Part shown: in pieces, positions 1 to 64,000 of the stretch | Layout of the letters: every line of letters begins with the position of its first letter | How positions within the stretch are numbered: the stretch's first letter is position 1 | Virus record (IMG/VR): IMGVR_UViG_3300045125_000031 | Coordinates: 1-64,000 of that record | Reading direction: 5' to 3' (one strand) | DNA length: 64,000 nucleotides | Origin: a virus | The notes under the pieces: model-generated | What the model was told of the DNA's origin: nothing | Database searches by the model: none | The model's input: the letters and a program-made list of their open reading frames with translations, nothing else | Made by a program: the position numbers and the translations under genes

Positions 1-5
1 ATATC

Positions 6-33
6 AGTATAGCAATAAAAAAATGCTTGTCAT
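6..33 (-). promoter_or_regulatory. Sigma70/HrdB-type promoter firing out of the left end of the window
   Basis: Minus strand reads ATGACA-N16-TATACT with an extended -10 (TGCTATACT), just downstream of the endolysin stop. Confidence 0.5.
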
Positions 34-42
34 GCTATTACT

Positions 43-683
43 TTACTTCTTGTCCACATGTTGGACAAGTTTGAGTTAGCTGGCTTAGGCTTAGGCTAGC
101 CTTGTTAGCAGTTGCTGTGGAATGCAGGTTTTTCTGCTGGCTTTACCGCCAAACTTTGGACGACCAAATCCTACAATAGAAATTTGTTCTCCAGCTTTAT
201 TTTTCTTAAATGCACGAAGTTTCTTGCAAGCTTCTCCACCATTTCTTTGGCTTCCCTTTTTAGTTCCTGAAGTATTTCCTTCAATGCACCAAACAGTTCC
301 ATCTTCATTATCTTCAATAACAATTCCTACATGAGAAATTCTATCAACACCATCTGATGGGAAATCAAAATAGGCTATATCTCCTGGCTCTGGATCTGCA
401 ACATCTCCATCAATCCATGCACCAGCCTTTTTAAATGCTGCTGCTCCTCCTGGAGTGTAAACTGTATTAGGAATCTTTACACCAGCTTCATTTGCACACC
501 AGTTAACAAATGATCCACACCATGGTTGGAAGTTTGCTTTTGTATAAGCGCCATATTTTGTTTCATTATCTTTTGGACCTTCAATATATCCAACTTGAGA
601 TTTAGCAATTTGAATCAAACGAGCAGCGCTACCTTTGGAGCTTTAGCAGTTTCTGCTGGTACTGGAAAATCATCTAGCGCCAT
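43..683 (-). CDS. Endolysin, CHAP-domain peptidoglycan hydrolase (frameshifted at both ends in this sequence)
   Basis: ORF 91..618 has CHAP motifs QPWCGSFVNW, PGDIAYF, SHVGIV and CIEGNT. An ATG at 683 with a GGAG RBS gives MALDDFPVPAETAK. The C-terminus reads ...TCPTCGQEEVK* at ~43. Confidence 0.88.
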
Positions 684-692
684 TTTTACTCC

Positions 693-1131
693 TTATCCCA
701 ATCTAGCATCTACTGGTTGTTCTGCTGGCATTGCACCATCTGGTTTTGCTGCTAAGTCTTGCTCTGACTGCATCAAGCTCTGCATCAACTTTTTTTCATG
801 CAATTGTTAATTCTGATTCAAGTTTTTTGTCTGCTTGTGTATTTTTAGCATCCATCTCTTTATTATCAAGTTGTGCCTTCATTATATCTTTAGCACCAGA
901 TTGACCAATTAATAGACCCGCTAATGTTCCTGTAATAAATGTTGCCACAGATCCAAGCACATTGAAAAACATTTTATCATTTTCTGATTGTGCTCCTACT
1001 GGTTGTGTAACAAACAATAGTCCGTATAAAATTCCCATTGCTGTAAAAAATAAAATTGATCCTAATGTGATTCCTAGAATAAACTTTAATCTAGCATCTA
1101 AATCTTGTGGTGTTAATCTTTCTTTAGCCAT
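693..1131 (-). CDS. Holin-like membrane protein, 2 TM helices plus a charged coiled-coil tail
   Basis: Two hydrophobic segments (FILGITLGSILFFTAMGILYGLLFV; FFNVLGSVATFITGTLAGLLIG). It lies immediately upstream of the endolysin and continues past a frameshift near 796. Confidence 0.6.
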
Positions 1132-1134
1132 TTT

Positions 1135-1341
1135 TTACCCCTTATTATTTTGATATTCGTCCCATACTGTTTGACCAACTAAATCTCTTGAACATGTTCC
1201 AGATGGTTCACAAATTGGTAGGATTACATTCTGTCTTATCCCAATTTGCTGGATCTTGACATGGATAACGATACCCACCATCGTAGCCACAGCTACTAGT
1301 AATAGTAGTCCAAGTAAGGCAATTCCAGCTAGTCTTCTCAT
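1135..1341 (-). CDS. Small Cys-rich lipoprotein
   Basis: Correcting two compensating indels gives MRRLAGIALLGLLL(T)SSCGYDGGYRYPCQDPANWDKTECNPPICEPSGTCSRDLVGQTVWDEYQNNKG: signal peptide, lipobox-like Cys and 4 further Cys. Confidence 0.6.
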   Translation of the reverse strand: MRRLAGIALLGLLLLVAVATMVGIVIHVKIQQIGIRQNVILPICEPSGTCSRDLVGQTVWDEYQNNKG

Positions 1342-1359
1342 ACCCACCATTATACCTAA

Positions 1360-1590
1360 TTATTCGTCTTTATCCTTAGAGCCTTTGGCCCCAAAATATC
1401 CACCAATAATACCTATTAGGCCTCCAAGGGCAGTTTGTACCAAGAGTCATAACCTCTGCAGAAACCTCTACAGGCTCACCAGTTTTGTAGATGTTTCAAG
1501 GCCGTGCAGTTACATAATCTCCAACAATTGCAGTAATAATTGCTAGTCCTACCACTAGCTGCATGAATATAAAATAACTTTATCTTTCAT
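1360..1590 (-). CDS. Small 2-TM membrane protein (lysis region)
   Basis: Reconstructed MKDKVIL...VGLAIITAIVGDYV...MTLVQTALGGLIGIIGGYFGAKGSKDKDE*. Confidence 0.6.
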
Positions 1591-1592
1591 TA

Positions 1593-1797
1593 TTATTCCT
1601 CTTTCTTCACGCAGTGGTATTGTAACAAGCCATAGAATTGTAGCAAATACTGTAGCTAATCCTACTACTTGTTGGGCTGTACCAGTAAGTGTAAGCCATG
1701 CAATAAAAAATCCAAGAATAGTCCATACTTGGGCGATACTTTCCTTTAATATGCCTCCCATATCCAATTAAAGATAATTGCCTTTAATTATTTTCAT
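1593..1797 (-). CDS. Small 2-TM membrane protein
   Basis: ESIAQVWTILGFFIAWLTLTGTAQQVVGLATVFATILWLVTIPLREE (ORF 1555..1767); start ATG at 1797. Confidence 0.6.
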
Positions 1798-3903
1798 TAT
1801 TATCCTCCTTGTCATGGCTGACTGCCAACAATATTACTTGCAATAATTACAGGAATAACTACTTCCTGTGCTTTTTCTCTCTGGTCATCTGTCATATCTT
1901 TGCCCCACTCTGATGGACTTAAAATCTTTAGATTAAATCTATATGATATAACTGCACCTATTGGATCCGCCAAAAATGCTTCTGTTTGTACTTCTGTAGT
2001 AGCATCTGCTAATGTATATGGCATTGGTGCATTCAACAGTTTCTTCTGCTCTATCTTCAAATTCTACAAGTGCTGTTGCTAATTGCTGGATTATTCTTCA
2101 GCTGATTCTGCAACTATTAGCAACTTCATCGCTTTAATTCCTAAGATCTTTGCCACCTCTGCTTTTTGCTCTCAGATGTTAATGCTAGTTAATGTCTGAC
2201 TTACAGCAGCAATTTGTTCTTTAGATAGTACTACTAGCTTATTATCTTTGCTTGTTAGATTTGCTATAACTCCAGACAGATCTTCTGAAGTTCCAGTCCC
2301 TTTTTCTGGAATTAATTCTTTTAATTCTTCATCAATTATGGTATTATCTTCTGTGATTCTTCAACAGGTACATCGGAGTTGAGCTCTGGTTCAGGAGTTG
2401 GGCTCTGGATCTATATCCGATGGCTCGAGGTGAAGGCTCTGGTGAAGGCTCAACAGTAGGCTCAGGCTCAGGACTTGGACTTGGTTCTGCCGAAGGTGTT
2501 GTTTCAGGCGTTGGCTCTGGAGTGGGATCGGTTGGTTTTGTTTGCTCAGTCGTTGGCTCTGGAGTTGGCTCAACAGTAGGTTCTAGCGAAGGTTCTGGCG
2601 TTGGATCTACAATAATTGTTGGTTCTGGCGTTGGTTGTGGTTGATTTGCTATAGCTATAGCAATTGCTGCAGCAACCCTTTGTTTTTCTTCAAAATCCCA
2701 TTGTTTATTATATTCTGTTTGTGCATCAACAATTGCTGCTTGCATTTCTATTATTGCAGTATTATAGTTATTTGTAGCAGTTGTTAGGTTTTGCTGAGCA
2801 GTTAGTTAGGTTTTGATTGAGCAGTTGTTAGGTTTTGCTCAGCAGTTGTTAGGTTTTGATTATATTCAATTAATAAATCATTTTCTGTATTGTATGTAGA
2901 TAAAGCATTGTTATAATTTGTTTGAGCTTGCTTGCTGTGCCGATACAGCTTGATTATATGCATTTATAACTTATTGACTGTGATGCCCTGATCCATAAGA
3001 TAGATATGCCCCTGGAATTCCAGTCCAAATTCCATTATATCCCCAACCAATAGTCATAATTCCTGGACCACCACCGTTATACCACCAAACTTCTAGCTCT
3101 AAAGTTTTATCTGTTGAGGTATTAAAATGTCTTGTATACGGGTCCCCATGTTCCACCTTGTTCTACCCATTGAGATGATTCAAGAACTCCATCTACATAT
3201 AATCTTAGACCCGTCATCTGTGTATGCTGCAAAATATACGTCATTAATTCCATGCTGGAACTGTAAGAGTTGCATTAAATATACCAATAATATTTTGAGA
3301 TGATCCACATATTGCACCATCTCCAGCATACTGTATAAAAATATGGAAGTGCACCCTGGCACATTAACTCCAGCATACTGGGATAAATAGGCAGTAGTTT
3401 CCATTTCTTAGATAGTGGATAATATTCTGAAATGATACGCCATTGTTAGTAGCACTTTGATGTTGTACTGATGCTATCTGACAAGTTAATATTTGCTATA
3501 TCTAAAGCATCTTGTTTGTTTTGAAGGTTTATGTAGGCAGAATCTCTAACTGATTGTTGAGTATCTACTGCTGACTGTAGCATTGTTTTTTGCTGTAGTT
3601 GCTGTTGCCTCGTCTGATACTGCAGTATCGTATGCTATTTGATTGTTATCCATTATAGACTTTTATTGTCCATATCTTGTTTAGCAGCAAACTGCAGTAT
3701 TATATTTTGATATTTGCTACATCTAATAATTCTTGTGTTTTGGCTTTGTTTTTTGTTAGGTTATTTTTATATCTGTCTGTAACTCGTTGTATGTCGTGAT
3801 ATGCTTGAACTAAAGGATCTGTACTTGCTTGAGATGTTGCCGAAAGCATCCATCCAAATGCAAATAATCCTGAAAGTATTACTCTGAATAAATTAGTTTT
3901 AAT
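1798..3903 (-). CDS. Large exported, membrane-anchored protein: signal peptide, coiled coil, PA14-like domain, Pro/Thr/Glu linker, C-terminal hydrophobic anchor
   Basis: N-terminal LFRVILSGLFAFGWMLSATSQA. PA14-type motifs YFAAYTDDGS.LYVDG and LELEVWWYNGGGPGIMTIGW. PTPEP linker at 2400-2645. C-terminal VVIPVIIASNIV...MTRR. Many indels. Confidence 0.65.
2777..2860 (-). repeat. Four copies of a ~21-nt tandem repeat encoding an (A)xQNLTT heptad coiled coil
   Basis: gcagttgttaggttttg(c/a)t.. is repeated four times inside the PA14 gene. Confidence 0.75.
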
Positions 3904-3940
3904 CTCCTCTCCCGTTGTGCTATAGGGAGATTATATCATT

Positions 3941-4525
3941 TTATTGTAAATATTTGGTATTAAGGTTGTCAATTATAAGGCCTAGTCTTGGGCCACAACG
4001 CCCCAAACCTTGTGTTCTGTTTCAGTAGGTAGATAAACTATATCTCCGGTTTTAGTTCATAAGTTTCTTTTTGATCTACTTCCCATAAAGATGTTCCAAG
4101 TATCTGCCAAAAATTGCATCGACAGTATCTGCATGATAGCCTGTAAGCCTGTCAGTCATTGATATTCTTATTCCTTGCAGAGTGCCAGTCGCTGTTACAG
4201 TTGCATGGTTTGCTTTCATAATAATCACAATTGGTATTGTCTATAGATTTATTTAATTTATATAATAATTCAGTTACACCCTTGAAAATGATTAAATATT
4301 GATTTTCTTGCCTTGAGGAGCAAACCATAGGCCTGATTGAATTTCAACATTACCTCTAAAGGAACCACCTTGATTTAAAATTCTATCCTTAAGAATTTCA
4401 TTTGGTATAAGAGACTCACTATATAAAAATTTTGCTACGTCTTCCCATGTGATTTCTCCAGTATGATACTGTTCAACAGGTTAGAACTTTACTATTTTGT
4501 TTTGCTTTTCCATTAAATCAAACAT
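3941..4525 (-). CDS. JmjC/cupin-4-like Fe(II) oxygenase
   Basis: Not in the ORF track (indels). Reconstructed MFDLMEKAKQN...RLTGYHADTVDAIFWQILGTSLWEVDQKETYELKPGDIVYLPTETEHKVWGVGPRLGL has HxD...H and the QxxG.S.W / LxPGDxxYLP cupin-4 pattern. Confidence 0.7.
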
Positions 4526-4541
4526 ACTAATTATATCACCT

Positions 4542-4576
4542 AAAAGAAAAGAGGAGCATGTTTCCCACTCCCCTAA
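4542..4576 (-). terminator. Probable intrinsic terminator after the surface-protein gene
   Basis: Minus strand AGGGGAGTGGGAAACATGCTCCTCTTTTCTTTT: an imperfect GC stem followed by a U tract. Confidence 0.55.
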
Positions 4577-4590
4577 TTGTTATGTTAGTA

Positions 4591-5771
4591 TTACTTAACT
4601 AGTGCAACCTTGGCCTTTGGATTAGCTTTGCATTCCACTTTGCAGCAAGTGCATTGAATGCCTTCTTCATTGCAGCGATAGATGCAGCAGCGTTATCTGC
4701 CTTAACCTTATCAAGTTCTGCCTTAGCAGCAGCCTGCATCAGCAAGAGCCTTATCTGCAGCAGCCTTAGCAGTTACAGCATTAGCCTTCTAAAGTTGCAA
4801 TTTCAGCAGCAGCAGTAATAGCAGCAGCATCAGCAGGCAGCCTTAGCAGTGCTGCATAGCAGCAGCATCTGCATACAGCCTTTGCAGCATCAGCAGCATC
4901 TGCACACGAGCCTTTACAATGCAGCATCTGCAGCCTTTGCAGCAAGTGCTGCATACTAGATCACGATACTGTCAGATTGCTCTGATAAAGCTACGCTGCA
5001 AGTCTACTAAGTAGTTGAAGACTCGATACTACAGCTGCGAAGTTGCATCAGATGAATTTGGAGCAGAACAACAAGGGTTGCATGAACCAGTTGTTGGAAG
5101 TGCACTAAACTTTGCAATCTGCTAAAATCTGTCAAAGTGTAGCAGCCAGTTGTAGCTGTAGTTCTAGTGTTGCAGTTGCACCAACAACGGGTGCAGTTAG
5201 GCCTTACCTGAAACCTTGTTACCAAATACGTCTGTTAGCATTGTAGCTGTTACAACACTTGATGTGCCAGCAGCATCATGTAGCAGGATGAAAGCTGCAA
5301 GATTATTAATCTTGCCAGCAGTACCCTGAACATAATATGTTAGTGTTGTTCCGCTGATTTGTATACAGCAACTGTACCAATTGCTGTTGTCTTTGTATAG
5401 ACATAAAACGTTGCAGTTGTTCCTGTTCCAGTTGCAATTGTCAAAGATGATGATCCTGACGATGCTGTTACTGGTGCAGCAGATGTGCTAGATGCAGAAA
5501 CGATTGTTGCGTTAGTTGCAACTACTGAAACAGATGTTCCTGTGTCTACTGTTGCAACAAACTTAAGTGCATCAGCATGCGTCAACTGTGTTGTCTGCTG
5601 GTACTGGCAATGCAGCTAGGTGTAGCAATTGCGGATGCTGTTGTATTAGCAGTTCCATCAAGAGTTACATGCGACTGTCATTACGGCAGCACTTGCAGGT
5701 GTTGCTACTGATTGTTGCCCGGTAGTCATGGCTGCAACCACGGCAAGAGCGATTTTCTTAAATGAATTCAT
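4591..5771 (-). CDS. Secreted Ala/Thr-rich surface protein (Ig-like beta domains plus Ala-rich coiled-coil C-terminus), host-envelope-like
   Basis: Start MNSFKKIALAVVAAMTT...TPASAA (Sec signal with AxA site). Beta-rich A/T/V body with the Ig-like motif TDVFGN. C-terminus ...AELDKVKADNAASIAAMKKAFNALAAKWNA.NPKAKVALVK*. AGGAGA RBS. Confidence 0.7.
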
Positions 5772-5800
5772 TTTTCTCCTTTTATTATTCATTTTATTAT

Positions 5801-7603
5801 TTATATTCGTTTTTAGTCTATCCAGATATGTCTTTAATATCTTCTACTTGGCTAGGTTCTATATTGTATCACGTTCTGCGTGATGCGTGTCAACTCTGAC
5901 AGGTTGTCCTCTAAATGTATGGACCTCAATCTCAAGGTTTAGAGTCTCTTACTTGTATGCGAGATATGGCACCAAATATCGCCCCACAAACAGCATCTGC
6001 TAAGGTCCTTAGATTTTTTGCGTGGGTGATCAACACTATTATTTTTCATAATCTTAAGCTCGCGTCATTTCTTCTAGAATAAAGGAATCATAGGCATTGC
6101 AATTCTTTCTTCATATATCATCATAGCCAGGTCTTCATAATGCTTTTTAGCAACAGAAACAGTATCAGTTCTCATTCCTACCGCTTTCAGCTCCTGCTGA
6201 ATATCAAATGATTGCCAACGGTCAAATGAAACTGTTCCAATATTAAATCCTTCTCTACGAAGATTTATGTATCCATTTTTTAACTTCAGAAAGATCAACT
6301 GGTCCTTCAACCTTTGGCTCCCACCAAGCAACGGCATCAACTACAACAATAGGTGCAACTTGCTCATAATCTTTAATTACTTGAATATTAACCCAACTTC
6401 TCAACATGTGCAATTGCTACATGCACATTTATCATGCTTTTGTGCAAGGTCAGCATGTACATAATAAACTTTATCTGGATCTGGCTTAAAGCTTGGATCA
6501 AATCTTCTATGAATTATCCATAGGATTTCTAAGTGTCATACACTTTCTAATTTATCTTTTTGCTTAAAAAAAGCATCTGATGAATATGTTGGGGTACACA
6601 AGCAAAGCGCATCATTGCATCTCCAAGATCAGTCAAGAAATGCAATCTTAAAATCATCTATCTTTCTAGTGGGATTTACTTCCCATGTAGGTCTTTTAAT
6701 TGCAAACATTCTAGGATATTTATAGGATTTAATGTGATCTTCTTCCCAGTGCAATCTCAAATTCATTATCTGGATCTCTTCTGGTAATTCTTCATTAATA
6801 ATAAATTTATGTCTGCGTTCTACTACATCTTTTTCCATAATTACATCTTCATACCGTTTTGAAATAAAGTCTCCATTATAACGAGGAAATGAAAGAAGAA
6901 CTACTTTACCAAGATCAGGAAAACGAGAATCTACAGTACCACGAAATGCTTTGTAAATATTGTCTGCAGTTTTACCTTGCTCATTTCCAGTTCCAACTTC
7001 TGATGGCAAAATCCAGAAATCTCATCAAGCACTGCCATAAATAAGTTAAGACCCTCATGAGATTCACGTTCTGAGTGTCCAGAGTAAACAGTAATAGATT
7101 TATCAAAATCAATAGAGTTTACTTTGGGATCATACTTTCCTGCAAACCACGGTGACTTTTCAATCTTTGTTTTAAAACCTTTAAAGAAAACATTTTTAGC
7201 CTGTTGAGCGTTGATAGCAACGTTAATAATATCAATAGCATCTCCAGATGGTTTACCAAAATACCTTGCAGGATCTTTTAAGACATAATAGTTTATATAC
7301 AACATATGCGCATGCTACTGTAGATGCAAAGTCTTTTCCAGCTACCCTTGCCAAGTTGCAAAATAATTTCATTTTTTGTATATTTCGTAATAATGTCTAT
7401 CGCCTTCTTCTGTCTCCCATAATAGTTCATTGAAGATCTTCTTTACGATAAATTTGACTCATAGCTTCTACAATGTCATATTGAATATCAGATAATGGTG
7501 GCTGTCCAAGATAGTCTGGAGACTCAACAAATGTCTTTGCATCTACTGGTGTCTTCTTCAAAATGATTATCTGCTTAAATACTTCAAGAAAATCATTGAA
7601 CAT
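5801..7603 (-). CDS. terL: Terminase large subunit (fragmented by indels)
   Basis: Walker A EIILQLGKG.GKDF, INVAINAQQAKNVFF, Walker B MAVLDEISGF, coupling motif LLSFPR, nuclease motifs YVHADLAQKHD, VSFDRWQS and DHPRK.SKDLADAVCG. Confidence 0.9.
5863..5893 (-). promoter_or_regulatory. Near-consensus promoter for the surface-protein gene, located within the 3' end of terL
   Basis: TTGACA-N19-TACAAT with extended -10 TGATACAAT; the spacer may include an indel error. Confidence 0.5.
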
Positions 7604-8134
7604 CGTGGACAACTGTAATCACCTCTCCTTCTCTAGCAATAGCAGATAGTCTTTGCATAATAATCATCACGAACCTCTGGATGCTCAGATGCAATATCTC
7701 TAAGAATGCCATCAAAACTTCTTGTCTTCTTTCAATCTCAACCATTTCTTCTGCAAGTTCTTTATTCTCAAGAAGTCCTGCTTTTTGTAGCATATCAATT
7801 CTTCTTGATTCAATATCCATAACAAGTTTAATTGCTGCAGTCTTTGCATCCAAGATTATTAGTCATGGATGCCTCATCAATAACTTCATATGACTTTGCT
7901 AATTAGTTTGCTATAATGTGTATCTGCAACTGCAAGTGCTTCTTTAGCACGAGCACGGATAGCATCATTGGCAGATGCCATAACCTTCCACTCATTTATA
8001 TGCTGATACAACACGAGTTCTTGGTAATTGAAAGATCTTTAGAAATCTTTGTTGGATCATTTCCCTTTAAGATATTCTCCAACAACATTATTAACTTCAT
8101 CAAGATGCTTAATTAAATCTTCTTCAGTTGACAA
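7593..8134 (-). CDS. Probable terminase small subunit (N-terminal HTH plus helical oligomerisation region)
   Basis: MSTEEDLIKHLDEVNNVVGEYLKGNDPTKISKDL...AAIKLVMDIESRRIDMLQKAGLL; overlaps the terL start. Confidence 0.55.
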
Positions 8135-8486
8135 GTTTATAGTCCCCCTGAGTTCCTAAATCATTTGATTTTGCTATTTTAAACAACACTCAAATATCCT
8201 ATTAAGTCATCAATATCATTATCTCCTGGATATTCTGTACCCTTCATAGTCTATTTAACTTATCATCTATGCGAACATGAAGTTGCTCTCTTGGTCCCGC
8301 CTTTGAAAATATACGTACAGGTTCAAGGGCTGAGTTACCATAAGCAATATTCTTTTTTACTAACATGTGTGCAATTTCATGGCAGGTCTCTAATATTTCT
8401 TTTCCAGCCTCTGTTCCTACTGTAAGTAAATATAAATCCTCACACTTAAAATGTTTTGAATCTTGAAATACTGGCTCTAATCTCAT
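8124..8486 (-). CDS. DUF1599 / nucleotide-modification-associated domain 1-like all-alpha protein
   Basis: MLVKKNIAYGNSA...VRIDDKLNRL...DNDIDDLIGY matches the KN.xYG / RI.DKL.R / D.L.DL.GY family pattern (recognised from memory). Confidence 0.6.
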
Positions 8487-8638
8487 CTCTTTGACTTCCT
8501 TAATCCAAACTTAGCAAGATATACATAAATAGTTTCCACGCTTACCCCACATTCTTTTGCTATAGCCTCTGGAGATTTCTTATCAATGTGATATCTCTTT
8601 TTAAGCCATAATTCACTTGTATATAGTTTAGCACTCAT
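8483..8638 (-). CDS. Small helix-turn-helix DNA-binding protein
   Basis: MSAKLYTSELWLKKRYHIDKKSPEAIAKECGVSVETIYVYLAKFGLRKSKR* (51 aa, below the ORF cutoff). Confidence 0.75.
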   Translation of the reverse strand: MSAKLYTSELWLKKRYHIDKKSPEAIAKECGVSVETIYVYLAKFGLRKSKR

Positions 8639-9255
8639 GATTCATCCTTGTCAAAACCAATAGCCTTATTCCAGTTATTTATTGACCAATGACCAATTCC
8701 ACATGCATCTAGCAACATCGTTATCTGTTATTTTTTATCATAAATAACATCTAATAGTTTTATTGTTCTTTGTTTCCTGAACTCACGTTCATAAGATTTA
8801 TACCATGAATCTGATTTTCCAGGATTTAAAGATCTAATTTTAATCTGCTCTTCTTTAGTTAATCTTTTGTTTCCTAAATAATTTTGCCAAGTAATTGGAG
8901 AAACCTTACCGATAATCTGAATACCAGATAAACCAGCACCACCCAGGATCCCACCCTGTATTAATGCAAGGTCTGCTGCAGTTTTTGGACTATTCATAAA
9001 TACTGTATGTTCAATAACAATGGCTTCAACCAAGTTGTAATGATCAAACAATGCTTTAGACTTTTTACATGCATCAGTTATCTTCTCGTATATATCTCTA
9101 CCATTAAATGTTATTTTTCCATAACAATCTAATTTTTTATATGAATATATCGCAAAAGCAAGATTATTAGTACTGGCATCTATAGAGCAAATTACTCCAG
9201 GCATTTTACCGTAACTGCCTTCTAGATATCTATCTGTTTCTTTTGCCTTTGTCAT
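8635..9255 (-). CDS. RuvC-like Holliday junction resolvase
   Basis: ICSIDASTNNLAFA, IVIEHT, VSPITWQ, and after a frameshift DNDVADACGIG: the RNase H-fold D-E-D-D set. Confidence 0.8.
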
Positions 9256-9526
9256 TTGACAATCCCTTTACTTGTTTTAAAACTTTTTTAACATCTATTG
9301 GATTAATTACACATTGATTACATAACGGCTCATCGTTGTATATAGATAATTTCTCTCCACACTGTTTACAAATTCTATTCTTACCCTTACGTTTTTGTCG
9401 TCTAGTCTGGATATATCTTTGTGCAATTTTTTCTTTAGTGGCTTGCTCTCTGCATTTTTCTGAACAATATATCTGATAGGATATATCGGATTCAAATGTA
9501 TGATCGCACCATCTACAACTTTTCAT
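9230..9526 (-). CDS. Zn-finger hypothetical protein
   Basis: CRWC...YCSEKC...CKQC...CNQC; intact 98-aa ORF translationally coupled to its neighbours. Confidence 0.7.
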   Translation of the reverse strand: MKSCRWCDHTFESDISYQIYCSEKCREQATKEKIAQRYIQTRRQKRKGKNRICKQCGEKLSIYNDEPLCNQCVINPIDVKKVLKQVKGLSNDKGKRNR

Positions 9527-10371
9527 CTTCTAGCAACTCCAGAGGTTTAATTTTAATTACCCCTGCCTCTGCTTCAGCACATGCTTTTTGGATTGGGCAC
9601 ACTTTACAAATTTTAGAATTAGATCGATAAGGTTTTTGTGGCAACTCTCGATCTTTCCAAGACTTGTGTACTGTTCTCATCCAATCAAATGCCTGGTCTA
9701 CCCACCGACGGTAATGATCGCTTACTACTACTGGTAAAGTCAACAACTCATGATTATTTTTATTTTCATAAATCATTACACCCTTGCCGACTTTCCAAAC
9801 TTTCATATAGATTAGTAATTGCATAAGATGACCCATCTTAGGCTTTCTACTATTTTTTTTGTATTCAAAACCTTCATTCATTATTGTTTTAATTTCACCA
9901 ATAATTCTTTCACCATTATGCTTAAGCATGACATCTCCATACACCATCAAAAGGTGGATCGTCTAATTTAACTCGAAATTCCATTGCTGGATGAGTTTGC
10001 TTATTATATTTTCTTTCAATTGGATCAAATTCCATATCTGTATCTAGCAGTCCTGAAGCCTCAATTGCTTCTTGAATTCTTTCATGGCCAAGAGTTCCGT
10101 TAGTTCTATTTGCAACACCAAATGCGTCAGAGTTATCATAATGAACCTGACCATCAAATGCAAGGTACCAGTATCTAGGACATTCTCCAGCGCCATAAGT
10201 TAAAGCGGATGCTGAAAAGTTTGTCTTCTTGCTGAATCTTGGCTTTGTTTTTGTCATATAGCCAGATTCTATTTCTTCTATTATTCCATCGATAAAACTT
10301 GTATCCTCTTTAGATTCAGTCTTTTTGTCTGGACTCTTTATCATTACTTGCTTCAATAAATTTTTAGTCAT
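9513..10371 (-). CDS. Cas4-like PD-(D/E)XK exonuclease
   Basis: ECPRYWY, GTLGHERIQ, G.GDVM...IGEIKT, QLLIYM and a C-terminal CKVCPIQKAC Fe-S Cys set; one frameshift near 9945. Confidence 0.85.
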
Positions 10372-10406
10372 TGTTATCCTTTGTTTGTATTAATTATAGC
10401 AGATAT

Positions 10407-10630
10407 CACTTAATTATGTATTTGAGAGCAGCACGGGACCATCTATTGATCTTGCTTAATTTCCTCTATTGAAACTGTGCCATCCATATACCCATGCAGC
10501 CCTGAATGGCCTGCGGTCTAACTAACTTCAGTCCGCCTCCACTCTTCTGGATATCTGGCATTCGCAAATATCCTTTCAGCCCACATGTATCAGATGTTAA
10601 GCCCTCATATCCTAGCCATGTACTATCATT
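10407..10630 (-). CDS. Probable small conserved phage gene, sequence garbled
   Basis: Only fragments are readable (PDI...VR.QAI...WMA...ALKYIIK*); the segment has atypical composition and an internal stop. Confidence 0.3.
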
Positions 10631-10912
10631 CCAATCACCAACCTGCTCAGGTAGTTCTAACTTCGTATTCATGGCAAGTCTGACCTTCTTGTTTCCCTCG
10701 CCAATTACAACGATAATGGCTGGATCTCCGTTATTCTTAATAGCATCCGTTGTTGCCTTTGCCCATACATCCTGATTAAGAGTAAATGATTTTCCCACCT
10801 CTTTAAAATCTACAGTAAAGTTATGCCAAGTAGCATCACCTTTCTTAGTATTTCTACCAGAATTTTTGTGCTGCCTGGCACCTATTCTTTTACTCTCGCC
10901 TCTTTCACTCAT
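10630..10912 (-). CDS. PD-(D/E)XK nuclease, Holliday junction resolvase-like
   Basis: E.KRIGARQHKNSG....GDA....FTVDFKE...SFTL...W.K motif; the 3' end runs into the garbled segment. Confidence 0.65.
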
Positions 10913-11081
10913 CTCTTTTTACTTTCTTATATCCAACTTTAAATAACTGTACTTCTGATAAATGCTTTTCAGAGCACATCCAGGATGCCATCCCAGTTGA
11001 AATATATACTCTAATAGTTTTTACTTCTTTTTTACAAGTTTTGCAAGGAAACTTTCCTTCAAATATTGTGTACTTATCCAC
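10905..11081 (-). CDS. Small Zn-ribbon protein
   Basis: GTG start; MDKYTIFEGKFPCKTCKKEVK...W.CSEKHLSEVQLFKVGYKKVKRDE*. Confidence 0.6.
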   Translation of the reverse strand: MDKYTIFEGKFPCKTCKKEVKTIRVYISTGMASWMCSEKHLSEVQLFKVGYKKVKRDE

Positions 11082-12091
11082 TGATCTTAGTCTTAATCAT
11101 TTCTTGTAGATCAAGATCCTCTCTTACTCTATTAACAAATCCATCTCTACCTTGAACCTTTGAACCATCTGGAAGAACATACCAGGCTCCAGTTCTTTCT
11201 ACTATGCCCAAAGATTCAGCAGTGTCAACAAGATCAGCGACAGAGTCAATGCCCAAAGTATCGCCTCTAAAATAGAAATCATACTCACCAGACTGGAAAG
11301 CAGCACTAGTTTTTGAAAACTGGAGTTCCCATCTAACCTTTCTACCAATCTTTTCTTCAATGAGCCTTGTCACCAACATATATCTTTCCTTTCAATGCTT
11401 GATTGTCTGATTCTGATGAAAATAGTTTAATAACAGTAGAAGAATAAAACTTAGTAGCTTGTCCACCAGTTGGCTGTTGGCTTGTATACATTGCATTAAT
11501 ATTATTTCTTGATTGACTAATTAATATAAACAATGTTGGCTTAACTTTATTATTGGCATAGTTAATCATCTTCCACGCATTACTAAAGTCACGAGACTCT
11601 GCACCAATTTGTTTTGTGTTTTCTAATTGCTTAAGTTCGTCAGAATCTTTTTCAAAATAAATAGCAGGTAGCAAGAGATGTAATAGAATCTACAACAATT
11701 AAATCTACTCCAGCCTCCATAAGATTTACACCTACATCAACCATTTCGTTAATTGTTCTAGCCTGTGAAACAATTAGTTTTGATGTATCTACACCTAAGC
11801 TTCTCTGCCCATGACTTTATCATATGACATTTCAGCATCAATCCAAGCACAGATCTTGCCTTCTTGTTGCGCTAAGGCAATTGTCTGTAAACATAGTGAT
11901 GATTTAGCAGATGATTTTGATCCCCATATCAATACCTGTCTACCGTACGGTAGACCACCATTCAGGGCACGATTGAGTCCATAACTGGGTGTTGCTGCAT
12001 ACTCAGTCTTTGGAACTTCATCTCCTACTAATATGCTTTTTCTTAACTTAGGGTTTAACTGTGCTAATACATCTTCAATGCTAACCGACAT
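11074..12091 (-). CDS. recA: RecA/UvsX-like recombinase
   Basis: LNRALNGGLPYGRQVLIWGSKSSAKSS, CAWIDAE, DLIVVDSI, LISQSR, TGGQATKFYSS; 2-3 frameshifts. Confidence 0.92.
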
Positions 12092-15000
12092 TTACATCCT
12101 CCAATATTACGGTACCATCTTTGGTTTTACCAAATTCAAATTTATATGCCTGTCCTTCTTCTATTTTCATATATGCCTTAGCAAATGCTGTAGGGAATAC
12201 TGTTACAGAATGTAACTCTCTAGAGGTATCTGCTAGAGTAAGTGATGCCATTTTTTTACCTGCTTTTGTTATTCTTGGTTTAAAAGATACAACAAATAAC
12301 TCATCATCTTTATATGGAAGCATTCTATAATTTAAAAACTTAATAAGCGCTGCTTCAGACCCTTTTAATTCGTCCACAGGAACAGCACTAACAATTCTAT
12401 TATCAGTTGCAAGAGTGCAATATAACTTCGTCCAGCCTCAATAGTAGTTTGCTCTTCATCAAATACTACCTATGCTTCCAGTCTTATCCAATAATCTCAA
12501 CTCTTGACCACCCCTTGCCACGCTTAATAGCCTTTAACCATTCCCATCAAAATAAAAGAACCCTTTTCTTCAAAGTCCTCTATCTCATTTATAAATGCAT
12601 AATAATGTGATGGAACTAGTTATATTAAATTCTGGAAGATTTAAATACTCATAAAGATTTTCTTTAATCTCATGCATCATTTCTTGGATTATCTGGGAAT
12701 GTATGCAGCACCAATAACTCTCATAGCCTGTAGTGCACGACTGTTTACTCCATTACCTTTTGTAAAAGTAAATTCTTCAACTTCCTCATAAGACTTAAAT
12801 GGTCGTGCTGCAATATATCTTTCTGCAATCTTATCAGAGATAAACTTAATCCTGACAGTCCAAACCGAATACCTTTACCCTCAATTTTAAAATCAATATC
12901 CGAATCATTAATGTGAGGTAGCTTTAATGCTAATACCCATTCTTTTTGCTTCAATAAGATATTCAGTTCTCGCATCTTTATCCTTTTCATTTTTAAGTAA
13001 TGCAATACATAAACTCAAGTGGATAATAATACTTTAACCATGCCGTCCAATACGAGAGCGTAGAGTAAGCAACCGCATGAGATTTGTTGAACGAATAGCC
13101 TGCATGCGCTTCAAAGTCATGCCATAAGATCAAGAGCCTCGATTAGGACTAATAAACTTAGAAGCACCACTAACAAACCTATCACTTGAAATACATCAAA
13201 TTCTCTAGCATCCTTTTTCTTACCAATGATCTTTCTAACCTTATCTGCTTCCGACATGGACATACCGCCAAGTTGTACGCATGCCTGCATAACCTGTTCC
13301 TGATATAGAATACAGCCATAATGTATCTTCCGTAAATGGTTTCATTATTTGGTGTAAATAGTTTACTGCTTGTCTACCATGCTTTACGAGCAATATAGTC
13401 CTTGCCAATTGTATTCATAGCACCTGGACGAACTAAGAGCATTTGATGCAGCAAGCTCTTCTAGATTTTTTACACCCATTTTAACTAAGTAGATTTGTAT
13501 ATGGTGTTGCTTCGCACTGAAATACACCCTTTGTATATCCATCTGAAAGCATTTGATAAACGTTTGTATCATCCATATCAATGTCTAATAGATCTAATAT
13601 CTTGTTCCATGATCTTTCTTTAATCATATTAAGAGTATCCTTAATAACACTCAGTGTTTTTAGACCAAGTGCATCAATCTTAATAAGACCAATTCTTTCA
13701 GCCTCTTCCATATCAACTGCCACAACAGGAATACGCTCATCGGCTACCAGTAGACATTACGTGTCTCCATTGGTGCATACTTAAAGATAGGATCTTTACT
13801 AGTGACAACACCAGCAGCGTGAATACCAGTACCTCTAATACGACCACGTAGTTGTTCTCCATATATTTCCACTTCTGGATATTTCTCTCTGAACCATGCA
13901 GTAGTTTTTGATGTACAGTACTCATCCCAAGTATCTACTAGTCTTTAAAACTTTATTAACATCTGACTAATGGAATATTTAATGCTCGTGCAACATCTCG
14001 TACAACACCTTTATCTTTAAACTCTAAAAATGTTGCAATAGATGCAACATGTCGATACTGTCTAACTAAGATAATCTTTAACTTCATCACGACGAGAATC
14101 CTGAATATCTGTATCAATATCAGGAAAATCATTACGCTCTGGGTTAATAAATCGGAAGAACAATAGTCCATGCTTGAATAGGATCAATATCTGTGATTCC
14201 AAGTGCATAGCAAAGCAAAGATCCAGCAGATGATCCACGACCTGGACCAACCATAATTCCTTCTTTTTTGCCCAAGTTAATCATATTACGAACAACAAGA
14301 AAGTATGGACCAAACTTTTTATCCTGAATAATCTGTTAACTCTTCATCAAGTCTATCTAGATATTCTTGGTTATGTATCAAGACCACGCTCTGCTTAAGC
14401 CTTCCATAGCCAGTTCTTTAATTCTTATCTGGATTTTTATACTGAACTGGTAAGCAGATTTAGATCCATCTTGAATATCATAGTCTTCAATCTTAGTATG
14501 CAATATCAATTGTAGTTACATAAATATCTTCTTCATGATCAATACCTTGCTTTTGCCATAGCCTCTTTCATTTCTTCATATGATAACAAATGAATGTCAA
14601 ACTTATTAAACGACATTTGACGTATCTGCACCATATAAATAATCAAGGCGCTTCATCATGATCACTCTGTTTTTTAGACTTTTCATATGTAACATCTTTT
14701 TGCAATCTTTAGCATGTAGGTATTAAGAATTAACTTTAATTCTTGAATTTCTTTTTGCTGATGGATCAACATGATGGCAGTCTGGAGTTACTACAATCTT
14801 AACCCTAAACTCATCTGCTAATTCAATATATTTCTATTGATTGATTCGTCGGATTGTGTGGCATTACCTCAATATAATAGTCATCGCCAAACTGTTCTTT
14901 AAACCACTTTATATATTTCTTAGCCATGCCAAGTTCGCCTAGTTCGATTGCCTTAGCAATAATACCGCTAGGGCAAGCAGAAGATACAATAATTCCTTCT

Positions 15001-15404
15001 TTATATTTTGCAAGAACTTCAAAGTCAATATCGTGGCTTTCTGTAATAACCTTCTGTCCAAGCAATTTCATTTAGTCTTGTTTAGGTTTTCTAAACCTAG
15101 CCTTATTCTTGGCTAGAAGAACTATATGGTTATAAACCATATCTAATTGATCGGTCTCGTTCTGCCTTTATCTCTTTGATCAAAGCGATCTTCACACATA
15201 TAACCTTCTATGCCAAGAATAGGCTTGATGCCACTTGCTTTAGCAATACGATACATTTCACTGTGCCCAGATAGAGAGCCATGGTCTGTAATAGCAATTG
15301 CTGGCATACCCAACTCTACTAGCACGATCTACGTATTCTGATGGAGTAGCAATACCATCCAATAATGAATAGTGAGTATGTACGTGTAGTGGTACGTAGT
15401 TCAT
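12081..15404 (-). CDS. dnaE: DNA polymerase III alpha subunit (family C)
   Basis: PHP domain [12 protein letters not shown] / [61 protein letters not shown] and a C-terminal OB fold. Confidence 0.95.
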
Positions 15405-15407
15405 CTA

Positions 15408-16063
15408 CTACCAGTCAATATTCGTACGCTGATGTAGATGGAGTGATCAAAACCTAAGATAGAATGCTTCTTGCTCCGCATATGGAATTCGACGCAATGC
15501 CTTCTCTAGAGCGATATGGTTCAACACCTTCCCAGTTAAATGGCTCCGTATCTGGTGCAGCAGGAATCAAAGTGTATGATGTTTCAGTTCCCTGACCATT
15601 ACGCTTTAACTTCCAAACAACGTTTGAGATGCTTCCTGTTTCAAGTGCATACTCACGAATTGTATTAAATGATGATTGCTTGCTGATACCCATTGACCAG
15701 ATTGCAACATATGGTCTTCGATGCCATCGTCAACAAGAACGTTGCAATAAAAACGAAGACTGGCCTCTCCAGCCAGCTCCTTTGGATCCTTGCGGTACAT
15801 TTCTTCAGCCCAGTCACGACCTTCTGTTTCTAGTGTGTCTACAGCCTTGCGCTTGTAATCCTTTGGATTTGTGTGTTCCTTAACAACGAATGCAAGTCCA
15901 CGCTTTTCGTTATAGTTTGCAGAGTCTTCGTCTAACTCTTCAATAAATCTAATCTTTACTGCCTGTCCATCAGCTAACTTTAGCCAGCGAACCTTGGACC
16001 ATTTTCGTCTGTCTTCTTATCTAGTAAAGCATTTATGTTTTTAAGTCCTACTATTTTATTCAT
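15408..16063 (-). CDS. Single-stranded DNA-binding protein (gp32-like)
   Basis: RWLKLADGQAVKIRFIEEL...RFYCNVLVDDG...WKLKRNGQGTETSYTLIP with an acidic/aromatic C-terminus (..IDW*); located between primase and DnaE. Confidence 0.7.
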
Positions 16064-16081
16064 TATTTCTCCTTGTTTTTT

Positions 16082-17045
16082 CTATTGTAGCATAGACAAT
16101 ATTGATTTGTCAAATTGGTATTCCAATTCTTTTATTGACTTGATCGTCCATGTCGCCTATATCTTTGTATTGTTTATCTAAGTTAATCACAGATAACATT
16201 TCCATTTAGTCTTTCAACTATCTTTTCTTTCATGTTACCGCCTGCCTCATCATTATCAGCAATAATAATTATATCACTAAAGTATATTTTTGAAGCAAAT
16301 CTATTTGCTTGGATGATACGTTAGCACCCAATGTAGCAACGGCTGGAAATCCAACCTGGTCTAACCTAATGGCATCAAAAGATGACTCCACAACATATAA
16401 CCTTAGATGCAATTTTACTCTATTTAGAGTTAAATAATATTTTAGTCTTTGGAAGTCCTGGTGTATTCTTAAAGTCTTTACCCTCAATAGATCTTCCAAC
16501 AAACCCTACAGCACAGTCCATCTGCTATTTTGTATTGGAATGGTTACCATGTCTTGGTTTTCAGAATAACCTAAATTCAAATTTTAGTAACAGATTCTTT
16601 AGTAATCTTTACGATTTTAACAAAATAGTCTTTTGCTCTTTGCTGAATTAAGTGCCTGTTCATGAAGCCTTATTAACATACAGTACATGTCAAACTCTGT
16701 CACATTCTGTGCTTTTCGATTAACTTACTATTAACCTCAGACAGAATATCTGTCTCAACCTCTTTACTCTTAATAAATCTAACAGATTCAAAATATGTTC
16801 TATCAGACAAATGCATTACTAAGTTCTATTAGGTCTGCTGTTTTCTGCATGAAAAACAAAAAGAACAATCCAGTATCTTTATTTATTTCTCCTGCAGGTG
16901 GTTCTATGATTTGAATGGAATGGGCAAAATACTATGTATTCGAGACTCTGCTCTTTTCACAGTTACGCCAGATCCTGCGATGTACTCTTTTGATTTGATT
17001 GGCTGTGTATATACTGGCTTGGTTCCGTCTATCCCTAGTATCCAT
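16082..17045 (-). CDS. dnaG: DNA primase (Zn finger plus TOPRIM)
   Basis: N-terminal PFH...FFCFSC Zn-binding region, GFVGRSIEGK, YVVESSFDAIRLDQVGFPAVATLGA, IIADNDEAG, KDIGDM. Confidence 0.85.
16084..16113 (-). promoter_or_regulatory. Consensus promoter upstream of ssb-dnaE-recA
   Basis: TTGACA-N18-TACAAT with extended -10 TGCTACAAT. Confidence 0.7.
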
Positions 17046-17294
17046 TCTGATTTCTTTCTCCTATATATATTCCGTATACGCTTAATTTAAATTCAAAATA
17101 ATTTTTGTTTTCGTTTATATGTATAATGTAAATTCTGGATTGATGTCAATTCTTGGAGCATAGCCAGATAGTCTGCATCTCTGATACCAGTAGCCTGATA
17201 TACTCTTGCTGTAATCTGCTATATGGCAGAGTCATCATTGATGACCCCCGTCCAAAGCAAACCTTTTTATGGGTTTGTGCTGAAATGTCTCCAT
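16960..17294 (-). CDS. Hypothetical protein
   Basis: Fragments RLQQEYIRLLVSEM and GYAPRIDINPEFTL...FEFKLSVYGIYIG lie between helicase and primase; ends approximate. Confidence 0.5.
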
Positions 17295-17312
17295 GGAGCA
17301 TATTATACTGAC

Positions 17313-18552
17313 TTATCTTCATAATCTTTGTACCTATAATATCCCTTGTCAAAGTCTACCTGTACTAAGAAGTCTCCCATAAATCCGTTACGATTCTTTC
17401 TAAATGCACACTCAATAATATCACTATTGGTTACCACGACCAAGTGCTAAAACCCAGTCAGCATCGTAGGCAATCTGTCTTGACCATGCTGTTTGTCCAA
17501 GTGTTGGGACTGTTGACAAATCTTTCACATCATCAGGTGTAGCAGATGAGATAGCAATAATTAGGTACCTCTTCACTAATAGCCATTAAGTTTAAGTTCA
17601 CGAGAAAGATTCTTCATTCGTACAGTTTCATTATCAGACTTTTGGTTTGGTGCCATCAAGTTGTAGGTAGTCAACAATAACAAAGTCTGGTTTGTACTGA
17701 TCAATCTTTCCACGAAGTACCGATTGGATTAATTTCTCCACCAGTATCGTTTGATATGATATGAAACTCTGGTCTACCCTGAACAGTTTTTGTGCATGCC
17801 AATACTTTAAGCATATCAATTTCAACTATCACCATTGAACTAACTTTCTATGTGACCAAAGACCCTCGCCCATAATTGCAAATACACGATTACGAACTTC
17901 CGTCTTCAGACATTTCAAGACTGATAATCATAGGGGCTACGACCCTGCTTCCAAGCCTGTACAGCAAAGTAGAGAGCCAACCAAGACTTTCCTATACCTG
18001 GGTATGCAAGAAATACTCCTAGTTGCCCTGGCATAATTCCTGAAGGTAAGTAGTTATCGAAGCCTGGCAAACCTGTTTTAATTCCAACGCTCCAAGATTC
18101 CTGTTGCTTCTTTAACATTTTCAAAATATGCAACTGCAGAATCTAGATCTGTAACATCAATATCACGAATGGCTGCTGTATTTTTTTTAAGTTCTGATGT
18201 TTTAGTAATTAGATGATTCTAGTGCATCTAATCCTATGACCACCTTGTACATCAGTATGCTGCAGATCGTAATAATATCTTTTAAACTATCATGTTAAGT
18301 ATTCTGTCTGTAATTCTTCAAGGTGATGCTTTGTAGAACCAACACCGTTAATTGGATCAAAATCTCTAAACTTTTCTACAACTAAAGATGCTGGAGGAAC
18401 TGATGCCATTATTTTCATGAATACTTTCTAATAAAGTTGCCAGACATCTAAGTGTGTTCTTAGTATATGTTTCTACATTTGCCTGCAACAAAACATGCAC
18501 TTGCTTGTCTTGAAGAACTGCTGAGATTAGCTTTAGACTCTGTATTATTCAC
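17313..18552 (-). CDS. dnaB: Replicative DnaB-like helicase
   Basis: IKTGLPGFD, Walker A FLAYPGIGKSW, SLEM, VIVDYLQL, SRQIAYDADWV, FRKNRNG. Confidence 0.92.
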
Positions 18553-18863
18553 TCAACCACTCCTTTGCTAATTTTTTACGTTGTCTCACGATCACGTAAG
18601 TCTTTTCTGATTCAGTCTTTGCCTTTTAGTATATCATCTGCAATGTATAAGCAAATGATTCCAAGTTGGATTATCTGCAACTTCAAAATAGTATTCTAGC
18701 AAAGCATAGCAAGTTTCTAATGCGTATAGGACTCAACAAGAATTTCTGCTGACCCACTGCTCTACCACTTAAATTATGTGTTGGAGCATAACCTCATCTT
18801 GAAACTTATAGTGCTTGTCAAAACGACTAAGCAATGCCCATTCGATCTTTGCTTGTCAGTCAT
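18545..18863 (-). CDS. Hypothetical protein upstream of helicase
   Basis: MTDKQRS..LLSRFDKHYKFK...CYALLEYYFEVADNPTWNHF...KLAKEWLSE*; overlaps the dnaB start. Confidence 0.55.
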
Positions 18864-18864
18864 A

Positions 18865-19081
18865 CTAGTTGCTTTCTTCTAGTTCAGACCTTTGCTTCTG
18901 ATATCTTTTCTGAGAGTTTATCTTCAACAAACTTATACACACGCTCAAAAGCCTGGTCTGTAGTTTCTCCATCACGTCTTGACTATCAACAACACCAAGA
19001 TCAAGTCTTAGTGATTGAAAGTTTCCAAGGTTTAGCGTATATCCTAATTGTTACTGATACCTTTGTATCTTCGTTTTCCAT
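18865..19081 (-). CDS. Conserved small hypothetical protein
   Basis: MENEDTKVSVT.GYTLNLGNFQSLRLDLGVVDS.RDGETTDQAFERVYKFVEDKLSEKISEAK. Confidence 0.6.
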
Positions 19082-19096
19082 TTCATACCCTTCTAG

Positions 19097-19642
19097 TTAT
19101 ATTGATTCAGACCAAATTGGTATAAATCTTCCATCTTCAGTTCTTCGTATATGTAAGTATACCATCACCCATTCTGCGAGTCAACTCTTGCCTTTGTTGG
19201 TGTGATATCGTTTGTTATTAAGTTATCTTTTCTTGGTTCTACCAATATGGTATGTAGCCAGTATATCACGAATCTCTCTTACTTGCGATTCTGAGTAATA
19301 AGATCTTACTTGCCATCCACGTTCACCACCTTTTTGTGATCCTGTTGGAAATGGAATAATCCCACGTTTCATTAATGATGGCATATACTTTTTATGCCTA
19401 TTAACAAGATCAGCAGTCTCTCCTACAGTGTAAGCACGTTCTCTTTTAGTTTTAAAATCATTAATCAAACAACTTTCTAATCTATCTTTGTTAATATTAT
19501 ATATTGACATAATGCCGTTTGATCTGTTATAATGCACGATCCTAACAAGATCTTTATTTAAAAACCAAACCTTTTTATTTCCAGGTATTACAGGAGCGCC
19601 ATTGTACTCTTCGCTCGTTCTATTTCCTTTTTTAGTAGCCAT
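19097..19642 (-). CDS. DNA-binding protein with MerR/Xis-like HTH
   Basis: AYTVGETADLVNRHKKYMPSLMKRGIIPFP...RSYYSESQVREIR; frameshift near 19225. Confidence 0.65.
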
Positions 19643-19779
19643 CGACCTTCCTCCGAATCAGATGGTGGATGGAAAAATCTTCTTGATCCACAAGTCAAAC
19701 AATATATCTCTAAATGTGAGACTGAGTTGTATACCCTGTCTATTAACATTTTGCGAAAACATTTCTTACAACTTATCAT
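19588..19779 (-). CDS. Small Zn-ribbon protein
   Basis: CKKC...YCLTCG; 63-aa ORF. Confidence 0.65.
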   Translation of the reverse strand: MISCKKCFRKMLIDRVYNSVSHLEIYCLTCGSRRFFHPPSDSEEGRWLLKKEIERAKSTMALL

Positions 19780-20222
19780 TAAAGAGGTATGCCAACGACC
19801 AATATATTTACGGATACAGATAAGTTTCCAGTTTCATTAAATCGAACTAGGCCCTCCACACGTGAAGTTCCTACACTTTTTAAAACTACGGTTACATTTT
19901 CTCCAGCATTGGTCTGGCCTATGTTAACTGGAGTAGCAGTTGCTACTGGTTTAAATTTAAACTCTGCTGGAAACACATATTCAAAGGTTTCCTCATCGCC
20001 AATATTTTTTGATGAGTTAGTTACAACAACTTTCTCTGTTCCAATAATTCTTGCCTCAGAAGCCTTAACAGACCTTGGCCCATCTCCTGGGATATCAATC
20101 GTTACATACTTTGAAGATGATGGTGATATTTGCTTAGACAACTCATTTACTGCATTAACTATACTATAAATATAGTTTACGTCTAAAGGTTGTCCTCGTT
20201 CTGGTGGTGATATTTGTGCCAT
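19779..20222 (-). CDS. Minor tail protein (small beta domain)
   Basis: Intact 147-aa ORF at the end of the tail-tip module; FPAEFKFKPVATATP motif; GGAGG RBS. Confidence 0.55.
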   Translation of the reverse strand: MAQISPPERGQPLDVNYIYSIVNAVNELSKQISPSSSKYVTIDIPGDGPRSVKASEARIIGTEKVVVTNSSKNIGDEETFEYVFPAEFKFKPVATATPVNIGQTNAGENVTVVLKSVGTSRVEGLVRFNETGNLSVSVNILVVGIPL

Positions 20223-20238
20223 AATTCCTCCTGTATAA

Positions 20239-20660
20239 TTATACCAAACTTAAAGTTCCAGTATAGATAGTATTACTATCTCTTCTTTCTTTGAATATAC
20301 CGCCTATTTGTACCGCTATATCTATGCTTGTTCCACCCTGACTAATGATAGAATAGTTATTTGAGGTAGCGGTTCCATGGTATGTATATTCTGTTTCATT
20401 ATTATATTTTGTAAAAATATCATAAGATGATATGTTAGGTACAGAATCCCAGGCAACTACTATGATAGAGTTAACCCTTTCAATTCTGCCACTCACTATC
20501 TGTAGGCTTTTGCCAATAACTTTATGAATTAAAGACCAGTGTGAGTATCTATTTTTATCTTGTGACGCTATTCTGTATCGAACCAGATACTCTCCGTCCT
20601 TGCCTGCTGGTGGCAAAGACGACCTTGGAATAATTATTTTTTAATACCTTGATCAGCCAT
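20239..20660 (-). CDS. Minor tail protein
   Basis: YLVRYRIASQDKNRYSHWS; beta-rich; position in the tail-tip module. Confidence 0.55.
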
Positions 20661-21809
20661 TATTAATATTCATCCCAAATCTAAATTCAATATAACTTGT
20701 TGTGTTTGATTCTTTAATTACAGTTGCAGAGTCTATGTTTTTAATTACAGAGTATCCAACTAAACCATACAAAGGGTTTATAGATGTAACATTTTCTAAT
20801 CTAACAGCATCTAAACAAATATAGAAATCATCAGAAAGAACATCGTTTTCAATAAATACTGAAGTGTAAACCTTTATAGTGTTTACAGAGTCCCAGTTAA
20901 ACCCTGTACTGCTTTTTCTTAGTTCTTGTAATTGTTTGGTGCTAACAATATATCTGTTATTTGCAAAATCATAGTCTTCTATTATTGCTTCAAATCTTGC
21001 CCACTGACCTTCTCCGTAAACATCTGTGTCTGAAAACTCAATTAATATATAAACCTTGTCTGGATTAATTGGTGAAACATTATTTGCATTTTTATTTACA
21101 ACTGAAAAGGCAAGCCTTATTTCATCCGTAGGAGCATTTTTGCTTAAGTTTAATGCTGTTCCAGTTAACCCTACATAATTACTTCCAGCGTTTGCGTTAA
21201 GTCTTTTTACTCCACTTACCATTTCTGTTGATAGATTTGACATTGATCCATTTGTAATTACAATATTATTTAAAAATCTACATCTCTCGTACCGCTCTAC
21301 TCTTTCAGGGTTTGTAAAAATTCTATTATTTGCATTTGTAGTAAATGCCATTAAGTCTGCCCCATTGTCTTTAATATGTATTTCTCCGCTAGATCCAGTA
21401 GAGTCTAGTGGTTCATATTTGGTATTAATGCAATTTGATTGTTATATTCCCAACCTTCGGACTCAGAAAATGAAAATAATGTTTTGCTATCATAAGCACC
21501 AGCAGTCGGGTTTGCACCAGCAGAATAAACTCCAATTTCAGAAATCTCATATCTTTCTTCTGTTGGAAGTTCTGCGGTAAGCACAACCTTAGCAGTCCCA
21601 TCGTCATCTTTTATATATCCTCTAGATGTAATTGGAACACGAAACATTTCAAAGTCCAGTGATGTTTGGTTAGAATAATCTCCAAATGGAACTTCTGGAT
21701 CTGGGTCTAATGGCTTTGCTCCACAGCCTACCGCAATGTAGGAAGCATACGCTGGGGACTGACCCACAAGGTATTTAGCAATTATATTTTTTCCATTATT
21801 AGTTATCAT
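20653..21809 (-). CDS. Minor tail / baseplate-like protein
   Basis: MITNNGKNIIAKYLVGQSPAYASYIAVGCG...AELPTEERYEISEIGVYSAG; ORFs 21405..21809 and 20653..21351 joined across one frameshift. Confidence 0.65.
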
Positions 21810-21811
21810 AG

Positions 21812-22343
21812 TTATTCCACCTCGTATATTGTATCACTAAGAACAATCCCCTGCTGAAGGATTTGAACCTCTACTCTGCTCTTCCTTACCCATATTAATA
21901 ACATTGATTATAATATCTCCAGTTATTGGATCTGTATATACTATTTTACAGTTTTCTATCTGCTTAGTAGGATCAATGCTGTCAAGCGTATATCCCGTAC
22001 CACATTCTGGGATCCTATCGCTAAGTTTAATTGGGAAATTTTTAAAATATGAATCTGCAGTTTTTTGTAAAGCAAGAATATTTTGAGGGTTATATTGAAA
22101 AAATATAGAACTTAGGTTTTTAATAGGACTATAAACTACGTTTTCTCCATTAATTAAATCACTTCTAGATATAGTAATGATTTCATGACCACCTATATCT
22201 TCAAATATTAAGTCAGTCATTATCTCAATAGGAACAGTGTCAGGCGGAGTAATTATTAAATCTGGTGTTGCTGGTTTAACTGCCTGTGGTCTAGCAATGC
22301 TTGGACTTGATTGTGGAATTTGTGGTGTCGAATTAGTTGCCAT
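21812..22343 (-). CDS. Minor tail protein
   Basis: 168-aa ORF in the tail-tip module, coupled to its neighbours. Confidence 0.55.
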
Positions 22344-25300
22344 TACCTTACCTCACTTAAAGTATACTGTCATGTCTGGACCTTCTGGCCCTTTACTATA
22401 TTCAATATAATATACAACATATCTGTCGTTTGCAATTTTTGAATATTGTCTTTTGTGTATTTAACAGAAACAATATCCCCTAACTGAATTGTAGAGTTAG
22501 CAAAAATCTTAACACCAACAGATTTTCTTGGTTTTATTATTTTTGATAACAACCATTTCATTAAACTATTTGCTTGATCTTGAGTTTGAATATATGCAGT
22601 TTGAATAGAAAAATCTTTTTTACCATAAGTCATTCTGCTTAACTTAATATCCTCATACTCTTTATTTAATTTTAAAAGGAGACACAACAACATTAGATCC
22701 TGTACTATAATTGGATCAGACAAAGAACTATTTTTAGAATAATATTCGTCTACAGTTAACTCTCCATTAGATTCTTGAGTAAAGGTTACTCCCTTGAATT
22801 CTCAAATAGTTTCCAGTTGTTTCATCTAAACTTAATCGCAGTGTCAGTTGCATTAAAGATCATAAATTCGCACCATAGGATCCTGCCCTAAATCCAGACA
22901 CAGCATAGCCTTTTATCTTATTAAACGTTGGAGATATTTTTGCAGTAAAGTGCAGGATAGGCTTTATCATATTTAATATTAAATATGTGCAGCTTCTCTC
23001 ATGATAGTTCCAAACTCTTCAAAATAAATGCTGTACTTATTAGGTGTCTGAACTGCTAATTCCAGATAAATACGTTCCTTGAATCAATACCGCTCATAGC
23101 ATACTTTCTAAATGATTCATGTAGCATTATATCTCATCATCAAAAATGCTGATGTAACTGGTGTGTCCAAAGCAAACACTGCATTTTGTGCTATAGTTAT
23201 TTGACAGTGCATATATATTTTCAAACATTACTCTTGACGAACCTCTTGAACAAAAAGTGCCATGTTATTATATACTGGTAGTGGGTCTTGTATCTACAAC
23301 TGTTGTTAACAATGACCCATTCAATATATAAATGAAAACCTTCTTGCATTCTCCTAATAGCCTCGATACTCAACTGCCAATATCATAAACTGTTACATTT
23401 TGCTTCAGCAAGCCATTCTGTATTGACCAGTAAACTTACCATCATCTACAATAATATTTCACTAAGCCCTCCCAAAGTTTTACTGGTATTGCATCAGAAG
23501 AAGCATGAGTCTGTTTTTAATTTTATAAAAATATAACATTGTGCACATTTTGTCTTTCAAGAGTTGATATATTAGAACTTCCAAGGGCACTCAACTTCTA
23601 AATAATATCCATTATTTGTTTCTGGATTTACCATTATGGCAAGACCTCCACCACCTCCAGAAATAGTTATGTCTCTATCTGGAGTTAGGCCTGGTACAGT
23701 ATAATAGTTTGTACTGCCGTTTGCTGTTTGCCCACGCTGCATTGTTCTCTATCTTTCCTACAATTCTCATTCTGGTTCCAAAATGTTTAAATTTACTGCT
23801 AAGTGGTTTATATACATATGAAACAAAATCTCTTGGCTTACCTGTTACTGGTATCGATGGTCCTTGCATAACAAAAGCAGAAGATTGAATAGTTCCAGAT
23901 TGATTGGGGTTGTAAAAGTATTTACGTCTGATTCAGAATTAAAAGTAGCAGACATAAAATTTTTATAATTCCATTTCTTGTTGTTTTTTTAGCAAGTTCA
24001 TTATTAATTCCAGCAGCACCCTCACAGTATTTGGTACTTGAGTATTGTCTTCAAATAAATACTTTGACTGCATAGTAGCATCCTCTAATATTTGCGTCAT
24101 CTCTCCAATAAGAGTTCAATCCTGCATAGTGTTCTACAATAGAAGTTCCAAACTGCCCTCTGCCATGTTTTGCAACCGCTCCATTTTTTAATTTTAATTA
24201 CTCCATTGACCTCTTCATAATTAGGTTCAGTGTATATTCTTACAAGCCCAGTTGGGTACATCTTTCCGTTAAACGGTAACTGTGAAAAATAATATTCATA
24301 TTCTCTGGGCGCTGCTAATCCAAACGTTGCCAAAATTAGCAACATTAAATTGTGCAGCATCATATTTAATTATTTCACCATTTGAATAAAAGTATCCATT
24401 ATATCTTGCTATCCAATAAATTCCTTCACCAAAGTCTATAATGTTATTTGTTAATTCTCTATTTACAACTGTAGGTATTTGATTTGATAAATTAGAGTTA
24501 AGTGGTATAGCGCTTAAGAGATATGAAGATTGCATACCTGTTTCATTATTAACAGATTTAGTGTTTTCTGTTCCAGCAACCTCCCATAAAAGGACTGGTT
24601 TATAAATCCAATTTCTATCCATGTCAATAAGGCTTGCCTGTTTAATAGTTCCTACAGATCTTTGAATATATTTTTCAGAATAATTAATTTTGCCATCATT
24701 AAATACTTGGTTTTCTTCTGATGCAATTTCAATAATATTTGGAAGAATATTTAAATTTGAATCAGGTTCGTTTCCAGATAAATAAATATCTATAGGTCTT
24801 TGATCTGCTGTTGGCATTATATAGTCTTTGCTCATCATAACAAAATTATTATACTCATCAAAGAACATTGCTGATTGAGACGAGATTGCCAATTGCTCTA
24901 AAACTTCTGCAACACTAACGTCTGGCTCTACATAAAAATATGGAATTATTAACTCTGTTTCATTTGCTACTCTTTTAAAAGTATAGTTAGCAAATCCAAC
25001 AGAATCTAATAAAAATGCTACCGCAGAACTAAGTGATACATTTGTCATTAAAATTTGTGGGGCTGTTAAACTTTCAAAATAAAAAAACAAATCTCGTAAC
25101 TCTAACTCTACTGTTTGATCTGACTTATTGCTTTTTGGGAATCCATCTGAATATAATGTTTTGACTGGAATATAATAATCCCATCCATCTACATTAAAAA
25201 CAACATCATAAAACTTAATCTGTATATGTCTATTAATATAATTTTTAATTATACTTTGTGTATTGTTTTCATTAAAAGCATCATCGTAATCAAATATAGA

Positions 25301-26625
25301 AAGAGATCCAGTTGATGCGAGAAGTTGTCCAACTGGCATTCCACTAACACCTAAATCTGAGGCACTCTTTTTTACAGAAAAATCTAAAGTCTTGTCTGAT
25401 ATATCTGCTGTTAATCTAGGAGACATTTCAATAAGATCAAAAGTACAGTTTGATTTGTTCATTGTATCAACGACAACTCTAAGTCCTTTAATATTATCAA
25501 ACTCTCTATAAACCTCAGCGCCACCAGCGTTTATATATTTTGTAGGGTTTGTCATATCTGTTACAAAGTTTGTTAGTCTATCTACTTCTGACTCTTCTAA
25601 ATACCACCCATATTGTGGTGTAAAACCTTGTAGTCATTAATTTCATCTATCCAAATATGAAATTCACCTATGTCATTTTCATTAGTACAAACTAAATAGG
25701 CATAACCATTGACAGACTTTTCTGGAAGTAATGTAATAGAACTATATTTTTCTGCATATACAAATATATCCCTGTACGGCTGTGGAACCTTTAACCCATA
25801 AGCCAACTCAACATAACCGTCACTTTTTATAATAGGGGTTCCATCTTTTCTAACAGATGATTGGTTAAAGGATAATAAATCAACCCATGAATTATTTTTT
25901 AAAGCCTGGACCTTCCATCTAACTGGAGTTGCCCTCTTTGAGTCTCCGTAGAACGGATCAGATATTGATGATGATGCAGAAGTAAAAGTTCCAAGGTCTA
26001 CACTGCCAACGTGTGTTTGCATTTTAACAACAACTCTATTTGCAGATACAGTATCTTTATACACAATAAATGGCGCTGTATCCTCAATAGCAAACTCTCC
26101 ATTTTTAGAAAGTGATATGCCATACTCTATATCCATCCTCAGTTCTAAACGATGTCCAGTATTTAAAGAATCTTTAACATCTGGCATGTAATATCTAGGA
26201 CGGCTTGCCATATTGATGTTAGGAGTGATGTAAATAATTTCCTGGTAAATATACTGCTTTATTAATTCCTGATCTTGGTCTAAATTGCTTAAAGCAATCT
26301 TCTAATGAATAAATCATTTTTAATTTTTCTTTATTGGCCTTCAGAGTTACTGGAACACCATCATCTGTATAGCCTCCATCAATAATTACATCTGCATCTG
26401 TTGCACCATAGTAAAATGGTATAGATGTTTCTTTAGTCTCTGATGGGTCAAAGTTGCTTGGAATAATTTTATATACTGAGTCTTGTCTAGTTGGTCTATA
26501 TCTATAGTTACCAATCTTTAAAATGTTGGTTGGAGAGTTCAAATTCCATTCAGCAATGACAGCGCTTTTAGTTTTAACTACAGAAGATGTCTCTAAATGT
26601 TTTTTAAATCTTCATTATAAAACAT
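22343..26625 (-). CDS. Large minor tail protein (Tal/hub-like, ~1,400 aa, fragmented)
   Basis: ORFs 26219..26542, 25597..26211, 24296..25555, 24097..24363, 23675..23869 and 22370..22723 tile one gene directly after the Dit-like gene; C-terminal IQLGDIVSV hub-type motif. Confidence 0.7.
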
Positions 26626-27278
26626 TATGCCTCTTCCAAGCCTATGGATATATTCCAAAAATCAAACTTAGGTCCTCTTCTATTTACTGTATAAGAAAAG
26701 TCAGTAAAGAAAACTTCTACTAGTTCGTTATACTGTGGAAGGTGTGCATAAGCAGAATCATCTTTCCCAAATACAGAATACTTATCGTATGATAGATAAC
26801 ACCAAAAAGATCCTTGATGATTTTCATACCAATCTAGTAATTCTACTCCTCCAGCACCTCCATCGGTTGTATACTGTGCATCTGGAGAATTGGGTAATCC
26901 AGATTGTCCAGTCATTTCTGATTGTCCATTAGAATCAAAATCTGGACTCAAGGCAAAAGATCTTGAAGGCAAATTAGTATAACTAAGGCTTATTGTTCTT
27001 TTATCTGCTACATGATAAGATCTCATTCTTCCATTTATCATACGTTCACGATTTTCAATTCTTATTTTTCCAAAATCTATTGGAGATCTATTATCATCTG
27101 ATAAAATTAAAAATTGATCAATGTTATTTGGATCTACTTCAGATCCTGGGTTAGAATTAATTTCAAGACCATTGGGTATATACAAACCATTTTCTAGTTT
27201 GCCAGAATTTTCAGACCACAACATAGCCTGTGGTCTACCATATTTTTTACGACCATTCATATATGTGTTAGTTGCCAT
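26625..27278 (-). CDS. Distal tail (Dit)-like protein
   Basis: Intact 217-aa ORF directly after the TMP; RERMINGRMRSY...FWNISIGLEEA. Confidence 0.65.
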   Translation of the reverse strand: MATNTYMNGRKKYGRPQAMLWSENSGKLENGLYIPNGLEINSNPGSEVDPNNIDQFLILSDDNRSPIDFGKIRIENRERMINGRMRSYHVADKRTISLSYTNLPSRSFALSPDFDSNGQSEMTGQSGLPNSPDAQYTTDGGAGGVELLDWYENHQGSFWCYLSYDKYSVFGKDDSAYAHLPQYNELVEVFFTDFSYTVNRRGPKFDFWNISIGLEEA

Positions 27279-30200
27279 TATATCCTAACGCTCCTTAACT
27301 TCTGAGAATTTACTCTCTTTATGTTTGTCATTACAGCCTGTGCGATTTCTTCTGGATTTGCATCAGACTTAACATTTACATTAATACTATAATTATACAC
27401 TGAGTCACCAACTGACTCTCCACTATTAATAGCCTTCATCTTATCCACACCGAACGATTCAACAGCATATCTACTCATTACAAATTCTCCAGGAGTTAAC
27501 ATTGATGGAATAACATCTGTTCCTATTATTGGGCCACCCTTAGCAAATCTTTGTATTAGGCCACCAGCATAGTTATTCTTTCCCCAGTTAGCAAATGAAT
27601 TGGCTGCTGAAGCATTACCGCCAAACTTCTTAAGGTCTGCTGCTCTCTTTGCTGCTGCTGCCTTGTCTGCTGCTGCTTTCTGTGCTGCCTCTGCTTTTTT
27701 CTTTGCTGCTTCAGGTCCATCATATTTTTTAGCAAGTGCAGCAGCATTTGCCATTCTATTAAGATCTGCAAGATGTTGTCCAGCAACAGATCCAGCATTT
27801 TCTGTTGCTTTCTTTTCTGCAATTTTTTGTGCAAACAGTGCAGAGTTTTCTGCAATATTAGATGATATATTTGCTTCTAAACTCTTGACATGTGCTTGTG
27901 CTGTTGGATCAGTAATACTCTTGTATGTAGATTTATATGGTGTTGGTATTGTTGCTGGATTAACTCCTGACACAGTTGTCTTACCAGTAGAACCAGTATT
28001 GCTTCCACTAGAATTGCCATTTCCAGTATTGCCATTTCCAGTATTGCCATTTCCAGTATTGCCGTTTCCAGTATCTCCTGTATCGCCTGTGTCTCCTGTG
28101 TCGCCTGTATCTCCATCAGGATTTCCACTAGTCACATACTTAACTGTAATTGTTACAGTCTTATCTTTAATAGAATCATAAAGATCCTTAATTCTCTTCC
28201 AGATCTCTTCTGCTGTACCGCTTTGACCATTGAAAGCATCTAATGCATCTTTTAATTCTTTTCTAAGTTTTTCATCCATAAGGGTCATTTGGGTTAACAT
28301 CTCTTCCCATTGATCTCTTGTCTGTCCTGCAACTATTCTATTTCTGTCATTTGCAGCAATAATGTTTCCAAGAACCACTAACTGATATTCTAAAGCAAGA
28401 TTCTTTGTTGTCTCTAGATTAATTGCATTTTGTAAAGGAAGAATCTTTTCTTGTTCAATTTTATAAATTCTTTCTTCATGTGCTCTAATAGCAAGTAGTT
28501 TAACTTCTCTTGCTTCTTCTATTGCATATATTGCATCCTTAGTTTCCTGTATACTCTTTTGAAGAGCAAGTCTTGCTGGATCATTTTCAAGTGCATATAT
28601 CTGTTGTGATATTTCCCAACGTCTTTCTTCAATTTGATCTCGTGTTAATCCATTAGCATTTGTTAATCCATTAATTTCATTTTCTCTTGATTGCTGTAAT
28701 GCATCGCTTTGGCTAGTAGCAAAATCTGCTGCGTTGCCAGCCCTCATTGCCTGAGCAGCACGGGCAGCAGCAGAAATATCTCCTTGAGTTAAGGCATCGG
28801 CCAAATCAAGTTGCTGTTCTTGTTGACGAATAATAGATTCATTAACCTTTTGGACCTCTGCTAATGCCTCTGCCTGCTTGTCATACTTATCATTAATCTT
28901 TCCTGCTTGGTAATCCATAACTTCTAGGTCATGAGAAAGGACATTAGATTCATCCTGAAGCGTCTTGATAGGACGCTCATACTTCATTTCTATTTCTCTT
29001 TCCCAGTCGTCAATCTTTTCCTTAAGATCTTCTAGTACATACTTTAATTTACCAGTGACCTTCTGTCCGTCTATAGTAAGATTTAAATCCTTAACATCCA
29101 TATTTTCAATATCAGATTCAATCTTTGCAATCTCGTCACGAATCATAGAAATTTGATGTTCATAAATTGCAAGTTCAGCATTCATTGCTGACAATGCTTC
29201 GTCGCTTTCTGTCTTTGTTCTGCTCAACTGCTTAAATGTTTTTCCACCAAGTTCTGGTGTTACTGAATTTTTGGAGCCTTTAACGTATACTCATCCATAG
29301 TCTTATAGGCATCAAAAATCTTCATTGCTGCATCGTAAGCCTTTTGGAACTTTTCAAGAGGTGTTAATAGATTTTTTCAAGATCCTTTGATGCTTCAGAA
29401 CTAGCAATAAGATCAAATAGTTGCTTCATGCCATCTTTAGCGTCTATCGTTCCAGCCTTAATAGCATCCATTACTGCAACCATTGCAATTAAATCTTCTG
29501 GGTCCTGTATAGCATCATATATGGACGTAATAGAAAGTGCAACTTCCTTGCCTTCTGCATCTAATGTTTTAAAGGCAGATAAGAAGTTGATTAGTTCTGG
29601 GGCTTTATTTAAAGCATCAATTCTTGTTTGATTAGTTTTTGTTTTATCAACTAACCCATTTATTTGTTCTCTTAATACAGCCTGCTTAGTTAAAGCATTG
29701 TTTGTCTTTAATTCTTGTGCAGTTATTTGTCCAGTTGCTATGGCTGTAACATATGCTTGATTTTCCATAGCCTTTTCTATTTCTAAATTAGATAGGCCAG
29801 CAGCCTTTAATTTAACATATGCCTTATTTTGTTCGTCTATATTTTTTGAGTACATTCTGTTGTTCTATCTGGAATTCTCCTACAACGGCCTTGTCCATTC
29901 CTTGACGCATTGCGTTTCCTTGATCAGTTAATACAAAATCTCCCTTTTTGTATTTCTGAGTTCTGGTTTTCATCTTTCCAGTTTTATAATCATACTCTTT
30001 ATACTTCTTAGTTCCAGCCTTTGTAGCGGTACTTCCAAATTGCTTTTGTTCTTCTGGATCCATCTGTGTTATAAAATCAATAAAGTCTTGGCTATAACCC
30101 TTCTTCATTAATTGCTGCTCTACACCAACAAACTTATTTGCGACAGACTTGCTGCCTGCTGCCTCCATTGCCTTTTGTAATTCTTTAAAGCCACCAGCAG

Positions 30201-33200
30201 CATTTAAAGCAGCATTTCTAACATTCTTAAGACGCTTCATTACGTCTGCAAATGGATCTGCCTTGCTTCCACCCTTATCTTTAGGAGTAAGATTTCCAGC
30301 CTTAGCGCTTGCAATGTCTTGATTTACTGCCTGCATTGTTCTTTGTCCAGCAAGGTCTCGTCTTACTGCTTCTTTGCCAGCCTCTGTGGCGTAGTAATCT
30401 GCTACAGTACCTGCACCACCAGCAGCCTTTACTCTTCTTGCAACTTCAGCATTTACGTCACCATCTGTAATTGTCTTATAAACAGTAACATACTCTTGCA
30501 ATATTGTTTTTTTAGTTTCATCTGGAAGGTTTGCCCATTGATCCCATAAAGGAAGAAGACCTTCTAAGTTAACCCCTCCAATTTCTTTCATTTCCATTAA
30601 TGCTGTTTTTGTTATTGGGGTATCTATTTTTTCTATTTCTTCCAATGCCTTTTGTAAATCCGTAAGATTTGCTAGTGCATTTTCTGAAGAAAAGAATGCC
30701 TGAATATTAACTTCCTTGCCAGCCATCTTTTGAACCAATGCTATTGCAGAGGCAGTCTTTTCAAACTCTTGTGGATTCTTTTTTAAAACATCTACAAGAA
30801 TTTTTTTGGCTACTTCATCTTCTACTCCGCCGAGACTATTGATTAATTGTGTTACTGCTCCTGGATCGTGTTTTGTTAGTGCTAAATTTAAATTTTTTTC
30901 TAATCCCTCTTCATCACTACCAAATATTTCTATAAGTCTTTGACCAGATTCAACATTAAGGTCTCCTGATGCAACGACTGTTTTAATCTTTACTTCAAGT
31001 TCTTCTGATTTTAAGTCTTTTGCTTTATCAAGGAATGTTTTTGCAAATGGGTTTCCTTCATATTTAGTGGTTACTTGAGAGTTTAATGAATTTAAAAATG
31101 CGTCTTTAGTTTGATCATTTTTAGATGCAGTTCTAAATGATTTAATTTGATCATTTAAAATCGCTCTATTCTTTTTTCTTAATGCATCAAGTCCTGATTG
31201 TTTACGACCTTCAAGATTTAATATTTCATCATCGATCTTTTTTTGTTTTGCTTTATCTGTAGTTGATGCTTTTTGCGCTTGTAATTTTTTGATTTCAGTA
31301 TCATATTGTTTTGATAAAGAATCTTGTTGCGCTAAGTTTAGTTCTAGACTATTGGCATTAAGTGCTGCTACCTGTGCTGCTGTCTTTTCTTCATCAGTTT
31401 CAGTAAGGAAAGGCTTAAATGTTTCGTCCCACGCTTTTTTAGGATTAAACAATCTTTTATATCTTTCAATAATAGACTCTTCAGTACTTGGCAAATTTTT
31501 ATCTATTTCTTTTGATAGATTTCTACTTGCAGTAGTAGATAAGGATCGTTGTTCTGCAACTAAATTCATTCTAACATTTAGTGGATCTTTAGTTAAGTCT
31601 TGTCCTTCTGGACCTATTAGATCTAATAGTTGTCCGCTAATTTGTGAGATCAATGTTGTGTTATTTAATTCAATACCGATTTGTGAAGCAACGCTATGTG
31701 CTTGTTCAGCAGTCATAACTCCATCTGAAACATAGGCTGCTAATTGAACTGATATTGCTTTAACGGCATCCATTCCGCCAGCAGTCATGTTTTGTTTAAA
31801 TGATTCAAATATTGACTTACCAACTTCGCTTTCTATAAATGTTTCACCAAACTGTTGCTTACCTCTTTCAAAACCAGTAGTATATCTATCTGCAGCACCA
31901 GCCTGTCTCTTTCTTGCATAAATTTCACTAGCACCTACAGTATTAGTTAACTGTCCTACCTGTGACATCTTTTCTGTAGTTGCTGTAATTGAGTCAACAT
32001 ACTTAGACTGTGATTGTGCTGCTTTCTTTTGCTGCCTGGTCAGTTATTACAAATGCTGCAGCAGCAGCAGTTAAACCAGTAACAGCCCAACCAAGAGGAC
32101 CCATTCCAGCAAGCATAGGGGCCATTCCAGCAACTGCAGATGCACCCATTGCAACCATACCCGCAGTTTGCTGTCCAGCCATCATTAAGCCCATGCCAGC
32201 AGTTCCAAGAGCCATAGAGGCTCCGCCAGAAAAATCTATTTACTTTTCTTGACGAACCATCTTGCGCTGGTTTCTTTGTTCTTTTGTGTTTGTTTAAGAT
32301 TTTTTAAATTTCTCTTTTGATCTTCTTTTACTGCATCATCATAATATCTTGCTTGTGCAGCATTAAGTTGTGCTCTACGCTCAGACTCTAAAAATCTTTT
32401 TCTTGCAGTTTCAGTTTGTCGTTTTTGAATTCCTGCTTGTTCTTTTTGTCTTGCTGCCTCAGTTCTTGCTACTTTTTCTGCTGCTGCAACTTGAGTTTCT
32501 TTAATTCTTAATTCACTCTTTGCAAGTTTTCTTAATGCCTTGTCAATTTCTGATTGACTATACCCCTTCTTACGTAAGTCTGATGCAATCTCACCTTGAC
32601 GTACTGTAGGATTAGTAATCCCTCTACCACCTAAAGTTTTATCTCCGTCCTCAAAACCAGGAAGCATCCTAAGCCTTCCAGCCTGTGATGCAGTTGCAAT
32701 TGACTGACCCTGTCTTCTTCTAACAACTACATTGTCAGAGGTACGCTTACCTCTTTCATTTACGCCAACTGTTCCCTTTGGCATAGGAGAACTGTTACTG
32801 CTATTAATCTTTTCTTTAGCCGTCAAGTCTCTATTAACAATACTCTCACCTCTTTTTGCAGCAACAAGTACTTCATCTGCTGACTGGGCAGCAAGATTTA
32901 TTAGTTTGCCTGGCTGGAATTGAGGATCTGATAATAAGGTAAGTAGCATTTTTGGTGTTCTTAAATCTGCTGGTAAGAACTTACCTGCTACCTTCCCACC
33001 ATTTGCTTGATAGTCTATAACACGTTGATCTAGTTGTGCTGCTTTTGCAAGCAACATTCTTTCTTGTGGATTTTTTGGATGGCTTCCTCTTGCCATAAAT
33101 TCTGCTGCTTTTCTATATTCTCTGTTTTCTGTTTCTGATAAACCAAGTACATTATCTTTATTAAAGATATCGAAGTATGTTTAATCCTCTTCTCTTTGCA

Positions 33201-36200
33201 TTCATGTAGTTGTTTAAAATTCTAGCGTCATATAATGCTTCGCCAGTTTTCATCTTTATTGCGCCTTGGCGACCTGTGACTTCTTGTTTTATATGTGAAA
33301 GATTTTCTTTTAATAAATCTCTAACTTCATCTGGAGTATATCCAGCAGCCAACATGGCTCTTCCTGTTTTGGTTGTAAGAGGATTACCAATTCTTGCATT
33401 ATATTCTTGAATTTCTTTTGTGGCAAATGGCTTTACGATATTTGATATATTTGCTTTTCCGCCACCAGCCTGCTTGCCAGTTGATCTTAATGCTGTTACA
33501 AAAGGTTCAATGCTTGCAAACCTTCCCTGGAATTTTCCTCCAGAAACAAGTCTTCCCTTATCGTTTGGAATAACACCCATTCGATACAACATCATGTCTG
33601 TAACTTGTCTTGCTGATCTAGAATATTTTGCTCTTCCATCTGGGTCTGCTAAAAATGCATCTAGGTCTTGCTTATGAATATATCTTACTTCACCATTTAC
33701 CATGACTGGATGCATCTTGCTAAGTTCATTCATAAATTGTGTTTGTCTTGGAGAGGTGAAAGATTGCTCTCTGCCCAGATGGTGGTACTGCTGCTACACC
33801 ACCCTTCCACGCTGCATCGATAACTGCTCTTCTTTGAGGATCAACTTTGCTTAGTTCTTTTATAAACTCATTATTTGCAGTTCTCTTTAGTTCTTCTATT
33901 AAAGTTTTTTCTTGTGTTCCTGGTGGAAGAAGATGCTTTTAAGTTGATCTTCTGCAATTGAACTTGTTGCTTTTGGATCTATGCCATCAATTGCTTTTAT
34001 AACTCCATTGCCTGCACGAGCATGAACAGATTGAAGTGCTTGACCAATCTGTCTTTGCGCCATCCTTAAGTCTCTTAAGCATGTCGTTATAAACAACTTG
34101 CTCATCTGGTGCCAAATCCCAAGACTTAAGCACTCTTTCTAATCTTGGAATAGATTTATTTATTTCTGCTTTTATAGCAGCATCATATTGTGCTGGTGTC
34201 ATGTTTGCAGCAAGACCTGATGTTTCTTGTGCAAAGAACTTTTTGCACCACCCTTTACACCAAGTAAGTTGACAACGCTTGCTGCTCCATGCTTGGCAAT
34301 CCCTTAGAGAAATCTCTAAAACCAGACGCTCTATCAAATACTCCAGCAGTTCCAACATCTGCTAAAACATTACCAGAAAGATTTGCCTTTTGTAAATCTT
34401 TATCGCCTCTTAGTGTTGATGCAACAAGTTGCTTTATCATGTCAGATTGAGAGAACTTGCCATCCATTGCTGCTATTCTTGGATCATATGGAGACTCAAT
34501 AACAATAAACTTTCTTTGACCTGAAGGATCTGTTGGGTCAATCATAGTCTTAATGCTTTGTTTTGGAGATATCAAGCCATGCACTTCTCTGGCAATCTGT
34601 GTAGCACGAACTTCTGCTAATGCTGTCTTCTCATCTATTGTTGGTTTTACTACTACAATCTTGCCATTAGGCTTTCTATATACCCCGCCAACTCCTCTGA
34701 CAGGGAAACTTCTTCCAGAGAATGGCTGAAGTAATGTACCAAAATCAGTAGGAGGAACATTTCCAATATTTTCCAGTGCTTAGCATACTTTTGCTAATCT
34801 TCTCAACTATTTCTCTAGACTGTGATGCCTCTTTAGCAGACTTAGGCATACCAACAAAGTAGCACCTGACTGTCTATCAGGATGTGGTTCATTGTATCCT
34901 TGACGAGCATCATCTCTTCTTCTGTTTCTTGCCTGTTGCGCTTTTCTAACTGCTTCTGGTCCATGAAGAAAGAGGCAAACCCCTACCTGGTCCACCTGGA
35001 AGCCTTCCAGCCATAAATCCTGGTACCTTGTCCTGGAACATGGCAGTAATCAAACCTCTATACTTATCTGTAGTTTCTGTAGGTATAACTGCTTCTCCTG
35101 GAGAAAGCATTGCTGGAACAACGTCTCCCTGCACCCTTTGGTCCTGGAACACTAAGAATTCCATCAGCATATTTTCTTGCTGGTGGTAACTTGGCTACTG
35201 CACGTTTTGCTCCGCCAACACCTCCAGTAAACAATGCTGGGTTTTGTGCTGCCATAGATCTCATTTGAGAACTTAATGAGGAATACGCTGATGCTAACTG
35301 CATTTGCTGCTGCTTTTTCAATATTAAATATCTCAGTTAATCTAGTATGAGTATTGTGTAATGCTTGTCCTGCTGCTTGCTGCTCTAATTGTTCTTAATG
35401 TTACATAATTAAATCCTGCACCTAAAACATTTGTTTGACCATTTAACTTTGCAATTCCGCCTCTTAATTGTTGCAAAAAGTTTAATTAGGTTTGCTAAAC
35501 CATTGGCTAAAAGACCGAATGTCATAAGAACAACTGGTCCTATACCAGCAACAACTCCAACTATGGTGGTTATTACTTTTTTAGTTTGATCACTAAGCCC
35601 ATTAAACTTTTCAAAATAAACTTCCAAAGAACTTTACTATTGGAGTTACTGCTTCAAGAAATGCCTTGCCAAGTGGCATAATATCTTGCTTAAATTGTTC
35701 TAAAGCAGCCTGGAACTTAACACCAACAGACTCTTCTATCTTCTTCATTTCTCGTTCAGATAGAATTGCTAACTCTTCAACAGATGCTCCAGTTAACTGA
35801 AATGCTCTTGCAGCCTGTGTTCCATCCTTAGATAACGTTCTGGAATAATGTAGATAAACGAGCAAACTGGAATTTACCAAACAATTGCTCAATTGCACGA
35901 GCACGATTAAGTGGATCTAGTGTCATCTAATGCTCTGAGCAAAGCCTACAACAGTTCCTTTAATATCTCCCTTATTTGCTTCAACAATTCCTTTAATATT
36001 AATACCCATATTCATCAAGCAACTTTGCTGCTTTTTTAGCTAGGATTAATTAATGAAGCAAGACCAGACTTAAGTGCGTTAGCACCTTCTGATGCATTGA
36101 TTCCACCTTCTTTCATTGCAGTCAAGAAGAATGCAAGATCTTCTACATCTCCACCAAGTTGTTTAATAACTGGTGCAGCCTTTGGAATTGCAATTGTTAA

Positions 36201-37252
36201 ATCTTCAATAGATACAACGGTTTGGTTTTCAACTGCGTTTAGAAAGTTAATTTTTCTGCTAGTTGATCTACTTGATCAATACCAAAAGCATTCTGTTAAT
36301 GATATTGTTGTTTCTAAGTGCTTGCTGTTGTTCAACTCCACCAAGAACTGCAAGTCTTAGTTGCTTCTGTCAACTTGTGCTAGTTAAGTCTGCCCACTTG
36401 AATTACCTGCTGCTGCTGCATCTGCAGCCATCTCCATTGTGTCTGTAACTGCAACTCCATACTTAGTAAATTCTTTTGCAAGTTTTCAATATTTTCTAAT
36501 GCTTGATTTGTTTCTGCAGTTGTTGTAAACATATCACCATAAACACGTTTAAATCTTAATTACTTGATGCTTCAATATCCATAAATGTTTTTGATGCATG
36601 TGTTCCAAGCATTGTAAGTGGAATAGTAAAACCAACCATCAACTGACGACCAGCCCACTGTGTATTCTTACCAAAATTTAAAAGGTTTAGTAGATCCTTG
36701 TTTTAACTAATTGATTAAATAATTGCTTGTCTTTGTGCAGCACATTGACTGTCTTGTAGCATAGTTCTGTAATATTACATGCCATTTGTAGAGTTGGCAT
36801 AACATGCATTGCATTCAATAATGCCACCTTGGGCATCACGACCCATCTTGAATGTATTGAGTCTGTAATGTCTTTTACACGTCTATCTCTACGTGCACAA
36901 TTAATAGTGTCACATTCTTGAGCAAATAATTTGCCAAATGTTTTTGTATTGTAGCAGCAGCCATGCTGTATCTGAAGTACTCACGAAGAGATAGTTTATT
37001 TTTTTCTAATGCTGTCAGTAAACGCTAATGTACTTGATGCTACTTTTGCTTGACTTAGCTGCAAACTTACCAGTAGCACCTATTGCTTGAACTAGTTGAG
37101 CATTTAAACCTTTTTGTGCATTTGCAGCAGCCAGGTTTGCCTCAGCAAGTTGTTGATGAAACCTACTGAGGCCTGCCTGTAATCTGCTGTAATTCTGCTA
37201 AAGCATCGGCAGTATTAAAATTAATACTAATATTAGCATTTACATCTGCCAA
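27278..37252 (-). CDS. Tape measure protein, ~3,300 aa, with internal non-TMP domains (fragmented by indels)
   Basis: TTG start at 37252 (MADVNANISINFNTADALAEL). Phage TMP core (FGKNTQWAGRQLMVGF, FLNAVENQT, EGGINASEGANALKSGL), hydrophobic segments, long coiled coils and C-terminal D.IPSMLTPGEFV. Flanked by the chaperones and Dit. Confidence 0.88.
27990..28118 (-). repeat. Low-complexity coding repeat (GDT)4 then (GNGNT)~4 within the TMP C-terminus
   Basis: 9-nt and 15-nt tandem units translate as DGDTGDTGDTGDTGNGNTGNGNTGNGNTGNGNS. Confidence 0.85.
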
Positions 37253-37267
37253 TTCCTTAACACCTCT

Positions 37268-37611
37268 TTATTTATTTATTTTACTAGTACCAGATACAAC
37301 TGAGCATCTGCATTCTGGATTAACCAGATGCTGCATCAATTATTTGATAAACTGTAGGAAGATCTAGAAGTATCCTCTAAGTTGATCTCTGTCTTCTGCC
37401 AATTCTGGCTTGTATTGTTTCATTGCAATTTGAACACAGTCCATTAAAATATCCATTGACTTTTCGTTGTCTTCTGCTACTGAAGTTAACTCATCGAACT
37501 TTAGCATGAATGGTCTTAAAAGAGATAATCTTCAAGTGCTCTTACTTGAATCTCTGTATTATCGATTAATGTAATTGATTTCTTATTTTCTTTATGGCTT
37601 GTCGTAGCCAT
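37268..37611 (-). CDS. Tail assembly chaperone (gpG-like, short form)
   Basis: MATTSHK...LKI.LLRPFMLKF...DILMDCVQIAMKQYKPELAEDRDQLED.LDLPTVYQIIDAASG; immediately before the TMP; AGGAGG RBS. Confidence 0.7.
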
Positions 37612-37655
37612 TTTTCCTCCTTAAGGTATTGAATTAATTATACCATAGTGAGCCT

Positions 37656-38365
37656 TTATTTTTGTGTAAGATCCTCGTAATCTAAGACCCATTCCAATTC
37701 CAAACCCTGCCTTTTGTGCATTTATATCCCTGTAATGCAGTAACATCGTTAGGGTCATTTGTTGCTACCTCTACTAAATACTCTAGCCTTCATCTCTTCC
37801 CACTCTATCTGACCTTTTATTGTTATTTGCTTTATCTAAATCTACACCCTGCATTGCAGCCAAGAACTTCTTTCTGGGAATAGTCTAAGTTCTCTACTTG
37901 TTTCTAATGTTGCCATTAATTCTGGCATTGATAATGATGATTCTAATTCTTGATAATCTTTCCAAATACCCAGCAAAAATACTTCTGACTCTAGTTTTGC
38001 TAAGATCTAATTCATCCCACTGTAGATCCGCTTTCTGTGCTTGATCTTTTACTGTTTCTTCTAGACTTTTTATTAATTTTAATTCCAGCAGCAATATCTA
38101 AAATTTTATATATTGTTGGCAAATCAATATTATCTTCTAACTCTTCTATAGTGTTGATATTTCTGGATAGTACTGCTTCATTGCTATATCTAGTACATTC
38201 TACAAAAGCATCTATAGCCTCATCATCGTTGGTTTGCAGTTTTAATATTTTGCAAATGCTTCCATAAATTCACGTAAGATACTTTATTTTAAGTGGATTA
38301 ATATCAGTTCTGTTACCATCTAATAAGTTCTAATATGTTTCACTTTTATATACAGTAGTTGCCAT
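37656..38365 (-). CDS. Tail assembly chaperone, long form (gpG-like domain fused to gpT-like domain)
   Basis: N-half PLKIKYLREFMEAF...AMKQYYPE...ELEDNIDLPTIYKILDIAAG is paralogous to the next gene. C-half WDELDL..LESEVFLLGIWKDYQELESSLSMPELMATL...KKFLAAMQGVDLD. Confidence 0.65.
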
Positions 38366-38390
38366 AGCCTATTATATCTATTATACCATA

Positions 38391-38421
38391 ACAACAAAGC
38401 CCACCTCCGAAGAGATGGGCT
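38391..38421 (-). terminator. Intrinsic terminator after the major tail protein gene
   Basis: Minus strand AGCCCATCTC-TTCG-GAGGTGGGCT-TTGTTGTT: 10-bp stem, cUUCGg tetraloop, U-rich tail. Confidence 0.85.
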
Positions 38422-38442
38422 AAGTCGTATAATTATATTAAA

Positions 38443-39098
38443 TTATGATGCTGGTGTGAATGTACGATCTACGATCTTACCGTATGAACCAGATGTGTCC
38501 TCTGGAAGCAGACGGAATGAAACTTCAAACATTGATGCCTCATCACGCTTTGCAGATACTGTTACATTCTCAATTGAGAGTGCACGGTATGCTGTGTAAA
38601 CACGTTCTACTGTATGCAGAATCATACACAGTCACCTGTTCCTGGACCAACTGCAACGATACCACGCTCAACTGGACATTCTCCAATGTCACCTGCTGAA
38701 AGGTTAAGTGCTGCGTTACCTGCAGACTGTTGTACCAGATATCTTTGATCTTTGACTATGCCAAAGACAATAAGAAGATTTTCTAGTGTTGCTTCTGCAA
38801 ATGCAGTAGCAAGGTTTACCTGCATGCCCTGCTTGTAAAGTTTAGCAACGTCAAGAACCTGGTCAACCTGCAACTTCACCGAAGTCTGGCTGGAACTGTA
38901 GTTCCAAGACCATTCATTGTGTAACCTACGTTACGGATAACCTGCCTCATCGGAAAGAGTTGTCTTGTATGATACGACCTGCAGTTAGTATCCTAGAATG
39001 CTGTACACCTGCTTCTGGTAGAACACCATCTGTCGTATGTGAAGCAGTGCTGCTGCACCAACGATGATATTATTGCTAGTACCACGTGTATATGCCAT
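38443..39098 (-). CDS. Major tail (tube) protein
   Basis: MAYTRGTSNNIIVGAAAL...NVGYTMNG.ELQFQPDFGEVQVDQVLDVAKLYKQGMQVNLATAFAEATLENL...KRDEASMFEVSFRLLP; GAGGTG RBS; terminator downstream. Confidence 0.85.
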
Positions 39099-39175
39099 GT
39101 ATTTCACCTCTTCCTTGTATAGTAAATATAAAAGTTTGGCGATGTTTCCTCATTGATAATTATACAGCCTTTTTA

Positions 39176-39760
39176 TTAGTTTATATGAGTCTATTACGTC
39201 TTGCATTTGATGGTAATCGTAGTCTATGATGATCTTGTTCCCCGCATAAGTTCGGGCTGTTGCCGAAGTCGACTATAGTCTCTTGCCTCTTCTAACTGAT
39301 AGACTTTAATAGTTATGGAAGTAGAACTTACACAACATGCCACCAATACCACCTGCGTCACTCTTGATTTGGCCCATGCGTGTTAACTCTTGAGCTGTTT
39401 CATCTCCACGATCTAAGTATCTCAGTACTATTTCTTGTAGTTATGTATCATTGTTTGGTACTGGATTAGCTGCCTGTGCATAAATAATAATATAAAACCT
39501 GTTCACATTTAATGATGTGGAAATGGCCTGTCTACGCATTCTAAATCATTCTGTCCCATTAACAGCCATGACTCTTGAGTTTCTGGAAATGATGTATTAG
39601 AAGTGCCTCAAGACTAGAAGGGCCTGTTGGGAATAATGGAAATATTAATAATGAGATTTCCTGTATTATCTGGATCTACAATCTGGCTTAAGTTTTTCTT
39701 GCAGGTATGTGTTAATCCATAGCACTGGTGTATTTAATACTGATGTATTGATTCTGTCAT
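39176..39760 (-). CDS. Tail terminator-like / tail completion protein
   Basis: Position before the MTP; fragments PVLWINTYLQEKL, YLDRGDETAQELN, YAGNKIIIDYDYHQ; heavily frameshifted. Confidence 0.5.
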
Positions 39761-40447
39761 TTAATTGCCCACCGCATTATGCTACCCATCTGATATCCAG
39801 CCTTAAGTCCTACAGATGCTACCGCCACGCTTTCCTGCATTCTGAAGTTTTTTGCTATAAACCTTTGGATTACTTAAAGTATTGTCCAAGGCCACTTGAT
39901 CTCTAAGAATGATTGTCTAAAATATACTTCAAAGAAGTTCAGAAATAACATTTTGCAAAAGTGTCCCTCTGTCTGTCCTCCAGGATTCTTTACAGCTAAC
40001 TTCTCTTGAAGTAAATACTTCTTCTCCGTTTATTTCAAACCTTAGTGCCTAGTGCTTTTGTTGGTTTAATTGTTACGGCAATACCTATTTCCATAACTTC
40101 TTGCTTTATTATAAAATGGAACATTAGATCCATTGTTTAATTGATGTAGATTGTTTTAATGATGATCTAAATGTTAAACCAATATTACTAATTGTATAGT
40201 CAATATCAAATAATCTTGCTTCTGGACTTCCAGTTTTATGCCATTCATACACATGGTGCAATAACTCTGGAGATACTCTTGCGTTAGCATCTATAAACTG
40301 TCCTGCTAATTCTGATATCTGTGGTCCTAATGCTGTGTACATAGCCCTCTTGCCACGATTAACTCCTTCTATAAAGCCAGTGGAGTAGTTCATTATATTA
40401 TTCATTTCTTTTTCAAACTGTTTGCTATTAAATTTTACTCTTAACAT
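39761..40447 (-). CDS. Neck / head-tail joining protein
   Basis: ORF 40124..40447 (LHHVYEW..TGSPEARLFDI) continues through PFYNKA.VMEIG..VTIKP; position in the head-tail block. Confidence 0.55.
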
Positions 40448-40896
40448 TAAACATCTACCGCCTGATTTTCAGATCTACGAATAATCAATTTATAATATTC
40501 TACACTTCCAAACGGACCAGTGAATGGATCCTGTGCTGCTATTTCAAATATTGTAGATTTTCCTGCACGAGGACCTGAAGTTTCTAGATATATTTCGTTG
40601 CAATTTTTATCACGAATGTTTGTAATGATAACGTTAGTAATTGAATTACGAGCCTCTAAACTTGAAATTCTAATATCAGTTTTAGCACGTCCAAGCAATG
40701 TTTTATCTTGTGTTATATTTATATTTGGAATAACTTCTTCTTTAAATGCTGTACCTGCTGGAGCAAAAGAACATGCAATTGTTCTATCTAATATCCAAGT
40801 CTTTTTAACTTCTCCATAAATACCTTGCTCAACTATTGGATGATAAACATCTGCTTGCATTGGGAATGCGAAGTCTGTAGTTTCGCATATTGTCAT
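40447..40896 (-). CDS. Head-closure (stopper) protein
   Basis: Intact 149-aa ORF with QGIYGEVKKTW; canonical position after the adaptor. Confidence 0.6.
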   Translation of the reverse strand: MTICETTDFAFPMQADVYHPIVEQGIYGEVKKTWILDRTIACSFAPAGTAFKEEVIPNINITQDKTLLGRAKTDIRISSLEARNSITNVIITNIRDKNCNEIYLETSGPRAGKSTIFEIAAQDPFTGPFGSVEYYKLIIRRSENQAVDV

Positions 40897-41778
40897 TATA
40901 GTACTCCGACAAAATTGATAGGCTTTTCATACTTAGAAAGTATCTTGTCTACAATTAAATTACCAGTTCCACTAAATAATGCTTTATCAAATTGAATTCT
41001 AAACTGATCTGTATTATATGAACCAATATATCTTTTATAATAATCTAATCTGCCACAATCAATATCGTGTATTAATAACTCTGTTGCTCTCTTAATATCT
41101 GATGGAACTTTATTATAACCAACTTCTAAAACTATTTGATAATTCCAACCCATTGGAAATCCTCTTTGAGAAAAATTAAAATCTATATAGTCTGTTGGGG
41201 ATCCAGGATATAGTATTGGTGCTGATTCATTCTTATTTATTAAACCTGCATATGTCATTGTCAATGCAGAACCGTCTCCAGTTATTTCAAATTTTACTAA
41301 AGAATTTTCTATATCATCAGCATCATACAACAAAACATTATTTTCATAAACTTTTAAAATATTTTTTGCATTAACCTATAGTGGGATGTAATCTAATCCT
41401 AAACCTGTTGTTTCAATTACCTTTTTCTTATAATAAAATTCTTGATCTGGCAAATATGCATCAATAATTGCTCTTGCCAATTCTTCATTTTTCTTATATG
41501 ACTCTATCTCTGTAGCAGTTGATCCATTATCATTTGGGTTTGAGTATGGTCTTACTACATCTACATATGTATCTTCTCCATCTACCGTGATTTTATATTG
41601 ATTATCATATTTTGAAGATAGTGGAATAGTTATTTTGCCTGATGCATTAGATGTAACTTCTCCTGTGAGTTTCTGAAGAGTCCGCCATATCAGTAATAGC
41701 GTATTCATACTCTGTAGTTGCTAAAGCAACATCAAGCATAACGCTTAAATTATATGGCGGAACTCTTAGAATTTCCAT
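40896..41778 (-). CDS. Head-to-tail adaptor
   Basis: ELARAIIDAYL...VGYNKVPSDIKRATELLI...TGNLIVDKILSKY adaptor motifs; two frameshifts. Confidence 0.7.
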
Positions 41779-42239
41779 CTAGTTGCCAAACTCCTTGGCT
41801 ACTTCTTCTGGTGTAGCAAGTCTAACGTGGCTACGTGTTAACCACTTTTCAGCCTGATCTGGTGTAACGATGTTATATCCACGATATACCTTACCAACTG
41901 AACTCCAACTTACATTCTTTGTAGAATAGATTGCTACTGTCTTCTTTGGCTTCGCTGAAGAAGCTATTAACAACCTGCTTGACTGGACGTGGTGTTTCAG
42001 CAACACCAATAACGCCATTTTCTATTGATCCTACAGCCTGAACTGTATCACTTGAAGATGCGCTAAGATCTGCTGTTGTAATAGCATCAGAAGACTCTGG
42101 TACTTCAGAAACTGATGCCTCAACATTATTTTTCTTGAGCAACCGCTTCAACATTAGTTGATGGCTGATTGTTTTCTAACTTGTATTTTTCCCAAGCGTT
42201 TAATTCCTGGGGTTGTTCTGCATTATTGTTTTCTTCCAT
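41779..42239 (-). CDS. Hypothetical protein following MCP (acidic N-terminus)
   Basis: GGAGG RBS and ATG at 42239; C-terminus TVAIYSTKNVSW..VGKVYRGYNIV...AEKWLTRSHVRLATPEEVAKEFGN. Confidence 0.6.
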
Positions 42240-42275
42240 TATTTACCTCCTTGTGACTATTATAACAGAATAATA

Positions 42276-42316
42276 AAAGTTAAGAGGGGGAGGAGAATTA
42301 ACCCCTTCCCCCTCTC
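42276..42316 (-). terminator. Hairpin terminator after the major capsid gene
   Basis: Minus strand AGAGGGGGAAGGGG-TTAA-TTCTCCTCCCCCTCT followed by TAACTTTT. Confidence 0.7.
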
Positions 42317-42335
42317 AAAGGTTACTGCTTACAGA

Positions 42336-43474
42336 TTACTCTGCTGCAGAGTCTGCCCATGCGATTGCATCTTCTTCTTCCCATTGGATACCGAAGCGAA
42401 CGAATACAGTATATTCAATTGTATCCTTCTTCGCAACGTATTCACGGTTTACGATGATATCACGCTGGAAGCCCCAAACACGGTTCTGTGGGAATGTCAA
42501 GTCGACATAACCTGCAGGGTAGTAAGGAACTTCTTGGACATCGATACCTAGAACACGAGTTGTACGTGCTCCACCGAATGTCTGACCAGCACCGTCTAAG
42601 TAAGACTGTGTGTTGGCGTATGTATTACCATTCTTGCCAAGTGCTTCAGCGATAGCATCTGAAAGAGTACCGTTATTCTTAACGATACCTGCGAATGCAT
42701 CTGTACCTACATAGAACTTAAGATTATTCTTAAGTGCACGGTACTTGCGTGGCATAGCGAGAATGATGTCCTGCATTACTGCAGGTGTCCAAGCATTGTC
42801 AGCAACAGTGATTGCTGCTTCATGCGAGTCTCCATTATCCTTGTGCTTCTTGATGAAGCCAGGCATAATTGAAAGGAAGTGGCGCTGTTGCACCATCACC
42901 GTTGATAGCAAGATCTTCAATGTCATTTGCGAATGCATTTGTCATCAAGCGAACGAGATGATCTTCTAATGCACCACCTTCGACATTGTCTTCTAGTGCT
43001 TCAGCAGATACTTCCCAATCTAGACGAATCTTCTTGGTTGTAAGTTCTACCTTTGTAGAATGTCGCACCAGTGTTTGTATAGTTTCCAACTGCTTGAGCA
43101 GCAGCACGAATTACACGCTCACCAACGTTGATCTTCTCAAGTTCCATGGTGTTTGCTCTCATCGTCACACGACGACCATCTTGAGCGAGAACTGTAGCAT
43201 CCCAAACGTAGTCAATAAAACGACGTGCCTGTTCAGGGCGTAGGATTCCGCTTGCAGCATCACCCGAAGGGTTTACGGCATTAGGACCAGTGGTAACACC
43301 AAGGTTAGCGTTAGGAATATTTCCTAGTGCGCCACCATCAGTATAATTGCCAGGGATGTTTGATCCTGCTTCAGAACCTGATGCGAATGCACCTTGTCCC
43401 TGATATAAACCTGGTGTTGTTCCACCGAGTTGGCCTGATTCTCCTGGCTGGTTTTTCTTAATTTCTTCCGACAT
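42336..43474 (-). CDS. Major capsid protein (HK97 fold)
   Basis: SGILRPEQARRFIDYVWDATVL, KVELTTKKIRLDWEVSAEALEDNVEG, FANDIEDLAINGD, NRVWGFQRDI; highly biased codon usage; two frameshifts. Confidence 0.92.
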
Positions 43475-43502
43475 ATTGTCACCTCCTAAGTGATTCTGCT
43501 TA

Positions 43503-44838
43503 TTAATTACTAAATAAGTCGGCTGTTTTGAGGAAACGTCCGCCCCATAGGGATTTTTCAACCATTTCTGGTCGATCCTGTACGATCTCGCCTAGATCTC
43601 CAGACTTTCGGAAAGCAGTATCTGCTTCTACTGCATCTACTCTCTTTCCAAACTTATCAACATGTTCAACTGTTGCAGCAATGTCTTTGGCGACTGCATC
43701 AAGTGAACTCTTTACTGCTGCTGTATCGACCTTTGTAGACTTAAGCATTTCTACTTCTGCCTGCAAAGACTTTACAGTTTCAACTAAATCGCTAAAGGCT
43801 GATGTAATTGTACTCTTGATTTCTGCAACTGCTTCAACAATTGCTTCATCTGACTTAGATACTTCTGTTGCAACTTCTGCTGCTGGTGCTTCAACTGATT
43901 CTTCAGCCTTTGCAACTTCTTCTGCTGGAGTCTCTTCAGACTTTTCAACAGTATCTTCTGCTACTTCAACCTCTTCAGATTTTTCAGTAACTTCTGCAAC
44001 AGTAGTTTCAACTACGGCATCTGCCTCTGGAGCGATTTCTTCTGACTTAGTAACTTCGGTTTCTTCAACCTTTGTCTTTTTTGCCATAGGATTATCCTCC
44101 TTCTTAATCTTAGCATCAATGCCTTTAGCACTATCTACTAAGAATTTGACTATATCCATTTTTTCATTATCCGTTTTTTCAACGAACCCTATATTTTTCA
44201 TTTCATTTCCGTTAACTGGACTTGTTACAGATTCCTCTTCTGACACCATAACCAAACCAGACTCTTCATCATAAAAAACATTTTCTAATGCAACATCTTG
44301 TCCCTTAACAACATCTACTCCATCCACCTTTTCAACTTGCATAATGTTTGCAAACTGATTTGCTGGAGAATCAACTAATGACAACTCAACAAGATCATAA
44401 TCTTTAATAATTCTAATTGTGGAATCTGACTTCTCATCGTAACCGTCATCCCACTTATTCATACGACCACCAATAGAGAATCCTGTTAGTGTACCGTCCA
44501 AAACTTTTTCCCATGTATCTTGTGCACCCTTTGAAACATATGCTGAAACAAAAACACCAGAATAAAACTTTTTAGATTCTGGATCAAAGTATCTATCTTC
44601 TTTAAAATTAACCATTTTACCAACAGCAAGTGGCTGGTGCATTTCACGAATGTTTCCACGGAATTTTGAAAATGCTTTTAGTGATGCTTCTGCTGTAACT
44701 ATATCGTCCTTGCTTATCAACATTATCAAGAGATGCAAAACCAGAGACGATACGTCGCTCCTTATCAACCTTCGCAAATGGAAGGGAAAGTCTTACTGAG
44801 TCGCCAGTGGTATCCCAATGGGCTTTAGATATAGTCAT
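43503..44838 (-). CDS. Prohead protease (XkdF-like) fused to an acidic/coiled-coil scaffold
   Basis: RIVSGFAS, NIREMHQ, WEKVLDGTLTGFSIGG, ELSLVDSPANQ, then an E/A/V-rich region with repeated (V/T)xKS motifs. Confidence 0.88.
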
Positions 44839-44877
44839 ACTAGAATATATTATAGAGCCTTTTTTGCGATATCTCAA

Positions 44878-46493
44878 TTACTGAGATGATCGACCTTCAC
44901 CCTTTGGATTTCTTCCAGTAATTGTGGCTGACCCATCGGACTGATTATTTGTTCTTTCTGCATCCCGTGCTCTATCAGCATTATCGTTTGCTGCTTGCTC
45001 TGGCTTTAGGATTGAAATGGCTCATCTCCATCCTTCCCTTTGAGGAAGTCCTAGTGCAGTTCATTAGCTTCATTTGGAAGCATTACCTGAGTCTTTACAT
45101 ATCTTTCAAGAATCTGAGACTGAGCAATTTCATCTGTAAGAGTTAGTTCCTTAAACTTAAGTTCTAAAATATCAGTCTTTTCTTTAATTATCTTATTAAT
45201 TATTTTCTCAATTTCTTTTGTGCTGGTCTTGCTACCTGCTCTTTAAATGTACGATCTTGAGCAAGTGCTGCTGCAATTGAACCTGCATCTGCACCACCTA
45301 GTCTTTGAAAGTAGGAACTTGATGAGCAATCAAAATATCATCACGATTTTGCTTTACGATACTCTTTCAAATGAACCTTCTTGAATACCGTTTTCAATTG
45401 GCTCCATCTTAAATTCAACCTTGTTATTATCTGTATCTCCAGGAAGTGGGATATAAAGAGTTCTGTGTGATTGAGACTTTAAGACCTGTCTGTAAGAATC
45501 TAAACATTTTATCTTCTGCATCTAGCTGATAGTTGTAGCACCCTTTAGGGTCATAATATATCTTGGGACAGCCTTATTTTCAAAATAATCAATGTTATAT
45601 TGTGACGCTAAGCTGGTCTCCATGAGCAAGTTGGCATTGCCGACAATAATATCTGGAACACCATAAAATGTATTTAATGGAGAGTATTGTTTAAAGTGTA
45701 TTATTTCATTTGGTCTTGGATCCGCTGTAACTGGATTCGGATTTTTTGCACCAAAATTTCTAAAATAGACAACCTTATTTCCGATTATCTGAACGTAGCC
45801 ATCTCGCAATCTACGAACACGCATTGTAGTTGCTGGTATATGTCCTACATATCCAATCTCTCCACGAGTGGTTCGTCCAATTTCAAGATACCCGTTTCCA
45901 GTTGCTTGTACATCTGTGTAAACCTTCATCATTGTTGTTGTAAAAGAATCATCATCATTTAATGACTCTAGCCATTCATGCATTTCAATCTTTACACGTT
46001 CAATTCTATTTACGTGCTCTTGACACTTGATCCTGTATCATTATTTGATTCTAGCCTAAGCATTGTGCTTGGTGCAACTTCAAAATCGATAACCTAAACC
46101 AACAATGTTTTCTACCTTTGCATCAATGGCAGCATGGTTAGCAAAAGATGTATCGTAATAATTTGCAAGTTCATAAACATTGTATGGCGGTGTAATTACA
46201 TCAAACAGTCCATAGCCATTTCTGTATACTGTTCCAGGATTAATCTCTTTTGACTTTGCATCTCCAAGTCCGTGTTGCTCTGCTCTTGCGCTATCGATAT
46301 AACCTTGTCCTGGATCGTTTGCTGACTTTTCCATAAAACGTGATGTTCTTCTTTTAAAGTTATTATCCAAACCAGAGTATGACTTTAATTCTGTCCATGT
46401 CTTATTAAAAGGATCTGATGTTTTAAAAGAGTCAGTTGGCTCTATAATATTATCAATACTTGCTCTAAGAATATAATCTTGATCTTCTGACAT
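44878..46493 (-). CDS. Portal protein
   Basis: HAAIDAKVENIVGLGY, TGNGYLEIGR, NEIIHFKQYSPLNTFYGVP, YFENKAVP, AHQVP; followed by protease and MCP. Confidence 0.9.
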
Positions 46494-46894
46494 TATTCTT
46501 CGTCTCCATACTTTGCAATAGTATCTTTTGCTGCTTGTACTGCTCCAAGGTCATTTAAGTTAGGAATTAATCCAGCCTTCATTCTATCTACTTGTTCACT
46601 GTACTCTTCGTCAGTAACTCTTCCCATACCCGCAAAAATATGGCTCCCCATCTGGCTCTCCATAATATGCTGCTGCTTGTTTTAATTCTGCAATTCTTGC
46701 AAGATCACCCTTCATTGATGGAATGTTTAATATGTTTCCATTTCCATCAGTAAACCACTTACCGTTAGACTTTTCCAAACATAGATACCCCAGTCATACT
46801 GCTTGTCGATTAGTGTAACCTTGGTTTCGCCTATCTGGCCAGGCATTCTTGGCTTGCCTTTTTTGTCAAAAAGTGGCTGATCTTTGTGTTTCAT
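46493..46894 (-). CDS. Conserved hypothetical protein upstream of portal
   Basis: MKHKDQPLFDKKGKPRMPGQIG...YDWGIYVW...WFTDGNGNILNIPSMKGD...RVTDEEYSEQVDRMKAGLIP. Confidence 0.65.
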
Positions 46895-46912
46895 AACCAC
46901 CAGTATACCATA

Positions 46913-49900
46913 TCATACTGCAGATGAGGTAGACTGTTGCCATAAAACGTCTTGGTAGATATTGTACTCACATTCACCAATACCAAAAACCTTATCTGTA
47001 CCAGTTATTATTTTATTTGTTCCTACGTAACTCTTATATACATCTTCTGGGTCTACACCATAATAACTAATTGAAGACTGTACTAGAACACCGTTCCATA
47101 GGAAGAACTCTGGTACCCAATACTCCCAATCTAAGGTCAAAGGCCCAGATCTCTTTACCTGGAACCAAGGTCGCTTAGAAACCTTTTGAACTTCCTGTAA
47201 GTTGGTAGATTGATAATAAGATATATTGTTAAATAACAATGGTCCGTTTAATTTTATAGATCCAAATACTCCAGAAATATCAAGAAGGTTGAAGAAAAAG
47301 AAATACCAAGGAACGCCCACTGTTTAATGGTTAGGACTGGGTCCTTAACAATCTTGCCATTGAGATAAAATGCTATTCCATTTTCTATTCTTCCAGTTAA
47401 TGCATTAACTCCGTAGATCTTTCCTCTTCGTCCAGTTTGATCATTTGCAACTATATAAAATCTTAATGTATGAATTTTTGCTTCGTGATTTCAAATATTT
47501 GTTGAGGCGCATATGGGAAGTAGTCTTCATCAAATCTAACTGCAAGTTGCATAGCCATAATCTTATCGAAGTCTGAAGTTTGATTTTCATTTATTGGAAT
47601 CAGCAAACCTCTATTGATTAAAGGATCTTGCTTACCTCTAATTTGAATACCACTTGTTCTTGTCATATATAAATATGGCGATGTATTTTTATAAATACTG
47701 TAAGGATTTTTTCCTTTGTAGTTATAATAAATGCCAGATTTTTTATACGGATACATCTTTACATAAGGACTTGTTCCTATAGGGTTGCTATTATTATTAA
47801 AAGCCTGAGAACAATATTCTAGTTTCTTAAGTTTAACTTTTGTTTCTTAAAATATTTTTTACTTTAAATTCTAGGTGAGTAACCAAAGAAAAGTTCATTA
47901 AAGTCTACGTTAGAGGGAGGATAAATAATCATATTATCTATAACTTCGTACTTACTACTTACCCAGTTGTTTCCTGGTTCTACAGTTCCTTCTTTTGCTG
48001 CTGGTTCAATATGTGTAAAGAAAGAACTGCTTTGAGTTGCTCCTGCCTTAGTGTATTGAAAACTTACAAAAGATCTTACAAGAGATTCACTAGTGTCATA
48101 TTTATATGTTCTGGTTACATTATATTGTAAATCTTCATAATCTCGATATCCAGTAAACAAAAAATTATCCAAAGAGTCGTATGTTCTTTTTTTAGGATAA
48201 TTAAACTTATTATAAAGTTCTGCATAACTCCATTCTGTTGGGTCTGTTTCTATTTCAAAAAACTTAGATGGTGCTGGATAGTTTATGTTAAACTGCAAGA
48301 AGTCTAGGTCATATACCCTGTCTCCTTCTGCATCATCAACAAATTGTGCATAATATGTTAGTGGTTGATAATCTTCCCAATATCCAACTGTATCTATATC
48401 AAGTTGATATTCATCAAAATATCGTGAAGCAACTAATGTATAACTAGCAGTATGATCTAATATTTTATCAAAAGCATTAATCCAGCAGTACCGCCATCCA
48501 AAATATAATCCCAGAGTTGTTGATTGTACAGCCCACCGTCCAAAGTAATAGAATGTATATAATCTTCAATTGTGTCATAATCTGATGGAAGTCCATCTGC
48601 ACCAAATGCTGGTGCAATTAAAGAATGATTCCTGGCATTTGAAAGTCCAACCTTATAAATATTCCCATCAAACCATGAAGCAAAATTTTCATCATTTCCA
48701 ATGTAAAGTTTGCACTGTGAAATATTTCCAAGGATCGCTGCTACCTCTCCTCCATACCATCTAATTAAATTTTCAATATGGAATCCAGCATAAAACTTTT
48801 CACCAGTTATTATTTCTATACTTTCATGCTCAATTTCTGTAGGTAGATTATCTCCAAACTTTTACAACATATGTAATCTTTTTTGCATCTTGATAAAGAT
48901 ATATGAAAATAATTTGATTAGGATCTATAACTTTAAATAAAGTCATAGGCTGCTCAACACCATTAATATACTTGCAGATCCAGTTTTCTTGAAATACACC
49001 GTAGATACTTTTAACTTCTTGTGCTAAGAAATTTAAATTATTAAAATATAGTTGGGCACAGTAGTCAGAGTTTGGCCTTACCTTAAAATATTCATCTCCT
49101 AATTCTGAAGGTAACTGAGAGTTTATGGATAGCCAGTCGTTATAATATAAACTACTATTTGCTCCTTGATAATTAATTAAAAACTCTGAAGGTTATAGTC
49201 TGGCGTAGAAAGCATATTATTTTCATAATTTAAATTATCATTTATTCCTTGATTCCAATTTCCTATATCTGGATAAGAATAGTTATTTGAATAGTCAGCA
49301 AATGCATAATCAATAAGCAAAGACTGTCCACTATATGCTGTATTTATATTATCTGGTGCTTGAACACCCTGTCCAAAAACTAGTCTTCTTTGGCTACAAT
49401 ATTAGAAACTTTATATGGGTATATCCCCACACAATCTATTTCTATTGGTGACACATCTTCGTATGACCAGAACCCAAGCCATTCTTTTGTAGAGTTAAAC
49501 TCTAAATCAGCAGTTTTATATGATAAAGACAATACCTCTTCGCCATTTATATAAAGTTTTGAAGAGTTGTCTAAATATAAAATATGAACAAGCATTGGTC
49601 TTGTCCACTCCCAATGTAATGTGATGCTGACTTATTACCTATCTTTAAAACTAAAAATGGACCATCTACATATAAACCGCTGTCATTTACTAAACTTCCA
49701 AATATCTTTTTAGGTTCTGTAGCATTACAATTTATTCTTAGCCACATTTCAACTGTATATGTTCTATACTTTCCATTATCATTTAAAAATCCTTCAGATG
49801 GAAGAATTAAAGATGGTTTGCCATCGTTTGGAGTTATAACTGTACAATTTTCTGTTCCATAAACCATTGGCGCTCCAACATTTTTAGCAACAAGAGAATT

Positions 49901-50610
49901 TTTCTTAATAAGATAGTACCCAGTGTTTTCTTCTAATCCATAAGATCTTGCTGGATATCCGTACTCGGTTTCATCAAATATTCCAGTAGGTATTTGTACT
50001 GGAGTAATTCCTAAAGATGTTGACGCAAACTCTTCTGACCATTGTCCAAGTGTTAAACCATTTACTAAAATTGTGTTTTCTTCAGAATCAGAATACCCGC
50101 CAAGAAAGTTTGCTTTAAATACTAATCTCATTTCACCACTAATATTCGGTACAGTAAATGAATTAGAAAGGAACATCCACTTTTCCATTATTGTTGTATT
50201 AAATATTTTTGTCTTTTTACCCAGTCACCTAGTGGTACATCGTAATATTCATAACCAATTTCATAACTAGTTATATAAGCACTATTTGAATAGACATAAA
50301 CACCTATACAAAAAGTTCCTAAATCTTTATTAATATCAGAGAAATCTAAAATGCTTGAACTAACGCATGAGAAAGAACCGCTATCAGATGATATTACATT
50401 ACCAGATATTTTAGTTACACTAGAATTTGTAAAAGGTTCTCCAATTATCCCTAATGCTTCTTCAATTGAACATCCTTCTGTAGCAACTATAAATGTTTCT
50501 ATCAGCGTCAGATATTAATGATAAATAGTCTGCGCTATCATCTAAAGACCAAAGAGCGATTGATGAATTGCGAATGCTTTTTCTGCATATAGGTTAGATT
50601 GGATAGACAT
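46913..50610 (-). CDS. Large virion structural protein (~1,200 aa) with a LamG/concanavalin-like region
   Basis: Start MSIQSNLYAEK...ALWSLDD; YTVEMWLRIN and SKLYINGEEV LamG-like strands; several ORF fragments tile the region. Confidence 0.6.
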
Positions 50611-50630
50611 TATGAGTCTATTTTATCACA

Positions 50631-52680
50631 CTACGAGATTTTTATTTCGCAAGCATCTGTAGTACAGTACATTTCTCCCTGTGCCTCGAGATTTTCCGCT
50701 CCGTCATAAATAGCAGACCAGTCAATCTTTTTGATATTGCTCCAATATAACTGAGTCATATTCTTCTTTAGTAATTTGAGTGTATGGCTGTTGAGGATAT
50801 GTATGATTTCCCATTGGCAAGAATGAAACAGCCTTTAGTTGTCCTTCGTACATATGAAGTGCTGGAGCAACATGCTTTGACTCAGTTTCTTTGTCAAATG
50901 AAAGCGTTACAGAAACACCATTATCAGACCAGTATTTTTGAGCAGTAGCAGCAAGCGCAATCTTCTCAAATAATGTTACATCCTTTTCAGATCTTGGATG
51001 TCCAGAATGAACTGGGAAATAAACTACAGATGTATTTGCAGATACGAGGTCTGCTTCAATCTTATATCCCGCTGCTTTAAACAAATGCAATCATTGGATC
51101 TGTATTCCCAAAACGAATTGCACGCAAGAAATAATCTCCTCCTGGTGCCCAGTGAACTCCTGGGGTTGCACCAGAAAGAATTGATACTGATCCTGATGGC
51201 TTAACAGTTGTTACACGAATTGATTCACGAACACATAGCCATTCAGAATATGAGTGATCATATTTACGAATAGTTTTATATCCTTCATCCATCCATTCAC
51301 GAACTACTGGCAAGCCATATTTATCTGCAGAATGATGCAATACCTGTAAGAGATGTTCCAATACGACGATTACGTTGCATGATTCCATTTGTCTGTTGCC
51401 AATGTGTTGGAATTAATGTAACAGTCTTTCCATAAAGATAAGCAAACTTGAGTGTCTGCAGGAAGTCCTCCTTAGATTCATGACGATTCAAATGTACTTC
51501 GACTAGAGTACATAATTCGTATGACTTCTAATGGCTGCTCCGCACATGGATTGAAGCCCATAACACGATAATCTTTGCCATCTGCTGGATCTGCAAGACG
51601 ACCATAATTACGAGCAACATCAAGCCAGATAAATCCTGGCTCTCCGTTATCTACAATTAGATCTACATAGTCTTCATACTTTGTGCCTACTGTTGCAGAA
51701 ATAGAATTATTAGACATCCATGCCCAACCTGGATTTTCTGGATCATATGAATTACGCTCTGGAAATACTTCTGCATTCTTTAAGATTAATAAAATCTTCA
51801 TCTCCTGCAGCACCCAAGTGCAAGGGTGGCAGAACGACGAACATTTCCTGAAACAACACAGGTACCAATAAGATTTACGATATCTACAATTGCTCGTGAA
51901 TCAAGTGTTTCTCCTGCTCTACCGCCAATTACAGTCACGAATGCGTGTATGTGAAGGTCAATAAGTGGCTGCTGGACCGCTTGCAACGCCTCCAAAGCCC
52001 TTAATAGGGGCTCCTAGAGGACGGATAAGGTCATAGTTAAACTCTTGAATTGCTTGATTTGGCTTTAAGTATGAATTAATAACATTCTTACAGACTCTAC
52101 CCAACCTTCACGAGTATCTGGAATTTCATAAATAGATGCTGGTTCTGTTGGAGCATAAATAGGCAAATTGCTTTTCTTGTCCAACAGTATCAAATCCAAC
52201 TCCAATACCAAGCATTAATGCATCCATAACCCAAGCAAATAGTGCTCCTGGATCATTTTTGATCAATGATCTCTTGTAGATACCATTGCACAATTTTGAA
52301 GGGCAGCAGAATTTTTCTTCTCCATAGTCATAGGAGTACCAAATGCCCACAGGCCACGTCCTGGTGGAGTCCACTTTAAATTCAAACATTCTTTGAAATG
52401 CTTCTTGTGCAGATTTCTGAGCCTTATTGTCATTCCATGGTAGACGATTTTCTTTAGCATGATTCTTCTGTACTGAGTACATACCCTCGATTACACGACT
52501 GACAAACCTCATGCCAGCGTTCTTTAGTTCCATCTTCCTTCACACGAGAGTAGGTACGAATAAATGTAATCTCTCCCAAGTGAATTGCCTCCAGCATCCG
52601 TAAATCCGAATGGTGGCTCTTTGTCTTTATACTTATTTACGAACTCTTCTAGACAAACGAAAACTAAAAAAATCAGACAC
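50631..52680 (-). CDS. nrdJ: Class II (adenosylcobalamin-dependent) ribonucleoside-triphosphate reductase
   Basis: FIRTYSR, WTPPGRGLW, ALQNCA, VVSGNVRRSA, GFNPCAEQ, TTVKPSGSVS, WSDNGVSVT and C-terminal YCTTDACEI. Confidence 0.93.
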
Positions 52681-52768
52681 TGTTATTCTCCTTAAGAAAC
52701 TGTAATTATTAAAGTATACCAGAGTTTTTAATTTTGACAAACTCTAATGCTATTATTTAGGTTGATAG

Positions 52769-53350
52769 TTATAGAGTTTGCCAATGTAGGTATTCTCTAA
52801 AATATCCATGCTGCATTACTGTTGGGTCTACCCACCAATCTTCATTGTAAGATCTTTGAACAAGGGCATATCCAAATGAATCAAGTATCTCTCTTTGTAC
52901 ATCTCTAATTTTACTATTTCTCCAATACATGTCCGAATCGTGTTCAAATGTAATTACGCTAAATCTGTATGTATTTAATGGCATTGCTATAAGACCTTGC
53001 AGCGTCAAATGACTATTCCCAACTGGCCTTCCTGCCATATCATATCCAGCGTCTATGTCTAATTGCAAATAGTCTATTTGTTTTGGAAAGTTATTTTTTT
53101 CAAAATAATCCATATAGTTAAATGATAGGGCATCTCCCATGCATGGATTCTTTCTATTAGCATTAAACTCTTCTTTCATAGAGTCTATTATTTCAAAAGA
53201 TACTCCAGTCCAATCATACTCATTTTCTAGCAAGTATGTATTATTACCATTGCTGTAGTGTGCTGCCCCAAGTTCTACATAGTATCCATTCTTTTTACCA
53301 TTTAAAATATTAATAATAAATTCTTCTTGCTTTGTAGTCATGTGTGTCAT
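52769..53350 (-). CDS. FkbM-family SAM-dependent methyltransferase
   Basis: GYYVELGA...NNTYLLE..YDWTGVSFE...IDYLQLDID...FSVITFEHD. Confidence 0.8.
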   Translation of the reverse strand: MTHMTTKQEEFIINILNGKKNGYYVELGAAHYSNGNNTYLLENEYDWTGVSFEIIDSMKEEFNANRKNPCMGDALSFNYMDYFEKNNFPKQIDYLQLDIDAGYDMAGRPVGNSHLTLQGLIAMPLNTYRFSVITFEHDSDMYWRNSKIRDVQREILDSFGYALVQRSYNEDWWVDPTVMQHGYFREYLHWQTL

Positions 53351-53911
53351 TGAAATAAATCTCCTTTTAGTCTTGTCGGTTTTTTTCTGTTCCATGGATA
53401 AAAACGGTAGAGAAGTATCTTATTGTATCATCTAAAACTGGAAGAGATCCGTGAACAATGTGCCCTCCATGTATATATAAAGAATTAGATTTTGGCTTAA
53501 CCGTAATATTAATATCTGGATAGTCTAACTCTCCACCAGTATATTCATCATTATAATATAAACAAAAGCCATATCCAATATAATAGTCTATATCTGTTCT
53601 CCATTGATCTGCATGATGCGTTATAAAATCTCCTTTTTTATATCTCTGTAAATGCAGTTTATCTGGATAATAAGAATATGACTCAAATAAATTTTTCATT
53701 TTTTCATTTATATCGTCAAAAATATTTTTGTCTTTAAAGCATAAAGTTTTTCCAAACCAAAAATCTGGAATATTTTGTTCTTTTTTCATTTCTTCATCAA
53801 GCCATTTATCTTCTGAAGTATTTTTATAATTTTATTAACTTCAAACATTTCTTCATCAGTAAGAAAGTTATTAATTTCATACACATCATCATATAGTTTA
53901 TTAATTTTCAT
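53347..53911 (-). CDS. 2OG-Fe(II) oxygenase, prolyl-4-hydroxylase-like (#8)
   Basis: HADQW...LYYNDEYTGGELDYP...HGSLPV...TIRYF. Confidence 0.85.
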
Positions 53912-53916
53912 TTTAG

Positions 53917-54586
53917 TTACATATACTTATTGTTAAATATATGACTTACCTCCAAGTGATTTATATTCATATGTTTTGGCAATGAGGCCACCCACCTAAT
54001 TGTTTCAGCCATGTCGTTAGCAGTAAGGGCATTATCTTTTTTCTATTTGTGTGTCAATTGTCCCTGGACATATTTCTGTTATCTTTATTCCATATTCAGG
54101 AAATTCCATACGCATTGTATCTATTAACGCCATTTGATCCTCGTTTGGCATTACTATAATTGCCTCCGCCTCTAAATGGAACTTTTCCACATAAAGATGT
54201 TATAAAGATAATTGTTGCAGACTCTGATTTTTTCATAGATGGAGCAAATAACTGAGACAAGTACATTGGCCCAGAAACATTAATATCATATGCTATTCTA
54301 AAATTTTCCATAGTTTCATTAATAATATGTGTTGGTCCAGAACCTCCGCCAGCATTATTAACTAATAAGTCTAATGTTATGTTTTTATATTTTTCAAAAA
54401 AAGTATTTAATTTCATTCTCTTTTGTTATATCTAATTTATAAATTTCTACCATTATCAGATAATAATCCAGACATTTTATCAACATCTCTCGAAACAGCA
54501 ATAACCTTATATCCGTTTTCAGATAAAAGTTTAACGGTTGCATAACCTACACCTTTACTTGCACCAGTAACGATGGCTGTTTTCAC
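53917..54586 (-). CDS. Short-chain dehydrogenase/reductase (SDR)
   Basis: GTG start MKTAIVTGASKGVG (TGxxxGxG), LLVNNAG, YSNAK (YxxxK), EICPGTIDT. Confidence 0.9.
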
Positions 54587-55317
54587 TACATGCCTTGCTG
54601 CTGGTTAAGTTGCATATTGTTATGTATCCAATGACCTGGGACCATATACTTAACACCAGACTTTACTGTATGTGCCGTATGAAAATATGGCGCTTCTGCT
54701 GGGAAAATAATAACGCTATTTGCTTTTGGTTTTATTCCGAAATCTATTGCATTGTTTGCAACAGCATCATCATAATCTAAATTAACTGGTGGAGCACCAT
54801 GAACCCATCCATCTTTGCTATTCCATCCACCATCATAATTTTTTAATTGAAAGGATATCTCTCCACCATCGCAGTCATCATTTAAATACATGACTAGAGA
54901 GTATCTCAAAGTCTTATCGCCATCTAATTGATCGAAGTGTGCACCCATTGCCATTCCAGTATAATATTTCTTAATATTAAATGTTGGGAATAGCCTTGGC
55001 TCGTCAAAATCACCTAGTGACTCTGCATAATCCTTACATACATTATATAGGGTTGTCATGACTGAATCATAAATATATTTGCTTTTTTCTCCAACTATAC
55101 CGCCAGACTTTGAGATGGCATCTATATCAAAAGTCTTTGTTTCTCCATAAATAAAATCTTTGTCATTAGAAGATGTCCACTTTTGCCAAAGATTAACCTT
55201 TGTATCATCATAAAACTCCATGGTATCTAACTCACTTAAAGTTTTTAAAAACACATCAAAGTTATCTATTGCGTCTGTATAATAATATACTTTTGGATCA
55301 AGAATTTCTCTATTCAT
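54586..55317 (-). CDS. 2OG-Fe(II) oxygenase, prolyl-4-hydroxylase-like (#7)
   Basis: HFDQ...MYLNDDCDGGEI...FHTAHTVKSGVKYM; intact ORF. Confidence 0.88.
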   Translation of the reverse strand: MNREILDPKVYYYTDAIDNFDVFLKTLSELDTMEFYDDTKVNLWQKWTSSNDKDFIYGETKTFDIDAISKSGGIVGEKSKYIYDSVMTTLYNVCKDYAESLGDFDEPRLFPTFNIKKYYTGMAMGAHFDQLDGDKTLRYSLVMYLNDDCDGGEISFQLKNYDGGWNSKDGWVHGAPPVNLDYDDAVANNAIDFGIKPKANSVIIFPAEAPYFHTAHTVKSGVKYMVPGHWIHNNMQLNQQQGM

Positions 55318-55318
55318 T

Positions 55319-55977
55319 TTAATACCTATTTCTTTCGTAATGACCTATTTCTTTTATAAAGCCGACTATAACATATCTTATTGGCCCATCCCCTACATGC
55401 TTTACACCATGCTCTATACTCTTCATTTCCTGGAAAAAACAATAAGTCTCCTGGTTTTGGCCTCAATGATATATCTTTATTTGGAAAGAATAATTCTCCA
55501 TCTACGTAGTCATCATTAATGTATATTATTGTTGCATAGTGTATAGATGGATCTGTATGCTGATCAGTATGTGATTTCAGTTCTACTCCCTTTTGCATTC
55601 TTTGAATAGTGGCAAGCCCACTAAGTTCAAGTCCTGGGAAAGAAGGGTGAATTATATTTGCTAGTCTTCCGTAAAAACATTTTGTTCTGGGTGATGCTTA
55701 ATATTTAAATTTTTATCTACCCAATTTTGAGTAATTTCAAATTTCCCTTCAGCGACTAAGTTGTCAACATCTTCTCTGCCAAACTTTTCTAAACAAAATC
55801 TTTTTAGATTTCCCATATACTCTACTTCCCAATCTTCTTGAGACGCACCATTAATTATATTCCAAATAAAATCTAATTCTTCTTTTGTCAAAAAGTCTTT
55901 AATCCAAAGTAGTTCTGGAGTTACTTCTTCAAACTCTAAGTTATTATTTTTAAATTTTCTTTCAAAGAATCCATCAT
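55319..55977 (-). CDS. 2OG-Fe(II) oxygenase, prolyl-4-hydroxylase-like (#6)
   Basis: HTDQH...IYINDDYVDGELFFP...EHGVKHVGDGPIRYV after correcting indels. Confidence 0.85.
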
Positions 55978-55978
55978 A

Positions 55979-56731
55979 TTAAACAGCATCTCCTTTAAAT
56001 AGATATTTATTGCCATCTTCATCTATTTTATATCCATCTTTTAGAAGTTCTTGCCATTCTGCTCTTTCAACTTCTTGCTTGGCTCTAGTCTCTTTCATTT
56101 CTTGCGCCCAAGCGTCTCTTAGTTCCTGTGGATATGCATCTTCTTCACGATCATCCCAGAATGAACCTATTGTATATCTAACTCCACTAGTTATAAGAGT
56201 TACCTCATGCATATTGTTGAATCCCCCGTCAAAAGCAGCAAGCATTCCAACTTTAGGCTTTATGCTTATTTGTTGATCTGGGAAATGCAAAAGTCCTCCA
56301 TCAAAGTTATCATTCAAATATAAAAATGCAGCATATCTACTTCTAGTAAATGCTCCAGAGTTTCCGTGTTCATCTGTATTATCAGAATGCTTTCTAGCAT
56401 AAGCCCCTGGTTCCCATTTCTGAGTATGATATCCAATTTGAGATATTATCTTTGAATCTAAATCATGAACGCTGGCAACTGCTTCTACAATACCCTTTTT
56501 AATTGTGTAAAAATATCAGAAGGTAAACCTTCGGCAATTACATGCTCGTCGTTATCTTGTGGCAAAACAGAAGAATAAGATTCATAAAACGATATAGGCA
56601 TCCAACTAATGGTCCCTATTTCTGCATGTTTATCTAAAACTTTTATAAGTTTATCGGCAGTTTTCAGAATCAATAAAGTTTTCATAAACAACTATATCTT
56701 TTGTTAGTCTAACTTTATTTTCTAAGTTCAT
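55979..56731 (-). CDS. 2OG-Fe(II) oxygenase, prolyl-4-hydroxylase-like (#5)
   Basis: KHSDNTD...LYLNDNFDGGLL...MHEVTLITSGVRYT. Confidence 0.87.
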
Positions 56732-57604
56732 CTAATTCTAACTCCTTCGATTGAATCTTTATTTGCAGCATATTTGCCTATCATCTCTTTATGTAATTTA
56801 GACCAACTTTCAGTACCAAGTTCTTTTTCTTTATCAAACCACTCCTGATCACCTATCTCCATATTTTTTCAAATAGTTTCTTATTAAGTATTTTTCTGTT
56901 TTAAAAGATGGGAAAACGCCATGTAAGTAAGGTTGATTATTTTTATTTAAAACATCTGGGTGTCCACTAGGGAAAACTACCCAATCACCTGCAACTGGTT
57001 TATACTTTATTAGATTACCATCTATATAAAAGTCAAGTTCTCCTCCATCATAATCATCATTAAAATAATAATTAGCAGTTATTGCAAACTTATAGCCTGG
57101 ACTTTTTACTGGCTCTCTTACATAATCAGAATGATATCGCATTGACATTACAGTATCTATATTTTTATTATATCTGCATATAGAAGGTCCTTCTTTTTTC
57201 CATAAAGGCAAATAATTTCCATCATGGTCTTTTGTTATTTCTTCTTCATTATAATTAAACATGTCTTTATATTTAGAAATATATGCGTCCATAGTTTTAT
57301 TAAAACCATTACTTATTTCTAACAAAAGATATTTTTGATCTTCTTGTATTTTACTATTAGTTTTTAAGTCATTTATCAATTGAGAATTAAATTCAGCAGG
57401 CTTTCCTGTTTTTGGATTTAATTTAGAAAGTTCTGGAAAAGCAGTCTGAATATAACGACCAAAACCTTGCCAATCAGACCATTCTCCTAAAATTCTATCT
57501 GAATTATTGTTAGCAGATTCTTTAACTATCTCATATAATCTTTCTGGTTGATCATTAACATTTTTATATATCATTATGTTTTCATATAATTCTATCTCTT
57601 CCAT
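56728..57604 (-). CDS. 2OG-Fe(II) oxygenase, prolyl-4-hydroxylase-like (#4)
   Basis: YHSDY...YYFNDDYDGGEL...YLHGVFP...TEKYLIR. Confidence 0.85.
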
Positions 57605-57606
57605 TA

Positions 57607-58364
57607 TTATCTCCTTATTCCTTTTTTTGGATCCCAAGACTTTACTTCTTCTTCTGTAGGAAAAATTCTATGGTACTTTGTATTTGGGTCTGGTTTTACA
57701 TCTCCAGTATGCTCTAAAATTTCCCAGAAAAACGGACATGTATATCTTAAAGATTTTGTGACTTCTGTTACTCCATGTACATAGTTCATGTCTCCTGGGA
57801 AAAAATATGCCGAACCACGTTTTGGTTTAAATTGAACTTTTTGATATGGAAAGTATAACTCTCCACCCTCATAATCATCATTGATGTAAAATAAACTTGA
57901 AATATCATAATATGGAAAATCGTTTGGTAATCCAGCATCTGATCCAAAATGCAATTCTTTGTCTGCGTGAGGCATTTGGAACTGTCCTGGATTCCACTTA
58001 ACAATTGTTTGTCCTGTAGACTGTACTTTGACCTTAAAAAAATCTTCAATAATTGGTTGAAGTCTACTAAATAATCCTACTAAAACTGGAAGAATTTTTG
58101 GATCATTTGCATTTAAAGATGGCGCAGTTGCAACTCTATCTTTCCAATAACTTGAATCATAAATAACAGTTCCATTTTTCATTTATATGGCTTTGAGTAA
58201 CATCCCAGATAGTTATGTTTCTTGCTGCTTTTTCTAAAAAATCAACTTCTTCTTCAGTCATAAAATTTTTCTAACTCAACTATATTTTCAGCACCATAGC
58301 CAAAAAACCCAGATGGGGTGATTGATGGATGTCTTATTACTTTTACTGCATCTTCTGGTATCAT
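57607..58364 (-). CDS. 2OG-Fe(II) oxygenase, prolyl-4-hydroxylase-like (#3)
   Basis: PHADKE...FYINDDYEGGELYFP...YVHGVTEVTKSLRYT. Confidence 0.88.
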
Positions 58365-58376
58365 ATTATTATTATA

Positions 58377-59083
58377 TCATCCTATAGTATTATCTTTTAC
58401 GTATAATTTTAGGGTTTTTACTTCATGAGACCCTACAGATTCATTCTTTTCATTTACCGCATTTCTATACCAATCGGTCCAGTTGCCAGATGAATTAAGC
58501 ACTTGTGCTGCTTCTCCGTAGGCAATGTTTGCATTTGTTCTAGAACGATCTACATCTTTATATTCTACAATCTCAATTGATGTATTATTTAAATTTGTTA
58601 AAGATATTGGAATAATTGTTGCAATAGGAGTTCCTGCTTTTATAATAGTTTCTACGTTAGCCTTTTTGCCTTAAGAGCAAGAGGCAACGGGTTATCATAA
58701 AATGAAGTACTTATTACACTAGACATAGTTTCAAAGTCATCATTAAAATAATTAACTGGATGTATTGTCCAAATACTAACATCTGGATCTGTTCTAAAAA
58801 CCAAAGAAGTGTTTAAACTTATTGAAGATTGACCTCTTCCAGAGTATGAACCTGATGGACTTACAATCTTTATATGCTGGTCTGTCTGATCATTTATTCC
58901 ATCCCACGTAAAAACTATATCTTCTGAACATGAAAGATACCAACCTATAACATTTGACTGAGTTACTGGAAAACATCTATATGCGTGGTTTTCAGACGTT
59001 AAGTCCATCCAATCTCTTTTAATTGACATTGGTTCGATGTTAAAAATACATCCCTGCATTTTTTCAACAGTAATATTAAACAT
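58377..59083 (-). CDS. DUF6065-like protein
   Basis: KRDWMDLT..NHAYRCFPVTQSNVIGW...DIVFTWDG...IKAGTPIATIIPI; family pattern recognised from memory. Confidence 0.65.
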
Positions 59084-59766
59084 TATTCATTTGCCCACTT
59101 TGGATCATACATATCTGGTGTATGATATTTTTACCTGTAATCTAACATTGTTACAATTGAATATTTAGTTCCAGAGTGTACTGGCATTGCTTGATGTGGA
59201 TACATAAAATTTGACGGGAAAACATATAGATCTCCAGCCTTTGGTTTTATATTTAGATTTTGCAGTCTAAAGTATAACTCTCCACCATCGTAGTCGTCAT
59301 TAATATAGGCAACTAAGGAAACGGTACAGTTATAAGAGAATCCATGGTCATGGTGTTCTTTGAAGTGTTGGCCTGGTCCATACTTGATAAAGTTAAGGCT
59401 TCCCAATATTTTAACGGCATAATGTTGTAATCTCTACGATAATCATCTACTGCTGCTGCCTGTGCATCATATACATCTTGCCAAATTCCCTGAAGCAATA
59501 AAGAGTCCTTGCTTGGATCTGATTCAATATCAGTTTTCTTAAACTTAAAGTCATAGCAGTCACGATAGTCTGGCATTAATTGTTGATATCCTACATATGC
59601 TGGTAGCCAGTGATAAGGCTTACCCTCTGGAGATAATTCCGCCCCATGGTGCTGGAGAACCCAAAATATTTTCTAATCTTTCTATAATATTTAGTTCTGG
59701 CTTAATGACACCTCTATAGCAAGTAATTCCAAACCCTAATGTTTCTTTTTCTGTCCAAGTTGACAT
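59083..59766 (-). CDS. 2OG-Fe(II) oxygenase, prolyl-4-hydroxylase-like (#2)
   Basis: EHHDHG...AYINDDYDGGELYF...YPHQAMPVHSGTKYS. Confidence 0.88.
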
Positions 59767-59777
59767 GATATCTCCTT

Positions 59778-60554
59778 TTACCTATACTCTCTTCTTGTCC
59801 AAACTTTATCTTTATATACCCCGCCATCTGGTTGACGATAAATATTTGCGTTATCTACTATTTTAGCATATACCGTTGATGAATCAAGAATATCAAGTTC
59901 GTGTCTCCCAATTTTCTCTTTTAAATGGGAGTATCTGCAAGTATGGTGTTCCTGCTGGTATAGTTCCCTCCCAACCTTCAATAATAAAAATGGAAAACTA
60001 CCTAATAATTCAACTTTATCTGAATCTACTACGCCAGTAGTATTCATAAAAGGTAGATCAAACCTATTCATAGGTGTCATAAATAATGCACTATAGCCTT
60101 CTGGTAACTTCATGCCCCAGTCTGGCATCCAGGCAAAATGATCTTTGTAATATCCTTGAGGATGTTCAAATTGTGCCATTGGTGGTCTAGATGTACAAAA
60201 ATCTCGATACATTTGATTTCTATTTTAAAATCTAAAGATCCTTTATTATTTTTAGTAAATGTAATGTCAGTTGAGTTCTAAATACATATCCAGTTATAAA
60301 GGCATCCATGATTGCTGGACATGCTTTCTCATGTAGGAATCATTCCATAATCATCTGTAGTTCCAGATTTTGGAAATGGACAAACCTCTTTGGGGCCTTA
60401 TAGTATTCTCCATTAATTGGATTTTTAGCAAACCTATCAGCATCCTTATACCATTGAGGTATTTCTTTTTGTGTAGGAGTTGGGGCAGATTTGCTTTCTT
60501 TGTTAGCCAAGGACGGTATGTCTTAAAAGAGACACTTTTTATATCATCGGACAT
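59778..60554 (-). CDS. DUF6065-like protein (second, divergent)
   Basis: IPQWYK...KACPAIMDAFITGYVF...LPEGYSALFMTPMNRFDLPF...GVVDSD...TIPAGTPYLQILPFKRE. Confidence 0.5.
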
Positions 60555-61267
60555 GCTGATGACCTAACTCATTAATATCAGTCATGATTACGACACAATA
60601 CTTTGTACCGCTCTTCATAGGAAGAGACGCATGCTCATAAATGTAGTTAGATGGGAATACAGCAATATCTCCAACCTTTGGTGTAAGAGTATAGCCGTCT
60701 AATCTTGGAAATTGTATTTCTCCGCCTTCGTAGTCATCATTGATATAGATAACAGCAGAGACAGTTGCATTATATGCTGGACCATGATCTGCGTGAATAT
60801 TAAAGTGTTTTCCTTCGCCTTCATATTTTACAAAATTAAATGCTTCATAATAAATAACATTAATTCCCCAATAACGTGCATAATCATCTATACAAAACTT
60901 TAATTTTTGATAAATTTCTTCATGTAGGTCATAAGTTCTCCATTAAATCTCATCTCTGGGGCCAAGATTTTCTTGCTTGTATTTAAAATCTACAGCATCT
61001 CTTGCTCTTTTAATTGGTGTTGTAGAGTTTGTAACCTGTGCTTCTGACCATTTGTATCTTTTTGTTCCATCTAAATTTGATTCAAGTATTTTAATATATC
61101 TGTCAGCATCATCTTTACTAAAAACATTTCTATAGACGTTTAACCCAAGTCCAGGATTTTCTACAACTATACCATTTGGTAAAGTTTTTGTTGGATATCT
61201 TGTTTGATGCAGTTTCTGAACGATCTTTAGTAAACCAAGGATTCTGGTTTTCATCATAAATTTCCAT
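60544..61267 (-). CDS. 2OG-Fe(II) oxygenase, prolyl-4-hydroxylase-like (#1)
   Basis: The C-half is absent from the ORF track: NIHADHGPAYNATVSAVIYINDDYEGGEIQFP...YEHASLPMKSGTKYC. Confidence 0.87.
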
Positions 61268-61292
61268 ACTGACTAACCTTTCAAAGTTAAAG

Positions 61293-61731
61293 TTATGCTA
61301 CTGTGCTAAAAGAGGTTCCGTCCCTGTTGTATGTTTGTCCAACATATACAGTTTGTCTTTCTGGAATCTTTGCTAAGATCATACCTGCAGCATTTGCAGC
61401 AGCAAACATCTCTGCCTTTGGACCTTCTGACGGTACTGCCATTCTTGCAACAACAACATTGTTAGATAAGAATGCATACAAATTAAAAGAATCTAATTGC
61501 TCTTGTGTAGCATTTAATAGATTAGGGACCTGCAGTTCCTCCAGAAAATGATGAGCCATTGAAAGTTGCTCCATGAAGTGCTGTTTGCTTATATGCACTT
61601 GCATCAATTGCTGAAATAGTTGCTCCAGTTTCATAAACTGTATCAAGATTATCCATTACCTCTGGCTTATTGCTTGAATATATTCCAATAACATCATAAG
61701 CATCATTGTTTTCTACTAATATTGCGTACAT
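61293..61731 (-). CDS. Hypothetical protein with two internal pseudo-repeats (possible partner or chaperone of the upstream FN3 protein)
   Basis: ORFs 61522..61731 and 61293..61646 joined. The halves begin YAILVENN / YAFLSNN and end GATFNGSSF / GQTYNRDGTSF. AGGAG RBS and a TGCTATAAT promoter upstream. Confidence 0.6.
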
Positions 61732-61772
61732 TAATAATCTCCTTTAGTACTTTTATTATAGCATATGTTATT

Positions 61773-61804
61773 TAGTAGGGGCATATCTTCATATACCCCC
61801 ACTA
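61773..61804 (-). terminator. Hairpin directly after the stop of the FN3-PFF gene
   Basis: Minus strand TAGTGGGGGTATAT-GAAG-ATATGCCCCTACTA (14-bp stem with 2 G-U pairs); no clear U tract. Confidence 0.55.
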
Positions 61805-61807
61805 ATT

Positions 61808-62780
61808 TTAACAACCGCATGATCTTCCTGGACAGCATACGCTACATCTCCAACAATATCCACAGAAGCAACTTCCGCCTCCGCCACCAGATGGTGGTGG
61901 TGAGAAACTTGGTGGGAAGAATGGGAAGAACGGGAAGAATGGGAAGAACGGTGGGAAGAATGGGAAGTAAGGGAAGTAAGGGAAGAACGGTGGGAAGAAT
62001 GGGAAGTAAGGGAAGAATGGGAAGAACGGTGGGAAGAACGGGAAGAATGGGAAGAATGGGAAGAATGGTGGGAAGAATGGGAAGAACGGAAAGAATGGAA
62101 GAATGGTGGGAAGAATGGGAAGAACGGGAAGAATGGGAAAAACGGCGGGAAGAACGGGAAGAATGGTGGCGTGGTATTAACACTATTTGTAGTTACACCA
62201 GTTGACTCTCCACATGCATTTGTAAGATAAATTGTATAAGTTTGAGAACCTGGGATACTCCAGGGTCGTTAGCAGTATATGATGTGCAGAACCAGATATA
62301 CCAGTATAACTTGATCCATCCGAACCAGTGATTCTGATTGATGTTGATTGCAGTACCTCCAGTTGCTGATCCTGCTGGAAGAGTCCATGATATTGTGTTT
62401 GTGTTAGCAGATGTAGCAGATGCTGAAACACCTGTAGGATTGTTTGGTCTTGTTGTAACTGTTACGGAAGATGAAGCAGATGATGCTGCTGATGTTCCAG
62501 AAGCATTAGTTGCTGTTACTGTAAAAGTAGGTGTTGTTCCTGCAGCAATTCCAGTCACAGTAATTGGAGATGATGCTCCAGTTCCTGTTTGACCAGTGCT
62601 TGCTGTAACTGTATAAGATGTTGCTGGAGGAGAACCTGCGGTAATTCAAATGGCAACTGACACAGCACCATCGTTGTATGCTCTACCACTACATGTTTGT
62701 TGGAACAACACTTAATTGGTGGCTTTGGCTCCAAGAAGTCATTTGCTGCTGTGACTTTCTACCTACTTTTTAGTTGCCAT
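61808..62780 (-). CDS. Two fibronectin-type-III domains, Pro-Phe-Phe repeat, Gly linker and 8-Cys C-terminal peptide (probable virion appendage protein)
   Basis: ATG at 62780 with AGGGG RBS. FN3 motifs PATSYTVTAS...ITVTGI......TFTVTATNASGTS and PNNPTGVSA...TISWTLP...TYTIYLTNACGES. Then TTPPFFPFF-(PPFFPFFPFFPFF)x6-PPSFSPPPSGGGGGSCFCGYCWRCSVCCPGRSCGC* (TAA at 61808-61810). Requires correcting a few indels, one inside the repeat at ~62098. Confidence 0.85.
61910..62169 (-). repeat. Coding tandem repeat: 9-nt CCN-TTC-TTC units nested in a 39-nt higher-order unit
   Basis: 26 P-[F/Y]-F triplets. Variation is confined to synonymous third positions (CCA/CCG/CCT, TTC/TTT) plus three F-to-Y changes. 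Confidence 0.92.
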
Positions 62781-62803
62781 TATTTATTCCCCTTTACTGT
62801 AAA

Positions 62804-64000
62804 TTACTTAAGATCTCCGTAAACAATCCAGGTATTTGCTGCTCTCTTCAATAGAGTTGCAGATGACCATTGTGTACGTAGAGTTAATCCTGGAGTAGCA
62901 TTTACAGTTACTCCTGCGCCTGCTGCAATTGCAACTGCGCCTGTATTTGTCTGAAGAACATCTGATAGAAGTTCCTATTGGGAAATTCGAGGTCGACTGC
63001 AGGAATTGTAACGTTTACTGCTGAACCACCAGTGTGAGAAACCTCAATAAGTGAATCTCTTTCGAGTAATGCTCGCAAGAGTACTACGCTGTTTTTCTGA
63101 ATAATTGGTGTTCGTGAAGGTACACCTTCCTTTGTTTGTGTTCCGTCTCGTAAATGCAACACCGCTTGCTGCAACGGTTACTGTTCCAGTAAATGTTGGT
63201 TTTGCAAGTGGTGCTTTTGCTGCAAGAGAAGTTGTTGCAGTTGTAGCAAAGTTTGCATCGTCACCAAGTGCTGCTGCAAGTTCATCAAGAGTGTTGAGTG
63301 CTGCTGGAGCAGATGCGATTACTGCATTTATTGAGATGTTGCATCTGCAATTGCTTCTACTTTGCAGTTGCGATTGCTGTTGACTTGTGCTATTGATACT
63401 GGCTTATTTGGCATCTGATGTGTTGTCAACATTGCCAAGACCTACCATTGACTTTGTAACACCAGATACTGTTCCAGTAAATGTTGGTGATTCAAGATCT
63501 GCCTTTGCAGCAAAGACTTGTTGAAAGTCCATCAATCTTGACTGTGCAATTGCTGCTGAAGCATTAATATCAGCATTTACAATTGTGTCCGTTTTCAATC
63601 TTTGCAGATGTAACGGCTCCATCAACAATCTTTGATGTTGTTCACAGAGTCTCCGCAAGTTTGTCTGCGGTTACGTTGGAGTCAACAATCTTTGCAGTTG
63701 TAACTGTATTATCTGTTGGTGTTCTTGTATCTGATAAACGAGCATCGTCTGTAAGCACAAGATCTGCAGTATCTAAAATTCCATGTATGTTTGTTGTGTC
63801 TGCTCTGTATGATCTTCAATTTCTGAAGACAAGGCCAATGCTGATGTATCGTCAATTCCATGTACATTAGTTGTATATGATCCATGTGTTGAAATAGCAT
63901 CAGTTACATAAGATTCTGTTGCAAGTTCACCTGTATCTAAAATTCCGTGAACATTTTGTGTAAGTAAGTTATGAGTTCCTACTTCACCAACTGCTGCGGT
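62804..64000 (-). CDS. Tail fibre-like protein (5' part lies outside the window)
   Basis: Repeated T.NVHGI.DT..L units; VTKSMVGLGNVDNTSDANKP; APAALNTLDELAAALGDDANFAT..LAAKAPLA.PTFTGTV fibre motifs; C-terminal module FPIGT...TVNATPGLTLRTQWSSATLLKRAANTWIVYGDLK*. Confidence 0.75.

Follow-up and report, generated by a model that had tools for sequence, protein, structure and literature searches.

Between positions 52769 and 62780 of the window, the whole 64,000-nt stretch that was analysed, all genes named in the original prediction were present on the minus strand, to which all coordinates below refer. The DNA belongs to an uncultured freshwater phage, one of a large clade of uncultured phages from fresh water with genomes of about 100 kb, and the host is probably an actinobacterium. 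The tail-fibre gene was followed by a gene for an FN3-FN3-(PFF/PPFF)n-Cys-tip protein (the PFF protein), a 145-aa gene, and then eight oxygenases, two DUF6065-type proteins, an SDR and a probable methyltransferase. As predicted, the repeat gene and the block of enzyme genes were co-oriented behind the tail fibre, and the same order was kept in relatives about 90% identical to the window, such as L001, in which the genes were intact and mostly joined by stop/start overlaps; the oxygenase ox8 was missing from L001. Together these genes make up a conserved module in two parts, a fibre-type PFF protein and, always directly downstream, an array of 1-13 oxygenases with DUF6065 proteins interleaved, and hundreds of relatives of the phage share this arrangement.

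In the window copy, nearly every gene shifted frame 1 to 4 times; the exceptions were ox7 and the methyltransferase-like gene, both unbroken, and ox8, which was largely so. Because the ribonucleotide reductase and a 1233-aa structural gene, both essential, were equally affected, the frameshifts were regarded as assembly errors and not as marks of pseudogenes.

The neighbours of the module were virion genes, the tail fibre upstream and the LamG-like 1233-aa protein downstream, and in most arrangements the array adjoined a ribonucleotide reductase. The 3' part of the tail-fibre gene was located at 62804-64000, and the gene ran past the window edge, reaching about 64.9 kb on the contig. Its intact orthologue (L001:587-2800, 737 aa), placed on the window by tblastn, contained an Mtd_N domain and showed many PHROG tail-fibre and minor-tail matches.

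The PFF protein and its repeat

The PFF gene (62780-61809), whose ATG and TAA were read directly in the sequence, gave a protein of about 324 aa when three-frame translation was followed through three frame changes, and the intact orthologue (L001:2826-3800) encoded 324 aa. The Pro/Phe(/Tyr) repeat spanned 61911-62169, of which Tandem Repeats Finder detected 61911-62163 with a 39-nt unit, about 6.5 copies, 90% matches and no indels, each unit encoding the 13 residues PPFFPFFPFFPFF. A Pro/Gly linker and the 8-Cys C-terminal tip occupied 61809-61910, and in this way the predicted repeat and tip were both recovered. The predicted tandem FN3 domains were found at the family level, with PF00041 detected in most homologues, but the match of the L001 protein (22.6 bits) was slightly below the Pfam cut-off of 25 bits.

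The family comprised at least 791 clusters, and the proteins ranged from 230 to 570 aa across loci. Throughout the clade their N-terminus was short and conserved, and it was followed by one or two FN3 domains, a stalk 30-240 residues long that was composed almost entirely of PFF/PPFF and about 40% proline, and a small hypervariable tip. The repeat was kept at the protein level though whole PFF proteins shared 42-59% identity with that of L001; the identity of the FN3 part was about 45%, judged by eye. The tip motif was shared with the end of a 626-aa SP/AP-repeat protein (L053:10714-12594), another Pro-rich protein encoded by that genome. A tblastn search of an isolate-phage collection with the PFF protein gave no match, with the repeat masked by the BLAST low-complexity filter, and no paper on PFF proteins was found in the literature.

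The repeat could also be read as a DNA-level tandem repeat or as antisense collagen-like (Gly-Lys-Asn) coding, with the broken genes of the window as decaying pseudogenes. All six frames are open across the repeat, the window genes are heavily frameshifted, and an antisense frame sharing wobble positions reads G-K-N, so that the two readings cannot be told apart by synonymous variation alone. However, in more than 100 intact relatives the PFF frame was continuous with FN3 and ended at a conserved stop past the tip, substitutions in the sense frame were conservative (F to Y or W), the Gly-X-Y periodicity was broken by PPFF units, and the antisense gene had neither start nor stop context. The frameshifts also reached the reductase and structural genes of the window. 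With intact relatives, conservative substitutions and a frameshifted reductase, this explanation is refuted for practical purposes and retains almost no probability.

The enzyme array

The 145-aa gene (sm145, 61293-61731; orthologue L001:3877-4314) occurred in many relatives, not all, and had no match in Pfam or PHROG. The eight predicted P4H-like 2OG-Fe(II) oxygenases were all marked by PF13640 matches: ox1 (60544-61267, 46.6 bits), ox2 (59083-59802, 60.1 bits), ox3 (57607-58364), ox4 (56728-57637, about 302 aa, 32.4 bits), ox5 (55979-56731), ox6 (55322-56022, 27.7 bits, placed by tblastn), ox7 (54586-55317, 4e-9) and the small ox8 (53367-53911). The HxD...H motif and the Lys/Arg were retained in all eight families, including ox3, and in ox1 HxD...H...K was kept across 102 sequences.

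Searches against solved structures placed ox1 nearest to B. anthracis P4H and LH3, ox2 to B. anthracis P4H (8e-9) followed by PBCV-1 P4H, P3H1, PiuC and LH3, ox3 to PiuC, P3H1 and P4H, and ox5 to B. anthracis P4H (2e-6) and P3H1, while ox7 had no solved relative at E < 0.05. Peptidyl prolyl or lysyl hydroxylases were thus among the nearest solved relatives of four families (ox1, ox2, ox3 and ox5), the best being B. anthracis P4H (3itq, 5hv0), P3H1 (8k0e), LH3 (8zgc) and the mimivirus lysyl hydroxylase (6ax6). The catalytic triad and the 2OG-binding Lys/Arg were common to these enzymes and the phage oxygenases, whereas identity was limited to a catalytic core of about 90 residues and the N-terminal 100-130 residues of the phage families were unique. 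The substrates of these solved enzymes are collagen-like Gly-X-Y sequences, and the PFF stalk is not of that type. Judged by sequence, the oxygenases belong with the prolyl and lysyl hydroxylases and have intact active sites, within a family (PF13640) that also takes in enzymes without a known peptidyl hydroxylase role, such as PiuC.

Both predicted DUF6065-like proteins fell in PHROG 7084. D2 (58377-59083) matched PF19541 at E 1.6e-26 in L001, with a window DUF6065 match of E 1e-23 at 58691-59062, and D1 (59778-60554) was related to the DUF6065 alignment by hhalign (probability 96.5%) and to PHROG 7084 at E 1e-33. The AlphaFold2 model of D2 (pLDDT 72) had dUTPases as its top structural matches (Z 11.3; Foldseek E 2e-4), and DUF6065, for which no descriptive paper was found in the literature, models as a dUTPase-like (or dCTP-deaminase-like) fold.

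The SDR (53918-54586) was identified as predicted, by adh_short at E 2.9e-40 on L001:11021-11689. For the last gene (52769-53395), the predicted FkbM methyltransferase was supported by name, Atlas assigning FkbM-family clusters at 0.97, but Pfam gave no match and the low-confidence model yielded weak class-I methyltransferase matches only; it is a probable FkbM-like SAM methyltransferase.

Among 85 distinct arrays, ox2 was present in 99% and D1 in 98%, compared with 56% for ox4 (missing from L009-type relatives), 51% for ox6, 39% for the SDR, 19% for the methyltransferase-like gene and 15% for ox8. The core of the array is ox2 and D1; the SDR, ox8, the methyltransferase and other enzymes are accessory.

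Linkage of the PFF gene to the array

The linkage samples were seeded on enzymes (ox7 and D1), not on the repeat, and loci reaching far enough upstream were counted. A PFF gene lay 39-3632 nt before ox1 in 24 of 24 ox7-seeded loci (23 found by script and L024 read by hand) and before the array in 32 of 32 D1-seeded loci, and the same pattern was seen in a divergent D1-seeded subclade. Arrays held 1 to 13 oxygenases with PFF always at the head, and PFF was the only partner always adjacent. The smallest unit consisted of PFF, ox2 and D1 (L325-L327, L338); a 48.7-kb contig with a minimal array contained no further PF13640 gene. In G001 the array was relocated with its own short fibre-PFF pair and a second fibre-PFF pair stayed beside the reductase, and in L023, L030 and G003 no fibre gene preceded the PFF gene. 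Arrays independent of the PFF gene were sought in more than 100 distinct loci, and none that spoke against the linkage was found. The repeat span increased with oxygenase number (Spearman 0.40, p 5.5e-4, n 70, uncorrected for phylogeny). These results supported the predicted substrate-plus-enzyme arrangement to the extent that PFF and the enzyme genes make up a single unit that is both conserved and linked; since every locus comes from the same broad clade, the linkage partly reflects inheritance.

The array might also modify virion proteins with mainly other Pro-containing targets (collagen-like, SP/AP-repeat or tail-fibre proteins), the PFF stalk being at most one of several. The genome that encodes the 626-aa SP/AP-repeat protein also encodes a collagen-repeat protein (PF01391, L053:14135-14863), many genomes have at least two PFF-type proteins of which one alone adjoins the array, and a repeat of only two residues would hardly seem to require 7-13 distinct paralogues. 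Against this, PFF is the sole constant neighbour, and the SP/AP-repeat gene has a P4H-like gene of its own behind it, together with a sugar epimerase. In 3 of 3 more distant relatives searched (G006, G007, G008) the latter P4H-like gene encoded a separate protein of 216-226 aa, with a Pro/aromatic repeat seen within the neighbouring gene in two cases (L185, L187). Other main targets were considered unlikely.

Candidate substrate of the oxygenases

In plant and algal HRGPs (extensins, arabinogalactan proteins), a Pro-rich low-complexity rod is hydroxylated by P4H and then decorated by glycosyltransferases. The sister cluster of SP/AP-repeat protein, P4H-like gene and sugar epimerase resembles this layout; the PFF array differs in having no glycosyltransferase and in belonging to a prokaryotic virus, and Pro/Phe repeats are, to our knowledge, not HRGP motifs. 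The RiPP-like layout suggested originally did not hold in the defining sense: a modified-polypeptide gene does adjoin tailoring enzymes, and one relative has a radical SAM/SPASM gene in the slot between PFF and ox1, but the putative substrate is a protein of 230-570 aa with folded FN3, the locus has no short leader/core precursor, protease or exporter, and the label is no more than an analogy. Synthetic free tripeptides with the same unit as PFF form crystals and fibres in which Pro hydroxylation alters the hydrogen bonding and mechanics of aromatic-zipper assembly; these are free units whereas the stalk is polymeric (PFF)n, and its likeness to them is a resemblance only.

The chlorovirus PBCV-1 is reported to encode a small P4H-type 2OG oxygenase and Pro-rich repeat proteins (Eriksson et al. 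1999, as cited by PMC7019647 and by PMC9301287; PDB 5c5t), and ox2 and ox3 match 5c5t in sequence searches. It has one enzyme, repeats of another kind, no reported DUF6065 partner and a eukaryotic algal host, in contrast to the 1-13 paralogues always beside one repeat gene in the present phages. The nearest isolate-phage homologues were the multi-copy 2OG-Fe(II) oxygenases of cyanomyoviruses (PHROG 61, matched by ox2 at 1e-26; 30-38% identity; PMC3037559, PMC12774648). These likewise occur in several copies per genome without a known substrate, but are carried by myoviruses of cyanobacteria and have been interpreted as having 2OG/nitrogen or DNA-repair functions.

Such interpretations bear on a further explanation, in which the array forms a cargo or auxiliary island that happens to follow the fibre module at its 3' end, acting on host proteins, a small molecule or nucleotides/DNA, and PFF is merely the conserved last gene before an insertion hot-spot. 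Discussion of the cyanophage homologues has linked them to 2OG/nitrogen status or DNA repair and not to virion proteins (PMC3037559), and for PBCV-1, which has the best-studied viral P4H, hydroxyproline was undetected in virion proteins and the role of the enzyme is still unknown (PMC7019647). The PFF-ox1 slot of relatives also receives plainly metabolic, unrelated genes (GMP-reductase-like, PLP Cys/Met enzyme), and the SDR, ox8 and the methyltransferase are variably present. The array usually adjoins ribonucleotide reductase, a DUF6065-like gene of cyanophage S-RIM4 sits just past nrdA/nrdB, and the modelled dUTPase-like fold of DUF6065 keeps a nucleotide-directed role alive. However, by our own reading of the invariant alignment columns, DUF6065 has not kept the catalytic motifs of dUTPases, and the oxygenases are not of TET/JBP or AlkB types (a single TET_JBP match of 16.9 bits against a cut-off of 34.9). 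A hot-spot would not retain ox2 and D1 in 98-99% of arrays, nor as sole survivors of minimal arrays, and the PFF gene moved along with the array in G001. The island explanation is possible but doubtful.

There is about an even chance that the array hydroxylates the PFF stalk. Besides the linkage and the intact active sites, the high proline content of the stalk and the place of the module among virion genes speak for this, as do the further families of protein-modifying enzymes that relatives carry between PFF and ox1 (radical SAM/SPASM, Asp/Asn beta-hydroxylase, sulfotransferase and O-methyltransferase) and the P4H-like gene behind the SP/AP-repeat protein, which bears the same tip. The array genes would be expressed together with the tail-fibre genes, and the oxygenases would hydroxylate stalk prolines and perhaps other positions, with paralogues serving differing sequence contexts or carbon positions. 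Hydroxylation may bring into solution a Pro/Phe segment that would otherwise be extremely hydrophobic and self-associating, and may determine how stiff it is, and the stalk, presumably on the virion, would hold the variable tip clear of the particle to allow adsorption. New here are the enzyme-seeded PFF linkage and its persistence through rearrangements, the minimal unit of PFF, ox2 and D1, the retained active-site residues and nearest solved relatives of the oxygenases, the predicted DUF6065 fold and the hypervariable, shared tip. The PFF gene always stands directly in front of 1 to 13 P4H-like genes, which makes its stalk the strongest candidate so far for what the oxygenases that are common in aquatic phages naturally act on.

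Gene order and the reading frame of the Pro/Phe repeat

The source record was 101,241 bp long and 92% complete by CheckV; the window, its first 64 kb, had a GC content of about 35% and carried nearly all genes on the minus strand. In ORF calls on the window, the flagged stretch (52769-62780, minus strand) appeared as short and interrupted ORFs. The proteins of L001, a relative with about 90% DNA identity in which all listed genes were unbroken, were mapped onto the window, and 1-4 frame changes were found in most flagged genes. The ribonucleotide reductase gene was also frame-changed, and a 1233-aa structural gene was affected 8 times. Since these two genes were hit too, the breaks were attributed to assembly errors instead of gene decay, and a pseudogene reading of the flagged genes, intact in L001, was rejected. 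The interval 46916-52680, containing the reductase and the LamG-like 1233-aa gene, was full of frame changes, and gene calls on the whole contig require polishing before they are trusted.

The gene order was therefore read in L001. A tail fibre of 737 aa, in which an Mtd_N domain and numerous PHROG tail-fibre matches were found, was followed by a 324-aa FN3-FN3 protein with a C-terminal Pro/Phe repeat and a Cys-rich tip (the PFF protein), then by a 145-aa gene directly before the first P4H-like 2OG-Fe(II) oxygenase. The block continued as ox1, D1, ox2, D2, ox3, ox4, ox5, ox6 and ox7 (ox, oxygenase; D, DUF6065-type protein), then an SDR, a class II ribonucleotide reductase and the 1233-aa LamG-like protein. 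Compared with L001, the window contained two extra genes between SDR and reductase, the small oxygenase ox8 and a probable methyltransferase. The predicted count was correct, with eight oxygenases and two DUF6065-like proteins besides one SDR and one methyltransferase-like gene, and the stop-to-start overlaps described for the block were found to join most genes of L001. A promoter and terminator scan of L001 gave no more sites than shuffled sequences.

The PFF gene, on the minus strand of the window, started with an ATG at 62780 and stopped with a TAA at 61811-61809, both read directly. Its repeat in the window comprised 6.5 copies of a 39-nt unit, with 90% matches and free of indels. Because the repeat DNA was open in all six frames of the window translation, the choice of frame required outside evidence. 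In more than 100 intact relatives, the PFF/PPFF frame ran unbroken from the FN3 domains to a proper tip and stop codon. The motif was kept at the protein level though the whole proteins were only 42-59% identical to that of L001 (the FN3 part about 45%, judged by eye), and its variants (PPYF, PPWF, VPPFF, PSF and GPFF) were conservative. An antisense Gly-Lys-Asn, collagen-like reading was rejected because the PPFF units disrupt the Gly-X-Y period; synonymous-site differences alone cannot discriminate the readings, since the wobble positions are common to the antisense and sense frames. The sense repeat was not of the collagen-like Gly-X-Y type either, being composed only of P, F and Y with periods of 3 and 4 mixed. 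In the repeat (window 61911-62169, together with the repeats of 32 relatives), Phe was encoded by TTC in 93% of cases, compared to 79% TTT in neighbouring genes, and CCG was enriched. This bias might reflect selection for fast decoding or against slippery T-runs.

At 90% identity, the PFF family fell into 791 or more clusters, every one metagenomic and named "hypothetical" or at most "Fibronectin type III". It had no PHROG match, no description of it was found in the searchable literature on Pro-Phe repeat proteins, and isolated phages gave zero matches to the region by megablast or to the PFF protein by tblastn, in which the low-complexity filter masks the repeat. Many genomes carried two or more PFF-type genes. 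PFF/PPFF repeats were also observed within far larger proteins of 959-1561 aa, and a 290-aa protein adjoining a second fibre gene had one as its internal linker (larger and linker cases: L056, L110, L112, L169 and L038:15467-16339).

Linkage of the PFF gene and the oxygenase array

Relatives were sampled with three seeds independent of the repeat, namely ox7, D1 and a divergent D1, and all loci belonged to one clade. The ox7 seed gave 52 loci, and in 24/24 distinct loci with enough upstream sequence a PFF gene lay before ox1 at a distance of 39-3632 nt (23 determined by script, L024 read by hand). With the D1 seed, the PFF gene was present in 32/32, and the divergent D1 seed led to a second subclade with contigs of up to 153 kb, in which the same rule held. 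Thus, oxygenase arrays independent of the PFF gene, which the original prediction had named as evidence against itself, occurred in none of the three samples. A repeat-seeded scan yielded more than 120 loci, mostly in the order fibre-PFF-array. The linkage also held in L023, L030 and G003, in which no fibre gene preceded the PFF gene. In genome G001, the array was relocated with its own short fibre-PFF pair, while the other fibre-PFF pair remained beside the reductase.

The number of oxygenases per array ranged from 1 to 13. The smallest units (L325-L327 and L338) were composed of a PPYF-repeat protein, ox2, D1 and one gene of no assigned function, and the 48.7-kb contig of a minimal array contained no further PF13640 gene. 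A 229-aa gene after D1 in these arrays looked sulfotransferase-like by eye; it was dropped as a candidate, having no Pfam match. Among 85 distinct arrays, ox2 (99%) and D1 (98%) were nearly always present, followed by ox1, ox3, ox5 and D2 (about 91-92%), ox7 (82%), ox4 (56%), ox6 (51%), SDR (39%), methyltransferase (19%) and ox8 (15%). Arrays with more oxygenases had longer repeat spans (Spearman 0.40, p 5.5e-4, n=70), a value uncorrected for shared ancestry and in which the small arrays come from few lineages.

Predicted enzymes of the array

In a six-frame search, seven cluster genes matched PF13640 with 27.7-60.1 bits (cut-off 27 bits), and ox4 scored 32.4 bits. The HxD...H iron triad and the downstream Lys/Arg for the 2OG C5 carboxylate were kept in all eight families, the residues being present in at least 60%, and mostly at least 95%, of the 19-102 sequences per family. 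The N-terminal part of 100-130 residues was particular to each family. Profile searches with ox1, ox2, ox3, ox5 and ox7 were carried out against solved structures. The ox2 family matched the prolyl 4-hydroxylase of B. anthracis (8e-9), then that of PBCV-1, followed by P3H1, PiuC and lysyl hydroxylases; ox1, ox3 and ox5 had solved relatives of the same peptidyl prolyl/lysyl hydroxylase kind, and ox7 had none at E <0.05. The nearest homologues of ox2 in isolates were cyanomyovirus oxygenases (30-38% identity). Similarity to TET/JBP enzymes (PF12851) was limited to a lone sub-threshold match in ox3 (16.9 bits vs the cut-off of 34.9).

D2 was assigned to DUF6065 (PF19541) with 93.7 bits against a cut-off of 26.6. 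D1 had no Pfam match and was found to be a DUF6065 homologue by hhalign (96.5%), falling in PHROG 7084 like D2. The D2 model (pLDDT 72) adopted a dUTPase-like fold, that of the trimeric dUTPase/dCTP deaminase superfamily, with dUTPases at ranks 1-14 (Z 8.6-11.3, vs about 4 for unrelated entries; Foldseek E 2e-4). This fold, the proximity of the array to ribonucleotide reductase and the metabolic genes that also enter the interval between PFF and ox1 would fit a target unrelated to virion proteins, an explanation to which we give a minor though real probability. In our own reading of the alignment, the motif III Asp and the C-terminal P-loop-like motif V of dUTPases lay outside the invariant columns of DUF6065, which makes catalysis on nucleotides by this family doubtful.

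Sequence profile searches gave no solved relative for D2 or the methyltransferase-like protein, and DUF6065 was not described in the literature searched. In isolated phages, the only tblastn match of D2 was a weak one in cyanophage S-RIM4 (MK493321.1 158324-159118; L192), a DUF6065-like hypothetical protein just downstream of nrdA/nrdB with no neighbouring oxygenases; its surroundings were otherwise uninformative. The context of a bacterial DUF6065 gene, in a Caulobacterales MAG with a thioredoxin-like gene and DUF4174, offered no functional clue. The SDR was identified unambiguously from its sequence (PF00106, E 2.9e-40), with the Gly-rich NAD(P) motif as TGASKGVG and Tyr-x-x-x-Lys as YTNAK in L001:11021-11689. 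The methyltransferase-like gene had no Pfam match. Its Atlas neighbours were named FkbM at 0.97, PF05050 occurred in 24% of one such cluster, and its model (pLDDT 57) gave weak class-I methyltransferase matches. A methyltransferase is thus a probable assignment, drawn from the Atlas names and a poor model.

Candidate targets, hosts and meaning of the module

The tips after the stalk were hypervariable. Cys-rich peptides of several unrelated kinds and acidic tails were among them, and some phages had a Hint-type autoprocessing domain beginning with Cys immediately after the last repeat. Hint/intein-like cases were seen in L024:3-539, L175:2-583 and the PFF genes of L263, L337 and L323, with PF14890 and PF07591 among the PFF homologues; such a domain suggests autoprocessing or ligation at the stalk C-terminus. 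Beyond the window, at 74.7-76.6 kb of the genome, a 626-aa SP/AP-repeat protein (L053:10714-12594, minus strand) shared its terminal tip with the PFF protein. The counterpart gene of G006 (L185) had PFFPPTFQA repeats and a tip of another type, again common to that phage's PFF protein. The tip type was CxCGYCWRCxVCCPG in G000 and G009 and CxxECG...CPPSLxC...CGNC in G006. Tips therefore co-vary within genomes and differ between genomes. Together with the position after the tail fibre and the internal linkers, these shared and hypervariable tips would fit a modular appendage of anchor, stalk and exchangeable tip, and we infer that the PFF protein is located in the virion.

The interval between PFF and ox1 varied between relatives (L175:585-6096 and L024:540-4249). 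That of one phage held a TylF-like O-methyltransferase, a radical SAM/SPASM enzyme, a PLP Cys/Met enzyme and a GMP-reductase-like gene, and that of another held sulfotransferase-like genes, an Asp/Asn beta-hydroxylase and a luciferase-like monooxygenase. In the sister cluster after the SP/AP-repeat protein (L053:5519-10434, minus strand), a P4H-like oxygenase and an NAD-dependent sugar epimerase/dehydratase were confirmed; genes proposed there as glycosyltransferase-like had no Pfam match. A 242-aa protein with collagen triple-helix repeats (PF01391; L053:14135-14863, minus strand) was encoded in the same fibre region and is possibly another prolyl-hydroxylase substrate. As the genome encodes such further Pro-rich candidates, other virion proteins might be the main target of the array, which we consider improbable.

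We give about an even chance to the reading that the array modifies PFF-type stalks. It is favoured by the invariant linkage that withstands rearrangement, by the kinship of the oxygenases with prolyl and lysyl hydroxylases, by a stalk of about 40% proline and by the position of the module among virion genes. The genes of further protein-modifying families (radical SAM/SPASM, Asp/Asn beta-hydroxylase, sulfotransferase and O-methyltransferase) taken up before ox1 in relatives, and the parallel cluster of a Pro-rich protein, a P4H-like gene and a sugar epimerase on the same genome, point in the same direction. Against it, PF13640 includes enzymes with unknown or non-peptide targets, all loci come from one clade, and hydroxyproline was not detected in PBCV-1 virions (PMC7019647). 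The original prediction of a substrate with its tailoring enzymes is still putative on the biochemical side. The comparison with RiPP clusters did not hold, as the candidate substrate, with 324 aa and several domains, is no short leader/core precursor, and the block contains no protease or transporter; with these defining features missing, it was kept as an analogy only. Overall, the original observation was confirmed, and its interpretation, partly supported, has far firmer ground than before.

An actinobacterial host is likely from sequence similarity. The reductase shared 63% identity with its counterpart in Actinomycetia phage DSL-LC01 and 61% with the one in Mycobacterium phage Gaia, and the prohead protease resembled those of large Streptomyces phages; WhiB and tRNA gene searches gave no help in naming the host. 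The related contigs came from lake metagenomes. Clade contigs binned in MAGs of Beijerinckiaceae, Luteolibacter, Flavobacteriales and Acidimicrobiaceae (L177-L181) probably represent mis-binning and not host evidence.

P4H-related 2OG/Fe(II) oxygenases rank with the most frequent "auxiliary" genes in aquatic phages, and no substrate is known for them, the cyanomyovirus enzymes included (PMC3037559, PMC12774648); nor has a role been established for the chlorovirus P4H (PMC7019647). Virus-encoded P4H alongside Pro-rich proteins is a known kind of arrangement. The Pro/Phe stalk family, the expandable oxygenase array with dUTPase-fold partners and the invariant linkage between them are new. The clade supplies a concrete candidate enzyme-substrate pair, which at its smallest comprises a repeat protein with a single oxygenase and a single DUF6065 protein, and the clade's arrays of 1-13 oxygenases form a natural series of expansions. 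A stalk built of Pro and Phe alone over tens to hundreds of residues is a protein repeat with no earlier description, likely with unusual material properties. The hypervariable tips, being shared between proteins, suggest that phages infecting abundant freshwater bacteria carry a modular device for host recognition. More speculatively, the stalk may be a hydroxylated Pro/Phe "aromatic zipper", a hitherto unknown kind of fibre made by a pathway of its own, expandable to as many as 13 P4H-like oxygenases with dUTPase-fold adaptors. If true, the PHROG-61-type 2OG oxygenases so abundant among aquatic phages would gain a natural class of substrates for the first time.

Follow-up and report, generated by a model that had tools for sequence, protein, structure and literature searches.

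At positions 62780 to 61808, on the minus strand, the 64-kb stretch of viral DNA analysed here (the window) holds one protein-coding gene, the last of a tail-fibre module in an uncultured phage of about 101 kb. The gene encodes two fibronectin type III (FN3) domains, a repeat built only of Pro, Phe and Tyr (the PFF frame) and a Cys-rich tail, and it is followed by an island of P4H-like 2OG-Fe(II) oxygenase genes. The module had not been described before. The features of the locus are as follows.

62807 to 64000, minus strand: 3′ part of the upstream tail-fibre gene, running past the window edge (four frameshifted tblastn pieces)
61808 to 62780, minus strand: whole FN3–FN3–(Pro/Phe/Tyr repeat)–Cys-tail gene (about 324 codons, ten 1–2-nt indels; homologues intact)
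62170 to 62780, minus strand: N-terminal peptide (MATKK..NDFLEPKPP) and two FN3 domains (conserved; nine of the ten indels)
61916 to 62169, minus strand: Pro/Phe/Tyr repeat, PPFFPFF plus six 13-residue units PPFFP[FY]FP[FY]FPFF (39-nt DNA period)
62097 to 62099, minus strand: single-base deletion, CCC to CC, a frameshift within repeat unit 2
61808 to 61915, minus strand: PPSFSPPPS-GGGGGS linker, 21-residue tail with eight Cys (CxCGYCWRCxVCCPGRxCxC) and stop codon
61293 to 61731, minus strand: p145, a small gene between the PFF gene and oxy1 (tblastn; one frameshift in the window)
60548 to 61267, minus strand: oxy1, P4H-like 2OG-Fe(II) oxygenase (frameshifted; PF13640 match at 60589–60837)
59781 to 60554, minus strand: p259-like gene (tblastn, 53% identity, full length)
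59086 to 59766, minus strand: oxy2, second P4H-like 2OG-Fe(II) oxygenase (profile match and tblastn)
58380 to 59083, minus strand: DUF6065 protein (PF19541, 93 bits in the homologue; tblastn, 94–96% identity)
54029 to 58364, minus strand: further P4H-like oxygenases (oxy3 to oxy6), the island ending with a short-chain dehydrogenase

A broken gene with intact homologues

An AAGGGG motif resembling a ribosome-binding site lies upstream of the ATG at 62780. In a three-frame translation of the minus strand, the end of the second FN3 domain (...GSQTYTIYLTNACGESTGVTTNSVNTT) continues in the same frame into PPFFPFF; the frame is lost at about 62098 and regained one frame over as PFF units, which run to ...SCFCGYCWRCSVCCPGRSCGC and the stop codon. 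The list of open reading frames (ORFs) contains only an ILP-frame ORF (61842 to 62183, minus strand) and a GRMGRT/EEWEE ORF (61765 to 62205, plus strand) in this region, in agreement with a preliminary description of this DNA that had dismissed the listed ORFs as wrong-frame readings. The PFF frame, absent from the list, has no start codon after its last stop. Across the repeat, three minus-strand frames and one plus-strand frame are all open.

Alignment to an intact homologue with 91% nucleotide identity (L005:2063-3040) places a 1-nt deletion at about 62098 (minus-strand C, plus-strand G) and nine further indels of 1–2 nt at about 62256, 62285, 62349, 62639, 62651, 62698, 62711, 62752 and 62771, matching the missing G at about 62098 and the indels at 62190–62770 that had been anticipated. 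Two other homologues, L004:3863-4840 and L007:3863-4813, are likewise intact. Single, unbroken ORFs of 316–325 aa occur in close relatives and of 250–440 aa in distant ones, and short-read viral contigs encode the same architecture in single ORFs of 290–430 aa; more than 750 database relatives of the family were found. These many intact homologues bear out the proposal of one real gene, its PFF frame running on uninterrupted from the FN3 domains. Neighbouring essential genes are equally broken by frameshifts (tblastn) and the whole window contains only 23 ORFs of at least 150 aa, which argues for assembly error rather than decay; the frame breaks in the window are most likely sequencing or assembly errors. 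The gene looks hidden because the assembly carries ten 1–2-nt indels relative to its 91%-identical homologue. The term 'hidden gene' therefore fits the error-rich assembly of this phage but not other genomes, whose annotations include the gene under the names 'hypothetical protein' or 'Fibronectin type III'.

Searches against cultured phages returned only short tail-fibre repeat matches for the region (blastn), no match for the PFF protein (tblastn) and, for oxy1, only cyanophage oxygenases with less than 42% identity; with no close match there, the lineage has no cultured relative in that collection. As clues to the host, neither WhiB nor tRNA genes were found. An FN3-pattern scan of cellular genome contigs yielded generic FN3 proteins only, with a Pro/aromatic repeat in 0 of 77 loci; the ESM Atlas gave no usable match, and a scan for promoters and terminators gave nothing above shuffled expectation.

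The Pro/Phe/Tyr repeat and the domains around it

A unit table with an N placed at the break confirms PPFFPFF and six 13-residue units, 85 residues of only Pro, Phe and Tyr, as first described, and Tandem Repeats Finder reports a period of 39 (6.5 copies, 90% matches, no indels, score 401). All differences between units are synonymous Pro or Phe codon changes or TTC/TAC exchanges, again as first described. Relative to the homologue, the 85 codons carry 12 synonymous and 2 F/Y changes, which supports the proposed selection on the peptide. The ILP and HSS frames were considered and rejected, as the FN3 domains are connected to the Cys tail or, in relatives, to a Hint domain in the PFF frame alone; the possibility that another frame is the conserved one was checked, and the PFF frame links the domains in every homologue. 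Of the frames, PFF is the one under selection. Across hundreds of phage proteins, selection maintains this polymer of two or three letters, Pro/Phe(/Tyr).

The nested 3-in-13 period, strict in the window and taken at first to suggest a defined structure, does not extend to the family. PFF/PPFF order is irregular in 153 of 181 distinct runs (3.17–4.0 residues per unit) and the 13-mer is rare, so that the 13-mer reflects a recent 39-nt duplication in this lineage; the irregular order also argues against a single defined helical superstructure. Family-wide runs comprise 4736 P, 5800 F and 560 Y, with Tyr placed only directly after Pro (YF 559 versus FY 1), and the longest uninterrupted tract has 181 residues. 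In 40 distinct repeats, the Pro codons are CCA (792), CCG (337), CCT (129) and CCC (25).

The 85-residue repeat is two-thirds aromatic, has no charges, no Gly, no Ser and no Ala, and its Pro runs do not exceed two residues. The collagen-like helix that had been suggested fails on the need for Gly at every third residue, since the repeat consists of P, F and Y only. The collagen triple helix was also rejected on its uninterrupted 3-residue period, 3- and 4-residue units being mixed here, and the plant extensin or hydroxyproline-rich glycoprotein type on the absence of Ser and Ala and on Pro runs that never exceed two, so that Ser-Pro(3-5) and Ala-Pro/Ser-Pro motifs are absent. Literature searches for 'PFF repeat' and 'PPFF' returned unrelated medical abbreviations only, and the motif strings had no biological context in about 8.4 million full texts.

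AlphaFold2 (AF2) predicts residues 20–205 of the homologue with pLDDT above 90 as two β-sandwich domains, a fold that in its seven-stranded form defines FN3; the best Foldseek matches are tandem FN3 pairs (6tpv, 1qg3; E about 3e-10). The Pfam fn3 profile (PF00041, gathering cut-off 25 bits) scores 19.7 bits in the close homologue L004 and 37.6–45.9 bits in the relatives P0012, P0033, P0056 and P0084. The repeat, for which a polyproline-II helix (extended, left-handed, three residues to a turn) had been suggested as one option, is predicted with pLDDT 41–57, and DSSP assigns it no secondary structure; the Cys tail reaches pLDDT 59–74, with a short helix.

The eight-Cys tail is conserved in homologues, and the window protein ends in it, without a Hint-type domain. 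Many sister proteins carry instead a Hint/intein-like domain, with Cys directly after the repeat and HN(K) at the end. PT-HINT scores 29.9 bits in the sister protein P0084 (cut-off 27.7), and Intein_splicing and Hint_2 score under their cut-offs in other relatives. The small gene p145 is present in 35 of 47 loci with Cys-rich tails and in none of 31 other loci; its AF2 model has a pLDDT of 92.5, with no Foldseek/PDB match at E ≤0.001 and a best VIA-align Z of 4.1. PFF modules also occur on N termini other than FN3–FN3, as found by a search limited to repeat and tail, which returned only 15 matches because composition correction suppresses the repeat; in the relative P0124, the module is fused to a PASTA-annotated N terminus.

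An oxygenase island linked to the repeat gene

The homologue of the tail-fibre gene upstream matches Mtd_N and tail-fibre PHROGs. Downstream, the order oxy1–p259–oxy2–DUF6065–oxy3–oxy4 is conserved. The oxy1 homologue scores 43.8 bits with PF13640 (cut-off 27), and H158, D160, H212 and K222 are at least 97% conserved among 124 distinct orthologues, so that oxy1 combines the family score with the HxD...H iron triad and, 10 positions beyond the distal His, the basic residue that binds 2OG. Its nearest PDB sequences, at weak similarity (E 6.5e-4), are those of the Bacillus anthracis P4H (3itq/5hv0). p259 has no Pfam family match and matches DUF6065 only locally (E 0.013); a literature search found no paper on DUF6065. 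Further PF13640 genes lie elsewhere in the same phage genome. Collagen-type proline is not the only residue that PF13640 enzymes hydroxylate, which counts against the explanation we favour below. The island holds six to eight different oxygenases together with DUF6065, p259 and the dehydrogenase, and their targets could be other proteins.

An oxy1-like gene follows all 37 evaluable PFF-type genes and none of 20 sister genes with other C-terminal repeats. Conversely, a PFF gene lies upstream of oxy1 in all 78 loci that could be evaluated in one oxy1 clade and in 70 of 80 loci of a second (57–100% identity); two of eight other loci in the second clade carry the repeat 4.5–5.4 kb upstream, and a confirmed absence of the PFF gene was not seen at any locus examined in either clade. 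Mapped on the FN3 tree, the PFF trait has only four changes and so does oxy1, two being forced by well-supported branches, so that the perfect association comes down to two to four independent events; the two to four pairs in a phylogenetically independent contrast are too few for significance (sign test, p 0.5). The association could reflect inherited synteny. Because the module, in hundreds of uncultured phages, always adjoins proline-hydroxylase-like genes, it is likely to be their substrate. The linked island of P4H-like oxygenases lends strong genomic support to the earlier idea of a rod needing hydroxylation; the hydroxylation itself we infer.

A candidate hydroxylated fibre stalk and its alternatives

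We consider it probable, at roughly 60%, that the gene encodes a virion tail-fibre-associated protein whose stiff Pro/aromatic stalk is hydroxylated by the co-encoded oxygenases and presents a capped tip. Its location within the tail-fibre module and its pair of folded FN3 domains suggest that the protein is structural, and it would be a tail-fibre-associated component of the virion. Its Pro/aromatic tract would form a stiff, extended and very hydrophobic stalk that presents the C-terminal tip, and would be the target of the collagen-type prolyl-hydroxylase-like oxygenases encoded alongside it, of oxy1 and oxy2 at the least. During infection, these enzymes may turn Pro into hydroxyproline, which would give solubility or order to a Pro-Phe-Phe polymer that otherwise tends to aggregate. 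The C terminus would be the working end, capped in a lineage-specific manner: by a Cys-rich knob accompanied by p145 in this phage, and by a self-cleaving Hint/intein-like domain or a short tail in sister phages. If this holds, the variable caps would constitute a new system of fibre-tip diversification, and a tract that is both hydroxylated and structural would add a fibre element of a new kind. The locus offers a specific candidate substrate–enzyme pair for the 2OG-Fe(II) oxygenases of aquatic phages, the targets of which have been sought since the first cyanophage genomes.

More tentatively, and at odds clearly below even, the tract may be a natural poly(hydroxyprolyl-Phe-Phe) rod of a new class that is neither collagen, coiled coil nor β-helix, in which phage-encoded hydroxylases would adjust how soluble an aromatic-zipper stalk is and how it packs, while a C-terminal Cys knot or removable Hint domain would set the register of several chains. 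Such a rod would be an unprecedented phage fibre design and the first assigned substrate for these abundant enzymes.

It is unlikely, although the strongest of the competing accounts, that the tract serves, unmodified, as a hydrophobic spacer or a linker of low complexity, next to which the oxygenases remain by conserved synteny while acting on small molecules, nucleic acids, or proteins of the host or elsewhere in the virion. The two to four independent co-changes on the tree would allow this, as would the other PF13640 genes in the genome; moreover, aquatic phages commonly encode several 2OG-Fe(II) oxygenases (PMC3037559; cyanophage matches), for which repair of DNA and the regulation of 2OG levels are among the roles put forward (PMC3037559). 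However, both oxy1 and oxy2 are absent from all 20 FN3–FN3 sister loci without a Pro-Phe repeat, including clades nested inside PFF clades, and stop-to-start distances are as small as 15–90 nt. Less probable again is a tract that, hydroxylated or not, has as its main task to probe from the fibre tip, as a hydrophobic element that adheres or inserts into a membrane or envelope, a role that would be compatible with the hydroxylated stalk. Two-thirds aromatic residues without a charge in 85 positions and the fusion to a PASTA-annotated N terminus would suit a probe, but the protein has no signal peptide or lipid-anchoring signal, and a Pro every three to four residues rules out a transmembrane helix.

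We give very little weight to a RiPP-like precursor, in which enzymes of the island would tailor the repeat or Cys tail, to be freed afterwards as a peptide rather than built into the virion. A substrate gene followed by a tight block of tailoring-type enzymes, a Cys-rich terminus and self-cleaving Hint domains in relatives resemble such a system; yet the Hint domain is C-terminal to the repeat with nothing behind it, so that cleavage would discard Hint and not release the repeat, the FN3 domains and module position indicate a structural protein, and the island has no protease, transporter or radical-SAM genes. That there is no gene, but a neutral microsatellite, a different real frame (ILP or HSS) or a true pseudogene copy, is hardly credible despite the four open frames and ten frame-breaking indels, given that the PFF frame alone connects the conserved domains in every homologue, that substitutions are synonymous in it and that the neighbouring genes are broken to the same extent.

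Several known systems resemble parts of this one. The substrates described for the chlorovirus PBCV-1, a eukaryotic virus, by Eriksson et al. in 1999 were reportedly charged Pro-rich repeat peptides. As at our locus, PBCV-1 encodes a small P4H-type 2OG-Fe(II) oxygenase (A085R) and its own proline-rich repeat proteins as presumed substrates (PMC7019647); the viral P4H acts on Pro-rich repeat peptides, and hydroxyproline was not detected in PBCV-1 virions (PMC7019647). By contrast, the phage repeat is purely Pro and aromatic, is carried by a fibre-module protein and is followed by six to eight oxygenases. Collagen and the collagen-like proteins of bacteria or phages with their P4H (for example B. 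anthracis 3itq/5hv0) are alike in that a fibre-type protein carries a Pro-rich repeat based on triplets and a collagen-type P4H-like enzyme is adjacent, and the C-terminal Cys cluster may recall collagen cystine knots; unlike collagen, the phage repeat lacks Gly and mixes PFF (three-residue) and PPFF (four-residue) units irregularly.

Materials chemistry knows the PFF tripeptide as a unit that mimics collagen and self-assembles strongly. Synthetic tripeptides, whether Pro-Phe-Phe or Hyp-Phe-Phe, form stiff helical-like sheets with a dry Phe zipper, and the change from Pro to Hyp alters their packing (PMC8113556). The phage tract has the same residue chemistry but is polymerised in a natural protein, unlike the free synthetic peptides in crystals or fibres. 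At the C terminus, a further parallel may apply. C-terminal intramolecular chaperone domains of phage tail fibres and tailspikes cleave themselves off, and Hedgehog/Hint domains autoprocess. By analogy with the fibre chaperones, the Hint-like end of the sister proteins, with its Cys after the repeat and HN(K) terminus, would fit self-removal after assembly; the known chaperone domains belong to a different fold family from Hint, and the window protein has the Cys-rich tail instead.

Frame and integrity of the PFF gene

The window covers the opening 64 kb of a 101-kb linear IMG/VR virus record rated 92% complete. Only 23 ORFs of at least 150 amino acids are found in this window, which suggests many frame errors, and at the PFF gene the ORF listing holds solely wrong-frame ORFs, as the preliminary description had noted. 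An ATG at 62780 (minus strand) is preceded by a ribosome-binding-like AAGGGG, and reading from it shifts frame repeatedly. The end of the second FN3-like domain (...GSQTYTIYLTNACGESTGVTTNSVNTT) is in frame with PPFFPFFPPFF...; the frame breaks at about 62098, and the PFF reading resumes one frame over, continuing through PPSFSPPPS-GGGGGS and a 21-residue tail with eight Cys residues as far as the stop codon (61810-61808). Once an N fills the break, the tract comprises PPFFPFF and six 13-residue units (62169..61916), that is, 85 residues consisting of P, F and Y only. Differences between units are exclusively CCA/CCG/CCT, TTC/TTT or TTC/TAC, and Tandem Repeats Finder assigns the repeat DNA a 39-nt period, with 6.5 copies, 90% matches and no indels.

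Relatives were found by searching viral contigs with two queries, the FN3 portion and the C-terminal portion. In close relatives from other samples, the gene is one unbroken ORF of 316-325 amino acids with an architecture identical to that of the window gene. The intact ORFs lie in three homologous viral loci:

L004, 3863-4840
L005, 2063-3040
L007, 3863-4813

These ORFs bear out the proposal of a real gene in which the PFF frame is continuous with the FN3 domains. Alignment of the window gene to L005 (91% nucleotide identity) revealed ten indels of 1-2 nt, one at about 62098, where a break had been predicted, and nine within 62256-62771, in line with the further indels anticipated. The upstream tail-fibre gene, the p145 and oxy1 genes that follow the PFF gene, and further genes were recovered from the window solely in 2-4 pieces. 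On these alignments, we read the window indels as probable artefacts of sequencing or assembly, not as signs of decay. Across the window, all genes mapped from the intact relative return in 1-4 pieces and small indels are abundant in the assembly; gene calls on record IMGVR_UViG_3300045125_000031 need homologue-guided reading.

Selection, repeat grammar and family of the PFF module

Over the 85 repeat codons, the window gene and L005 differ by 12 synonymous and 2 F/Y changes, and all four Pro codons are used in 40 distinct repeats (CCA 792, CCG 337, CCT 129 and CCC 25). Other frames are open too; only the PFF frame links the FN3 domains to a conserved C-terminal element, and it does so in every homologue. 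The aromatic pair was counted in 3180 units from 181 distinct uninterrupted runs: FF occurs in 2620, YF in 559 and FY in 1. Because a TTC-to-TAC change is equally easy at either codon, the asymmetry between YF and FY indicates that the only position accepting Tyr is the one immediately after Pro. Judged from these codons, this is a residue-level constraint, and the placement rule may reflect either enzyme recognition or packing. The codon pattern and the Tyr position support the earlier claim of selection on the peptide in the PFF frame.

The strict 13-residue period, from which a defined helix had been proposed, is not conserved among relatives: 3- and 4-residue units are mixed in irregular order in 153 of the 181 runs, and runs average 3.17 to 4.0 residues per unit. 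A 39-nt unit that duplicated recently best explains the 13-mer of the window lineage, in preference to any structural requirement. A collagen-like helix, also suggested at that stage, is excluded by the complete absence of Gly from the repeat. The observation in the preliminary description was confirmed, and its interpretation stands in part, with selection retained and both the strict period as a structural determinant and the collagen-like helix set aside. AlphaFold2 (AF2), given an alignment of 34 homologues, predicted the two FN3 domains with confidence (pLDDT above 90), the repeat without assigned secondary structure (pLDDT 41-57) and the Cys tail with a short helix (pLDDT 59-74); Foldseek matched the predicted model to tandem FN3 pairs.

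When 5.8 billion clustered proteins were searched, 751 relatives at E 0.001 or better emerged among the scored candidates, and P(P)x[FY] repeats occur in 96 of the best 120. Source annotations read 'hypothetical protein' or 'Fibronectin type III [uncultured Caudovirales phage]', no relative is encoded by any cultured phage in the INPHARED collection, and the motif strings are absent, in a biological context, from the searchable literature. The PFF module is a real, widespread, undescribed and fibre-associated protein module. The repeat is followed by one of three endings: a Cys-rich tail (4-8 Cys, often with YCW[RQ]C), a domain spanning roughly 160-200 residues whose first residue is Cys and whose last are HN(K), or a short tail without Cys. 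Against Hint-type Pfam models, the Cys-to-HN domain reached 29.9 bits with PT-HINT in one protein-search relative, P0084 (cut-off 27.7); Intein_splicing and Hint_2 scores were below their cut-offs in the other relatives tested. A Hint/intein-like domain replaces the Cys tail in L041:3860-5119, P0012, P0033, P0056, P0084 and other relatives. With its Cys directly after the repeat and HN(K) at the protein end, this Hint-like domain implies a predicted self-cleavage at the end of the rod.

In sister phages, the FN3-FN3 scaffold that follows the tail-fibre gene bears at least four other low-complexity C-terminal modules:

PFSVFGF-type: L010, L013, L045, L077
P[FY]xFT-type with a Cys tail: L035, L068
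PxFC-type: L064, L072
Gly-rich: L024, L069, L075, L081

Proteins in which a single FN3 domain or a PASTA-annotated N terminus precedes the PFF module, itself closed by a Hint or Cys end, also exist (P0124, 326 amino acids; P0125, P0126 and P0130), and this variety of N termini suggests that the Pro-Phe module is portable.

The oxygenase island and its linkage to PFF genes

Genes of the intact relative L094 run in this order: a fibre-like protein (626 amino acids), a 154-amino-acid ORF, a tail fibre (737 amino acids, carrying Mtd_N and tail-fibre PHROGs), the PFF protein, p145, oxy1, p259, oxy2, DUF6065, oxy3 to oxy6, a short-chain dehydrogenase and a class II ribonucleotide reductase. The corresponding window features are:

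61293-61731, minus strand, p145 (homologue at L004:4917-5354)
60548..61267, minus strand, oxy1, a P4H-like 2OG-Fe(II) oxygenase gene
59781-60554, p259, conserved in the island, with no Pfam family assigned (also L094:7066-7845)
59086..59766, minus strand, oxy2, a second such oxygenase gene
58380..59083, minus strand, DUF6065, mentioned in no paper of the searchable literature

Six genes of the L094 block reach the PF13640 cut-off, and PF13640 is matched seven times in the window, from 53.4 to 60.8 kb (53394-60837). The whole 101-kb genome (G000) has ten matches, seven of them in the island downstream of the PFF gene and the rest elsewhere, including 73836-74089 and 97271-97450. The oxy1 protein scores 43.8 bits on PF13640, and its nearest solved sequences are the Bacillus anthracis prolyl 4-hydroxylases 3itq and 5hv0 (E 6.5e-4). 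Like collagen-type P4H, it has an HxD...H iron triad and a Lys ten residues past the distal His; these residues (H158, D160, H212 and K222) show conservation of 97% or more in 124 distinct orthologues. Conserved island orders are oxy1-p259-oxy2-DUF6065-oxy3-oxy4 and oxy1-oxy2-DUF6065-p259-oxy3-oxy4. Sister loci without PFF lack oxy1 and oxy2 and have at most p259-like or distant oxy3/4/5-like genes; p259 also adjoins sister proteins without PFF repeats, sometimes in two copies. Similarity between p259 and DUF6065 is local only (E 0.013).

Among distinct FN3-FN3 family members with enough downstream sequence, a full-length oxy1-like gene follows 37 of 37 PFF-type genes (34-100% identity, gap 15-2233 nt) and 0 of 20 genes with other repeat types. 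Conversely, a Pro/aromatic repeat ORF in the same orientation precedes oxy1 by 87-3308 nt in 78 of the 80 best loci of a first clade (79-100% identity); the contig end truncates the remaining two. In a second clade (57-100% identity to the enzyme of L064), the repeat ORF lies upstream in 70 of 80 loci; two more are cut near the contig end, and eight have no repeat in the available upstream sequence. Five of these eight have less than 2.6 kb upstream, with gaps of about 2 kb in related loci, and three have 4.3-4.5 kb with no repeat within it. A full-contig pattern search located the repeat 4.5-5.4 kb upstream in two of the three; the third is an 11-kb fragment ending there. Across the 80 + 80 loci of both clades, no oxy1 locus was confirmed to be without a repeat gene. 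In a phylogeny built from the FN3-FN3 part, four changes each are needed for the PFF trait and for oxy1, and the two change together, leaving 2-4 independent contrasts, too few for a sign test to be significant. The association is perfect in counts and of modest statistical weight.

We propose that the PFF protein belongs to the tail-fibre apparatus, that its Pro/aromatic tract would form an extended, stiff and very hydrophobic stalk, and that oxy1 and oxy2 may hydroxylate the tract prolines, rendering the polymer soluble or orderly packed. Modification of the module by the adjacent hydroxylase-like enzymes is well supported by linkage, short of proof. A small P4H of chlorovirus PBCV-1 hydroxylates Pro-containing peptides, and hydroxyproline was not found in virions (PMC7019647); cyanophages carry many 2OG-Fe(II) oxygenases, whose roles are still speculative (PMC3037559). 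New here are the reciprocal linkage counts for two oxy1 clades, the tree-based event count, the YF/FY asymmetry, the irregular repeat grammar, the indel map of the window copy and the association of p145 with the Cys tail.

p145 and the Cys tail

Among 47 distinct Cys-tail loci, 35 have a p145-like gene separating the PFF gene from oxy1, compared with 0 of 31 loci without a Cys tail. In all 12 Cys-tail loci without p145, the gap is at least 349 nt, which could accommodate a diverged equivalent. The C terminus of the PFF protein would be its working end, bearing a Cys-knob cap together with p145 or undergoing Hint-domain processing. As a partner of the Cys tip, p145 might be a chaperone, binder or adaptor. 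Its AF2 model is confident (pLDDT 92.5) and has no clear match among solved structures in the PDB; the protein carries two W(N/D)G(S/T)SF motifs.
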